From the NCBI GenBank assembly GCA_039545335.1, contig BCIN01000005.1:496001-560000 (forward strand): a DNA stretch of 64,000 nucleotides, read 5' to 3'. Every line of letters starts with the position of its first letter. The first letter of the stretch is position 1. Both the position numbers and the translations under genes were made by a program. Below, one piece after another: positions 1 to 64,000 of this stretch. The notes beneath the pieces were generated by a model, which ran no database searches, had not been told where the DNA came from, and saw only the letters and a list, made by a program, of their open reading frames with translations. Source of the DNA: Kondoa subrosea. Lineage: Eukaryota.

Positions 1-75
1 TAGTCAGAGATGAGCAGCAGCGGGAGATTGGAGCTACGAGAAGCATGTCACAGTTCTGATATTGCATTTGAATAG

Positions 76-1206
76 CTAGCTAACGACTTCTAGATGCTGA
101 GTAGCTTCACGGCTTTCGCCAGGTGCCAAAGTGAACCTGTTTGTACCAATGAGTTCTAGTCTCTCGCTCTATTCAGTGACTGCTCACCAATCCTGAGCTT
201 GACCAGGCTCGATGCATACATATTTCTTCCACCCTTCTTCCTCCATATCAGCTAAAGCATCGCTCTTCTTCTGATCAGGGTTCCAAGTAACGAAAGATGG
301 CAAGTCTTGCTTTGACACTCGCAAACCAAAGGATAAATCTACTGCATCTGGTGCGTCGAAATAGACTCTATCGACTTCGCTTGGGAAAGTGAGTGCTTCT
401 TTTGATTCATCATGTGGTCCTAATTCAGCTCCAGTTGCCTAAGGATGTACGAGTGAGTAGAGCGTCAAGCCAGCAGATGGAGGAGCTTACCTTATCAAGA
501 TACTTTAAGCCTTTCAAACCGGTAGCTTTCACTTCGCTCAACTGGGTTCCTTTGGGTAGTCGAATATACGTGTGCAGCAAGGTCTGATACTTGAGATCTT
601 GTTTCGCTTCAGAAGGATTAGTGACTCGCAATACAGTCTTGAGTGCTCCAGTCTTTGTTTCAAGAATGACAGAATAGAGAAGCTTGAATTCTGGTGCAAA
701 GAGTTCTTTGATCGTTGAATCCGGCTCAAGACCTGCACAGGTATTAGTACTTGCATAGAATCATTAAAGATTGTAACACACGGAAGTTTACGCCTGTTCC
801 GTCTGACAAGTCCTTTACTTCACCCGCATACTCCCACTTTGAGATCCGCGCAAACCCATGCTGTTTGAGCTTATCATATGGTGCTTCTTTAGGCGGAGGT
901 CCAAAGACAGGAAAGACAATTGGAACACCGCTACAATCTTCACTTGAGCATTCAACTCGTCATTTAGACTTAGCTGACTTACCCTCGAATAGCAGCAGGA
1001 CCAGTTTGCTGACTCTTACTGGATACGAAGAGTCGCTCTTCGCCAGCACAGATCCAGCTCACGACCTGTTTTACGTAGTCATTAGCTAATGTTATGCAGT
1101 TCTGATTTGAAATGGCACTCGCTGTTGCGCCGTGCAATGCGATCTTCACGCTCGCTTTCTCATTCTCGAATTCGACAAAGCCTTGAGTGAGCTTGACTTC
1201 TGGCAT
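76..1206 (-). CDS. Glucose-6-phosphate 1-epimerase (aldose 1-epimerase superfamily, YMR099C-like), multi-exon
   Basis: Spliced translation MPEVKLTQGF...LHGAT|VVSW...LFVS...AIRG|GVPIVFPVFG...QHGFAR...LLHTYIRLP...YVCIEPGQ; family motifs RGGVP, HGFAR, LHTY. Stop TAG at 76-78. Confidence 0.88.
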
Positions 1207-1534
1207 ATTTTTGGAACGTGATTGTTGGAGAGCAACAGCGTCCTTCAAATTGGCCAGATTGCTTGAATTATCACAGTCGCACTGATTGTAACTGGCTGCC
1301 CTGTACAACCTGAGCCAATTTGACAGAATTCCAGTAAGCTGGTTGGCGAGATTTAGCAAGGCAAAGTGAAGGGAAAGGCCAATTCAATTGGGAAGAGAAA
1401 AGCGCAATAAAGAGAGCAGGAAAGGGAAGAGGATCAATAGACGCAGCCTGGATACTGCAACCATCAGGACAGAGCTAAGCAGAAGGACAAGATGGCTAGT
1501 CACTTCGAGTATACCTTGAGTATATCATACGAGC

Positions 1535-2676
1535 AGTACGTTCAACGTTGCATTTCGCTCCATAATAACTTATTGTGCTCTACAGTGGACAATCTTCCAG
1601 ACGATCTTATCGTTGAGATCTTCGACTACTTCAATGCGGGAGAATTGTTCATTACTTGTCTCACTCTGTCGAAGCGCTATAGTCAGATCGTGCTCAAACA
1701 TTCGATATACCGCTCCATTCAGCCCACTTCTCTGATTCAATGCACAACTCTTCTGCATCATCTTCTTTTGAATCCTCGCGGCGCGTCCTCAGTACAAGAT
1801 ATCGATTTTGGGGAAATCGATTGGGACGACGAAGACAGCTCGACGCATCTTCTAGCACCAATGCATATACTTGCCTGTACGCGGAACCTCAAGCACTTAC
1901 AGCGCATAGGAATTCCGACAGGCTATCAAGATTTTATGCTGACTTGTATATCAAGACTGCCTTTGCGATCCCGAACTTTTCAGTATGGAAGCAATGACGA
2001 CGAGGAAGGAATCATCTTTGGAAATTTGCTGCCGTATCTAGTTGGAATGAAGAACCTGGAACACCTGGGCCTCAGAGAACAATTGGAAGATAACCCTTTT
2101 GCCAACTATATACCCAATTGCCTTCCTCCATCGCTATGCTCTTTGAGCCTTGCCCATTTGGGAATATCGTCTCAAGATCTCGCAATACTCTTCGAAAGCC
2201 TGTCTTTGCCTTTGCTGCATCTTAATATTTATCATTGCAACAATCTAACTGGAGAAGGAATCGCAGAAGCTTTGGCCGGCTTCGGGCAATCGCTGCTGGA
2301 CATCAATTCATGGTCAACTATAAATATGCCGGATGACATACTCGTACACTGTCATGCATTGGCTGCCGCTACTCTGCGGGTCAACTGGAAAGAAGATGCA
2401 AGGATTATCAAATTCTCACCTTCATCCGTCATACATCATCTCGTAGTAAAAGTTTGCACTCCATTCTTAGGTTGGATCGCAGCACCAATTGCGATCTGGC
2501 CGAAATCTCTTGCGAAGCTTGAGCTGTCGAACGGAGGAGCTAGACGGAATGCGTGGCCTATCTTAGACACTTGCGCTATACAGGTAATGTGCGCTCTGCT
2601 CATTGTATCCCGCCGTCTTAAGCTTTGATTCAAGAAAATCTGTAACATGAAGAACATCGACGTTACTTTCAAGTGA
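1535..2676 (+). CDS. F-box protein with LRR-like C-terminal region (paralogue 1)
   Basis: F-box-like DNLPDDLIVEIFDYFNAGELFITCLTLSKRYSQIV, then Leu-rich repeats. Predicted intron 1536-1585 creates the ATG (A|TG); the ATG at 1492 is in frame only if the intron is retained. Last exon KICNMKNIDVTFK*. Confidence 0.7.
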
Positions 2677-3243
2677 ATTTTGGTCACCCAAAGATCATCT
2701 GACACCCTCTCCTCTTTACGCTCTGCAGTCCCGTTTCGGCCGCTGTCCCCTCTTTGGTCTCTTTCGGTCCGAAAACAGAAAACTTCAATGCCTCGAATCT
2801 CGGATACGGCTCACAAAAGAGGTCGAGAACAGTCAAGAGGTCAAGTACCAGATCTGATCGCAAGAGGCCAGAGCAGATTTTCATCTACATGCTTATCTTA
2901 TAACCAAAACTCGTATTGCTCCTGTGAGGAAGTTTCAAAGCGGAAGAAGAGAATCAACCAAGATAATGATCATCCATTCTGGAAGCACTGTTCCTCGGCA
3001 CACAATCGCTCTCTTCTGGCTCTGTTTTTCGTGCGAGGAGTTGTTCAATGATCGAGCAAATTCTCGCTTACTGTAAGCCGTACGTCGGCAAAAGAAAATT
3101 GAGGCAGAATGCCAAAGATGATGGCGTCTATAGTGAGGAATGCTCGATCAAAGCAAAAGAGCAAGGACAGAAGATGTAATTGAGTATATCTAGCATAAAT
3201 AGAATTCTAATGTTGCTCATCAGCTACATTCGGTCAGGCGATT

Positions 3244-4467
3244 TTAGATGCTAAGGCCAGCCATAGATTCTTTTCCCTTCATGTAGGTACCGACAGTGGT
3301 AGCAAAGTGTTTGCCTTGGAATCTGTTCACTTAAGTTTAGCTTGCAAATCCGTTTTGGCAAGACTTGTCTTTGACTTGCCTGGCGACTGCCTTTTCCTTC
3401 TCTGAGACAGCTCTTGATCCATCACCACCAGCAATAGATCCAGCGCCTGAATGATAGCACCGATTAGGCGCGATTATCGTAAGAGAAGAAGACCCTTACC
3501 GTATGCACTTCCACCAACGACTTCAGACAAGTCTGAGAGCTCCTTGGCTCCGAATCCGATAGGAACGATGTTCATGCCTGATGCGCGATTTGTCAACAAG
3601 GGCATCGGAAAGCGACAGAATGATACATACCGTGGTGGACACTGTTTGCGCAAATAAGATGTTAGAAAGTGGTAAAGCAACGAGAAAGAGGGGGGATGTA
3701 CAAGAATGGATAGGTAGTAAGAGCCGTAGTTTCCTGGCCACCTGTTTGACCAGGCGTCAGCTCCGAACCATCAGGCAAATGCAGAGAACTGACCGCTTTG
3801 AGAACCAGTTCCGAAGAAAACAGAGCCGAATTTGCCAGTCAGTTCTCCTTTGGCCCAAAGACCTCCGGTAGCATCGAATAATGCCGAGACCTGAGCAGGT
3901 GTGCGACCGTATCGAGCTGCGAAGCAGGTTAAAAACGGCAAGTCTGCATACCAAGAGCAGCTCACTTGGAATACCTAAAAGGAGACTAGATGTCAGCATA
4001 AATCCGCCGAAGAAACAGGCGAAGAGACATACCGAAGATGATACCATCGTACTTGGCCAGATCAGCGGCTTCAGCTACTCTGTAATGACTCTTCTCTTTG
4101 GCATACATCTTCAAATTGAGTCAGTAAGGCAATCCCCGTAAATTGAAGTTTGTTTCACCTTCTCGAGGATTTCTTTAGGGAGGGCTGCAAGCAGAGTCAA
4201 TAAAAGATGTAAAGTAGGTAAACGTTTCAGACATACTTTCAGCGATTTGCAGAATTTCGACTTCGACATTAGAGACTCCCTTAGCGCCTTCAGCTACTTC
4301 TTCAGCCAAAGTCTGGATATGACCCCTGTGATGACAGTAGACCTTAGCATGATTAGGATCGTTTTGCTGAAAAAGACAAACCAGGTAGAGTAGAAAATGA
4401 CTGTCGATCATAATGAGTCTGGCTTCCGACCTCGCGTGTGCTACTTACCAGCGATCTTGGCAGGCAT
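3244..4467 (-). CDS. Flavodoxin-like NAD(P)H:quinone oxidoreductase (WrbA/Pst2 family)
   Basis: Spliced MPAKIAVIFYSTWGHIQTLAEEVAEG...RYGRTPAQVSALFDATGGLWAKGELTGKFGSVFFGTGSQSG...GAGSIAGGDGSR; last intron 3323-3379 is GC-AG. Confidence 0.9.
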
Positions 4468-4779
4468 ATTGAAGTATCTATAGGCCGTGCATTAGCTTTC
4501 ACCGAACAGGCGGGAAATACAAAAACTCGCGTGGATTGACTGAAGACAGTGAGAGTCAGCCTAGGCCACCAGATTTGGTTTAGTGCTCACCAAGAAGTAT
4601 GTGAATAGAGAAAAGTAGCAGCAAAGAGTGGTTGAAGCAGAATAAGATGACTAACTTGAGCCAAAGGCTGTCAGCGAGCTTCTCGCTTACTAAGCAGCTG
4701 ACACCTTAACTCCGTTGTTTCCTTTCACTTTTCTTCTCAATCCATTCGTTTTCGGCATACCCTAATATATACTTCAGAG

Positions 4780-6572
4780 ATGTCTCACACAAAGCTTGTA
4801 AGCTCCGATTTCCATTCTAACAAACTAAATTTTGAATTTCCGAATTGGATCAGGCTGTCGTGTACTATTCTACTTGCAAGTCTAACCTTAGCATGTGCCA
4901 GTACTAAGCTTACGCTCACGATCAGATGGTCATACATTGGTCAGTCCTTATATCAATTTGCAAGAATTCCAGCTCATTCAAACGAATCTTAGACGATGGC
5001 CGAAGAAATGGCTAAAGGCATGCGCACCGTTTCTGGAGTAGATGTAGACATCTTGCAGTTCCGCGAAAGTGAGTACAGTAGGTAATTCATTGCCGGTTCA
5101 CGCTGATCTCCCGCTACAGCTTTATCCGAAGATATTTTGAAAAAGGTTAGTAGACATGAATGATCCAGGATGACTTGCTAAAAAGAGCACAGATGTACGC
5201 GGCACCAAAGGCCAACTATCCTATCGTCGAATCTTCGGATTTGACCAAATACGACGGTTTCGCTTTCGGGATTCCTAGTAAGTTCATCAACTTGGTAATA
5301 CATACGTGTCTGAATTGCCGCATTCTATCAGCTCGTTATGGTAGAGCTGCAGTAGGTCACTTGCCCTGTGATTAGTGAGGTACCTAATTGTGCATTAGTC
5401 TCAAGTTGATTCGCTCTTTGATGCCACGGGCGGTCTGGTTCGTTACTTTGCTACCTGTTTATGACCATCACTTACTCCAATGTTAATAGTGGGCCTCTGG
5501 CGCTCTCGTATGTCTTCTGCAACTTCGGACTTCCCTTCACTCACTCACTTTATGGCAGACGAACAAATTCGGAACCGTTTTCTCCGGCTCTGGTTCACAG
5601 TCTGGAGGGCAAGAGACGACAGCTTTGAGTACTTACCCTTTCTTCGTTCATATGGGCATGGTTGCTGTTCCTTGTGGATTTGGTAGTCCCGAACTATCGG
5701 ATCTTGGAGAAATTGTCGGTGGAAGGTTAGCCGCTATTTCGAATTCGATTGATATGGTCTGACGAGTGATGGATAGCGCATATGGTGCTGCATCTATTTC
5801 AGGTGGAGATGGATCTAGACAAGTTTCTGAAAAGGAGAAGAAGATTGCAGTCTTCCATGGTCATCATTTCGCTACGCAAGTCGCAACCTATATGCGTGGG
5901 AAGCAAGCGTGAGTCCAAATACTCTGTAGTACCAAATATAAGTCTGATGGCAATAGAAGAACTCCTTCGACCCAGAACCTTGCTACTGTCTCCCCTGACA
6001 AGAACACATCGCAAGCCATTGAGCCGAGCTCGACCGGCCAATCAATGCCAGATGCTATTCCATATGTCGGAGCCGGTCAGTACTATTGATACTCAACCCT
6101 CAAACTTCCTGACCATTTCCTCGCAGGCCTAGCTACGGCTGGTGTTGGATCAGTTTTAGCTCGAGAGAATGCGCCATCAAGTGGAAATACCGTTCCAGCT
6201 ACTTCAACTTCAGTTCCAGGAACGCAAGCAGTACCTTCGTCAAGCCAAGCTCCTGTTGCTTCTCAATCGGTTGACACTCAGCCAGATGCGACTGCACCAA
6301 ATGTAGCATCTCAACCAGTCGCTTCTGCTCAACCAGCTGTAGCATCTCAACCAGTTGGTTCTGCTCAAATAACTCAAGCATCTCAACCAGACACAGCTCA
6401 ACCTGCAGTTGCACCGGCAGCAAGTCCCAACGGAGCCAACGGAAACAAAGTCGCTTTCGAAACCAAAGACAATGAGAAAGCAGCAACATCAGCAACAGCA
6501 CCTAAGCAAAAGAAGAAGAAGAGCAGCTTCTTCTCTTGCTGTGGTGGAAACTCGTCCAACTATGATTCGTGA
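4780..6572 (+). CDS. Flavodoxin-like quinone reductase with long low-complexity tail and basic-CC end (Ycp4-like)
   Basis: Spliced MSHTKLAVVYYSTYGHT...YDGFAFGIP...RYGR...SLFDATGGL...YGAASISGGDGSRQVS; Ala/Ser/Gln/Pro-rich tail ending KKKKSSFFSCCGGNSSNYDS*. Confidence 0.85.
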
Positions 6573-7040
6573 GCTAGTAAAGGTGGATAAAGGGGAAGAA
6601 GTGGAAGTATTTGTCGTTGTAATAGTACATCGTTTAGATTAGGTTGAGGAATTCATAGATGTGTTCATTATATCGCTCGTTAGACCTGGCAGGATTATCT
6701 CCATGAGCTGAAAATTGCTCCTTGTCTCGGTACGGTCAATACCACTGGAAGCATACTGGCGAAGTTGCTCTGGCATACTCATTCCTGGTATATCCACCAG
6801 CTGGACTGTCTTGCTTGAACTCGCAACGCATTTGTCAAGTTTGGGTTGCTGAATAGCAAGCGGAAAGGCCTGCCAAGGGCTTTTGGAGATCAGGCTGCTC
6901 AAGACGTGCAAGAACAGCAACTGTGGACTACAGGCAGCAAACGGTTGAGATAGGGCTCGTGCGGATCACAGAGACAGGGCAAGGCATTTGACACTGGGCG
7001 AAATTGTCTGAGGCTTGAAGCTTGAAGCTCCTACACAAAG

Positions 7041-8168
7041 AGTAGGTCTTATATTGTGCTGAGGTTCGAGACTCGTTTGACTTTCTCTTTCAGTGGAATC
7101 TCTCTCGAACGAGCTCTTGACTGAAATCTTTCTCAATCTGAATGCCGGCGCTCTATATCCTCTGCTCACTCTGTCAAAGCGAATGCATGAAGTCATTGTT
7201 TCCGGTCCTTTGTATCATGCTATTCGTTTCTGCGACTTGCCTGCTACCACTAAACTTCTGAAACATCTGCATATGAATCCTTCTGCGGCTCGCCATATCA
7301 AAGACTTGCATTTCGGCTTCGTCAGATATGAACAAAACGATTTCACTGGACCTCACGTTCTTTCTCCAGTCTTCCTGATCTCGTTGGCGACTCAACTTCA
7401 AGGTCTTCATGATCTATCACTCCCTCCTGACGAGGTCCAATTTGCCCTGTCAATAATCGCTAAGCTTCCATTGAAAGCTCTTTCCTTCCAGACTAGGCGC
7501 GCAAACGAGCCAGTCAATCCGTCGTATAGCAACCTACTGCTTCTCTTGAGACATCTGCGATTTTTAAGAGAATTTGGCTTCGTAGATGTAGAAGGACAGG
7601 TCCCGATCGACTGCGTGGAAAGCAGCCTTCCCTCTTCTCTGAACAGATTACGTTTGGATCGCCTGGCTATCAACGACGAAAGCCTGAAGCGATTATCTCT
7701 GGCTTTATCAGGACCTCTGGAGAGTCTGTCTATCATGCGGTGTGCAAATTTGACCAGCCATGGAATAAAGGTGGCGCTCAAACATCATGGTCCCACACTG
7801 CGCAATATCGCGATCGGTCATGCAGTGCTACCGGGGGATACGTTCGAGGACTGCCATGCCTTGAAGTATCTGTCATTGCCGGGAGGTTTTTCACAAAGCA
7901 CCCATATCATCAGCTTGTCTCCAACCATCACATCTGCCAGAATCTTCTTTAAGAATAAGGGCATCTCAGCTGGCTGGCTTGCATGCAGCATCTGCTCATG
8001 GCCTCCTCGTGCTGTCAAGGAACTATATTTGGTGGATAGTCTGGGATATTCAGTTGCTGAAGTGAATACTCTTAGAGTAGGTAGATAATCAGTGCATCCC
8101 TCACCCTCAGCTGATTGGACCCTTAGAAAGTCTGTGTGGAAAAGGTCATCAAGTTCTCCGTATATTAG
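7041..8168 (+). CDS. F-box protein with LRR-like region (paralogue 2)
   Basis: ESLSNELLTEIFLNLNAGALYPLLTLSKRMHEVIV is clearly homologous to the 1535-2676 gene, with equivalent first and last intron positions. Predicted intron 7042-7093 creates the ATG. Confidence 0.72.
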
Positions 8169-8275
8169 GCGATTGATTGAGTAACATCAATGATTTAGAA
8201 GAGCACGAAGCAAAAAGCTGCCAAGCGGAGAGGTCACAACGACCGTGATTGGCCGCAATAGTCCATGATACAGAG

Positions 8276-10818
8276 CTAATCCTCCCTCCGCCGCTTCGCA
8301 TCATCACCTCCTAAATCTTCGTCTGCAGCTCGCTTCGTGATTGGCTTGAATCCCGCTGCTTTTCTAGGCACCATCGACGCTTGAGGTACATTGAGAGTAG
8401 GTGTAAGATTGATTTCAGGTGCTGGAGTACCGCTTTCTTTCGCTTTGCCTTTACCCTTGCCTTTCCTTTTACCAGCTGGCTGTTTCGAAGGATCGACAGA
8501 GACAGATGATTGAAAGTCTTCTATTTGAGGTGCAGTCCTACATCGAACACGATCAGCTCACTTCTGCATGCAGAGTATAGAAAAGAGACGCACATTTTGT
8601 TACCAACACTCAGAAGCATAGTAGCCGAACCCAATCGCTCTTGCCGAGCTTGGAAGGCAGCGTTGGTAGACAATGGAGTATCGCCTGAAGCCATAGCAGC
8701 AGCTTTCTTCTCGTCTTCATATTTCTTGAGACGCTTGACTTGCTTGTTTGTTCCACTACCTTTGCCATGAAATTCATGCGAAAGATATCTGTGAACACAA
8801 GCCTATATCAGCGAGAAATTTTGCAATCAGCAATGTGCACTTACTTCCAAGCTTCCTTCTTTGTCATCTCCCGACCAAACTCGTCAGTGTACTTGATATC
8901 GATATTGGGTTTATAATCTTTGAAGCGATCCAAATCTCGGGCAGCTTGTTCTCTATCTCTTTGCTTGTTCTCCAATTCGCGTTGATGTTGATCTTTAGAT
9001 GAGCCAGCAGCTTTTGAAGCTTGTCGACTCGCAGCAATTCGAGCTTCATCTTCTCTTCTTGCAGCTAACCAGCGTTGTTTCTTCTTGTACTCGTCCTCCG
9101 CTGCAATCTCTTCCGGTGTCATAGGTTTGACCAAACCTTGTTGCTTGAGCAAAGCCAAAGTAGCTCCCATTCCGCGAGAATGTAAATATTCACCACCTGT
9201 CCCTCCTAAAGCTCGATCAGTCTCTTCTTCTTCTTTCTTGATTCGCTCTTCTTCTCCAGCTAACAATCTTCTTTCCTCTTCTTCCTCATCCAAATCCATA
9301 CCGTTCGTTTCGCCCGCTTCAAGTTCAGCAACAGGTTCTTCCATTTTGACTTCCCTAACAGTTTCTTGCGCAGAAGAAGTAGAAGTAGCAGGAGGAGCGG
9401 GTGATGTTCGTTCTCTTTTAGGTAAAGCAGGTTGAAGAGTGATGCCTCGAACGAATTCAGAAGTATCGTCCAAGACCAATCCTTTGTCCTCTTCTAGCGT
9501 TACATCTTCCTCATCTTCTTCTTCCTTGACTTTGTCCATATCCACTTCTTCGTTTGTCGAAGGTAAAGCACGTTCTTTGAGTTCAGTTACAGCTTTCCTG
9601 TTCTTCGCTCGCCGTTGTCGCGCAAGAGAAGATTGCAGCTCTTCGTCATCCAGTAATGCTTGAGCATCAAGTTCTGCTTGAGATGTTCGATTTATAGTAG
9701 GTGCTGGAGAAGCTTCATCTGGTTTTCTTGTGGAAGTAGGTTTAGATTTCTTCTTCTTCTGCAATGGTATCACATGGTCAGTATACAGAGGGTATAGGAG
9801 AGATGAGGAGGGACGTACTTTGAGCTTCTTGAAGCCTGCATCACCTTCTTTCAGGTAATCACCTGAATCGAGATTCTTCTCGTAGTTCAAGTTCATGAGC
9901 GTCTTTTGCAGTTCTTTAGCTACTTCTTGTTTAGATTCAGAGGTCTTGATGACTGGTTTGGCAACGGCTTCAAAAGTATTTGCATCATCGAATTCAGTTT
10001 GATGAGAAGAAGACGCCGCGCCTAATCTGAATCCGGAAGAAGTCTGTTGAATAGAAGGATCATCTTTGATATCCACATCGTATTTCGATAAGATCCCAGC
10101 TTTCTTTCCGGTTGAGAATTCCTGATCATCCAAACCAGTATATTGATGAGCGTTTTTGCCTTTAGATTTGAGATCCAACCGTTCTTCCGTTCGCTTGTAA
10201 TCTGCCATATTGACGTTCTCCAATTCATCATCATCGTCATCCACACCCATTAACCTTGAATCCCTCAAAGTCAAGATACTGTCTTGACCTTCTTTGAAGT
10301 CATCTAGATCATGACCGACTTTGATTCCGCGTAGATCAGATTCATCATAACGAGCAGCTAATTCCGCATCCAAAGCTTCTTGTTCTTCTTGACGTTTCCT
10401 AGCCAATTCAGCAGCAACTTCTTTTGCTCTCTTTTTAGATTTCTTAACCCAAGCTTTAGCTGCATCTTCTTCCGTATTACCACTACCTTCACCTAAACTT
10501 TTGCCAGTCAATTTATTCTTGAGATCTCTTTTGGTTTTGGCTTTCTCCAATCGTTCATTCAAAGCGGTTGAAGTGCGTAAGGATTCCTCTGCATCCCTAA
10601 CAGCTCTAAAGTTCTCAACAGCGATCTCATCTTCTGTTTTGACTGGTTCTTGACCTGCTTGGGTTGGTGCAGAAGGATCGCCTAGAGGTTTCAATCCAAG
10701 CGAGAGTCGAACTTTACTATTTAAGGAGAACGCGAAGGGAATAAGCTGGGTCATAACAGTAAAATGGAGGTAGAGGGACTTACTTGGTCTCCTCCAGCGA
10801 GAGGGATTCGGCAGACAT
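8276..10818 (-). CDS. SNU66: U4/U6.U5 tri-snRNP protein Snu66/SART-1
   Basis: HIND-like motif SLSLEETN|KVRLSLGLKPL; IKVGHDLDDF, LTLRDS, YKPNIDIKYTDEFGREMTKKEAWK typical of SART-1. Confidence 0.92.
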
Positions 10819-11044
10819 GATTGTTGACGAACGAGGAATTATAAGGGTCGAAATGTAACAAGGGGGTTTAAGTTTCTCGCCACCCTTATTTTCGGTTGAG
10901 AAACGAGTTTCAAGGGTTACCCTTTCTCCATATTTTCATACTTCAAGCTTGGGACCTTCTCGTACTAGCTCTACAGCATTCACAGTACTCTACAGTCCAC
11001 CTGAAGCCGTGCTCTGGCCTTGATCTGATCTGATTGCACCTGGA

Positions 11045-12292
11045 ATGTCAAGTCCTCGAATAACTGGTTCGGCCTCTTCTTCAACCCCTTGCACATTCCC
11101 TCAGGTCTAACGCGTTCGTTATAGTCTGTGTAGTAGGCGAAGGAGGTGTTGGGTTAGTCACTTACTACAGCTCTGAAGAATGAGCTGAAGAACAATGGTT
11201 TAGCAAGTCGTGCTTGACCTTAGCTTTCCTCAAGAGAGATTTCTCAGAGGAATATGATCCTACGTACGTACCATCTCTATCCAAATGAGTTTAGTTTCTC
11301 ATCGTGGAAGAGTCGTTGTACAGTGTGGAAGATAGTTATACGTGCGCTGCAGATTGGCCTCCCTGAGTATCAAGCTCATTTGGCAACTTCATGCGTGTAC
11401 AGTGTCGAGATGAATGTTGATGGTCAGCCTGTCACAGTAGACGTGAGTATTTCTGCCTCTTTACCAATCCGTTACAGCTAATGATTTGTATAGATAGTAG
11501 ATACAGCAGGTCAAGGTTTGCGCTACTTCCTTTCAATTCCGGAGATTCTCCTTCTCAAAGTAATCTATAGAGGAATACCGCAATCTTTGGCAAGCAACAG
11601 CTCGAACAGCAGATGGCTTCATCTTTGTCTATGCTATAGATTCCCTAGAATCCTTTGCCGCTTTACCTGGATTTTTGAACATCGTTCGAGAAACAAAAGC
11701 TTCACACGACGAGGATCGACCTACTTCCCTTAATTCACCTGAAAATAATCCTTTTGTATTTGCTGTTCTGGGTAACAAGACTGATTTACCTCAAGAGAGA
11801 AGACAAGTACCGGCTCAGGATGGTCAACAGTATACGAAATCAGGTGGAGGTTTATTCTTGTTCGTCATCTTTCAACCCTGAAATATCTTACTGATTCAAT
11901 GGGATTTTAGCGAAACTTCTGCTAAAATGTCTTTAAACGTCGAAAGTTCTTTCACTTCTTTAATCCGTCATATCCTTCGTGCTCGAGCATTAGATAGCGC
12001 AGCAAGAAAACCAGGTCAATATCAAAGAACTTCTTTCAATAACCCAAACGTTGGGTATTTGGAAATGATGCAAGAAGCGAAAAGTAGGCAAAGCGTTACT
12101 TTGGATGAGAAAGCTCGAGTGAAAAGACCAAAGAATCGTACGTTCTTTCCTCTCTGGAGCAACTTTTTACTATTCGCTCATGCTTGTTTTTGTTGGTCAC
12201 TAGCGAACCTGAGCATGGACAGGAACAACACTAAGAGTTTTGGTGGATTGGCTGATGAGAAGAAGAGCGGAGGTTGTTGCGTCGTTTCTTAA
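11045..12292 (+). CDS. Ras-family small GTPase
   Basis: Spliced VVGEGGVG|KS, EEYDPT|VEDSY, DTAGQ|EEY, GNKTD, ETSAK; C-terminal GGCCVVS* (CaaX plus a palmitoylatable Cys). Confidence 0.88.
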
Positions 12293-12432
12293 CGAATTCA
12301 GAAGATTGGGGTTTTATTGAGTGGGTTTGTAATTGTACTGATTAGTCGTTTGTGTGTCACGCAGTAACTTAATGAAAGACTTCTACAAATGCATTGTGGG
12401 ACTACTTGTATATTGACAATATTGACAATGTC

Positions 12433-13637
<1,205 letters not shown>

Positions 13638-13708
13638 TGATTGGCTCGGGACAAGATGCTAAGTCGGCTTCCAGGTTTCCCCGAGACACAGATCAGGGCG
13701 CTCGAAAG

Positions 13709-13717
13709 TTATCTGAT
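13709..13717 (-). promoter_or_regulatory. Putative iron-responsive GATA-factor site ATCAGATAA
   Basis: Exact match to ATCWGATAA (SreA-type consensus) ~100 nt upstream of the siderophore transporter ATG, in the short divergent BNA6/SIT intergenic region. Confidence 0.45.
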
Positions 13718-13813
13718 TCGCTGTTAAACTTCCAATCGCTTAAAGTGCTCCAAGTTTTTTCTCGTTCTGCCACTGGTCTTCGTCTCTGTATCTCGCTCAA
13801 ACGGTTGAACGAA

Positions 13814-16294
13814 ATGGAAGTAACTCCTCAAGCTCAAAAGGCGGAATCCCTCGATGGAGATCATCATATCAATCTTCCAGAGCACGCAGCGCGCACGCAG
13901 AAGGGTGTAGCCGAAGTAGAGGCAGTCAATGCTGTGTGGGACAAGAAATCTAAAGCTTTCCTTTTCTTTGGGTGAGTTTGCTTTTCGATTTTCAAGCGGG
14001 AATTTTTAATCTGATAAGAACTTTTCTCTCTTAGAATCGCTTGTATCGCGTACATCTACTCCTTAGATGGCTCGTGAGTGTTTTCCTACTCTTTCGAAGC
14101 TATATACTAATGATCTAGAGCAGAACAACATATCGTAAGGTTTGAGCCAATCAGCTTGCAGCAGCTCTGATTTGGGACCGAAACAGAGTACCAATCTTTT
14201 GCTACCTCTTCTTTCTCTCTTCATTCCACTCTCTCCACCATCTCAGTTGTTCAAGCGATAATTTTAGCAGTTTCAAAGCCTATTTCGGCCAAGATCGCAG
14301 ATGTTTTTGGTAGAGCTGAAGCTTTCATCGTCGCTGTCATACTCTATGTTGTCGGTTATATCGGTATGTCTCCCTCTCCATTTGAGTGCCGGGGCTGACT
14401 TGGCTTTCAGTTGTCGCGTCTTCTTCTGGCATCACTAGCTATGCCGCAGGCGCGGTTATATATTAGCAAGTGCCTGTTTGCAAATAGCTCGTTGCTGACG
14501 CTGACAATTCTGTGCAGTATGGGCTACGCAAGTGTGCAAATCCTGGTACAGGTAAACTAATCTATCTCCTCAATCAACCTGGGCTAAGTCAACGCCTGCA
14601 GATTGTTATTGCCGATGTCACCACTCTTCGATGGAGGACGTTCATCTCTGCCCTCGCTTCTGCTCCATTCTTCATCAATGCTTTCGTCAGCGCGAACATT
14701 GCAGCTGGAGTTTTGCCAAACTGGAGATGGGTCAGTAATATTCCATGTGAACAATGAGTCATACTGATTCACATATAGGGTTATGCTATGTTCGCGATCA
14801 TCATTCCAGCTGGTGCGGCGCCGATCATCCTGACGCTTCTTTGGGGTCAACACAAGGTAAGTTCCAAGCGCAAGACTGGATTACCGTTAATCAATCTTTT
14901 GTAGGCCAAGAAATTGGGTCTATCAGCAACTGACTATCAAAACAACAATATTGCCGCAGATCAAAATCATCATTTATCTATTCCAAAGCGGTTCATCCAA
15001 GCTATGATCGAAATCGATGCTATTGGACTCCTTTTGATTGGCTTCGCTCTAGCTTTGATCCTCGTTCCTCTTACCATTACCAATAGCGGAGCAAGTGGAT
15101 GGGATTCACCTTCCGTTATCGCTATGCTGGTTTGCGGTTTCGTGATTTTGGGTATTACGATTGCCTATGAAGGATGGTTTGCAAAGGTGAGCATGCATTA
15201 CTAGTGTCGTTTGCCTTCAAACTGACCCTTTATTGAAAGTTCCCTGCTGTCCCTGGCCGGTTCATGCGCAATCCTACTGTCTTGGCTGCTTGCACTATCG
15301 CGCTCTTCGACTTTATTTCTTTCTATCTCCAGTTTACCTATCAATGTGAGTCAGAATTGGTACTCCGTGACTCCTACTGACTTTCTTTTGCATAGATTCT
15401 TTCATCTACATTACTCGCTTCCCCGAATGGTCAATCAAAGATTTAGGCTATTTCGCGAACGTGAGTTGCTTGCTCGATATGAGATTCGCTGCTGATCATC
15501 CTATAGACGCAATCACTGGCCTTGACCTTCTTTGCTATCTTTGCTGGCGTTTATATTCTTATCTTCAAGCGATTAAAGGTAAGCTTCAAATACTTATAAC
15601 CCGCTTGATACTCATTTCGATCCAGGTCCTACTCTTCGTCGGTCTGGCTATCCGTCTTCTAGGTGTTGGCTTGATGATACATGCTCGCGGTGCAAAGTGA
15701 GCCATACCGTATCAAGTTGTACACTGCTGATGGTCAATCGCAGCGGATCTACTGCTGAGTTGGTCATTGTACAAATCATTCAAGGCGCTGGAGGAGGAAT
15801 CGCGGCCGGAGCAACTCAAACTGCCGCACAAGCTGTTGTGCCGCATCAAGATCTTTCTGCTGTTACTGCAGTGTACTTGTTGTTTGCCGAAGTAGGGGGA
15901 GCTATCGGTACCGCTATTGCAGGAGCTATTTGGAGGAATAGTGAGTACCTAGGATATGCTGTCAACATCTGCTAATATAAGTTTAGCCATGCCTAATCAA
16001 CTCGATCAACGCTTGTCTGGACTACTGGATCAAGCGACTATCGATTCCATCTTTGGCTCCATCACTACAGCAGCCGCATATCCTCGCGGTCAACCTATCT
16101 TTGAAGGCATTCGCGCTGCATACACCAGAGTCATGGAACTGATCCTCATTCCAGCAACGGTGCTTGCAGTCATTCCTCTGATTGCTGTCTTCTTTATCAA
16201 GAACTTGCCTTTGGGCAACGTGCGCAACGTGGTGGAAGATGAAGACGTGGCTTCGCTGGATTCGAGGACGTCTGATAGGAAGGACAAATATTAG
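13814..16294 (+). CDS. Siderophore-iron transporter, MFS ARN/SIT family
   Basis: GVAEVEAVNAVW, KPISAKIADVFGRAE, IVIADVTTLRWR, QIIQGAGGG...QAVVPHQDLSAVTA...EVGGAIGTAIAGAIW; many introns, one GC-AG at 14466-14517. Confidence 0.9.
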
Positions 16295-16799
16295 AGATGT
16301 GTGGTAATGGGATAATCGAACAGAGGAAATGGATCTCATAGGATTCAGCTGAAACTCCTAACGAGCGAAGTACAGCATTGCAGTACAATTTGTGGTGCAG
16401 AGGCTTGCTACTTTGTACAGCTGGGTGCGAAAGCAATGTAAACATGCTCGTTCACAACTTAAAGACGAGCAGCTCTCTTGTCTAGAATCATCCACTGCCC
16501 TGTCTTATAGCAGCTCTCCTATGGAAACAGCTATGAAATTCCTGGCAGCAATCCCATCGCGATCCTCTTCCTCCCTGGACACATGGAGTAAGTGCAATTG
16601 TTTGCATTGCTGAAACTCCTTGGCTAATCCTGTCGAGCTCTCAACAGGTCACTCGATCGATCAGATGGGAGAGCCAGGACAGACGTGAAGGGGCCCGTCG
16701 TGAGCGGAAGCAACCACATCCGTTCTGCATGGTGCTCTCCCTTCTGAGATAGATCTGGGAACAAAGACTGGCTAATCCAGGTCTCCCGAGATCTCCATA

Positions 16800-16880
16800 T
16801 GGACGACATGGACAACTGGACGACATGAACGATTGGACAACTATGGACGACTGGACAACTGGACGACTGGACGACTACGA
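16800..16880 (+). repeat. Imperfect tandem repeat of TGGAC(G/A)AC-like units (second copy 20094-20174)
   Basis: tggacgacatggacaactggacgacatgaacgattggacaactatggacgactggacaactggacgactggacgac. Confidence 0.75.
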
Positions 16881-17704
16881 CACAGCAAGGGGAACAAGCT
16901 CTCTTCTCGGCNAAGGGAAGCGCTGCTCTCTTCTCAGTAACCCTTCTGCTTGTTCTTTTCTAGCTTTGTTCCTTCTCGGACAGACGTCTGCATATGGTAA
17001 CAGAGATATAGCATAACCAAAAAGACGCAAGAGCAAAGCAGTCGTTCTATCAAATCCTACCATGACTGCTTATTCACGAGTAAACTGAGTGTGATGATAG
17101 CTGATCAGCTCACTGCGCGTATACCTGATGTGGAATCGAGTGGAAGTTGAAGACAGAAAGCCAGACATTGAAATGCCCCTTGACCTCGAACGAAGATTCA
17201 GCGTCGATATCTTGGCCACTGGTACATCACGTGCTATCTCTGGCTGTGCTGTGTATGCGCAATAAATGAAGACTGCAGACAGGTCGAATTCGCTGTCGTT
17301 GCAGGAGTCTATTGAACTTTCAGCTCCTGAAGAACATCGTTGGAACTCAGACTATGCGCAACGAAGATACAATGACCGTTGCTGTTGACTACTGCTGAGA
17401 ACTTGGGCTTTGCTTTTATTTCCCACCACTGCCTGCGAATTCTTGACTCTGACCAAATGATGCTTCTGATGCAATTCATATCAATGGCTAGCTCGATTAG
17501 ATGTATCCTTTTGAACCTCTCACCCTGAATCGCCGAGCATCTTTCGTTTCCCGAGCTGGTCTTGCATGACATTTTCTGAACGTTTCTCATCCATCAATCA
17601 ATACCTATCTCTAACTATCTATGTCGGGACTCATCTGTAATCGTAACATGACCCTGTCCACAACCCATTACGTGCAACACCCCCATGCAAAAAAGTAGCA
17701 AAAA

Positions 17705-17856
17705 CGACCACCCATAGGATTGAACTACTGGAAGGATGTCAGGTATGAAACCACTTTGTGTGCAGACAGGTAACTCACTGGACCTCCCGATTAACAGTCG
17801 GACGCTCTAACCAGCTCTGAAAGAGGATATGGGTTAGGGATGCGCTAGAAAGAAAA
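17705..17856 (-). pseudogene. 5'-truncated copy of the intron-split tRNA-Asn gene (exons 2-3 only)
   Basis: Identical to 20999-21150: exon 3 17705-17727, intron 17728-17778, exon 2 17779-17816. It breaks off inside intron 1 at 17856, so exon 1 and the GT donor are missing. Confidence 0.8.
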
Positions 17857-19592
17857 TTTCGATGCTTTGCTACTCGTTCTTCCTACCGTTACCAATAGCG
17901 GAGCAACTGGTCGGGATTTGCCTTCCGTTATTGCTATGTTGGTATGCGGTTTCGTGATTTTGGGTATCACGATTGTCTATGAAGGCTGGTTTGCGAAGGT
18001 GAGCGTTCATTACTAGTGTCTTTTGTCTTTCAAACTAACCCTTTATTGAAAGTTCCCTGCTGTTCCTGGACGATTCATGCGCAATCCTACTGTCTCGGCT
18101 GCTTGCACTATCGCGCTATTTGACTTCATTTCTTTCTATCTACAATTCACCTATCAATGCGAGCTAGAAATTGGTACTTTGTATCTCATGCTGACTCTTA
18201 TATAGATTCTTTCATCTACATTACTCGCTTCCCAGAATGGTCAATCAAAGACTTAGGCTATTTCGCAAACGTGAGTTGCGTGCTTCGAAGGAGAATCAAC
18301 GCTGATGATCCGATAGACGCAATCACTGGCCTTGACCTTCTTTGCAATCTTTGCTGGCGTTTATATTCTTATCTTCAAGCGATTAAAGGTAAGCTTCGAA
18401 GACCTGTGTTTCGCTCGGTACTCATTTTGATGTAGGTTCTACTCTTCGTCGGTCTGGCTATCCGTCTTCTTGGTGTTGGCTTGATGATACATGCTCGTGG
18501 TGCAAAGTGAGCTATACCTTATCAAGCTGTACACTGTTGATGGTCAACCGCAGCGGATCTACTGCTGAGTTGGTTATCGTACAAATCATTCAAGGCGCTG
18601 GAGGAGGCATCGCGGCTGGAGCAACTCAAACTGCTGCTCAAGCTGTTGTACCGCATCAAGATCTTTCTGCTATCACTGCAGTGTACTTGTTGTTTGCCGA
18701 AGTAGGGGGAGCTATCGGTACCGCTATTGCAGGAGCTATTTGGAGGAATAGTGAGTTCCTAAGATATACTCTGTCAATATCTGCTAATGTGAAGCTAGCT
18801 ATGCCTAATCAACTCGATCAACGTTTGTCTGGATTATTGGATCAAGCGACTATCGATTCCATCTTTGGCTCCATTACTACAGCAGCAGCATATCCTCGCG
18901 GTCAATCTATCTTTGAAGGCATTCGCGCTGCATACACCAGAGTCATGGAATTGATCCTCATTCCAGCAACGGTGCTCGCAGTCAGGACCCGGGACTAAGC
19001 GGTTTGAGGTTATTTTTTTTCTGGGCCACTTTTCGAGCGAAATTTTGGATTTCTTGTTACCGTTTGGGCCACTTTTGAGCCTCGTTTGGGTCAGGTTATT
19101 GCAGATTTGGGCCAGTTTTTGGATTGGAATTTCGGTCAAAGGGCAAGTTTATTGCCTTCAGCGCTACAATTTGTACCCTTCAAACTCCGTCACGTCTGAA
19201 CTCCCCAGCGAGTCATGAACGACTTGCGCTCGAGGGACAACGACGACAAGGAGGAACATTTTTTTAAGATTTTCGATAATTTTGGCCCGATTACGTAATT
19301 TTTGTCCGCCTACCTTGTTAGTACACCGGGCCACTTTTGCGAGCGATTTTTGAAAGGTTGTTACCCCTTTTGGGCCAGTTTTGAAAGGCTTTTGGCGCGG
19401 ATTTTGGGCCAGTTTTGGGTGCTGCTGGGAAACAACCTTGAACCGCTTAGTCCGGGGTCCTTCGCAGTCATTCCTCTTATTGCTGTCTTCTTCATCAAGA
19501 ACTTGCCTTTGGGCGACGTGCGCAACGTGGTGGAAGATGAAGACGTGGCTTCGCTGGACTCCAGGACGTCCGATAGGAAGGACAAGGATTAG
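17857..19592 (+). pseudogene. Diverged 3' fragment of the siderophore transporter, 5'-truncated and MITE-disrupted
   Basis: Homologous to ~15043-16294 with many substitutions; no 5' half; one donor changed gtgagt->gcgagc; 478-bp insertion in the last exon. Confidence 0.85.
18984..19461. mobile_element. Non-autonomous DNA transposon (MITE), 478 bp, ~32-bp imperfect TIRs, 8-bp TSD
   Basis: Left end AGGACCCGGGACTAAGCGGTTTGAGGTTATTT; reverse complement of right end AGGACCCCGGACTAAGCGGTTCAAGGTTGTTT. TSD TCGCAGTC at 18976-18983 and 19462-19469; the empty site is present once in the intact gene near 16165. Confidence 0.9.
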
Positions 19593-19661
19593 AGATGTGT
19601 GGTAATGGGATAATCGAACAGAGGAAATGGATCTCATAGGAGCTGAAACTCCTAACGAGCC

Positions 19662-21150
19662 AAGTACAGCATTGCAGTACAATTTGTGGTGCAGAGGCTT
19701 GCTACTTTGTACAGCTGGGTGCGAAAGCAATGTAAACATGCTCGTTCACAACTTAAAGACGAGCAGCTCTCTTGTCTAGAATCATCCACTGCCCTGTCTT
19801 ATAGCAGCTCTCCTATGGAAACAGCTATGAAATTCCTGGCAGCAATCCCATCGCGATCCTCTTCCTCCCTGGACACATGGAGTAAGTGCAATTGTTTGCA
19901 TTGCTGAAACTCCTTGGCTAATCCTGTCGAGCTCTCAACAGGTCACTCGATCGATCAGATGGGAGAGCCAGGACAGACGTGAAGGGGCCCGTCGTGAGCG
20001 GAAGCAACCACATCCGTTCTGCATGGTGCTCTCCCTTCTGAGATAGATCTGGGAACAAAGACTGGCTAATCCAGGTCTCCCGAGATCTCCATATGGACGA
20101 CATGGACAACTGGACGACATGAACGATTGGACAACTATGGACGACTGGACAACTGGACGACTGGACGACTACGACACAGCAAGGGGAACAAGCTCTCTTC
20201 TCGGCNAAGGGAAGCGCTGCTCTCTTCTCAGTAACCCTTCTGCTTGTTCTTTTCTAGCTTTGTTCCTTCTCGGACAGACGTCTGCATATGGTAACAGAGA
20301 TATAGCATAACCAAAAAGACGCAAGAGCAAAGCAGTCGTTCTATCAAATCCTACCATGACTGCTTATTCACGAGTAAACTGAGTGTGATGATAGCTGATC
20401 AGCTCACTGCGCGTATACCTGATGTGGAATCGAGTGGAAGTTGAAGACAGAAAGCCAGACATTGAAATGCCCCTTGACCTCGAACGAAGATTCAGCGTCG
20501 ATATCTTGGCCACTGGTACATCACGTGCTATCTCTGGCTGTGCTGTGTATGCGCAATAAATGAAGACTGCAGACAGGTCGAATTCGCTGTCGTTGCAGGA
20601 GTCTATTGAACTTTCAGCTCCTGAAGAACATCGTTGGAACTCAGACTATGCGCAACGAAGATACAATGACCGTTGCTGTTGACTACTGCTGAGAACTTGG
20701 GCTTTGCTTTTATTTCCCACCACTGCCTGCGAATTCTTGACTCTGACCAAATGATGCTTCTGATGCAATTCATATCAATGGCTAGCTCGATTAGATGTAT
20801 CCTTTTGAACCTCTCACCCTGAATCGCCGAGCATCTTTCGTTTCCCGAGCTGGTCTTGCATGACATTTTCTGAACGTTTCTCATCCATCAATCAATACCT
20901 ATCTCTAACTATCTATGTCGGGACTCATCTGTAATCGTAACATGACCCTGTCCACAACCCATTACGTGCAACACCCCCATGCAAAAAAGTAGCAAAAACG
21001 ACCACCCATAGGATTGAACTACTGGAAGGATGTCAGGTATGAAACCACTTTGTGTGCAGACAGGTAACTCACTGGACCTCCCGATTAACAGTCGGACGCT
21101 CTAACCAGCTCTGAAAGAGGATATGGGTTAGGGATGCGCTAGAAAGAAAA
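19662..21150. repeat. Copy B of the ~1.49-kb identical segment
   Basis: Matches 16368-17856 at offset 3294. Confidence 0.9.
20983..20998 (-). terminator. Pol III-type oligo(T) terminator (T5-GCTAC-T6) directly after the tRNA 3' end
   Basis: Minus strand reads ...GGTGGTCG TTTTT GCTAC TTTTTT. Confidence 0.7.
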
Positions 21151-21178
21151 CAGTTGGTAACCCACGAGCTAGGCAGTC
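20999..21178 (-). tRNA. tRNA-Asn(GTT) gene in three exons separated by two spliceosomal-type GT-AG introns
   Basis: Exons 21178-21166, 21110-21073 and 21021-20999 join to GACTGCCTAGCTCAGCTGGTTAGAGCGTCCGACTGTTAATCGGGAGGTCCATAGTTCAATCCTATGGGTGGTCG (74 nt). Acceptor GACTGCC/GGTGGTC, D stem GCTC/GAGC, anticodon stem TCCGA/TCGGG with loop CT-GTT-AA, T stem CATAG/CTATG with loop TTCAATC, discriminator G. Confidence 0.9.
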
Positions 21179-22212
21179 NATGAAATAAAGCGAAATTTCA
21201 AAGACAAACATATATCTGCAATAAGTTTTCTGTAAGACATTTTTTGCCCTACTCAGCCGCGCGGATGTTATATGTGTAACATGACCCACGAATGAGTGCG
21301 ACGATAGGGCGGTGTGTTGGGCGCGGAGCGCGTACAGTAGTTGTCGACGGTAGCCTACTGCATAGCCAATCGAGAATCTCGTTTCATCATTGGATCATCG
21401 TCGGGTATTTGTACTTAGATTTAGAGCGTAGTCACTGCTGGATGCCTTAGTACTCCATGAGACCTGGCAAAGATAATCCGAATCTCGTTTCTCATTCGAA
21501 GGTCGAGCAATAACCTTGGCTGCTGACATCGATTCTCTTGCCTGAAGTCTCTGCTCTATCTTCAGTCTTTTGTGCTAGAAGGGCTCGTCGAAGAAGCTGT
21601 CCTGCATCTTCGATGAATGTTGGCTATTGCCCGAACTCGGACTGAGTTTCTTCTCTGATGTACTCCGGGCAACTGAGCGCAATCTCCTGTCATTATGCTA
21701 GTGACTAGTCTACCTGTTGACAAGAGTTCTACCTTGTCATGCAACGCAAACGTGCCAGTGAAGGTCAAACTCTTCCAGTGTTTCGGCAAATGGACTGCCT
21801 TCTTACTTGCATGCTCAATCCTGATTTTATATCTCATGACATTGCGACGCCTTATATACCGCAACAGATTTCGAACCGCTCAACGAACGGGAACTTTGGT
21901 GATGGCAGTGCTGCTGGCATATGTATGTCGAGGTCGCGCTTGACCTTTACTCGGGCAACACGGCAAAGCGAGGGCGCTGTTCGAGGCACTGCAACGCTGT
22001 AACGCTTTAACAAGATCCCCAAATACTTCCGAAAGTCAACAAGAACGCGTTCCAAATTTAATGAAGACCTATATCTATATGTAGACTCGAAGAACAACAA
22101 TACATCCAGTTTTAGACTCGAACCTCTTCTTCTTTTCTTCTTCATTCCCTCTCTTTTCCCAACTCACTTGTCTCACACTCACCACACTCTTTTATTCTAC
22201 CACAGTATAACA

Positions 22213-23561
22213 ATGGCTCGCATTACTTTCGCTCTTCTTTTCATTGCCTGCGCCCTCTCTATGGCTTCAAGTAAGTTTCAGTCTGAGCACGATCCTACTG
22301 CGCTAACTCTGTCTTACAGACGTCTCTGCTGCTCCAATCGATAGCAATATGCTCGTTGCTCGCGCTGGACACGTGTCGAGCAAAGTCACCTCGAGCGTTG
22401 CTATGCCTGAAAAGACTGCTCACCACAAGGAATCTCACAAGAAGGAACACAAGAAAGAGAAGCACCACAAAGGTCAATCTACGAGCTTTCTCCCCGCGAG
22501 CTTTAACTGACATTCTCGTTTTAGAACATGAACATAAACACACCAAAGGCGATGGTGAAGATGCCAAGAAACACCACCATACTGCTCGCGCAGTAGAAGA
22601 GAAGCATCACAAGGAGGAAAAGCACTCGAAGCATCATCACAAAGGTTTGTCATGTTCTCGCCTTGAAAGCTTTTGATTCTGATCCCGCAATAGAACACTC
22701 TGAAAAGTCTGGTGAAGAGAAGAAGCATCATCATGTTGCTCGCGCTGAAGAGCACGAGCACAAAGGCGAAAAGGAAGAGCACAAAAAGGAACATCACAAA
22801 GGTGTTTTTCCTTATCTTGCCCAGAATCACCTCTAACTCATTTTTCTTTTGTAGAGCACAAAGGTTTGTCTGCTCACAGACTTGAGCAGCACCTCTGACA
22901 TTTGCTATCTCTGCAGAACACCACAAACACGGCAAGGACAAGACTGGTACAGAGCGCAGATCTGAACCTGAAGAACACAAGAAGCACGAAGGGCACGAAC
23001 ACAAGCATTCTTCTTCCACTGTACACTCTTCGACTGTCCATTCTTCCGCTCAGGCTTCAGCTACGCCAGTCCCTGCATCCACTTGCAAACAAGTTACGAC
23101 CAACAAGTATGACAAAACCTATTCCAACATGTCTGGCGAAGCTACTTTATCTGAAGTCTCTGTATGTTTTCGCTTGTTCAATAGCCTTACGTTTTTAAAT
23201 TAGCGGTTTGCCAGTACAACACTGAAAAGTACAAGACCTTGAAGTCCTTCTACGAGGCTTGGAGAGCTGAGTGCATCTCAATCGTCGGACCTGAGAACAT
23301 GCACCACCGGGTTGCTTTCGAACCGGAGCATGGAGAAGGTAAGTCTGGCCTTGTGTTTTCATCTCAAAGCTTATTTCGATCGCCAGGTCATGTTGAGGCC
23401 GCTTGCTACGGACAGCAGAAGGATGCTCAAGGTCACTGGCACAAGGATTCTCCTCTCGTAAGTTCAGATGCTCTTGTCCACGAACGTGTACTGATTGCAA
23501 GCTTTCACAGACTGACCGAACTGCTCAAGTCATCAAGGGTATGGGCTTGAACTGTGCTTGA
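22213..23561 (+). CDS. Secreted His/Lys/Glu-rich protein with a small Cys-containing C-terminal domain
   Basis: Signal-like MARITFALLFIACALSMAS, then exons such as TAHHKESHKKEHKKEKHHK, EEKHHKEEKHSKHHHK and EEKKHHHVARAEEHEHK. The model needs a 9-nt exon (22855-22863) and probably a 5-nt exon (23157-23161). Confidence 0.7.
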
Positions 23562-24005
23562 TCCATTAGCGCTGGATCGCTATAGCTTAACGGACACTTT
23601 GTGCTTCTTTTTTATGGACATTCTGGCTTGCATTGTTATACTATTGGTCATTTTTTTGCTTTCCCTAATCGACGCTTGTCGAGCATATCTGTATTGATGA
23701 AAGCAGCATGGAGTAAGCAGCAGCAAACTCAGATGAAAGCTGGGCGGTTTCTGAATATCGATCGACGGAATGAATTGTTGATTAATAGCAACAAGAACAC
23801 TTTAACAATCGCTTGAACGGTGATAGCGAACGCAGGCGAAGAATCCACACAGACAGCGAAACAGAAAGGCCAAAACGGAAGAGAAGAATTGATCAAGGCA
23901 AGCGACAGTAACGAATAGATCATAATTGGCCAATACACCAGGCGCAATCTCAAAGAAGTTTGTCCACAAACTATTGTAGGTCAGCAACATGCTAGAGAAC
24001 AGTAA

Positions 24006-25991
24006 TCAGACATTTCCCTTCCGCAAATCCACAACTTCGAAAGGCAGTTTTCTAGTCCGCACATGACCCTTGTCTCCGTCAGCATCGGTGTATAACGGTA
24101 TAGGCGGATGAGGATGAACTACGCAAGCTCAGCACGCGTCCGTAAACAAGAATGAATCACTTACAACCTCTTTCGTGGCAATTAGTTATTGCATCCAGCC
24201 CAGGAGGATTGGTCAATCGAAAGATACCGACATGTGGTTCTTGCGAAGGCGAGCAGACAATCGCAATGCCTTCTCTGAGACTCAATTGACTGTCCAAAAA
24301 CAGTCAGCTGTCGTTCATATCATTAGAGGTAGCCTACTAGCCACAATGCGTATGCAGATCGATTGAAGACAGAAAGCACTGATCATACATAAGTGATGTC
24401 TCTGTAGTCCAATCATAGAGACTCACACTCTGAGTTGGATGAGTATGAATCCAACCAACAGTCAGGAGATTCCTCGAATCTTGATACTGCTTCATCCCAT
24501 CAGCTGCATCAGTCTTCACGTTCGAACGAACAACATACATCAAAAATCAATTCTTCTCCCACCATTTCACAAGTATCCGAAGATCCCTTTTGCTGAGGTA
24601 TCAACAGGGTAGTAATCTCAAATTTGTTCAACCTCAATTTGCCCAGCAGTAGTCCACAAGTCTCGATTTTTCGGTCTGTATTCGATAATGCCAAAGCGAC
24701 GAAAGAGTCTATAAGTTCAGAAGGTAGGAAGACATGTCGTAGAGGAATTCCATCTTCCGTTATAGCTATCTTATATTATCAAACAAAGCTCGGATAAATT
24801 GAAGAAGAAGGAATGCACGTAAATCATTAGCGGAGACAGCTAAAGCATCTATCTTCTCCGGTCGTACGGGCAAAGAAGGTCTGGAAGGAACAGGTAGACC
24901 ATCATAACGAGGTTGAGGAGGAAGAACAGGTTGGTAGACTGGTATATCATGCGCAGGCTTGAGAACAGGATATTGAAAAGCAGGTCTGATCTTTGAAGGT
25001 GTATAGCCCTGTTCTGATTGGTGTACCGAATCTAATATCGAAGGCCTCTTATTCAGATCTGCTGAATAAGGTTTCCAATCTGAAAAGTCATTGGCAAGTA
25101 GAGTAGCGATAGCTTGAGTATCTCGTTCATCTGTTTGAGATGGACGAGAAGCGAAGAAATGTAGACCAGATTGCGTTCGCTGAATAGCTGATGGTGGAAT
25201 ATAAGCGATCGCTTTGTCTACAGCTGGTTGAAGTCGTTCTGGTATATGCCCTCGAATTCGTGGTGAAATGAGGCCGGCCTGTAAAGCCGGCAGAATTGGT
25301 GTAGTTCTTCCAGATGCACTGGAAGAGGAAGGTCGTTCAGCTTCAGACTTTGCCCATTCTGCATGGTTCCGGTTTAGTATAGGTTTGATCTCTTCCATCA
25401 GGGTTACGATGTCCTTCGCTCTCTGCCGCGGGTGCGATGAGCAAGGTTGCTTTGGAAGAGAAAGCACATACCTTCTTGTTCGCAGATTTTCGTCCGTGTG
25501 ATATCGTGAAGTACATCGGATGAGTAGGTATTAGCTCTATAGATAATCTTGAAGCTCATCAGAGCTCGTTTCGAGTATTGTACTCTAGCTCACTTTGCGG
25601 CCTGCACTTGGCTGATGGAGTAAGCTGATAACAGCATATGACTATCTAGCGAAGCACCTTTGACAAGCAGACCCATGTCCTACACGCTTTGAGATCAGAT
25701 CTTGAGAACAGCCTGATACAACATACGTCTGCAGATCATCCTCTCGCTTGTAAACCACTGCTTGTTGATACAGACTCTCAGCAGCTCTCATATAACCAGT
25801 ACAGCTATGTCGAGAAGGGTGCCATGGTACAGTAGAATACTGGTCCAACTCTGGCCCACATCTGAGCTAAAGCCGAACGCATCATTGCGACGGCGGACCT
25901 GAATAGAGATGAGTTCAATACAGAGGAAGATGAGATTCAGCGCGCCTTGAATGGACAGAGGCCGATCAGACAATATGGTATTGCTTTGCAT
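24006..25991 (-). CDS. AMSH/STAMBP-like JAMM deubiquitinase
   Basis: [36 protein letters not shown]...[11 protein letters not shown] (JAMM motif); ends [11 protein letters not shown]. Confidence 0.9.
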
Positions 25992-26238
25992 GTTGTTACA
26001 GCAATGTAGCGGGCAGAAAGAGCTGTGTGTAGAAGCCAAATAGCATATACAGAGAGCAATGGGTATGCTGAAAGCTCAGGTATCTAGGTGAGTGAACCAC
26101 TGCTCAAACCAACATGGCAGTGTCGAAACAACACCATAGTAACGAAATTGTGCAGTGACAGTTTCGTGAACCGAGGCAAAGTGAGGTACTTAGTAGCTAA
26201 AGACAAGCTTCTTTTGAATATACACAGTCCTGCCACCG

Positions 26239-27381
26239 CTATACAGTCGTGCCGTTTGCGAACGTGACCTTGATTTCTATACCTTTAGCCATCTCGAATC
26301 CGTTAAGCGCAGTCTTTGCCTCTGCCGCTTGCGCCCAACTATTGCAATGAGTCAGAAAGCACTCAACGCAAGTATGTTAGGTCTCACCTATCGTAAACAA
26401 TGTTCGCCGTGCCTTTTGCTGATTGATAACGCAGAGTGGAATAGCCTTGAAACTGCTGGAACAGCACTGCGAGCATATCATCTGTTGCTTCCTATATAAA
26501 ACCAGTCAGAGATCAGCCCTGTCTGCGAGCGACTCGGAGGGATTTGCATACCGCAGGCAAGTTCTCGACTAGTAATATATGATGTGGAATTTCTTGCGGC
26601 ATGGAAGCTTGCTGAGTAGCTGCTGCAGTAGCTGGTGCAGGTCCTTCTTCATCTGATTCCACTTCCATTTCGGCTGTCATTTCATACTGTCAGTATACGA
26701 ACCCAAAATCGACCTCCGAAAGTAATGCTGACCTTCTTCATCCACCCTTACTTTCTTCGCAGGTCCAGCCTCATCATCACTATCTACTTCATGCTCACGC
26801 TTATCACCAGCTTTTTTGGCTGCTTTGTCTGCATCGAGGTTTGCCTTTTCTGCTCCAGAGACTACAAGTTTCGGTGTTTTGGCTTCATGAATACCCATTT
26901 TGATTAGGTATAGTGCTTCAGGTCCTTCTTCTTCTTTGATGACAGCGTGAGATTTGGATTTAGCATACGATATTCTCTGTTCGTCGTAATCATCCTCAGA
27001 TCAGTTTCATACTGGTGACAGCAACTCTTGACGAACCATAGCTTTCCCCAAGAATGCAGTCCCATCCTCTTTCCTTCTCGCAGCAGTAGCACTTTGTAAA
27101 TCTTTAAAGACAATGAAAGCCTGACCACCCATTCCAGGCGCTCGAGTAGCAACGACGTCCAGGACTTTGCCATGAGCAGAGAAGAGTTGATAGAGTAACC
27201 GACGTAGGTCTGCTCAGTGTTAGTCCTGACAGGTTTAGGACAGAGTTGTTGCAACTTGCCTTCTTTTTTGATCTGCAGGTTGTATAGCCTTGAGCTCGAC
27301 GATCAAAGCCCAGGAGCAACACCAGCTCACCTTGTCGCCTAAATTCTGCACATATAGGGTTTGATTAGGTTGAATAGACAT
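26239..27381 (-). CDS. U1A/U2B'' family snRNP protein (two RRMs)
   Basis: MSIQPNQTLYVQNL...LYQLFSAHGKVLDVVATRAPGMGGQAFIVF...RISYAKSKS; second RRM HILLVENLP...LAVLFQQFQG...ALNGF. Confidence 0.88.
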
Positions 27382-27669
27382 GGTATCGGTCGTTGGAAGC
27401 AAGCAGCGATATTTCTTAGACTACGACGAGCGCGCAGCGCGGAGCGGCGACCATCTGAGAGAGATTACAGAATAGTGGAAGGCGCTATGACTGCACACAG
27501 ATTGCTTCGATGTACATCTCATCAAATGAAGCAAGTGAAGCCAGATCATGGACACCAAGCCTAACTTCTCAATTTCCCTCGTCTTTTCTTATGCTCCTTA
27601 GCTTCCGCTCTGACTATCCGTCCTAGAACTTTGGTGAAAGGAGTTCGGACAGAAGCGTCAACAAGTTCC

Positions 27670-28355
27670 TTACGGTGTCAAGTCTTTGTAGAAGAAAGCT
27701 TCATCTTTGAACTGCCCATTTTTCGGCGAGATAGAATAGTTCGGTACAATGCCCAACTATTGAAAGGCCTTGTAAGTATTTCGAAAGCAAAGAGAAAATG
27801 GGAAAGACTTACCTTCTGATAACCTAACTTTGGGTATACAGATTCTGCTGGACTACCAACTTCCGTATCCAAAGCTAAGGAAGTAACATCTCTTGCCAGA
27901 GCTTCTTCTTCCAGTCTTTGCATAAGAGACTTTGCCAATCCCCTGACATCTGCATCAGTCTCTGTCTTTATCGAAGTGTTTGGCTACTCACTTCCGCCTA
28001 TGGTCAGGAGAGACGAACAACGACTGCACTATACCGCGATGTGGACCAGTTTCCGCCCGTGGGTAATATAGAGTGACGACAGCCATAACTTCTTGCTCCT
28101 CATTCTTTGCCAACAGTATGAACCGGTTTTTTGGTATCTGAGTAACTCTGTCGAGCCAAAAGTTCATCACTTTGAGCATATCAAGAGGAGGTAAGAAAGT
28201 TGCAATAGTGTGACTGCGCCGCGGTGTAAGAGACTTTACTGTGGAAATATTATAGCAGCTCACTCTGTCATTATCACGTCCATGTGCACTTTCGCAATAC
28301 CAGCGACCAAAGATGAGTGCTCTGCAGGATTGTAGAGAATAATAGAATTGGCCAT
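27670..28355 (-). CDS. GNAT acetyltransferase (TTR-like), paralogue A
   Basis: IATFLPPL, ETGPHRGIVQSLFVSPDHRRK|GLAKSLMQRLEEEA...LDTEVGSPAESVYPKLGY. Confidence 0.85.
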
Positions 28356-28720
28356 ATTGGCGAAATTTGGATTCAGATACCCAGCAAGAGTCTACAGAAA
28401 AGCTTTGAAGTGTGAAGATATGTCACAGGCGACTGAAGCGAAGCAAAGAAGGCACACGGGATAAGAGCTGGTTTAGAAGAGATGCAGAGAAGTTTACTAC
28501 TTCCGGAATTCGTCAGGCTGGTTGTAAAGGGTCACCGCTTTGACGATTCAGCAATCGCGGAAGCGACTGATAAGTCAAAATCAGCGATGTAGACAATCAG
28601 ATGGTTCACTGTCGATCTGATGAATGGGACTTCGTTATCAAATCTGGCTTACTAAGCGAGAACAACATGTGCACAGGTTCTTAGTATAGTCACGCCTCAT
28701 GATCTATACTTGTATCTCAT

Positions 28721-29569
28721 CTACGCCGTTATATGACCAGGCAAGTGCTTGTAATAAAAGACCAATGACAAAGGCTTTCCATCTCTTGGCGAAACCAGAC
28801 AATCGGGAAGCACTCCAATCTGACATCGACTGTCAGTCTTGAGATGCCCAGGAGTATTAGAACTGACCTTTGTATAGCCTGATCTTTCATAAAGCTTGAT
28901 CACAGGATTTCCGAGCATAGTTTCGAGTAGCTGTGCGAGATTCGCTGAACGTTCAGTGACTACGATCTGATTTAAGTACCAGCAGACGGACCAAGCAAGT
29001 CTTCCCTATCTTTTGAGCTTCCTCTTCGAGTTTTCGTAGTAATTCCGTAGCCAAACCCCTTCGCATCGAAGTCAATTATGATTGCAAAGACATCGACGAG
29101 CTTACTTGAGTCTGTGCTCTCTGGACACGAGTAACTTCTCTAGATCGCCTATCATGAATTCGCTTGGGCTTAAGAATATGGCATGAGAGAAGACAGGTCT
29201 GACCTTTGTGTGGTGTAGTTTCTCCTCCCCAGCCTAGCATAATGACACCTGTTGCTTCGCTTATTGCTTCATTCGTAGTGATGACGATCAGTCTCCGCCC
29301 CTTTCTAACCTAATTGAAATGAGAGATAGCCAAGACAAGCAATGCCTTAGTAACTCACTTCCTCTACTTGCTCTTTCCACCACATCATCATCTTATCTTC
29401 CTTCAATGGCGGAACGAACTTGGCTGTTGTGTGACTATTCCCGTTTTTTAGCAGATTCCTCTTTCCTATAGAAGCGGAAGCGGAACTCGTAGAGAATGCA
29501 ATCCATATGTATCTTGAGCAAAGAAGGCAGCAAATGCTCATGCCTCGTTGGATCGTACAAGATGGCCAT
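28721..29569 (-). CDS. GNAT acetyltransferase (TTR-like), paralogue B
   Basis: MAILYDPTRHEHLLPSLLKIHMDCI...AKFVPPL...DLEKLLVSREHRLK|GLATELLRKLEEEA...IKLYERSGY...ends LVFYYKHLPGHITA*. Confidence 0.8.
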
Positions 29570-29854
29570 AGTAAGCAGAAGAAAGCTGGTCGGCAGAAGT
29601 GCTCGGAGCAAAGGAATTGGCAAGATGTAATATCACCGCACAGACAGATCCGCGCAGCAGACGCTTGTGAATAGGCTGTGTTGCGGCACTGGATGTGCGA
29701 AGAACGTAGACGAGATTTTTGCTGACTGTTGTCGGCACAAAAGTCCAGAAGACGAAGGAAGAAGATGAAAGCTCCTTGTATGTATTGGCTACGCTCGTGT
29801 GGGCACTGTGTTGTGAGACAGTCTGGTCATATATACTTTTGAGCAACGCCAGTG

Positions 29855-30742
29855 CTATCTGTACAGCTTTGGTCAGAGCCCGGCTGTGTTTAAGAACAGA
29901 GACATACCGAGATAGATCCTTTGAGAAATATATCAAAGACTGCTTAGAACGATCCTTCGGACTGATGCAGCAATTCTCAAGCGTCCCAAGCTATTCATTT
30001 GATCTCTCAGTCGTCCATTGTGGAATCAATGAAGTAGATCTCCAACCTTTTGATATCCAAGTCGCGGATAGACAGACTCAGCAGGACTCCCTTTGACAGT
30101 ATCGAGCATCTGTACAGTTGATCATCAGAATCTGAACACGGAAACGTACAGTGCACTCACCAAACAAGTTGTTCCGATTTTGAAGCTTTCCTCTTCGAGT
30201 TTCTGCAGCAAGAGCTTTGCAAGACCTCTTACAGTACAAGATCAGTTATTAATGCACAACATACAGGAATACTTGACCTACTTCCGCCTATGATTTGGAG
30301 AAACGAGCAGTTTCGATATTTCTCCAGCAAAAGGCATCGTTTCACCCGAAAACATGCTCAAGATCACTATACCTGTAGCTTCTGATTGATCTTCCGTAGC
30401 AGTGAAGAAGATCATGCGAGTCTTCTCTTCTACCTATTAGCCAAATGAGCAAGAAGAGATGCTATACGAGTACAGACTTACCTCCTTCGCTTGTCTCTCC
30501 CACCATTCGATCATCTTCTGCCTATTCAATGGCGGTAGGAAGGTTGCGATAGTATGACTAGAGGTAAAATCAACTTTAATAACGTAGGTACAAGAGCAAG
30601 TCGCTTCACTCTTGCATTATACAATCCATATGAATTTGGGCAACTGGAGTCGTGATTAGACGCGTACAGGCCAAGCAGAAGAAGAGAACAAACTCGAAGG
30701 TATCAATTGCGCGTGCACAGTAGGTTCGAAGACCTGGGCCAT
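29855..30742 (-). CDS. GNAT acetyltransferase (TTR-like), paralogue C
   Basis: MAQVFEPTVHAQLIPS|LPKIHMDCI...IATFLPPL...GEISKLLVSPNHRRK|GLAKLLLQKLEEES...CISPKD; the 3' end depends on a predicted last intron. Confidence 0.8.
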
Positions 30743-31022
30743 CGCGAGGTAATTAAACACCAAAGATGGGCAAAGTAATGTGAAAGAAGTCGTGAAGTGA
30801 TCACAGTCGACAGTAATATAAAGTGTGCACTGTGTGCGTCTCAATTTCTCAAATGCAACAGCAGCAGAAGGTACCCAAATCAGCGTCTGGGACAGACAGC
30901 ACCGTCGCTACAGACATAGGTCGAATACTGTTAGTCTCGGCTCTCTGTGCGCATTCAGCCCAATATAATGTATTCGTCTGATATCATTCATGTGATGGGT
31001 ATACCCTTAGCAATCCTTCGCC

Positions 31023-32435
31023 CTATGACTTCCCTTCCAACCTATTAACTCCTTGAGCGACTTTCTGAATCCTTTCTCTCAGACTATCCAAGTTGCCTTG
31101 CATCACTTGACCATTCTCTTCTAAACCCTTTTCAACTCTTCCTAGTACTTCTTTCACTCCTTCAGCTAATTCAGTCAACCGTTTCGTTCTCCCAACTAAA
31201 CCATTCAAATCACTTTCAAACATGCCTGCGCTGGAATGTAAGCTGCTGAGACTTTTGAGTCGTAAGAGAACAGCAGGAGCTAATGGTAGTAATGGTTGTA
31301 AACGAGGTAAGATATGAAAAAGTTGAGTGAGTCGATTAGCTATATCTGGTGGTAATTCTTCTCCGCTAGAGGAGGTCGGAAATCCTTCTTGAGTGGAAGA
31401 AGAAGAAGAAGTGACGACGTTGATTCCTGATGTTAAAGCGATTCGTAATGGTCTTGTATCACCCAATTGTCGACGAGTTTCATGCAGTCGGTCTAGATCG
31501 GATACGAGCAATTTGACACGTCGAGATAGAGTATCCAAATGCCGTGGTTGTGTTAAGAGGGAGAGTTGGGTTTCTAGTTTAGATATTGAGGTTAAAAGAG
31601 GTGTTGTGCTGGACTCATTGAGTGAAGAAGTAGGACCAAGTAATGATTCCAAGGTGGACAATTGAGAAGAGAGTTCAGCAACGGAAGAAGGCTTGTCTGA
31701 TGTAAGATTAGAAGAAGGTAGAGAAGGTGTAGGGGTAGACGAAAGAACGGTTTCAGTAGGCTGTTTCTGCGTTGCTACTTCTGACAATCGAGATAAATCG
31801 CCTTTAAGTAATTTCAGTTGGTTCAATAATGCTGCAGGAGGTGGATTTGCTTCGTTCTCTGCTTTTGGTTTGCTTGTACTCGCTTCCAAATCCATTTCCA
31901 CTTCATCTAATTCATAGCGCAGACGCCGCAGTCGCGCCAAAGGTGTCTCGACTACATCTTGCGAAGATGTTGATGCTTTGGAAGTAGAATAGCCTCGAGG
32001 CAAGATCTCATAGATTGAGGTTTCTGGTAAGAGTGTGGGATATTGCTGGGCAGTCTTTCGTTTCGTCAATGAAGTCGAGAAGTCTACAATTCTATCTTAG
32101 CATTAAGACGCCATCTAAACAGCAACAACAGACCTGCACCATTCAGTCTACTGCCTTTGAATTTGGACCTAGCAGATGTCGCATCCAATTGTTCAGAGAT
32201 TACGTCTGTTGACAGCGCTTGATTGGCTTTGTTGTTCTTGCTCGACAGACCGGGATACTCGGAGTCAGAGTCTGAATCATAGTCATGGCTTGAAGAAGCA
32301 GGCAAGTCTGGCGTTTCGTAAATATCAGGCGCAGTGTCCTGCGAAAGCAAGTTGCTTCAGCTTCTGAGGTACAAGACTTTGCACAACAGGAGAGCTTACG
32401 ATGTCTGGCAGCAGGCCGATGTATTTGCTGCTCAT
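31023..32435 (-). CDS. Dynamitin (dynactin subunit p50/DCTN2)
   Basis: MSSKYIGLLPDI|DTAPDIYETPDL; ETPLARLRRLRYELDEVE; LLRLKSLSSLHSSA; coiled-coil C-terminus. Confidence 0.85.
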
Positions 32436-32541
32436 GACTGTTGCGAACAGAACAAAACGAATCACATCACATCTTGTCCCGAGACCATGATATCAGACTG
32501 CTAGCTATACCCTATCACATCCCACTGTGTGCTCTCGATCT

Positions 32542-35570
<3,029 letters not shown>

Positions 35571-35731
35571 AAGAACGAATTGAAGAGCACATGTAGATAT
35601 AGATGCGAGAAGCTATTTAAGAGCATCGGTGGCAAGTCAGAATGAAACCCATACATTCGAATTGCATGAGGACACATCAGGACCGAGAACTTCTATATAT
35701 GAAAACCCATACGTCATATCTAGAGAGACAT

Positions 35732-36879
<1,148 letters not shown>

Positions 36880-37012
36880 ATTGAAGTGTCAATGGTTTCG
36901 AAGCAACCTCGCATTGACCATTATTCTTTAACAGCAACGTATGTAGATGGACGCAACTTTCACGTTATTATTAGTGCGAGTACAAGACTATATACAACCC
37001 TATTGAGTGGTC

Positions 37013-39762
37013 CTACCAATCTTCGTCATCTTCTTCCTCTTCTTCATCGCTATCTGCCATAGCACCTTTCCGTTGACTGAGAGCAGCAGCAAGTGTAGCC
37101 GCCAGATCTCCCTGTGGTGCATCACTAGTGGCAGCTACACCGGCTGCGCCTGCTCCTATTGCTGCACCAGCTCCTAGAGCCATAGGTGTAGCACTTCGAT
37201 TTCCGCCGTCCGGGTCGGTCTGTACAAAGGCAACAAGTCCCAGTGAGCAGAAGCTTACATGGACGTATGTGTCGTTCGCACCTTCTTGAGTTTGTGTATT
37301 CCAGCTCCTTGAATACTGGCTAATAGATTCATTCGACCAGCATCAGGTGCAGGCAATCCAGCTGGTGGAGGCGGAGGCGCTGAAACGCTGCTATTAGCAT
37401 ACTGGAGCGAAAGATGAGAAAGTACGCACGAGCAGGTGGACCATTGCCCATTGCTGGTGCTGAACAGAGAATGAGCGATGTTTCCTTCGAAAATTAGAGT
37501 GTAAACTCACGAGGTGGAGGTGGCACACGAGCTCCTCGCGATGCTATCAAAATATCAGCAGAAGGATTACGAACAGAGATGAGGAGCATACGAGGCGGCG
37601 GAGGTGGTGCTAAGCAATAATTAGTTAAGACTCAGTAACACGAGAAATGACACACCTCCTGGACCACGAGCTGGAGGTGCTGTATTATGCTTGAGTAAAG
37701 GATACTTGCCAAAGCAAATAGAACTCACGAGGCGGTGGAGCTGTAAATTCTCCGGAATCTCAACTACTATTCGAAACTAGTTACAAGACTCGGAACTTAC
37801 GTGGTGCAATCGTTGATCCAGGCCGCATCGGTGCTGTATACGACATTCAGGACCGTTCCTATGAGAAGCAGGGGACCAGACGTACGCGGTGCTGTCAAAT
37901 ATCCACGACTTAAGCAAAACACATTGCGCAAGAAGATGAGTACTGACGTGGCACAGTTCCATTTGGACGCATGGGTGGTGCTGTACGTAATGCAGCAGGT
38001 ATCAGACGAAGATGTCATTGATTCGCACGCAAACGTACGCGGAGCTGTAACACAACGATCAGTCAATTGAGACTATAGTGCCAAACTCGGAAAAACTTAC
38101 GAGCAGCAGGTCCATTACGCATCGGCGGAGCTGTAATCCAAATGGACCGAAAATCAATGTGGAACTTGATCAGTGCGATTTGGCTTACGTGGAGGCGCTG
38201 TACATGCAAGATGAGACAGTCTTTTGACTGATAACGAGGAGGGACTTACGAGCAGGAGCACCAGATCTGGCAGCTGTGAGTCAATGAGGCCAGAATCAGT
38301 CGGAAACTGGACTTTGGCTCTCCCAGACTCACGCGGAGGTGCTGCAAAGAGACATAGATCAATCTTTCAGCATTAGTTGCAGCCGAAACTCAGACTTACG
38401 AGGACCAGATCCATTAGATATAGATGTCGAAGCAGGTCTTCTATTAGGTGGAGCTGTTTCCCAAAATCATGAGCCTCGTATCAAGTGGGTATTGTGACAT
38501 GCTTACGAGGAGCTAGCGCACTAGCCGATGGTACTGAATCGGGTCTTCTATTCGGTGGAGCTGTGCCAGATGGTCATCTTCCAGCTAATGACAATAGCAA
38601 AAGGATCCGATATCACGCACGAGGAGGAGCTTTCCGTTTCACTGTCGAGCTTCTAGCATTAGGCGGCGGTGGTGGTGGTGGACCAAGTCTACTGGAAGGA
38701 GGTGGTGAACTTTGAGCTATAGCCGGAGGCAAACGCGAAGTAGGTCGAGGTGGTGGAGGTGGTTGTGGGATATCTTCTGGAGGTGGTTGTGCATCCGGAC
38801 CTCCTGCTGAAGCTATGAATTCTTTGATGAAGCTTTCGTTCTCTTTGATTTGGGACTGTCAAACATCGATTGGGTTGATCAGCTAAAGGCTAAATCCCGA
38901 ATCGCAATGCTGACCTCGCTGATGCCCATGCTAGAAAGCTGTGATAGCAAACGTTCCCAACTTGGATCAATGTTTTCGGTAGTGAAGCCTTTCTCAGCAT
39001 CGAAACCCATATGAGCGACTCTTCTAAATTCAGCAGGCGCGCCAATCGCTTCTTTGCCAACTAGACGTTTCTTGATGCCTGCGAATCTTCTTGGTGAGCC
39101 GTTACCAGCTTTTTGTGAAGCTTCGGTCTTCTTGGCTGTAAGATACCCAGATGTTTCTAACCTTGAGTAAGGTAAGAAGCAAAAGTACTTACGAGCATGT
39201 TTTGCTCTGTTGATGACTTTCTTGTAGAAAGCTGCAGCTTCTGATTCTTCAGCAAAGACGAAACCAATCATGCATTCCTGTAGGAGATTTCTGAACGGCT
39301 AAGCTTCTGTAAAGCATGACCTAAGAACTACCTACGTCCCCGGCGAAAGAATGAAAGAAAGTCCGATCTTGGTGATACACTAGATCTTCATATAGTTCAT
39401 GTTCCCATATAACGCCTCGAGAGCCCTGTAGAGCATCTGAGCGACAAAAACATCGAAATGTTCAAGACCACAAAGCTGCTTACCGATATATCGACAAGCT
39501 TGAACCAGAAACCTCCAGATCCTCTTGATGTATTACCGAATACTAGAGCACCTTCCATGCCCGTCCAACTCCAATGACCTGGATCAGGCGAAGCATAATA
39601 AACTCTTGCTATTGCACCGCTCAAGATCTGTAGATTCAACCCATACTCCCCATGAGATGATACTCATAGAGCAAGGCGACAACACACCTTGTCTGTTGAA
39701 GAACTAGCATGCTTCTTGATTTGAGATTTCTCGGACGCAGTGATACTGCTCGAAGGAGGCAT
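37013..39762 (-). CDS. WASP-family actin nucleation factor (WH1-CRIB-polyPro-WH2-acidic)
   Basis: WH1 (AIARVYYASPDPGHWSWTGMEGALVF...GFVFAEESEAAAFYKKV), CRIB (IGAPAEFRRVAHMGFD), WH2 (GRMNLLASIQGAGIHKLKK), acidic end EEEEDDEDW*. Confidence 0.92.
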
Positions 39763-40112
39763 TGGTTGAGCGACGAATGACTATAGGCGTTAGTTAGAGT
39801 CGAGGGTAGTTGTTAGAATAGCAAGTATAGGCCAGCAGAAGTTAGGCAAACAAAGCGAGGCGAAGCAGCTCAGTTCTGGCGGAACAAAGTAAATACGACC
39901 CAAGATAGGACCCAACGGACCAGTCTAGACACGACTGAGGTAGTCCACGAGTCTGAAAGAGCGAAAGCAGTCGGCTGCGCAAGAAAGAAAGATATACTAG
40001 GCTTCTCCTCGGTCAGCCAAGTCTCATACGGAAGCCAGTCTAGCTCCTGTAGTAGCCTCACCTCCCTCTCAAGCTCTAATACAGCCCAACCAGGCTGCTG
40101 TAAAGACAAAGC

Positions 40113-40973
40113 ATGCCTCCCCTACCTAAACGAATTCTGCAAGTGGTCATTGTTTCACTTTATCTGGCTCCTTAGTACTCATACGTGAGATCTATCTCTC
40201 GGAAACAGTAAAGAGACAGAAAGACTTGTATCTGATGCACCTCCTGGCATTTCTGCTTCTCCTCATGACGGTCCGTTCAAGGGCGCTATTCCCTTTAAAG
40301 TCATTGTAGGCCTGATACTTGGACTCGATTCAGATAACTTGCGATACTTTGATGTAGTCATGTCCGGTCCTTCTGGGTCTCCGTACGAATGTAAGTGATC
40401 CGCCTGCGAATAAAGCTTCGGCTTATAGCGTCGGTGGGTCAATTACAGCTGGACTGTTCAAGCTAGAGGTAACGTCTTTCTCTTTGACCTCTGCATTTGG
40501 ATCTTATGTACTTGAGTAGCTCTTCTTACCCGAACCATATCCAATGGAACCTCCGAAAGTTCGCTTCCTAACCAAAATCGTGAGTCCAGGCTATCGAAAG
40601 ATCTATTGGATCTTTTCTTGAAGACCGCATACTCGCAGTATCATCCTAATATCGATAAGCTTGGTCGAATCTGTCTCGATATCCTCAAAGGTGAGCCATG
40701 GTTCCAGACATCAGTATGTGCTGATGTCAGGATCTAATGAATCACAGATAAATGGTCACCTGCTTTACAAATCAGAACGGTTCTCTTATCTATCCAAGCA
40801 CTCTTATCAGCGCCAAACCCTGTAAACCTTCTTTCTAAGTTTGCACGAGAATGAAGCTGATCTGCATCACGCAGGACGACCCGCTCGCTAACGATGTAGC
40901 TAACCACTGGAAAGAGAACGAGCAAGACGCGATGCGAGTAGCCAAACAATGGACGATGCAGTATGCAAATTGA
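40113..40973 (+). CDS. UBC13: Ubiquitin-conjugating enzyme E2 Ubc13
   Basis: Spliced [15 protein letters not shown]...DNLRYF...[61 protein letters not shown]; first intron 40139-40208 is GC-AG. Confidence 0.95.
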
Positions 40974-42758
40974 TAAACCATCAAAACGTGGCTCGAGAAA
41001 GAAGCTGGTCTGCTCTATTTGATCCACCTAGGGTCAGTATTGGTAACAGGGTATCGTTCGTTCTGGAAGTCGACAATATGTTGTATAGTATAGTATTTTC
41101 TGAAGCGCACAGCTTGAAAACTGATGTGCATTCCGTTCTCTTGTTGCGCACTAGAGGACTCAGCGCGGCGATCGGAATCAGCAAGATCGTAGACAAACAC
41201 TACCTCGATTCTCCTCTCTGGTCTTTTGCTTCTTCTGAAGGGAGTTTAGGCCAAGCCCATGCTTCCTGTGCTGATCTAAACCTCGAGCCATGTTCGACGC
41301 TCTTCATGCATCCTTACTTTACTTTGAGGACAGTAGCATCTTCTCGAATGAGGTCTTCCTTGCAGACTCTTGCTCGCTCAATTTCGAACGTCTCGCTTAA
41401 TGTCGACAATATAATGACGCATGGTGCCGCTCACGTCTTTCCTCCCTGCGTCGGTAAAAAGGTAGCAACAAAGTCCGGAATCTTGTTCATTGCTTCCTCT
41501 TATTTTCTTTATTATCATCATCCATGCTCAAGCAGCTGTGACCGACCTCGCGTCACAATCTTTATGAAATGGTTTGACGCTGTGTAAGGCAGTCTGGTTC
41601 GCAATCCTCCTTTTGCTCGATGGCTCATAAGGTTCAACGCAGGTTAAGCCATTTCGCGAAGATTGTGAATCTGCCCAGGTCAAAAGCTTTTGAGTGCCTA
41701 CTTATACCATTCTCAGCCGTGAACTATACCTTGCTTTGTCGTGGCACATACCTCGCTTCTTGTGTCTCTTTAGTTAAGAACACATGCGCAACGGCAAGTA
41801 AGCTCATTTCCTTCTCCTTTTTACAACATGGACTGACACATTCTTATGCCTGATAGGTTACTCTGGCTATCGATAGGCAGCTTGAAAGAGGCGGGCAATG
41901 CATCAGCCGAAGTGAACTTATCACTTCTGTCGCATACCCATTCGCCTTTTCAAAGCGTGCCTATCGAAAACCGGTAAACGGTATCGAGACTGGAAGGTGA
42001 CCAGATTTCTGCCTCGCCAAGAAGACCGGATCAAGCGCAAGAATGATGTTGATGGATTCAAGCTTGATCTCTACCTCCACCCTTGACTGCTAGGATGTGA
42101 TTGCCGCCTTTACTAGGCTAACATCCAAGTCTTGGGCACGCTGGAGGGAGATCGGGCTTGGGATGACGAGCCTTGCATGCCAAGTGTTACGCTTCCGGAG
42201 AAGACGGGCTGGCAGCAATTCCTGCTATCAAGCTAAGTTCTCGTTTCCAACCCTGCATTAGTCTGCATTGATTGGATGCTTCTACAGATGACAGACTCTT
42301 ACTTCATTGTCTCCAGCTCATTTGCTCAAGATTGCCGTCTTCTTGCTTTCAGAAGCTGCTCTGCTTCTTTTCAGCTCGCTCCTCTACTTTGCTATGAAAG
42401 AATGTTGCTTCGCCGTGCTTGTCAACGAAATGCAACATTAGGTTAGTGAGTCTCCGTTGTTACCAGCTTTGAACGATTCTGACTCTGGCTACTGCCCCGA
42501 AGGTAAAAACAGTCCTGTTCCGCGAGAGACGGAAATAATACAAGAGCTCCGCTTTCCGAGAAGGTCAGGCATAGCGATTGCCGCAGTACTCTTTAAGTAC
42601 TCTGTTTTGGCGTTCATTACGAACGCAGTCGCTATCCTTCTGCCTCTGTATGCTTTCACACCCCACAATCTAGTTCAGTATATAGCTTTGTTGCCTCAGT
42701 GTAAGATTTTATTGTAACATGATGGATACTTCGAATGCCCTTAAACATCATTGACCTC

Positions 42759-42861
42759 GCAGATAATGATCAGAACGTCTCAAACATGTATTGCAACTTG
42801 TACTGGAAGCAGATAATGATCAGAACGTCTCAAACATGTATTGCAACTTGTACTGGAAGCA
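42759..42861. repeat. Perfect tandem duplication of a 50-bp unit
   Basis: GCAGATAATGATCAGAACGTCTCAAACATGTATTGCAACTTGTACTGGAA occurs twice head to tail. Confidence 0.92.
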
Positions 42862-44081
42862 AAAGTGCATCTTCCATAGTATTCTTAATAAGCGAATAAG
42901 CTGTATTCGTCCTTCTTGATGTCCCGCATTTCCAGATTGATATCATGTTATCTTCAATCGGTAAAATGGGACGCTGGCATCTTCTCGAAAGGTACAGAGA
43001 AAGCACCTCCATCTAGCGCATTTTTCAGACAAGGTTTCCATAAGGACCGGGCCATCGCAGGAGGCTGATTATGACTCAGTTTTGAGAATAAACGAAGTGA
43101 TCTGAAAAGACTCACAATCTTTGATACTGATTTACGGGTCTCCTCAAAGACACCTAGAGGGTTGAAAATCGTACCACCTTGATGATCAGCAGCTATAGAA
43201 GGCTAAGACAAATGTGGTTCGAGCCTTTGATCAAATCGGGCGCGACAAAGAGACTTACAAGGCCGTTGAGCAGCATGTCAAGAGTCAAAGTCTTTCCCGG
43301 AAGTTGTTCAAAGGTGATCACCATCATTGCACCAATCCGACCATCTCGACGTCTTTCCTCTTCATTTTCCTGTAACATTTTGATCGGTGACATAGGAACA
43401 TGCTTATAGATCTTCTTGATCTGTTTCGTGTCCACCACATCAGCTGATACCAATTCGTAATACGTGGCGACATCTCTGGAATTCGTGCGAGAAAGGATGA
43501 TAATGAGAAAATGAGTCTTGCGTCGTTCGATATCGCTAAGGAGGTCCAAGGCCAACCAAGCTGCAACTCCGAGAATTTTGCTGTAACAGTTCTGAATGAG
43601 AATGTAAGCCCTGCACGAACAGCAACCACTGACCCGTTGTGAACGGCCGTCCACTTCTGCAAGTCTTCTAAGCTTTCAATTCTCGGTCGGATGTGAGCCA
43701 CGAAAAGGAAAGATGCGAATATTGATACTTACTGCGCTCTGGCAAGAGGAGAAGTCTTCGCTGCGTCTACCTTGTCTCTGATCACGCGCTTAACCCATTC
43801 ACCGCTGGCAATCTCATCGCTACAGCGGCCAATAAGATAGAATCAATGCCAGCCTACTACAAAAGGAATCATCGGACTCACCAGAGCTTCTTATGCCTGG
43901 GATAGTCCTTCTTCTGACAAACAGCTATACATGCACAGAAAGCTGAGATGACAAGGAGACATAGAAGCAAGGGGAGCTGACAGCTACAGTAGCGGGCAGT
44001 TTTGCATTTGCTGCAGGTCTTGAGCTTGGCTAGACCGAGTTCTTGAGCTGTCTTGTAGCAGACATCGCATTTCAAAGACAT
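42830..44081 (-). CDS. MYND-type zinc finger protein (3' end approximate)
   Basis: MSLKCDVC...LKTCSKCKTARYCS|AVCQKKDYPRHKKLC is a canonical zf-MYND; downstream exons are only partly resolved. Confidence 0.7.
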
Positions 44082-44330
44082 GATTACGTGACGGAAACAA
44101 GTTTAAGGGGAACCAGAGGGGATATCTCAAAACAATGCTTGGGTATAGCTCAATGCCTGGTCTGGTATACCCTCGAAGCGTGATGGTATATTGCAAGAGT
44201 CGACGTTCTGCTCGAAAGTGCAGCTTTGCTTTTAGCGACCGCGAGCCGTTGCCCCTCAGCGAACTACAGTACTAAGTTTGCACTCCATTCTCTGCTCTGT
44301 TGCATCTCTGTGCTCGTCGCTACGTAAGGC

Positions 44331-46110
44331 ATGTCCAAGAGGGCAGAAAAGGCTGAGCGGCAAGCTCGAACTGGCGAGTACAATCGAAGTAGCGTTTGTC
44401 TCACCTGTCACTATATGTAAGCTTGCACTGTGCACCTTTTGGATTCTCCTTATTCTGAAAAAAAGGCCAGAACCCGACTCAAGTGATCAGAAACTCAAGA
44501 GATGCGCGAGGTGTAAATGGGCCTTTTTTGCTCGGAGAGTCACCAGCAAATGTAAGTTATCGTCGTGTGGCAACGTGTGCTATCAAAGCGAACGCTCACA
44601 GACGCGCTTCGACAGAGATTGGAAGCGGTAAGAAATTGTCTCTGATAAGTTAAGCATGAACTTACCGCTGGATGTAGACACAAAGCTGCTGAATGCGACC
44701 CTATCAAGCGCGGTCTAGCTGAAGGCAAATCTATATCAGCGATTCTCGTGGAAGGAAAAATGGATACACCCAGTGCTGCCAGACAGCGACTCTACAACCC
44801 TTTGAACTCTCTTACAGCTTTACCCGCTTTTACCAAATCGATACGCCTCGAGCGCTTTTGGCCTGCTTTTGCTCTAATAACCTTTTCAGCAAAACTTCGC
44901 GGAGATTGGCCAACTTATGAATTTACAGAAGAATACTATATCAAATCCGTTCATAAAAGGGCAGATAACTCAACACTATTGACATATGCTAATAAGACTT
45001 CGCGGAATCAATTCGAAAACGGTCCACTTTCATGGTTCCCAAAAGCAAAAAGCGAGAGGGACGCTATTCTGCTGCGCAATCGGATTCGCAACCGTGGCTT
45101 TTTGGTGGAACTAGCGTTGGGCTTGTGTCTATCCGTACGGAAGATGATTTACGGAAAAGGCTATGGTTTTACTTACTTTGATAAGCCAATTACGGTGCGT
45201 TTTCAGAAAGCTTGATGACCTGGTAGTGAGTGATGTTATCTTTGCCTAGGATTTCGGAGTTGCAGCTGGGAAAGCGAAAATAGTTGCTGAAGATTTAGTT
45301 TGGGTGCTATACCCTGGCTGTTCTGTGGATTGCGTCCATGAAATGCCAGATCCATCAGAGCATTATTGGCTGGTAAGATGACATCCCTTCCTGTATGATC
45401 AGTCACTGACTTGTGGCTTAGTACTTTGATGCTGGAGGAGAGCGCATATATTGTAGAATCTTTTCGCTCTTCACATTACGGCAATCGTTGATTGCGGAAT
45501 ATGCCCTAGACGATTTCAATCTCTTAATCTACAATTTCATGATGTACACCGTCACTGAACAGTACGCAACTTCAGCTCTAAAACAGGCTCTGCCCAATGC
45601 CGTTCCAGCATCCGAATTCGGTCGCGCGAGTGGTATGTCTCTAGACAGTTTTCATTAGGTTGACGTTGAATATAATCCTACTCAGAGATTGTTATGCCTG
45701 GCCTCAGTCTAGACGAAGAGAGACAAGGCAGATCTAGATTTTCGGTTGCGCAAATGCCGGCAGACCAGTTCGAAAGTGCGACGAAAGAGCTGCTGCAAAC
45801 AGATTATCGAAGATTACCGGCTAGTACAGGAATATCCCTCGCTAATATCTCCCATACTATTCGGGATGGCAGAAAGCAAGATAACGCGCCGGACCAGCTA
45901 TCTAGTGAGTTTGGCTCGCATACCGGGAAAGCATTATCTGATGTCGTGCTCAGACTTGGCTATCTCTGTCGTGTATCGGGAAGGCATGACATACTTCGAA
46001 GAGATTCTGAAGACAGGCGCCTGGAAGAACTTTCCAAAGACTGCCCTTGTTGGGCCTATCACGAGCTGTTCGGCACTTGCTTATGTAATCTCGTTTGCTC
46101 TTTCTGCATG
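44331..46110 (+). CDS. Probable divergent MYND-like protein (boundaries approximate)
   Basis: QKLKRCARCKWAFF...DWKR|HKAAEC resembles a MYND finger; further coding-like exons follow, but the 3' end is not resolved. Confidence 0.45.
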
Positions 46111-46248
46111 ACTTTAAGCAATATTGCTATCCATTGTATACGTCGTCATATTCACGTATATTGTAGTCGTTTTGACTCTATCTTGAGTCCTGAGCAATCT
46201 CCTCGCATATTACGTGAACACTTCTTTTCCTGCTGCAAGCACCTTGTC

Positions 46249-47401
46249 ATGAGTTTCTACGATCTGAATATACCCTGGCCCGTCAATGTCCCTGCAGCAA
46301 GTACCCTGACAGCAAAACAGAAGGGCAAGCAGCCTGCTGCGAATGCAAATACGGCTTCGAATGATTCATCCACTGGACTCTCTGCTTTACCCATCTCAGC
46401 TCAGGCAGATCTCAGATCCAATGTAGAGATGCTCATTCACTTAGGCTACTCAATTTGTGCCTTCAACGTCTTCTTACCTCTCGACACTTATTCCACGCAA
46501 AATGTCAAGCAGCTCAATCCATGCTATAATTTCTTACCTCCCTTTCCTGATCTCGATCCTAGGCAAGCGAGTACGAGTAAAGATCAAGTGAAAAGTCAGG
46601 GCAAGATCATGCAATTGAGTCGCTTGACTATCGAACTGGATGAGAAATGTGTAGGCGGGAAAGGCAACGGTTCATGCTTTGTCAGTCTCCACCATAATGT
46701 CCCTCAGTCTAGTGAATGACTGATATCATGGTGATCATTGACAGACAACAGCCAATGCATCACATTTAGGAACATACGACCTCATTTCAGTCTTACCAAA
46801 AGATACAACTTCTTTCGCTCAAGCTTGTCAATCCATTTCTTCACCAGCCAACAACGCAGTAGATATAATCACTCTAGATCTAGCAACTTCGGCTAAACTG
46901 CCTTTTATGCTCAAACGTTCCGTCGTTCTCTCAGCTTTACAACAAGGTGTACAATTCGAAATCGTTTATGGTATAACATTACGAACAGGATCGTCGGACG
47001 TACCAAAAGAAAGCAGAAGAAACGTTTTTGCCGGAGCGAGGGAATTGATCAGAATGACCAATGGCAAGAATATTATTTTGAGTTCGAGCGTTAAGAAATG
47101 TATGGAATTGAGGAGTCCAGGGGATGTAAGTAATTTGGCTCATTTAATGGGTATGACGGAAGATCAAGCGAAAGAAACCGTTTCTGGCAATCCGAGGAAA
47201 GCGGTCATGAGAGGTTATAGTGCTAGGAATGCGTACAGGGGAGTTCTCAAAGGTCCAGAGGTCGTTATTACGAGAAAGGAGAAAAAGAAGGGGAAGAAGA
47301 GAGCTGCAATAGAGGGCGAAGAGGTACAGGGCAGTCCAGTGAAGCGAGCTAGGGTAGAAGTAGTAGAGGAAAGTTCGCAGGCGGAGGAGGTTGTAGCATA
47401 G
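46249..47401 (+). CDS. RPP1: RNase P/MRP subunit p30
   Basis: MSFYDLNIPWP...LIHLGYSICAFN...LSRLTIEL...YDLISVLP...DIITLDL...GVQFEIVYG...TNGKNIILSS...LRSPGDVSNL. Confidence 0.9.
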
Positions 47402-47544
47402 AGTATGCAAGCAGGCTTGTGTTCTAATATCAACAGACCGCAGGCAGATAGAGTCCTCGCGAGGCAAGACAAAGTAACGCATTGCAATGTAGAGCTCAAT
47501 AATCTCATGCAACCAAGGTACTAATATAGATCCCAATGAACGCT

Positions 47545-48180
47545 TTAACGAGCGCTCTTTGCTGATCCCTTTGCTCCCTGTTTGCTGATCTTGGGTGCAG
47601 TGGTTTTGCCAGATCCAGCAGATGCCTGTACGAATGAACCAATGCTAATCAGCAAAGACTGAAACATCCGTTGAACAATCGTACCTTCTTCTTCTTCTCT
47701 AGCTCGGCCTTCTTATCCTTGGCTGCCTTGATAGCTGCCTGTCTTTGCGCGTCTCTGACTTCAGGCTGTGACGGAAGCGACTTCGTTAACACTATATATG
47801 TGCATCTGAACGCTGAACCTCACCTTCTGGTTCCTCTTGGCTTGAATGGCAGCTAGATCTGCACCAACGATACCCCTTTGAACTTTAACAGTCTTCTTGC
47901 TTCGCTTCTTGGCAACTTCTTCAGTAATACCTTTGCGGTGCGCACGACGGTAAACTTGAGTCCATGCAAGCTTTCTAGGGTTCTTGCGTTGAAGGAAAAG
48001 TGATTCTTCTTTTGAGGTCACGAATCGGTAGACACGAGAGTCTAGACGAATGTAGAGCTTGCCCTAATGAATACACAAATCCAGGTGATAAGATTCTGTG
48101 TTGATGTGGCACGAGAACAGCTAATGCACCTTTGAAGGGTAGATTTTGTAACCGGAGAAAGAGCACTGTTCGACCTTCAT
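47545..48180 (-). CDS. RPL24: 60S ribosomal protein L24 (eL24)
   Basis: MKVEQCSFSGYKIYPSK|GKLYIRLDSRVYRF...QRKNPRKLAWTQVYRRAHRKGITEEVAKKR. Confidence 0.95.
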
Positions 48181-48894
48181 TGTTGGCCTATATTACCTAT
48201 TCAAGACCGCAGAACAGCACAATCAGCCTCTGCCCTTCTTGTAATGTCGTTCACTAGAGGCAATAGAGGGGTATAGCAGCAGTTTGCAATTCGGAGCAGG
48301 ATTCGAGTCGAATTTGCCTGCTTCGAGGTATCGTTCATAGAGGTATCTGATTCTGGTATATCCACGCCCACATCCAAGGAGCATATCCTCACCTTTCTTG
48401 AAGATGGTCTCCTTCTCTCAAAAGAGCCAAATTTCTCAAGGCAGAGAGATTTTTTCAAGTAATCGCCGTTTAGTCTTAACTTAAGTCAGGAGGCGGAGAG
48501 AAGGGAGAGAGCCTTTCTTCTCCTTTCCTTTCCTCGCTTTTTTGAGCCATGCGTCTTACCTCAGTATGCTGCTCATACACCGTGAAATTTTCCAATTTAC
48601 GATTTTCGCACTATCGCAACAAGCAAGGTGAAAAGCTCTCTAGGTGGTTGCCACGCATCACTTGTGCTCTCAAGGTCTTTCTCTCGCGATCTCCGTGCAA
48701 TGCGATAAAATCGCCAATGTTTTCCCTTTGTATTACGAGGTCGTTTTTTCGCTGTCATCACATGTCTCTTCTGGACTTGCTACCGCATGTCTCGCGTATA
48801 GTCATATAAGATCGTTCGATATCACACTTTCTTCTTCTTCACTTCACCTAGCCATTCGTTTGATACTTTCCCGCGGATCTCTATTTGCGAATGG

Positions 48895-50334
48895 ATGGGT
48901 TCTTCTGATATTCGCTCTCCTGGCAAGCGGAAGCCTCCCAAGCCTACTACAGCTTCATCTACAGCTTCTAAATCGATACCATTTGAAAACATATCACCTA
49001 AACGGAATCAGGCAAGTTCGCAAGGCATTGGATCGCCCCCTCCTTCCTACCGACCTCAACTATCACCTTCTCCTCCCTCTCAATCGCCATCAAGGCAAGC
49101 AAGTAAAGCAGACGATGAGGCAGCAAAGAAGGCTAGACATTTGAGTGTAGCGGCGTCATCGATCTCAGTCGAGTAAGCCTTCGATCCATTTGTCCACACG
49201 CCATGACTGATGCATACAAGCAGCTCAAATGCGCTACTAGTACTACCGCCTGAAGTCATATATACGCCGAAACGCAAAGTTCTCCAAAAGTCGCCTCTCG
49301 GCAAAAGCAATGCATCTCAACCTCAATCGCGGTCTGCCAGTCCGCAACAGCGTTCGCCTCAGCTTCTGCAGGATGTATCTTCAAGCAATTCGAGTCCAGC
49401 TAAAACACAAGCAAGTGATAAACAGCCAATTAGACCTCTTCCAGTGGTCTTGCAGAATTCGCCTCTGTCCAAAGAAGTCTCCTTCGCAGAACAACATACA
49501 GTCATACCAGCACCAACATGGCGATACTCTACAACCTATTCGACCACAAGCTCAGCAATGCTCGAAGATGAGAGCTACGATATGGAAGAATGGCAACCTG
49601 TTTCATCTATCTCTCCGTCAAAGCTACTTGCACCAATGCGCGAATCTACGTCCAGTTCTCTCTTACCTCCTTCTCCTACTCGATTACCACATCATCCACC
49701 TAGAGAAATTGCAATCGATGTACAAAGGCATCAAAAACAACTTCGACATATACTACAAACCAAGCAAATCAATATGAGGAATGCTACAAGACGATTGAGG
49801 CATTTGGAAGGTTTAGCAGTAGCAGTATGGACAGTCTTTGGCCTCATCTTCGCCGCTATTGCAGCTTTAGGGATAATCTGGTATTGGCCTCCCGAAGAAG
49901 CTGAAAGAAGCGAAATCATCAAGTTCCAATTACTCGTTGGTATTGTTCCTGTCGGAGCTTTAATGGCCTCAATAGGCATCGGTCTACTTTTACAGTTCTT
50001 GCGACAATCCCATCTCTTTATTCGAAACGAATATCTGCTCTTTGAGTATTCTGAAACACTCAATCTCATCTTGAACATCTCTCGTTTAATAGTCGATATC
50101 GATAATTCTGCCAATGTCGAAAACCGTCATATTCTTCTGGAAGAAACGACTGATATTCTTACAAGAGCAGTACTGCTTAAGCAAAGGTATGAAGCAGCCA
50201 ACACTTCCAAAGTGGTACGAAGAACGCTATGCAAGATCCTCTTCGCACCAGCTTACGTCTTTTATTTCTTACTCGCTGGTAGCAGGGACGGAGCAAAATC
50301 GAAAAGGGAAGTGAAACTTTCGCCTCTTCTTTGA
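48895..50334 (+). CDS. Hypothetical protein: Ser/Pro-rich N-terminus and 2-3 C-terminal transmembrane segments
   Basis: Two long ORFs joinable by a short intron; hydrophobic stretches GLAVAVWTVFGLIFAAIAALGIIWYW and FQLLVGIVPVGALMASIGIGLLL. Confidence 0.6.
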
Positions 50335-50602
50335 GTATTGGCTGTATGGTCTATTCGATGGGAGTAGCTGCATGCTGTTGCTTGGGAAAACAGGAGAAAT
50401 GGTTAGACGAGATAGATGATCGGGCTCAACAGGCTGGCAGATGGGGAACGGTCGTCGTGCAAGAAGTATGAGAAGCGGTTGTTACGATGCTATAGTCGTT
50501 GTTCGGGCACTTACAGAAGCTGTCGACCTTATATTTTGAAGTTTGAAGGCATGCTGCGCGACAATGAATAGCGTCACTTTGTGACAACGACTTTCCTTGC
50601 GC

Positions 50603-53326
50603 ATGGAGCACATCAAGATAAGCAAAGTAAGCAGCCAGCTGATAGACACGCAGGTACAACAGCAAAGGCACAATCTCGCTGATACCGCTTCATTCTCGTC
50701 AGGTCGAGCACGTCGGGTTTCTGCAAAGCGGATGGCCTCAAGCTTCCACATCTGCACGCAAAGAGCCAGAAAAGGAACGGCTCGGCACTCTACATATCAC
50801 ACCTCATCACTTGATCTTTGCTTTCGATGAACCTCGCGAAGGGGAAGATGCTGAATTCTGGTTACCGCACCCTATCTTGGCTAATCTGACTTTGCATCCA
50901 CCTTCCAGTGCTGCTATCATTCCTCTAGTAGCCCGTACTCGAACATTTTCTGTCTATACTTTCCTCTTTCGAAGTCATATTAAAGCGAGCGAGGTTTGGG
51001 ATTCAGTCAAAGGCATAGTCAATTCCACTACAAGTCTCTCTTCTCTCTATTCTTCTGCTCAAGCTCCCATCGTATCTTCAAAAGACAGTCTTTCGTCAAA
51101 AGAAGGTTGGTCAATATATGTTCCAGAAGAAGAGCTTTATCGAATGGGAGCTATTCCTCGACCTGGAACGACAGAATGTCGATCAGAAGCTTGGAGATGG
51201 ACTGACGTGAATGCCGACTTTGAGTTCTGCGCTACTTATCCTGCCAAATTAGCTGTTCCTGCAAAGATCAGCGACGTGACTTTGCGATACGGGAAAACGT
51301 ATAGAAGTAAAGCTCGTGTGCCTGCATTAGTTTACTTACATTGGGCGAATCTTGTGAGTACATAGACCGACCGCCATTCAATAAGCTAAAGACTCCAAAT
51401 TAGGGCTCAATTACACGTTCCTCTCAGCCCATGGTCGGTCTCAAGAATGCTAGATCAATACAAGATGAGAAGCTCATCGAAGCCATCTTCCATTCCCATA
51501 CGCAACACTCAGCAACAGATGCTTCAGCTCCAGCTTCAAGCGTTTATGGAGCTAAAGCAGCGAATTTGATTATTGATGCTCGACCCACAACAAACGCGGT
51601 CGCTAATTCGGTCAAGGGAGCTGGGACGGAGAATATGGAGCATTATAGAGACTGCAAAAAGGCTTATTTGGGTATCGACAATATACATGTCATGCGAGAG
51701 TCATTGCGAATTTTGATTGATGGTATGTCATCCTTTGTTGTATCTTTCATTGTACATCATGCTGATCAGAGTATTGTGGCAGCTATTCGCGAGTCGGAAG
51801 CAACAGGCTACGTTGATCGACAAGCATTGAGACGATCTGGCTGGCTCAAACATCTTTCAGCAATACTGGAAGGAGCTGTGCTTATAGCAAAGAACGTTCA
51901 TGTGGCCAACTCGCACGTTCTGGTCCATTGCTCGGATGGTTGGGATCGGACAGCGCAACTTTCCGCAATCGCTCAATTATGCCTCGATCCCTTTTATCGC
52001 ACCATGAAAGGGTTCGCTATCCTTATCGAGAAGGATTGGCTTTCGTTTGGTCATAAATTCGCTCATCGAGCCGGTCATCTTGTTCCAGATCGGACTTCTT
52101 TCGAAGCTTTACATGGAGATTCGATTTCAACGCAAGCAGCAATTCTGGCATCCGTTCAGAAAAATCTCGTCTTCTCTTCTGCAGCTTTCAAAGAAACTTC
52201 GCCAGTCTTCCATCAATTCCTTGACTGCGTTTATCAGATCATGCGACAGTATCCCAAAAGATTTCAGTTCGGCAGCAAGATGTTGGAAACCTTATACTAT
52301 CAGCTTTATTCTTGCCAATTTGGTACTTTCTTATACAACAACGAGTCTGAACGGAAAGGCTCGACACCTAAAGCTTCGGAAACGACTCGATCGGTTTGGG
52401 AACTCTTCTTCTCTGCAGACGGAACCCCGAAAGCGCAATTCCTCAATGCAGAATATGAAGCAAAACTCGATGACCCGGACGATAGATCGATAGAAGCAGA
52501 TCAAGGTGTTCTTTTGCCTTCACCATCAAAAGTCGTTTTCTGGCATGAACTGTTTCACAAAACTGCAGATGAAATGAATGGAGGAGAACTGGATGAAACA
52601 CCTCCAGATATTATTGAAGTCGAAGGAGTGGCAGATGATCCGGTAGTCTCAATCATTGAAGATGCCAACATGGGTTTGGTCCAGAATGTCGCGCAAGCTA
52701 TCCCACGGAATTTGGCACCTACTGCTCCAAACCGATCTTCTTCGCCTGGTTATGGCTCTTCTTCCACTAACACTTCTACACAAGCGCCGGTACAGTTGCA
52801 GAATGCTGTTCAGTCCGTTTGGCGATTTGGCGGATCAAGCTGGAAAGCCTTGCGTAACACGTACCAGGAAACAGTCAAGGAATATCAGACTCCTACTGCT
52901 TCACCCACTCATACTGAAGTGCCTGCCTCGGCTCGATCTGCGAAACATTCAGATTCAGCGGAACTCGGCACTTTCAAGCCAGGCAAGCAGCAGCAGCAGC
53001 AATCGAACGGCAGTAATAGCAGACCAGTATCGCAACCATCTTCAAGACCTTCTTCTGTGCCAAGTTCACCTCGTCGAAGTACAGTTGCATTGGCTGCTGA
53101 GAAACAGCCGGCGACACGAGAGGCAACGACATCTGAATCTGTGCCACTCGCGCATCCGGGAGTGACTCAAACTACACAAAGTAATCCATGGGCAAAAGAA
53201 GAAACCTTTGCAAAATCGAAAGACCTGCCAGCCATGCAAGCTTTATCATTGAATCAATCGCAACCACCGGAAACGAGACGGAGTACGAGTACTGTATCTA
53301 TCGATCCTTTGGGTGTCGGATACTAA
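50603..53326 (+). CDS. YMR1: Myotubularin-family PI(3)P phosphatase
   Basis: FCATYP...YRSKARVPAL, IIDARPTTNA, IDNIHVMRES, catalytic VLVHCSDGWDRTAQ, IEKDWLSFGHKF, SPVFHQFLDCVYQ. Confidence 0.92.
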
Positions 53327-53402
53327 ATGTTGCGTATTCTCGAGCTGGGAGAAATGCCCCATAAATATGCTTCCATCTATTTTAACAACTTGTACACGTT
53401 TA

Positions 53403-56087
53403 TTATGTACTCTTTGCTTGTGCATCTTTTAAGCTTTGCAAATCATCCTCCATGCTGTCTCCTTGTTGAGCCTCCCACACTGCTCAAACTCAGCGTTGGA
53501 CGGCCAACATGACGAAAGCCACTTACAGCTTGCATACACGCCATTCTGTTCCAGCAGTTCGCCATGCGTGCCTTGTTCAGCTACCTTTCCATTCGCAAGA
53601 ACAATAATCAAATCTAAGGAACATTTCAGCCAAGGTGAACTTCTTATACTGCTATGGAGACAGACCAGAGTCCGCTACCGTTTTCAGCCTGTGCGCGATG
53701 AAGACGCTTGTTCTCTGTTTGTTCAGAAGAGTCGAATTGATGTTCCGCATCAGTTCAGTCTCGGTATATGTATCTAGAGCGGAAGTCTATTTGGTGCATC
53801 AGCACATTAATGAGCGGAATTAAAACTCTCCTTACCGCCTCATCGAAGAAAACTATAGGCGAGTCCTTCAAAAGCAGTCTGGCGACAGCTAATCGCTGCT
53901 TCTCTCCGCCGCTGATCATCAACCTGCGTGTCGTTTATGAGCTGAGATATAATCATACAGCATAGAAACTTACCCTCGCTCTCCAACCTGCGTCTTCCAC
54001 TGTTCGGGAAGAGATTCGATCGTTCTGAGCACATTCGCCTGTTCAGCAGCGACTTTGACTTCTTCATCTGTCGCATCTAGTCTTCCGTAGCGAATGTTGT
54101 GCATAATATCGGAATGGAACAGCGGTGTATCTTGAGGTACTACTCCAATAGCCCGTCTCAGACTGTCCAGATCCACATTTCTTACGTCTTGACCATCAAT
54201 CAGAACACGACCAGAATCCACGTCGTAAAAGCGGAAAAGCAAGCGCAAGACAGTTGATTTACCACAACCTGATGGTCCGACGATAGCGACCTTTTTGCCC
54301 GCCGGTATGGTGAAAGAGGCATTTTTGAAGATGGATCGATCATCTCTATAGCCAAAGGAAACATTTTCAAAGCGGATCTCTCCTCCTTGTATCCTTAATG
54401 GCTTTGCATCTTCAGATGACTGCAAGTATGTCAGTCCGACATACAGGCTAGTGAGGAAATTCCGCACTTTGACAGCTAATTTGGTGTTCTGTAAGCTGAA
54501 GAGCGTGTCCATGTCGATCAGACTCTGCCTTAATTCGCGGTAGACGGTTCCTGTGACTCCTTCAGCATGTACGGATGAGAAAATGCAGCATAAACTGACC
54601 CAAAAAGTTCAAGGGTAAGCTCAGCTGGAACACAAGTTGATTGACCATAACCAGATCACCGACGGTCATCGTACCTGTCTCCAGTTCAGCCAGAGGAAAG
54701 TTTAATTTGATGAGCAACTGACCATCCATTACTCCTCTTGCAGCAAGGATCATAATCAAAGTAAGAGCACCCGAAAAGATGACGCTTTGGCCGGAATTCA
54801 GCAAAGCCAAAGAAGTAGCAATCTTGACTGAAGCTTTCTCATAAGCAAGCATAGCTTTATCGTATTGACCAACTTCGAAAGCTTCGTTATTGAAATGCTT
54901 GACTGCTTCGTAATTGATGAGTGAGTCAACGGATACTGTTGCTGCTTTGTTGTCTGCTTTGTTTGCATCTTTTCGGAAACGTGTTCTCCAGCTTGTGGTC
55001 TTGATAGTGAACCAGGTGTAAGCTGCCATTGTAGTAATTGTTGCAGCTGCGAAATCGACGCCAAATTTGTAAGTCTACGAAAAGTTTCAGCTCCCGTACG
55101 AAGCATAACAAGTAGAGGAGACGAACCAGAATTCCGCATACCATGCTCATTTCCAGTACAGTGGGTACAACATGAAATACCAAAGAGGTGAGCAGGAAAG
55201 AGATACCTCTGCAGGAAGATCAACGGCGTGTCAAATGTATACACTGAGACCCACTTTGTACCTCTATCCATAGCTCTAGTGAGACCACCAGTCTGCCGTG
55301 TAAGATGAAAAGCTTGATCAAGGTTGAGAAGATGGGAGAAGACGTTTCTTGCAACTCTACGGATAGCGCTCTGAGCTACATTTGCAAAGACTGCGTTCCG
55401 TAGTTCGGAGAATATAGTGGAGAAAACTCTGGCGAGACCATCTGCGACAGCACAGCATTTCAGAGTATGTCATGAGCTCGCGGCTGGAGAGACGGACAGC
55501 CTACAAGGCCTGTTCCTGCGACGGTCCAGAAGGTTTGTTGACTCGTGAGTTCCGATATTGGGATGTTGAGAGAGTCGACGACTGATTTGAAGTAGAATGG
55601 GACTTGGACATTCAACAGCTGTCAGAGGATCGCTAAAGATTGATCTGTTCCGCCTTCGATTGACAAGCCTTACCTTTCCTGCTACCAGCAAGCTCACTGC
55701 GACTACCACTCTGGTCTTGGTGCCAGTATCACCTTTAGGCCAAATATTTGGTATAAGCTGCTTGACGATAGCATAATCCTTTTGACGTTGCGTTCGTGTG
55801 TCTACGACTTCTTCAGCTTTGGCTAGAGCTTGATCAGGACTTTGTTCGGCCGCTGAGTTGTCATGAGGATGTCGACCTGAAGCTGGTTGCTGGCCTATCG
55901 TATCTGGCACAGATTTGGCTAGAGATGCATGATGTCTTGTCAGAGCGAGATTGAGAGGACTGATGAGCCGCCGAAGTTTGCATGATGCAACTGGAGAAAG
56001 CGTGCAAGTGTTGATTCGATCAAACGAATGTATAGACGAGAGAGCTGTGGGACTTCTTGAAATCTGACTCAGAGCTCTAGCGTACAT
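53403..56087 (-). CDS. ATM1: Mitochondrial ABC transporter Atm1/ABCB7
   Basis: [68 protein letters not shown]. Confidence 0.95.
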
Positions 56088-56314
56088 ATACGAGAGCGCA
56101 GGGTATTGATCCTTCTAGAGCCTAATGAAAGGATATTGGTTGTATGAGACGGAAGAGACTCAGGAAGATCTAATCTGATTACAATTTACAAGATTGGGCC
56201 ACACAGCACGTAGAGGGGACGAATGAGACAGGAATACTGCTATGCTACGTTGCAAATCTCCTTGATTGACTACAGCATACATAAACCTAGGGTCTAGATT
56301 GACCAGAAGCCCGT

Positions 56315-56663
56315 TTAGCAACATGTACCCTGGCAAGTTGCGCAAACCGCGCCGCATGGTCGAGAAGTACAGAGCCAGATTGGCGTAGGTGCATTAGGGA
56401 AACTAGCAATGGTGGTGCCCCATTCTTCACAGTACGGGTAGTTTGGATAACTGGGCAACGTGTGTTAGCTGAAGTACGAAGCGGAGAGCCGACTACACTG
56501 ACTTCTTCGCGCAATAAGCATTGCCACCGCTGTTTGAAGCCCCAACAGCGCAGAGCTTGCTTTGTGTTTGAGTTTGAATACATTTCTTGTCGAGAGCAAC
56601 AAGAGGGGATGCAGCGGAAGCCAGTACCGTGACGAGGACAAGAAGAGTGCTGGCGAACTTCAT
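56315..56663 (-). CDS. Small secreted cysteine-rich peptide, copy 1 (two exons)
   Basis: MKFASTLLVLVTVLASAASPLVALDKKCIQTQTQSKLCAVGASNSGGNAYCAKNYPNYPYCEEWGTTIASFPNAPTPIWLCTSRPCGAVCATCQGTCC*. Confidence 0.85.
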
Positions 56664-57668
56664 GATTGAGACTGCTGGCATAATCAGATCGGATAATCGT
56701 TCAAAGCGCGAGAAAACATACTGACTATTTCAAGAGGGATGAAAAGGTGATACAGAAGAAGAAAGAGAGACGAGAGAGCAAGCGTATTTAAGCAAAAGAA
56801 AATCCGCTCTAACCGAGCAATTCAGACCAACGAGCGCTAATTTCGACCCATGAGAAGTAGTTCCCATGAAACGTCACCATCGGGCCAATATGGGAGCGGT
56901 CTGAAGCCTTTGTTGCGCATTGGTTCTTGTGTTCCGTAGAGCTCTCGCATAATCATCACTTTGCGGAGAAGCTCAGAGATGGAAAAGACTGACTCCGATG
57001 CCGGCGCATCTATTGGAGTCATTACAATATAGAGAAGAGCGGTCTACACTGCAAGAAGAGGAAGAAATAGCTCCAAACTTTATGTTTCTGTTTGCGTGAG
57101 ACAAGGTAAAAACGAAATAGTACTCACTGATAGTTTTAGGCACATGCTAGTAGCAGCAAGGTAGATCGGTGAAATAGGGCATTCACAACATCGGTGCGAG
57201 CAGCAATCCTTCCACAGTACTCCATGCATTTTCAATGCAGAATTCGACACATAGTATGATTCTGCTCAGCTCTCTTTCCAACGCTGAAGAAAGTTTCGCC
57301 GCCAGCGGTCTAGTCTTTTACGTGAGTGGCGAGCTGTAATCTAGTAGCAAGCGATAGGCATAGACCATGTCAGTATGCTATTACTTGTAGTTCTTCAGCA
57401 AGCGAGTCCTTCTTCATATCTGACTGAGAGCTCTAGCGCGCATATATGAATACAGAGGATTGATTCTTCTGGAGCTTGTAGAGGGATGTGGTGGTATCAA
57501 GATGAAGCGACTCAACAGCTCTAATCTGATTACAACTTGCCGATCAGTCGTATCAAGGGCAAAGGCGAACAAATAATGAGACAGGGATTTCGCTACGTTG
57601 CACATCTTCTTAATTCACTACACCAACACTACTTATAGCCCAAGAATACAGATTGACTCGACACCCAT

Positions 57669-58016
57669 CTAGCAACATGCACCTTTGCAAGTTGCGCAGA
57701 TAGCACCGCATGGTCGAGAAGTACAGAGCCAGTTTGGATGAGGCTGGTTAGGGTAGCTAGCGATGGTGGTGCCCCATTCTTGACAATAAGGATAGTTTGG
57801 ATAACTGGGAACATGTATCAGCTGAAGTACGAAGGCAAGAGACTATCACACTGACTGCTTTGCGCAATAAGCATCACCACCTTTATTTGAGGCTCCAACA
57901 GCGCAGACTTTGCTTTGTGTTTGACTTTGAGTACATTTCTTTTCGACAGCGACAAGAGGGGATGCAGTGCAAGCCATTGCTGTAGCGAGAACAAGAAGAG
58001 TGCTGATGAACTTCAT
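57669..58016 (-). CDS. Small secreted cysteine-rich peptide, copy 2 (two exons)
   Basis: MKFISTLLVLATAMACTASPLVAVEKKCTQSQTQSKVCAVGASNKGGDAYCAKHYPNYPYCQEWGTTIASYPNQPHPNWLCTSRPCGAICATCKGACC*. Confidence 0.85.
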
Positions 58017-58708
58017 GATTGACTGCTGGGACGATCAGAGAACCATATCAGATCGGAGATTTCCTGACTGCGCGAGAAAACATACTGACTATTTGAAGAA
58101 GAAAGAAGAAGATGTGTTTGATACAGAAGAAGAAAGAGAAGAGAGATATCAAGCGTATTTAAAGCACAGGACAACTCCGCTCCAAAGAACTTAATCGAGG
58201 CAATTCAGACCCGCGAGCGCTAATTTCGACCCGCGAGAACTAGTCCACATGAGACCTCGCTGGTCAAACAATTTATTGCCAACTTGTGAGCGGTCTGGAG
58301 CCTTCGGTGCACGTTGTTTGTCCAGCAAATAATGCCCAAATAGTCACTTTGCGGAGAAGAGAGGAAGAAAGTTGACTCTAGTGCAACGCCTCATCTATCG
58401 CAGTCGTTGCAAATAATAGCAGAGAGCAGTCGAGACTGCGCAGAGACTGTAGAACGAAAGGAAGCAACTTCGATTTCAAGTCTTTGTCGCTGTTGCGAGC
58501 AAGAGTTTAATGAAAAAACACTACACACTCAAAAGTTCGCAGTAAAGACTGTAAACTGAATCAAGATGACTAGGACGTTCGCAACAGTAGTAAGAGCAGT
58601 AATTCTTCCACAGTATCGCATGCATTCCCAATACAAAATTCGACACATAGTATGATTTTGCTCCCTTTCCGATTCTGAGAAAGTTTCGCCGCCAGCGGTC
58701 TTGTCTAA

Positions 58709-61271
58709 TTACGCGAGTAGCGCGCTATACTCTAGTAGTAAGCGATAGACATAGACCTATCACATTTTGCCTATTAGTTGTAGGTTTTTTTTGGCAAGCG
58801 AATGAGAACATACCTCCATGTCACTCGATCTTACATTCCTCCTCTTCCACCTTGACCCTGCCAGCGCAATATCTCTCAACGCCCTATCCGGATCAAACAA
58901 TGCTCCCTCTTCCGCTAAAGGATCAATAGCTTTCACTGGTTCTTTCTTCGGTGTCAACGAAACCAGCACGGGACTAGTAGCTGAAAATGTTGTGCTGTTG
59001 CTGAGAACTTCTTTCGCTTTGGACTTCTTCTTTCCTTTTCCTTTTGCATTGGCTGCTTCTAACATGGCTGAGGCTAATGCCAGAGCTGCTTCTTCTTCTG
59101 CTGCCGTTACGTTTTTGGCTGTCGATACCAGTTCTTTTGGAAAGCCAGTGAAGAAGGATTGAATATTATGAATCTCCGAGTATGAAGTGGATAGAGGGAT
59201 ATAGTGATACCTGTAAGTTGAAGTCACAAAGAGTTAGATTTTTCCAACTTTGCTGACTCCGTAAGCTTACCAAGGTACGACCCAGTTGTTCCAGAACTCC
59301 TTTTGTATAGTCGCCTTCAATACAGCGCATCTGCTTTCCATCAAAGCCAAGAATTTCGGACTTAGACCAACTTCGTCCAAATCCACCAACAACTTATGTT
59401 TCCATGCTTCACTCAATGGTGTAGGTGGTTCAACTCTGTAACCTTGTTTCTGAATGTTCTTGCATTCACCTAATTTTGGATCGCAAGAAAGAGCGACATC
59501 CATAGTAAGGTTGTTCACGCGACCAAGAGGTGCAGAGAGGGAGAGTAAAGACGAAGTATCCGAGTCCAAAGTAATGAGAGTTCTTCTTGGTTGTCTAGCT
59601 TCAGCAATAGGTACAATCAAAGGATTGTTACCCGCTTTTCGATCCGCCACTGAAATTTTGGAACCGGCAGCTTGTCTTCCATCGTCGTTTGCGAGGGAGA
59701 CCAATCGTTGCTTCTGGAAATGAGGAGCATGTCCGATTGGCGTTTCTGCACCTTTAGTGACTTTGCCTCGCCAGAAAATAGTATTGTCTTTTTCGGACCA
59801 AGGTACATCTGCAGTTACTTTTGTTCGACCTTTCTTCAGTTCCCAATCGTAAGTGAATTCAGAGCTTGGTGACCAGTAGTGATGTGACGGTATAAGCAGA
59901 TCTGCAAATCCAGCAGGTTTTGATGGAGAGAAGAGAGGGTAGAGGAAAGGTATTGCTCGAGTGTTCGTGAAGAACGCGGAATGGAAACCATGGAGAGCAG
60001 GATTGCGACATATTTCAGCAAATGTGTTCGCAGCAGGACTGAAAGTGAGTTCTCGGATAGGTGGAAGTGAAGCTCCGTTCTTCGGTCTTCGTCGGCTACC
60101 GAACGCACCATAGACTGCATTGTTGTGTGATGTGAGCACTTCGACAGCTGGCGAGACTCCTGGTACTGGTTCTTGGGCCAATCGTTGTTGTCTCAAACGA
60201 TCTTCAGATTCGGATGCTCGAAGGGAAGTTGTCAGCCGGCGAGATGCTGAATTTGGCGTGCAAGCTCTCTTGAAGACTTCCCATGTCGTTCCTAGAAGAT
60301 ATCGATCACCTTCAGGTTTCCATTCCAGACTGAACGGTAGTAGCGATGTTAGAGGGTCAGAGTTATCTGTTGTGCCCGATAAGCGCAGCTCTCCCGAACC
60401 AGTGAATAGACTTACTCTTCTGCAGATCGTCTTCGACAATACCCCATTCGTGAACCGGCACTGTTTGCTTAATTTCAGGTAACACTCTTCCCTCCAACCG
60501 TTCGTTGATGGCAATCTCCATATCTGGCAGTTCCGTTACAAAATCCCTGATCATCTCTTCAAAAGCTAAAGCAGGTGCCCATCTACCACTCTTGGAGTTG
60601 ACCTGACTTTTTCCGCCCTTGATGGATACAATGGACACTCCAGGTATTTGACTTAAAGTTTTTGTTCGCTGTCTTAACACAGCAGGTGTGAGTTGAGCGA
60701 AAGGTGAGAGATCGACCATGAGTTGATCATATTCGTCCACTAAAGTGTGGTTGCGCGCTTCAGCGAAAGCGTACCATTTGTCGTATCCGGTTGGCGGTTC
60801 TTTGCCATAGCGTTGACGATAGGTAGCTCTAGCTTGTTGTAAGGATTGCGATTGGCGGTTAATCAACGCTGTATGTCGCTCTCGCGCGCGTTGAAGAAGA
60901 GTGAGGATAGGATGAAGTGTTGTGTCTTTTGGCTGAGCAGGGAAAGAGTTTGCTACATAGTTGTTGATATAGCCAGCCAAGGCTTGATGTCCTTGTGCGA
61001 GAGTCTGCTTCTGTTCAGGTGTAGATAGCGAAGTTGCTGAATAAATCACGAGACCCAAAACTGCTAGCAGACCTAAGCAAAGCAAAGGACGCCGTCTTTG
61101 AGGCCTTTTCGATGAGGTCCCATTCCGTATCGGGGGCGATCCAGCTCGGTTGCCGCCCAGCATCGCAGCTTTAGCTCTATTGGGATTATCTGAATTTCTG
61201 TAACTTGGTTCGGGTGCTTCTAAATCAATGTCTGTGTATGAGGTGTGTTGCTTCTCGCTGTTGCCGTTCAT
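58709..61271 (-). CDS. Glycosyltransferase family 90 (CAP10/Cxt1-like), type II membrane protein
   Basis: TM anchor; YRQRYGKEPPTGYDKWYAFA, DEYDQLMVDLSPF, LPDMEIAIN, PLFSPSK, FADLLIPS, IFWRGK, YHYIPL, DMEVYVYRLLLEY. Confidence 0.85.
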
Positions 61272-61679
61272 GCTCAGAGAGAAAAGACAGGCAGCAGCTC
61301 GCCAAAGGGCAAGAACTTCGCGGCTTCAAAGAGCTGCAAAAGGCACAAAGGAAAGTTGAAGAGCCTTCGCACCAGAGTCGCTGATTTAGTGGAAGGCAGG
61401 ATATAGCTGCATGCGAGGGTATCTGGCGCGGTCAGGACCAGCTTTGCAGCCGAGTGATGGATTCAGGATAAGAAGCTTCCGGCCAATTTGTAGGTCGCGA
61501 GATTTGGGTCGAAGAGCTCGTTGATTTGCAGATTTGGGACGTTGTGCTATAGGAGTACATGCAGAAATAGCAGGCAGATCATTCTCATCCTGAACACGAT
61601 GATTCCTTTACCCCTTCTACCGCTTTTGCTTCTATTCTTTCAATGGTATAACAGTGCTGTGTCCGTTCTCAATTTCTGG

Positions 61680-63921
61680 CTATTCTTCGACGGAAATGGA
61701 CTTACTGGAAATATAGACATGCTCTTTACACTCTTCCCCTCGAACTACAGCTCTCCCCAAGCTGTAGAGCATAAAATCAGAAAGGATGTTCTTACCGCCC
61801 ATAGGACAAGGGAACTTACAGCGATCGTGTCGGACAATCCTTGGATCGCCGCTATAGTTCTTGAGCGGCTCCCAGACAGGTTCCACATCTGGTCCTTCGA
61901 TATCTCCTGCACCATCCCAACCCCAGCACCAAACTGCAGCAGACTCTTTAGTCTAAGAGCATTGCTTGTGGCAAGAACGAAAACTGACCATAACCAGGTG
62001 GTTCTTTGAACTCTAATGGTTCACTCTCTTCAGGTCGGAACAAACGATCATGAGGACCAAACCAGGATCGATCTTGCGGATCTGAGTTAGGATCATCTGG
62101 ATGTCCACCTAACCTCGAGTAGGCTCGAATGATAGTAAGGTTCCTTCTGTCAGGATGGATCACATCCCAGACTTGCTGTACAGAGTGCCATACAATCAGT
62201 TGATAGACATTGAAATATGTTTTATCCGCACCTTATCGTATGCCAATTTCACTCTAGGGACCATCAGAATTCGTCCATACCCAGCTTCCCAATAATCGTT
62301 GCAAATCAAAGAACATTCACTAGCCGAACATTCGCCTTCTCCTAATCTAGCCATCCTGAATCTGACATGTGGATGCGCATACATCGGAGCAGGATCAAGT
62401 ACGGCGATACCATTCCAGCAAGACTGAACTTGAATTGGTAGATGCCTTTGGAAACGATGACCTGATTCTGGATCGCGGAAGATAGCTTCGAAAGGTGCAT
62501 TTTCGAGTGCTGTACCGTTCATGTCCCTTGATACCCAGTTATCACTAGATGACCGAATTAAATCACGTCTAACTCAAATAACAGGAAAAAAGCTTACTAG
62601 AAGACAGGTTGATTGATCTCGTCGTGGTAAATATAATCGGCTCCACAGGTGATTCCAGCATTCTGACGACGACTTTGCCAGATGAGTTCCAATACATCGT
62701 CCACGCAAGGCAAGACATCGTTCTGGAAAATGACTGAATCGAAGACCTGTACGAAGATGGTGTGTGAACAAGGTCTACACCTGATCAGACGCCTTCAAAC
62801 GTACCTCTCCTTCTGCATCCCTCAACTCTTGCAAAGGTGCCAGAGCAGCGTTTCGGACTTCTGCCAAGTATTCAATTCGATGATGGAAAGCACCTCTTGT
62901 TCTTAAACTGGTCCGAATGATGACTCTTAACCCTACACTTCTTGCCAAAGCATCAAACAATCGCAAAAGTGCCTTCGTTTGATCCGTCGAACCATTTTCA
63001 TAAACGGAGACGAATACGTTTTGGAAGCCAAGGATAGAAGAGACTTTGAACATGGTAGAGAAGAGATCAGGGATGATATCGAAAGAGTTGTAGAGGTTGA
63101 TAGCGAAGAAGTATTTATGACCATCTTGCCAATTACCCATATCGGCGCGATGTTTGCCTTTTCCTGAAGCACCACCTTTTTGCGCATTGAGAATCCCATT
63201 CTTGAGTTCATCTTTTCCTTTAGCTAACAAAGAATCCGAATCTTTCGAGAACCGACGATGATTTCGATCATGAGATTTGAAGATTCGATCCACCTCTTCA
63301 TCGGAATCTCCATGATCGAATCCACCTTTCGCCATCCAAGCTTTTGGTACTACTCTGTTGAGTAATTTGAATGCAGATCTTCTAGCATCTTTTCTCTGAT
63401 AACCGACTAGAGGTTCATATCGCTCATACACCTGCCTCTTGTACGACGTTTGAACCGTTCGAGTACATTCTTTAGTATGATAACCAGGCATAGTAGATAA
63501 GACGTTGAAAACTCGATGTCTTTGAGCTAGAGTAGGTGTATAGTAAGGATTATGCCTTGTTCCTCCGACTCGATTCGAATGAGCCCAAGTTGGCGTTTTA
63601 GCTCCTGATAGCGAGTAAGCGCCACCAGAAGCAGGTTGCAGGGATTGAGCAACCAGGAGGCCCACGACTATTCCGATCAGTAGAGAGCCGACTGCCGGTA
63701 GCTGTATCGTTTCAATGAGCTTCAATCCGCTCCGTACTGCTGAGGACGCATACCTTGCGCTTGAGATAAGCGTAAATCAAGCCAATAGAAAGAGGTTGTG
63801 AAGGGTTCGGTCCATCGTCTGCTGTTGGAACACCCTTTTCGTTATTCGATAAAGAAATAGAGTCGTTAACTTTCCGTCTTCGAGGTGTTGTAGACATCGA
63901 AAGAGCGCTTGCTGAAGACAT
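61680..63921 (-). CDS. CAP59: CAP59-like alpha-1,3-mannosyltransferase (GT69)
   Basis: YFFAINLYNSFDIIPDLF...VFVSVYENGSTDQTKALL...HHRIEYLAEVRNAALAPL, DNWVSRDMNG, VQSCWNGIAVL, GECSASECSLICNDYW. Confidence 0.88.
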
Positions 63922-64000
63922 GTTGGCGAGAAGCAGGCTCTCAGAGCTTAGGCGATCACGCAAGGGAAAAGAAGGTTGGAATTTCAAGCGGTCTTGGCCT

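Follow-up and report, generated by a model that had tools for sequence, protein, structure and literature searches.

Introns in tRNA genes and spliceosomal introns are treated in textbooks as separate systems. The introns of eukaryotic tRNA genes that are removed by endonuclease lie at position 37/38, a site that the eukaryotic tRNA endonuclease measures, and bulge-helix-bulge (BHB) introns are found at many positions in the tRNA genes of archaea, red algae, and nucleomorphs. These introns are like the ones described here in that they interrupt tRNA genes, sometimes at several sites including the D and T arms, and in that their removal precedes folding. They differ in being removed by a protein endonuclease and a ligase, through a BHB or ruler mechanism, and in having neither GT-AG ends nor a branch site. 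In passages of recent reviews, an endonuclease and a ligase are the sole agents of tRNA splicing (PMC10275265, PMC12530127).

Outside mRNA genes, spliceosomal introns are known from fungal U6 snRNA genes, for example from that of Schizosaccharomyces pombe, and one fungal U6 gene can carry as many as four of them. The U6 RNA is small, structured, and made by Pol III, and the short introns in its gene have canonical splice and branch sites and are removed by the spliceosome (PMC5855946). The introns of fungal U3 snoRNA genes are likewise of the normal GT-AG kind, with branch site and acceptor approximately 15 nt apart, and are widespread in Basidiomycota; the same paper names U3 and U6 alone as small structured RNAs in which frequent interruption by an intron is known to date, a statement from which tRNA is absent (PMC5832005). 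In addition, spliceosome-type introns are reported in the nuclear rRNA genes of lichen-forming ascomycetes (Bhattacharya et al., 2000, via PMC5855946; 10.1101/2021.05.01.442275). These rRNA introns are comparable to those of the present locus in being of the spliceosome type in a gene read by a polymerase other than Pol II, and differ in interrupting Pol I transcripts of ascomycetes rather than a tRNA. U3, in yeasts, is made by Pol II.

Here, a tRNA-Asn locus on the minus strand of a 64,000-nucleotide stretch of DNA (the window) is compared with these systems. Its likeness to U6 is that of a short structured RNA gene interrupted by short introns with canonical spliceosomal signals. Related reference titles name basidiomycete-type yeasts (U1, U2, and U5 of Rhodotorula hasegawae), and the best protein matches of the window are to Microbotryomycetes. 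We interpret the locus as a functioning nuclear gene for tRNA-Asn(GUU) in a small-genome, basidiomycete-like fungus, a gene in which the D and T arms would each hold a U2-type GT-AG intron; to this reading we assign a probability of roughly 0.65. The observation itself holds, and the inserts are probably a genuine and novel form of the mRNA-type introns that U6 and U3 genes carry. The first-pass annotation of this DNA knew of no report of such introns in tRNA genes and, likewise, the literature searched, from which most subscription journals are absent, yielded no account of a tRNA gene with a spliceosomal intron.

Structure of the interrupted tRNA-Asn locus

All of the exon and intron coordinates and strings in the first-pass annotation are present in the sequence (Table 1). 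When the three exons are joined, ARAGORN calls a 74-nt tRNA-Asn(GTT) with a full cloverleaf, and there is no call on the raw locus or on either of the forms from which a single intron has been removed. In this cloverleaf, exon 1 pairs with exon 3 in the acceptor stem and with exon 2 in the D stem, and excision exactly at GT/AG restores the D stem, the A box, and the T stem, as had been claimed. The T loop in exon 3 carries an intact B box, GTTCAATCC.

Table 1. Features of the tRNA-Asn locus and its surroundings; positions are those of the window
Feature	Position	Strand	Length	Content
Exon 1	21166..21178	-	13 nt	tRNA positions 1-13: 5′ acceptor strand, U8, A9, 5′ D-stem strand
Intron 1	21111..21165	-	55 nt	Between tRNA positions 13 and 14, in linear and standard numbering alike
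Exon 2	21073..21110	-	38 nt	D loop, 3′ D stem, anticodon arm (GTT), variable loop, T-stem positions 49-50
Intron 2	21022..21072	-	51 nt	Standard positions 50/51, linear nt 51/52
Exon 3	20999..21021	-	23 nt	T-stem positions 51-53, T loop, 3′ T stem, 3′ acceptor strand, discriminator G73
T runs	20983..20998	-		Pol III terminator-like: T5 directly after G73, T6 5 nt further on
ATATATG	21209..21215	-		Possible TATA-like element, -37 to -31 from the mature 5′ end
Truncated second copy	17705..17856	-		3′-terminal 40 nt of intron 1, followed by exon 2, intron 2, and exon 3; without exon 1

The spliced 74-mer has four arms together with U8, A14, G18 G19, U33, G53 T54 T55 C56, A58, C61, and G73. There is no decay in the exons, all stem pairs and invariant bases being kept; the weak points are two G-U pairs in the acceptor stem and an A-U rich T stem. 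The MFE z-score of the 74-mer against mononucleotide shuffles, -0.7, is uninformative. Intron 2 had been placed between nucleotides 50 and 51, which is correct in standard numbering but not for the linear nucleotides, because the D loop has 9 nt.

Scores from a profile HMM of tRNA-Asn rise as the introns are taken out. The raw locus scores 36.6 bits, with exon 2 as the only part found, the forms with one intron out score 47.8 and 48.1 bits, and the form with both out scores 59.4 bits, so that each removal gains approximately 11 bits. This profile was made from 103 distinct metagenomic tRNA-Asn sequences chosen by the exon-2 core pattern, and the scores are therefore biased towards exon 2.

It had been predicted that standard scanners would miss such a gene in its raw form, and this is the case for both ARAGORN and Rfam/Infernal. 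There are no Rfam matches in the whole window at the gathering threshold and none at E<=10 when 20950-21230 is searched alone. Elsewhere, the sole Rfam match in the window at E<=10 is SNORD125 (22 bits, 11793-11876), which is taken as chance.

A strict intron-removal scan of both strands of the whole window, with 378 candidate introns giving 524 constructs, returned exactly one tRNA, that of the present locus. The same scan of 30 dinucleotide shuffles returned no tRNAs in 10,800 constructs, and on this comparison a chance origin of the spliced tRNA-Asn is rejected. No tRNAs were found in the 71,066 constructs of a relaxed scan in which any single GT..AG was removed.

Nature of the introns

Both inserts have the features of U2-type (GT-AG) introns: a GTRNGT-like donor, a CTRAY branch motif, a pyrimidine-rich stretch, and a YAG acceptor. 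In intron 1, the donor GTGGGT is followed by CCCTAAC, with the branch A of CTAAC 18 nt from the 3′ end, a pyrimidine tract, and TTTCAG. In intron 2, the donor is GTGAGT, the branch A of CTGAC (in CCTGAC) is 12 nt from the 3′ end, and the acceptor is TTCCAG.

For comparison with the mRNA introns of the window, 732 GT..AG candidates were considered, and 38 ORF-bridging ones pass strict signal filters. Their donors read GTRAGT and their CTRAY branch motifs lie 10-20 nt before YAG; the filter itself demanded these signals, so that only the lengths (18 out of 38 are 40-59 nt) count as independent evidence. An intron of 56 nt, GTAAGT...CAG, is supported in the gene for SART-1, where all five of the homologues tested (from 120 in total) break at 8844/8790. 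The lengths of the two tRNA-Asn introns, 55 and 51 nt, fall within the size range of the window mRNA introns. The claim that the splice signals and sizes match those of local mRNA introns is upheld by the filtered introns and by that of SART-1.

An alternative is that the introns are of the endonuclease type and the GT..AG ends a coincidence; introns away from 37/38 are present in nuclear tRNA genes of red algae and nucleomorphs. However, a BHB search that allowed bulges of 2-4 nt and helices of 3 to 5 bp gave no solutions at intron 1 and none at intron 2, and strict and relaxed searches were both empty. BHB introns are usually shorter and do not have such signals, whereas here the donor, branch motif, pyrimidine tract, and CAG are complete in both introns and the size is that of local mRNA introns. 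With sites at 13/14 and 50/51 and no BHB, an endonuclease-type intron, either SEN or archaeal, was rejected as a candidate, and this explanation has very little probability.

Spliceosomal introns in a tRNA gene would also bear on how introns are gained. [quoted passage not shown] The explanation proposed for U6, reverse splicing into a neighbouring RNA, does not carry over directly, because the tRNA lies away from that site.

Tandem duplication and assembly of the locus

The complete gene lies where a recent tandem duplication ends. Such places give rise to dead copies, and the location counts against a working gene. At the internal junction of the duplication sits a truncated second copy, which is 100 % identical to the complete gene, with a shared flank that runs on to 17606; this copy is probably dead.

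The duplicated blocks are 99-100 % identical and the region contains three single Ns, two of them at equivalent places of the two repeat copies, both of which would be in keeping with an assembly artefact, the gene being a chimera made from mis-joined repeats. The N at 21179 is at position -1, outside the mature tRNA. The first-pass annotation had been reserved about the assembly at this point, and the assembled locus was checked against contigs of one sample. Contigs from two runs of this sample, which may be the source of the assembly and so do not give independent support, bridge every exon-intron junction of the complete gene (20700-21104, 21078-21150, and 21121-21700) with no differing letters. 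Contig depth falls from 2x in the duplicated part to 1x outside it, the pattern expected of a real duplication, and the junction of the truncated copy is separately present in the contigs. Taken against the mis-joining of repeats, this evidence makes an artefact highly improbable.

A paralogue and the state of the gene

In the same-sample contigs, the 33-nt exon-2 core has a depth of 463, compared with 143.6 for single-copy sequence, which corresponds to approximately three copies: the two in the window and one at a further locus, the paralogue. On its 3′ side, the paralogue has an uninterrupted T arm (GTTAG/CTAAC), followed by the acceptor strand TTGAATC, G73, and T5. Intron 2 is absent from it exactly at the boundaries inferred for the window gene. 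The T stem of the window gene is CATAG/CTATG, and the two stems therefore differ by two compensatory pair changes, at 49:65 and 50:64.

The 5′ side of the paralogue, of which 30 letters are visible, is not tRNA. These letters end in CTGAC, a pyrimidine stretch, and AG; the sequence in the D loop is intron-like. Within the visible letters there is no AG at the point homologous to 13/14, with AAG two bases further on, and because of this missing AG the paralogue may be truncated or decayed rather than spliced. Two stretches of the 5′ flank recur in the window introns: ATCCTCT in the tail of intron 1, and CTGACATCCT in that of intron 2. No branch in which an intact D arm joins the Asn core was found in the same-sample contigs; all three copies of the core lack an intact D arm.

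The stretches shared by the introns and the paralogue flank hint at a common source of the inserts. They include a 10-mer common to intron 2 and the intron-like flank, and the sequence GTGRGTTACC, which opens both introns and occurs nowhere else in the window (3 matches including the truncated copy, against 0.09 expected). Together with the recently duplicated segment, the truncated copy alongside, and the split A box, these observations would suit a dead or dying gene that has received introner-like inserts with their own splice signals, that is untranscribed or not spliced to a working tRNA, and that is dispensable as other Asn genes suffice. It is unlikely that this is so. The exons are undecayed, with every stem pair and invariant base intact, and the compensatory differences between the T stems of the paralogues point to selection on pairing. 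Taken as wholes, introns 1 and 2 show no significant similarity (their alignment score is attained in 94 of 2,000 shuffles) and, beyond the tandem copy, neither is repeated in the 64-kb window. The contig graph is unbranched inside both introns, and there are therefore no near-identical copies elsewhere in the sample. The absence of an intact D arm from all three Asn-core copies in the sample likewise argues against a dead gene.

A stronger form of the reading as a working gene is that in this lineage tRNAs must pass through the spliceosome to mature, with every copy that has this Asn core interrupted by mRNA-type introns. This is possible, if rather doubtful, and there may be intact tRNA-Asn(GTT) genes with another core sequence that supply the pool. 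Were the step obligatory, the decoding of asparagine codons would depend on the splicing of Pol III transcripts, and a class of spliceosomal tRNA introns would exist that is invisible to tRNA scanners and that may extend to other tRNAs and other eukaryotes.

Transcription and proposed maturation

The whole B box in exon 3 and the T5/T6 runs point to Pol III as the polymerase for this locus, T runs being terminators of Pol III. The position of the promoter elements differs from that in S. pombe U6, in which the B box lies within the intron; here, intron 1 splits the A box and the B box is left whole. The split A box could weaken Pol III transcription. Across the exon 1 boundary, TAGCTC then GTGGG in the DNA resembles the A-box consensus, with one base missing. 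Upstream, ATATATG is a possible TATA-like element for TFIIIB, a role suggested by tRNA promoters of the S. pombe type. The longest T run inside the gene is a T4 in intron 1, which could terminate Pol III in some organisms; intron 2 has no T run of four or more.

For the gene as a whole, we infer transcription, splicing, the order of the steps, and the function of the tRNA-Asn from these sequence features. Pol III, directed by the B box, the split A box, and perhaps the TATA-like element, would make a transcript of approximately 190-200 nt that ends at the T5/T6 runs. This precursor would be unable to fold as a tRNA because two of its arms are interrupted. Both short introns would be recognised by the spliceosome via intron definition and removed as lariats, and the cloverleaf would form only after splicing, to be followed by RNase P cleavage, 3′ trimming, CCA addition, and modification. 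Exon 1, at 13 nt plus the leader, is short for a first exon.

The same exons and introns could also give a functional tRNA from a longer, capped Pol II transcript, spliced co-transcriptionally and then cut by RNase P and RNase Z. The spliceosome is normally recruited in a manner coupled to Pol II, a split A box would have no bearing on such a transcript, and approximately 1 kb upstream of the locus (21180-22200) has no recognisable gene. The B box is whole, however, and the placing of the T5/T6 runs, right behind the discriminator, is that of an ordinary tRNA gene read by Pol III; a T5 closes the paralogue too. Nor is there a Pfam-recognisable minus-strand host gene around the locus, no Pfam families being found in the four flanking ORFs tested. 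Transcription by Pol II is on this evidence quite improbable, and Pol III transcripts can be spliced, as S. pombe U6 shows (PMC5855946).

Implications and searches for relatives

If the reading as a working, spliced tRNA-Asn gene is true, there would be a further way in which a tRNA gene can be interrupted, and very short Pol III transcripts with tiny exons would be spliceable beyond U6. The supply of tRNA for one amino acid would be tied to the activity of the spliceosome. Counts of tRNA genes made by tRNAscan-SE, ARAGORN, or Rfam could then be incomplete in intron-rich fungi.

Searches for related loci were made in prokaryotic genomes and in metagenomes. In the prokaryote genome collection, there were no matches to an intron-2-type junction and none to any GT..AG intron in this D arm, as expected for a collection in which only contamination could match. 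A metagenome scan for Asn-GTT genes in which an acceptor immediately precedes position 14 likewise returned no loci. When the Asn core was sought in metagenomes with no intron requirement, at least 119 loci were found, and among the matches listed there is no GT-AG insert in a D arm or T arm. Six loci among those listed have no tRNA call: in three the contig ends within the gene, in two the arms are imperfect, and in the sixth there is an insertion, which sits after the anticodon loop and has no GT-AG. The other 113 of the matches listed are ordinary uninterrupted tRNA-Asn genes, many of them in multi-tRNA clusters of bacterial or phage-like appearance.

Structure of the tRNA-Asn locus

The two-insert tRNA-Asn structure described in the first-pass annotation is confirmed in the sequence, and on re-reading of the minus strand all of its coordinates and strings were correct. 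The placement of intron 2 between nt 50 and 51 holds as standard position 50; in linear count the intron follows nt 51, owing to the nine-base D loop.

Features of the split tRNA-Asn gene and of its truncated copy at the tandem duplication junction
Feature	Position	Length (nt)	Strand	Sequence features
Exon 1	21178-21166	13	minus	tRNA-like sequence
Intron 1	21165-21111	55	minus	Starts GTGGGT, ends TTTCAG; CCCTAAC 16 nt from end
Exon 2	21110-21073	38	minus	D loop, anticodon arm with GTT, variable loop
Intron 2	21072-21022	51	minus	Starts GTGAGT, ends TTCCAG; CCTGAC 10 nt from end
Exon 3	21021-20999	23	minus	T loop and 3′ acceptor strand
Truncated copy	17705-17856			Final 40 nt of intron 1, then exon 2, intron 2, and exon 3; no exon 1

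When the three exons are joined by coordinates, the resulting 74-mer is called by ARAGORN as tRNA-Asn(GTT) with a complete cloverleaf. There is no ARAGORN call on the raw locus or on the locus with one insert alone removed, and zero tRNAs are called across the unspliced whole window. Likewise, Rfam gives no match in the window at the gathering threshold, and no tRNA match at E<=10 in the 281 bases around the locus. ARAGORN thus recognises the locus as a tRNA only after in-silico removal of both introns, and the expectation that standard scanners would miss the raw gene is borne out for ARAGORN and Rfam.

As a control for chance, candidate introns of 35-130 nt were defined by a GTRNGY donor, a YTRAY motif whose distance from the end is 6-48 nt, and a YAG acceptor; 378 pass this definition in the whole window, on both strands. 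These were removed one at a time and as nearby pairs, and ARAGORN was run on each construct. One tRNA, at the tRNA-Asn locus, was found in the 524 constructs of the real window, compared with none in 10,800 constructs from thirty dinucleotide shuffles of the window and none in 71,066 constructs in which any single GT..AG of 20-160 nt was removed. A profile HMM was also built from 103 distinct tRNA-Asn sequences from a metagenome scan, picked by the exon-2 core pattern, so that exon 2 is favoured in its scores. The raw locus scores 36.6 bits, over exon 2 only. Taking out a single intron raises this to 47.8 or 48.1 bits, and taking out both raises it to 59.4 bits, therefore each removal independently adds tRNA-likeness.

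Splice signals and introns of the window

The window is eukaryotic and densely packed with genes, which encode SART-1/Snu66, dynamitin, myotubularin, a CAP59-type mannosyltransferase, an RNase P p30 subunit, and ABC and MFS transporters, among others. Best matches of the SART-1 ORF are basidiomycete proteins, the top ones from Microbotryomycetes at 39% identity; a close relative is absent from the protein database searched. GT..AG candidates bridging two open frames number 732, and a strict signal filter is passed by 38, which include some alternatives for one junction and some from the duplicated segment. Eighteen of the 38 are 40-59 nt; their donors are of GTRAGT type, and CTRAY precedes YAG by 10-20 nt. 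Because the filter presets the splice signals, the lengths alone are independent evidence. In SART-1, the alignments of all five homologues used, out of 120, are interrupted at 8844 and pick up again at 8790 or 8784, which fits a 56-nt intron (GTAAGT...CAG). The inserts in the tRNA gene match these mRNA introns in size, as first proposed.

The RNase P subunit p30 domain is clear in the ORF at 46742-47398 on the plus strand (E = 1.4e-34). That this gene, with its role in tRNA 5′-processing, lies some 25 kb away from the split tRNA-Asn gene is probably a coincidence. A SNORD125 Rfam match at 11793-11876 (minus strand; 22.3 bits, gathering score 56, E = 10) was taken as chance.

Both introns begin with GTGRGTTACC (21156-21165 and 21063-21072, minus strand), which in the window otherwise occurs only in the duplicated copy (3 matches, 0.09 expected). 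Whole-length similarity between intron 1 and intron 2 is not significant; the common start may hint at a single origin of both. Intron 1 opens with GTGGGTTA (8 nt, 21158-21165), which is complementary, with one G-U pair, to the branch region of that intron, TAACCCAT (21123-21130, minus strand), and the two are paired in the minimum-energy fold predicted for the precursor. Such pairing could hide the donor and branch site, could bring them together, or could be due to chance.

It is probable (about 0.65), judging from the sequence, that this is a working tRNA-Asn gene with a Pol III precursor that is spliced by the spliceosome. The precursor would undergo two spliceosomal splicing events, and only then fold and be processed at its ends. 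Alternatively, both inserts could be introns of the tRNA endonuclease type. The eukaryotic enzyme measures to position 37/38, and the ectopic tRNA introns of archaea and red algae require a bulge-helix-bulge motif. Every arrangement of a central 3-5-bp helix flanked by 2-4-nt bulges, with cuts anywhere within them, was tried; none gives a solution for intron 1 or intron 2, therefore removal by the endonuclease is very unlikely.

Transcription signals

The B box (GTTCAATCC) is unbroken inside exon 3, and the A box is interrupted by intron 1. The exon 1/intron 1 boundary, TAGCTC followed by GTGGG (21160-21171, minus strand), resembles the A-box consensus, one base short. Speculatively, the start of intron 1 may, in the DNA, partly take the place of the interrupted A box. 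Beyond the discriminator, exon 3 is followed immediately on the minus strand by T5, five other bases, and T6; internally there is one T4, in intron 1, and no such run in intron 2. ATATATG lies at -37 to -31 relative to the mature 5′ end, and Pol III tRNA genes of S. pombe have an upstream TATA. Taken together, the B box, T runs, and ATATATG would suit a Pol III gene like those of S. pombe. Production of the same structure by Pol II, within a longer transcript, is rather improbable: the four minus-strand ORFs flanking the locus have no Pfam family, therefore nothing points to a protein-coding host gene.

Tandem duplication and assembly support

A tandem duplication of about 2.8-3.3 kb, in which segment 15052-17856 is repeated at 17864-21150, spans the 3′ two-thirds of an MFS transporter gene, a spacer, and part of the tRNA gene. 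Identity is uneven (90.1% in the first 1.1 kb block, 99.1% in the last 1.7 kb block), which might be due to gene conversion, and the second copy has approximately 470 additional bases at 18985-19455. The truncated tRNA gene lacks exon 1 because the left copy stops within intron 1; it is 100% identical to the complete gene and too recent to inform on conservation. That the complete gene has itself recently been disabled, and carries intron-like inserts, is unlikely.

Single Ns are present at 16912, 20206, and 21179, the last being tRNA position -1. Those at 16912 and 20206, separated by 3,294 bases, are equivalent sites of the two repeat copies and look like ambiguous consensus calls from mixed reads of both. 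Contigs from two runs of one sample, possibly the assembly's own data and so not independent, span every junction of the complete gene (20700-21104, 21078-21150, and 21121-21700), and the truncated-copy junction is separately present. Depth is doubled over the duplicated part (287 against 143.6), therefore the duplication is real in that sample. An assembly artefact is a highly improbable explanation of the locus.

A diverged paralogue

In the same contigs, a separate node is formed by the 33-nt exon-2 core (21075-21107), whose depth of 463 is equivalent to about three copies, and two different continuations exit from it. On the 3′ side of the tRNA, a third locus continues from the core, a diverged tRNA-Asn paralogue that is uninterrupted where the gene in the window has intron 2. 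Its variable loop continues straight into GTTAG (T stem), TTCAAAC (T loop), and CTAAC (return strand), followed by the acceptor strand TTGAATC, G, and T5. Two compensatory pair changes separate its T stem from CATAG/CTATG in the window gene.

On the 5′ side, the 30 letters that were read contain neither D stem nor acceptor strand, and end in CTGAC, a pyrimidine stretch, and AG. The tail of intron 1 has ATCCTCT in common with this flank, and the tail of intron 2 has the 10-mer CTGACATCCT in common with it; the only occurrences of CTGACATCCT in the window are in intron 2 and in the duplicate of that intron. Based on this intron-like flank, the D loop of the paralogue also seems to be split. There is no AG at the exactly homologous point, with AAG two bases further on, and the paralogue, read over 30 letters on this side, may alternatively be truncated or decayed. 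No continuation of the exon-2 core with an intact D arm is present in either run.

Comparison with known introns

Spliceosomal introns in a tRNA gene would be unexpected to a specialist. PMC5855946 lists spliceosomal introns in rRNA genes and in the snRNA genes for U6, U2, U5, and U1, with removal of the S. pombe U6 intron by the spliceosome. PMC5832005 names U3 and U6 as the only small structured RNAs so far known to be frequently interrupted by an intron, and describes the introns of the U3 snoRNA gene as widespread in Basidiomycota. Passages of PMC10275265 and PMC12530127 describe tRNA splicing as purely endonuclease-based. Introns of mRNA type are known in small non-coding RNA genes; a tRNA gene as host would be new. 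In agreement with the first-pass annotation, a full-text literature search, with most subscription journals outside its coverage, yielded no paper describing spliceosomal introns in tRNA genes, and as far as found this is the first tRNA gene with mRNA-type introns.

No interrupted relative was present among the matches listed in two metagenome scans, or in two scans of a prokaryote genome collection. One tRNA-Asn-like metagenome locus (L109) has an AT-rich insertion of about 30 nt right after the anticodon loop, without GT-AG ends, and this is probably an ordinary tRNA intron at the canonical position in another organism.

Follow-up and report, generated by a model that had tools for sequence, protein, structure and literature searches.

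The removal of introns from tRNA by an endonuclease and a ligase and the removal of introns from mRNA by the spliceosome are taught as separate processes, and the fungal tRNA splicing endonuclease is known for introns at position 37/38. A standard review sets these systems against each other and, in its available text, mentions no overlap between them (PMC10275265). Spliceosomal introns are nevertheless described in genes that are not transcribed by Pol II. The U6 genes of S. pombe and other fungi encode a small non-coding RNA and combine an upstream TATA, an A block, an unusually distant B block and an oligo-T stop with one to four spliceosomal introns that have canonical donor, branch and acceptor sequences (PMC5855946). 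Pol III transcribes the S. pombe U6 gene, which has a TATA box and an intron that houses the B block, and excision of this intron by the spliceosome has been demonstrated; in S. cerevisiae SNR6 (U6), the A and B blocks are spaced ~200 bp apart (PMC5855946). Lichen-forming ascomycetes provide a Pol I example, in which ectopic spliceosomal introns of ~50-60 bp reside in rDNA and a 57-bp intron is excised by yeast from Pol I rRNA (PMC8527467). Cyanidioschyzon merolae, which appears to be without TFIIIC subunits, has disrupted and permuted tRNA genes, and their introns are of the bulge-helix-bulge type cut by the tRNA endonuclease. The C. merolae tRNA genes with disrupted A and B boxes retain a TATA-like element and a T-stretch (PMC3978253). 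Our literature search returned no publication that describes a tRNA gene with a spliceosomal intron, and its one phrase match read "non-spliceosomal tRNA introns".

The locus described here lies in a 64,000-nucleotide stretch of Kondoa subrosea contig BCIN01000005.1, referred to below as the window. ARAGORN found no tRNA gene in the raw unspliced DNA, and Rfam gave no match at its gathering thresholds and no tRNA match at E <= 10 across 17400-21500. Excision of two inserts (55 + 51 nt) leads to an ARAGORN call, and excision of either one alone yields no tRNA. The joined exons (13 + 38 + 23 nt) make up a 74-nt tRNA-Asn(GTT) on the minus strand (21178-20999), in which the acceptor stem has 7 bp, the D-arm, anticodon arm and T-arm can all form, and the loops carry their conserved nucleotides. 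In tRNA numbering the inserts fall at positions 13/14 and 50/51. Every element reported by the initial annotation was recovered on the minus strand where it had been placed, with inserts adding up to 106 nt. In the direction of transcription, the features are as follows.

21210..21215, minus strand: TATA-like element ATATAT, at -37..-32 from the mature tRNA 5' end
21179, minus strand: ambiguous base N, tRNA position -1
21166..21178, minus strand: exon 1, 13 nt (acceptor 5' strand, positions 8-9, D-stem 5' strand)
21171-21166, minus strand: first half of the A box, inside exon 1
21111..21165, minus strand: insert 1, 55 nt, spliceosomal type (donor GTGGGT, branch CTAAC, acceptor CAG)
21073..21110, minus strand: exon 2, 38 nt (D-loop, D-stem 3' strand, anticodon arm with GTT, variable loop, T-stem nucleotides 1-2)
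21022..21072, minus strand: insert 2, 51 nt, spliceosomal type (donor GTGAGT, branch CTGAC, acceptor CAG)
20999..21021, minus strand: exon 3, 23 nt (remainder of the T-arm, acceptor 3' strand, discriminator G)
21020-21010, minus strand: intact B box, inside exon 3
20994..20998, minus strand: T5 run, primary Pol III terminator-like, starting at the first base past the discriminator
20983..20988, minus strand: T6 run, backup terminator-like, 5 nt beyond the T5
17689..17856, minus strand: truncated duplicate with 100% identity (final 40 nt of insert 1, followed by exon 2, insert 2, exon 3, T5 and T6)

A virtual-splice scan of the whole window generated 15,497 products (4,799 single and 10,698 paired removals), and a tRNA appeared in two of them, both at this locus. 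No other register restores the tRNA, and the exact junctions are GT and AG at both inserts. As a separate observation on the joined tRNA-Asn(GTT), its acceptor stem contains two G-U pairs side by side.

Both inserts resemble the introns of neighboring genes. The local reference set consisted of 25 introns supported by open reading frames, which are 46-73 nt long and have GTRNGY donors, a CTRAY branch sequence 10-34 nt from the 3' end, and YAG acceptors; the two inserts fit this profile in all respects, with the branch A of CTAAC located 17 nt from the 3' end of insert 1 and that of CTGAC 11 nt from the 3' end of insert 2. The insert 2 donor, GTGAGT, is the commonest one locally (10 of the 25 introns). 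The insert 1 donor, GTGGGT, conforms to GTRNGY but was seen in none of them. The first 10 nt of the two inserts are alike at 9 positions, and just 1 of 300 local intron pairs shows such agreement. In addition, the first 8 nt of insert 1 can base-pair with its own branch region, and this 8-bp donor-branch pairing could hinder U1/U2 binding. The initial annotation had also drawn attention to the lack of T runs longer than four in the introns. The statement itself is accurate (the longest run in insert 1 is T4, and neither insert exceeds this length), but it does not count as evidence: because 23 of the 25 local introns are likewise without a T5 and only two contain one, its absence from the inserts is uninformative about Pol III read-through. 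An origin of the inserts from duplicated tRNA segments was considered and rejected, as their local alignments to the spliced tRNA were no better than those of shuffled sequences (P = 0.38 and 0.90) or of the reference introns. A search for an introner-type family found no further copies of either insert in the 64-kb window except for those in the tandem duplicate. Judged from the DNA sequence by donor, branch, acceptor and length, both inserts are of the spliceosomal (U2-type GT-AG) type.

This assignment sets the locus apart from the tRNA genes introduced above. Like canonical eukaryotic tRNA introns, which are removed from position 37/38 by the SEN endonuclease and a ligase, the inserts reside in a nuclear tRNA gene and need to be removed before the RNA can function; unlike them, they occupy positions 13/14 and 50/51, have GT-AG boundaries and branch sites, and show no endonuclease-type structure. 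The C. merolae genes differ in the same sense, with bulge-helix-bulge introns in place of spliceosomal signals. The likeness to the lichen rDNA introns is in being ectopic, spliceosomal, of similar size and in a gene not transcribed by Pol II; there the gene is transcribed by Pol I and the product is rRNA, whereas here it is a Pol III-type gene for a tRNA. U6, for its part, is a spliceosomal RNA that sits in the catalytic center, and the host of the inserts here is a tRNA. Splicing of S. pombe U6 is an experimental result (PMC5855946), while expression and splicing of the tRNA-Asn locus are predicted.

The sequences within and around the gene bear on which polymerase may transcribe it. Insert 1 interrupts the A-box region after tRNA position 13, and the contiguous A box at +8..+19 of a type 2 Pol III (tRNA-type) gene is absent. 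The earlier claim that intron 1 splits the A box is correct in this respect, but the break is partial: scored against the 11-mer TRGCNNAGTGG, which we take to be the A-box consensus, the unspliced DNA matches at 6 of the 9 specified positions and the spliced sequence at 7. The insert 1 donor contributes a GTGG that is one base out of A-box register and may serve at the same time as the second A-box half. The B box (T-arm positions 52-62) is complete, with G53, T54, T55, C56, A58 and C61 all present; as previously described, it is displaced by 106 bp relative to an uninterrupted gene, and it lies ~140 bp downstream of the A-box half. The upstream ATATAT was also borne out. It is an incomplete match to TATAWAWR, and its location agrees with the ~30 bp upstream of the start site that characterizes TATA-assisted Pol III promoters, as in S. 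pombe Pol III genes and fungal U6; within a zone of 20 positions, a TATA-like hexamer would turn up by chance with a probability of ~0.012. Its position fits the -34..-29 reported for TATA-like elements of tRNA genes (PMC3082873). At the 3' end, the T5 follows with a spacer of 0 nt and the T6 comes after it, which fits published criteria for an oligo-T terminator (PMC9278858). Five Ts are the minimal functional terminator in yeast in vitro, six give relatively efficient termination, and the spacer is <=7 nt in 251 of 270 yeast tRNA genes; a T5 followed by a T6 resembles the described arrangement of a weak primary and a strong secondary terminator (PMC9278858). A run of T5 or longer beginning within 5 nt is found at 0.35% of random window positions, and one accompanied by a second such run within 30 nt at ~1e-4 of them. 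The T5/T6 pair of the initial annotation is confirmed, at a chance of ~1e-4. A scan for bacterial promoters and terminators was empty and is irrelevant for a eukaryote. By these motifs, the flanks are Pol III-type beyond what chance would be expected to give.

The initial annotation saw a promoter paradox in this combination of elements. The elements are present, but the word overstates the problem given the precedents from U6, TFIIIC and C. merolae. Variable distances between A and B boxes are spanned by TFIIIC (PMC4090602), and TATA-bound TFIIIB can work without TFIIIC in vitro (cited in PMC3978253 and PMC3082873). The arrangement is not identical to that of S. pombe U6, where the B block is in the intron; at the tRNA-Asn locus the B box is in an exon and the A box itself is split.

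Part of the locus is present a second time as a tandem duplicate (17689..17856), from which the TATA-like element, exon 1 and the donor of insert 1 are missing. The duplication breakpoint (21150/17856) is within insert 1, and both inserts are older than the duplication. Repeat-induced point mutation was considered as the cause of the part of the repeat that is 90% identical and is unsupported, with 75 transitions versus 33 transversions in both directions. Relatives of the gene were sought in other sequence collections. The exact 38-nt exon 2 had no match in metagenomes. A loosened pattern had at least 125 metagenome matches at at least 120 loci; among the matches listed, 123 were intact genes, mostly of bacterial type with an encoded CCA, two were cut by contig ends, and none was a split tRNA gene or gave information on orthologues. 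A pattern specific for the split form gave no matches in genome contigs or viral contigs, in collections without fungi.

The best reading of the locus, which we put forward tentatively, is that Pol III, assisted by the TATA-like element, makes a transcript from which the spliceosome excises both inserts. The ATATAT at -37..-32 would position TBP/TFIIIB, and TFIIIC would assist by binding exon 3 at its intact B box together with what is left of the A-box region. Pol III would initiate slightly ahead of the mature 5' end, by a few bases, read past the T4 of insert 1, and stop at the T5/T6 adjoining the 3' end, giving a primary transcript of ~190-200 nt. Before splicing, this transcript is predicted to be unable to form the D-arm or the T-arm; for this reason cleavage by RNase P and RNase Z would probably have to wait for the spliceosome to take out both inserts, after which the ends would be trimmed and CCA added. 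The presence of two inserts in one 74-nt gene is hard to explain unless the gene remained in use after the first was gained. We infer that the first insert may have made the pre-tRNA a regular client of the spliceosome and thereby eased the gain of the second by reverse splicing. A reverse-splicing origin has also been proposed for the introns of U6. Several features speak against a working gene: insert 1 interrupts the A box, its donor is a variant found in 0 of the 25 local introns and can pair within the same insert, and the acceptor stem has the two neighboring G-U pairs. Moreover, Pol III-type flanks would persist for a time in a recently inactivated gene.

A rival view is that the locus is a non-productive relic, meaning that one of several tRNA-Asn genes once transcribed by Pol III gained intron-like inserts and now yields no functional tRNA, with the TATA-like element, the B box and the T runs as leftovers. 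According to a review, a eukaryotic tRNA gene that carries an ectopic insert and has many synonymous copies is usually considered a pseudogene (PMC4090602), and the split A box, the atypical insert 1 donor, and a rearranged region with a duplication breakpoint inside insert 1 are further points in favor of a relic. A dead gene, however, has no reason to acquire or keep a full, correctly spaced set of splice signals exactly at the tRNA junctions, the exons are undecayed and give a complete cloverleaf, and a second insertion into an already dead target of 130 bp is improbable. The lack of other insert copies, in a sample of 64 kb, also argues against a proliferating insertion element. We regard a relic as somewhat unlikely. 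The initial annotation omitted this option and offered two others, Pol III transcription with entry into the spliceosome or a Pol II precursor. In the latter case, RNase P and RNase Z would cut the tRNA from a capped, co-transcriptionally spliced Pol II RNA, whose promoter region is perhaps shared with a plus-strand gene starting near 22210. Coupling to Pol II is the normal state of affairs for spliceosomal splicing, the ATATAT could equally serve that polymerase, and the ~1 kb upstream is apparently non-coding. There is a precedent in the tRNA-Sec of Trypanosoma brucei, which is transcribed by Pol II and not by Pol III, although it has no introns and belongs to another lineage (PMC2943599). 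Unlike that gene, the tRNA-Asn locus has flanks that look Pol III-like: the T5 at the first base past the discriminator and the T6 5 nt on (P ~1e-4) have no Pol II role, and the TATA-like element is at a distance typical for tRNA genes (PMC3082873). In addition, spliceosomal removal of introns from fungal Pol III and Pol I transcripts is documented (PMC5855946, PMC8527467). Seven minus-strand open reading frames around the locus contained no convincing Pfam match that would indicate a host protein gene, the single weak match (E = 0.051) being below its curated cut-off. Between the two alternatives of the initial annotation, the Pol III one is favored because the TATA-like element is at a usual distance, the B box is intact, the T5 and T6 adjoin the 3' end, and no minus-strand host gene was detected; a Pol II precursor appears decidedly unlikely.

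Two further explanations concern the nature of the inserts and of the locus itself, and both are very improbable. Ectopic and multiple introns in the D- and T-arms of tRNA genes do occur in C. merolae and nucleomorphs (PMC3728597, PMC4090602), and the inserts could in principle be endonuclease-type introns with a bulge-helix-bulge of the kind found there. In that structure the cleavage sites lie in two 3-nt bulges on either side of a central helix of 4 bp, and at most 2 of the 4 pairs form for either insert, even when cleavage offsets of +-1 are allowed. Bulge-helix-bulge splicing was rejected on account of this incomplete helix, the unremarkable folding of the precursor, which is no better than that of shuffled sequences (z = +0.6), and the location of the inserts at positions other than 37/38; moreover, both have complete GT, branch and AG signals. 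As for a chance resemblance or an assembly artefact, a reader may be wary of the N at -1, of further Ns at equivalent positions in both repeat copies, and of the 1.49-kb stretch that is 100% identical between these copies. Against this stand the uniqueness of the locus among the 15,497 virtual splice products and the GT and AG found at the exact junctions of both inserts in the single register that works.

Returning to the twice-spliced Pol III transcript, it is quite possible, though short of probable, that the locus is the first known case of a spliceosome-dependent tRNA gene, with a TATA-aided start, a T5/T6 end, two splicing events, and a second intron gained by reverse splicing. If it were instead a dead copy, the locus would still document something rarely seen, a non-coding gene that has gained introns. 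If the reading is correct, fungal tRNA gene counts may be too low: ARAGORN and Rfam saw nothing here, and more such genes may therefore be hidden. The transcript would also constitute a compact natural substrate of ~190 nt for spliceosome assembly on a Pol III transcript without CTD coupling. A tRNA would join the short list of non-Pol II RNAs with spliceosomal introns, which includes U6, other snRNAs and lichen rRNA. Most broadly, a spliceosome-dependent tRNA would link tRNA splicing and mRNA splicing and represent a new way to make a tRNA.

Three exons and two intron-like inserts make up the split tRNA-Asn(GTT) gene, and the observation made there in the initial annotation was confirmed. Its parts are as follows:

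21215-21210, minus strand: ATATAT, at -37 to -32 from the mature 5' end
21178-21166, minus strand: exon 1, 13 nt
21165-21111, minus strand: insert 1, 55 nt (donor GTGGGT; branch site CTAAC, branch A 17 nt from the 3' end; acceptor CAG)
21110-21073, minus strand: exon 2, 38 nt
21072-21022, minus strand: insert 2, 51 nt (donor GTGAGT; branch site CTGAC, branch A 11 nt from the 3' end; acceptor CAG)
21021-20999, minus strand: exon 3, 23 nt
20998-20994, minus strand: T5 run, starting at the first base past the discriminator
20988-20983, minus strand: T6 run, 5 nt beyond the T5 run

Once joined, the exons give a 74-nt cloverleaf, identified by ARAGORN as tRNA-Asn(GTT). When either insert was left in place ARAGORN detected no tRNA, nor did it detect one in the unspliced DNA, where Rfam returned nothing at gathering thresholds or at E <= 10. 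Insert 1 falls between tRNA positions 13 and 14, at the border of the D-stem and D-loop, and insert 2 between positions 50 and 51, inside the T-stem on its 5' strand. For each insert a single register restores the tRNA, and in that register the insert starts with GT and ends with AG. As a control, all GT..G....YAG candidates 35-130 nt in length were removed in silico across the window, giving 15,497 virtual splice products (4,799 single and 10,698 paired removals). A tRNA was found by ARAGORN in two of these products, both at the split locus. Because only this locus scored, the split tRNA is real sequence anatomy and no product of the search. The second positive product uses an alternative donor at 21061 on the minus strand, 11 nt inside insert 2. 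Its use (21061-21072) lengthens the variable region of the resulting tRNA, and acceptance of this product is probably just tolerance on the part of ARAGORN.

Both inserts fit the profile of local spliceosomal introns on all counts. The 25 reference introns from the window, each supported by splice motifs and by ORFs on both sides, are 46-73 nt long, have GTGAGT as their main donor (10/25), carry CTGAT, CTAAT, CTGAC or CTAAC as branch site, its branch A lying 10-34 nt before the 3' end, and end in YAG. The GTGGGT donor of insert 1 occurs in none of them. The global similarity of the two inserts is matched by 12 of 300 local-intron pairs, and the identity of 9 of their first 10 nt is a level reached by only one pair in 300; that they are somewhat more alike than local introns lends mild support to a possible common origin. 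Insert 1 can pair its first 8 nt, donor included (21165-21158), with its branch-site stretch (21130-21123, minus strand) in a helix kept in the centroid structure, and insert 2 has an equivalent helix of 7 bp. Among the 25 local introns, a helix of 8 bp is found in none and one of 7 bp in a single case. Such pairing could hinder or regulate splice-site recognition.

Other origins and relatives were also sought. For the endonuclease route, which uses a bulge-helix-bulge, the 4-bp central helix reached at most 2 of 4 pairs at either insert, even at offsets of ±1, and the precursor folds no better than shuffled sequences (z = +0.6). The idea that the inserts arose as degenerate duplicates of parts of the tRNA did not pass a shuffle test (P = 0.38 and 0.90). 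Further copies of either insert, which an introner family would have, were not found within the 64-kb window beyond the tandem duplicate. Exact exon 2 had no metagenome matches. A loosened exon 2 pattern hit at least 120 loci, and among the 125 matches listed 123 were intact genes, mostly of bacterial type, and 2 were cut by contig ends. Neither the prokaryote nor the viral collection yielded a match to a split-specific pattern.

The split gene sits at one edge of a tandem duplication. Segments 16159-17856 and 19456-21150 are 99.1% identical, and over ~1.49 kb (16367/19661 to 17856/21150) the identity is 100%. By comparison, 15052-16172 and 17864-18984, which cover a major-facilitator transporter gene, are ~90% identical (75 transitions, 33 transversions); a 7-nt filler at 17857-17863 separates the repeat copies. 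The pattern suggests two very different ages within 15052-21150, possibly through recent gene conversion, a second duplication or assembly collapse. On the right, the duplication breaks off within insert 1 (21150/17856), which leaves a second, truncated copy:

17856-17689, minus strand: last 40 nt of insert 1, exon 2, insert 2, exon 3, T5 and T6

This copy is without exon 1, the insert 1 donor and ATATAT, and its B box is intact; it could bind TFIIIC without producing a tRNA. The intact gene is the original arrangement, with both inserts older than the duplication. Being 100% identical, the part that the two copies share is uninformative about selection. The only three Ns in the window are at 16912, 20206 and 21179. 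The first two occupy equivalent positions of the repeat copies, 3294 bp apart, as if an ambiguity had been called because reads came from both; the third is tRNA position -1.

The flanking signals, both of which had been noted initially, are statistically solid. From the window-wide hexamer frequency, the chance of at least one TATA-like hexamer in a 20-position zone is ~1.2%, and the usual zone of such elements in tRNA genes is given as -34 to -29 from the mature end (PMC3082873). Among 200,000 random window positions, a run of five or more Ts begins within 5 nt at 0.35%, and is joined by a second such run within 30 nt at ~1e-4. For S. cerevisiae, PMC9278858 describes five Ts as the minimal functional terminator in vitro, six as relatively efficient and four as essentially non-functional without adjacent structure, with a spacer of at most 7 nt to the first T-tract in 251 of 270 tRNA genes and further tracts tending to adjoin weak first ones. 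By these positions, chance figures and published criteria, the locus has the flanks of a tRNA gene transcribed by Pol III type signals. The lack of T runs longer than 4 inside the inserts is true as claimed but uninformative, since T5 occurs in only 2 of 25 local introns.

Within the gene, the B box is indeed intact (exon 3, 21020-21010), and its distance from the start exceeds that in an uninterrupted gene by 106 bp. The A box is split after tRNA position 13, as proposed, and the break is partial: against the 11-mer consensus, the spliced form agrees at 7 of the 9 specified positions and the unspliced DNA at 6. GTGG is supplied by the unusual insert 1 donor, one base out of register, and on this single case we infer that the donor may double as the second A-box half.

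The window, of ascomycete origin, has ~46% G+C and genes that include dynamitin and myotubularin. The split tRNA is 10 kb away from a gene for a SART-1/Snu66-type tri-snRNP protein (8841-10838, minus strand; Pfam E = 3e-108), a nearness that is probably coincidence. A small gene at 22210-23200 (plus strand) is divergent from the tRNA and has ~1 kb of upstream DNA in common with it; its product is rich in histidine and lysine, has a signal-peptide-like start and matches no family. Minus-strand ORFs around the locus had no convincing protein-family match.

The reading we tentatively prefer, from the arrangement of these elements, is a TATA-assisted Pol III unit whose ~190-nt transcript would undergo two spliceosomal splicing events, followed by end processing. 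Its main rival, somewhat less probable, is a recently inactivated gene copy that keeps its Pol III signals as relics. Excision of the tRNA from a Pol II precursor, also raised initially, is rather improbable because the T5 and T6 runs adjoin the 3' end.

The promoter 'paradox' of the split tRNA is softer than first stated, given several precedents. According to PMC5855946, the S. pombe U6 gene is transcribed by Pol III, has a TATA box and carries its B block inside an intron that the spliceosome removes; the same source gives an A-B distance of ~200 bp in S. cerevisiae U6 versus 30-90 bp in tRNA genes. A flexible linker lets TFIIIC span variable distances, so that intron-caused spacing changes are thought minor (PMC4090602), and in vitro transcription of S. 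cerevisiae tRNA genes that have a TATA box upstream can proceed without TFIIIC (PMC3978253). In C. merolae, tRNA genes whose A and B boxes are disrupted retain a TATA-like element and a T-stretch (PMC3978253). From Pol I rRNA, yeast spliced out a lichen spliceosomal intron of 57 bp (PMC8527467). Yeast Pol III pre-tRNAs are reportedly capped 5-22% of the time (PMC10275265), which leaves one supposed barrier to splicing fewer. The literature searched, mostly outside subscription journals, contained no account of a tRNA gene with a spliceosomal intron, which does not prove absence. According to PMC5855946, fungal U6 genes have up to four spliceosomal introns, others occur in U1, U2 and U5 snRNA genes and in rRNA genes, and their favored origin is reverse splicing followed by reverse transcription. 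The proposed twice-spliced, TATA-assisted Pol III unit would resemble fungal U6, and we rate the locus as belonging to a known kind, the spliceosomal introns found ectopically in fungal genes for RNAs that Pol II does not make.
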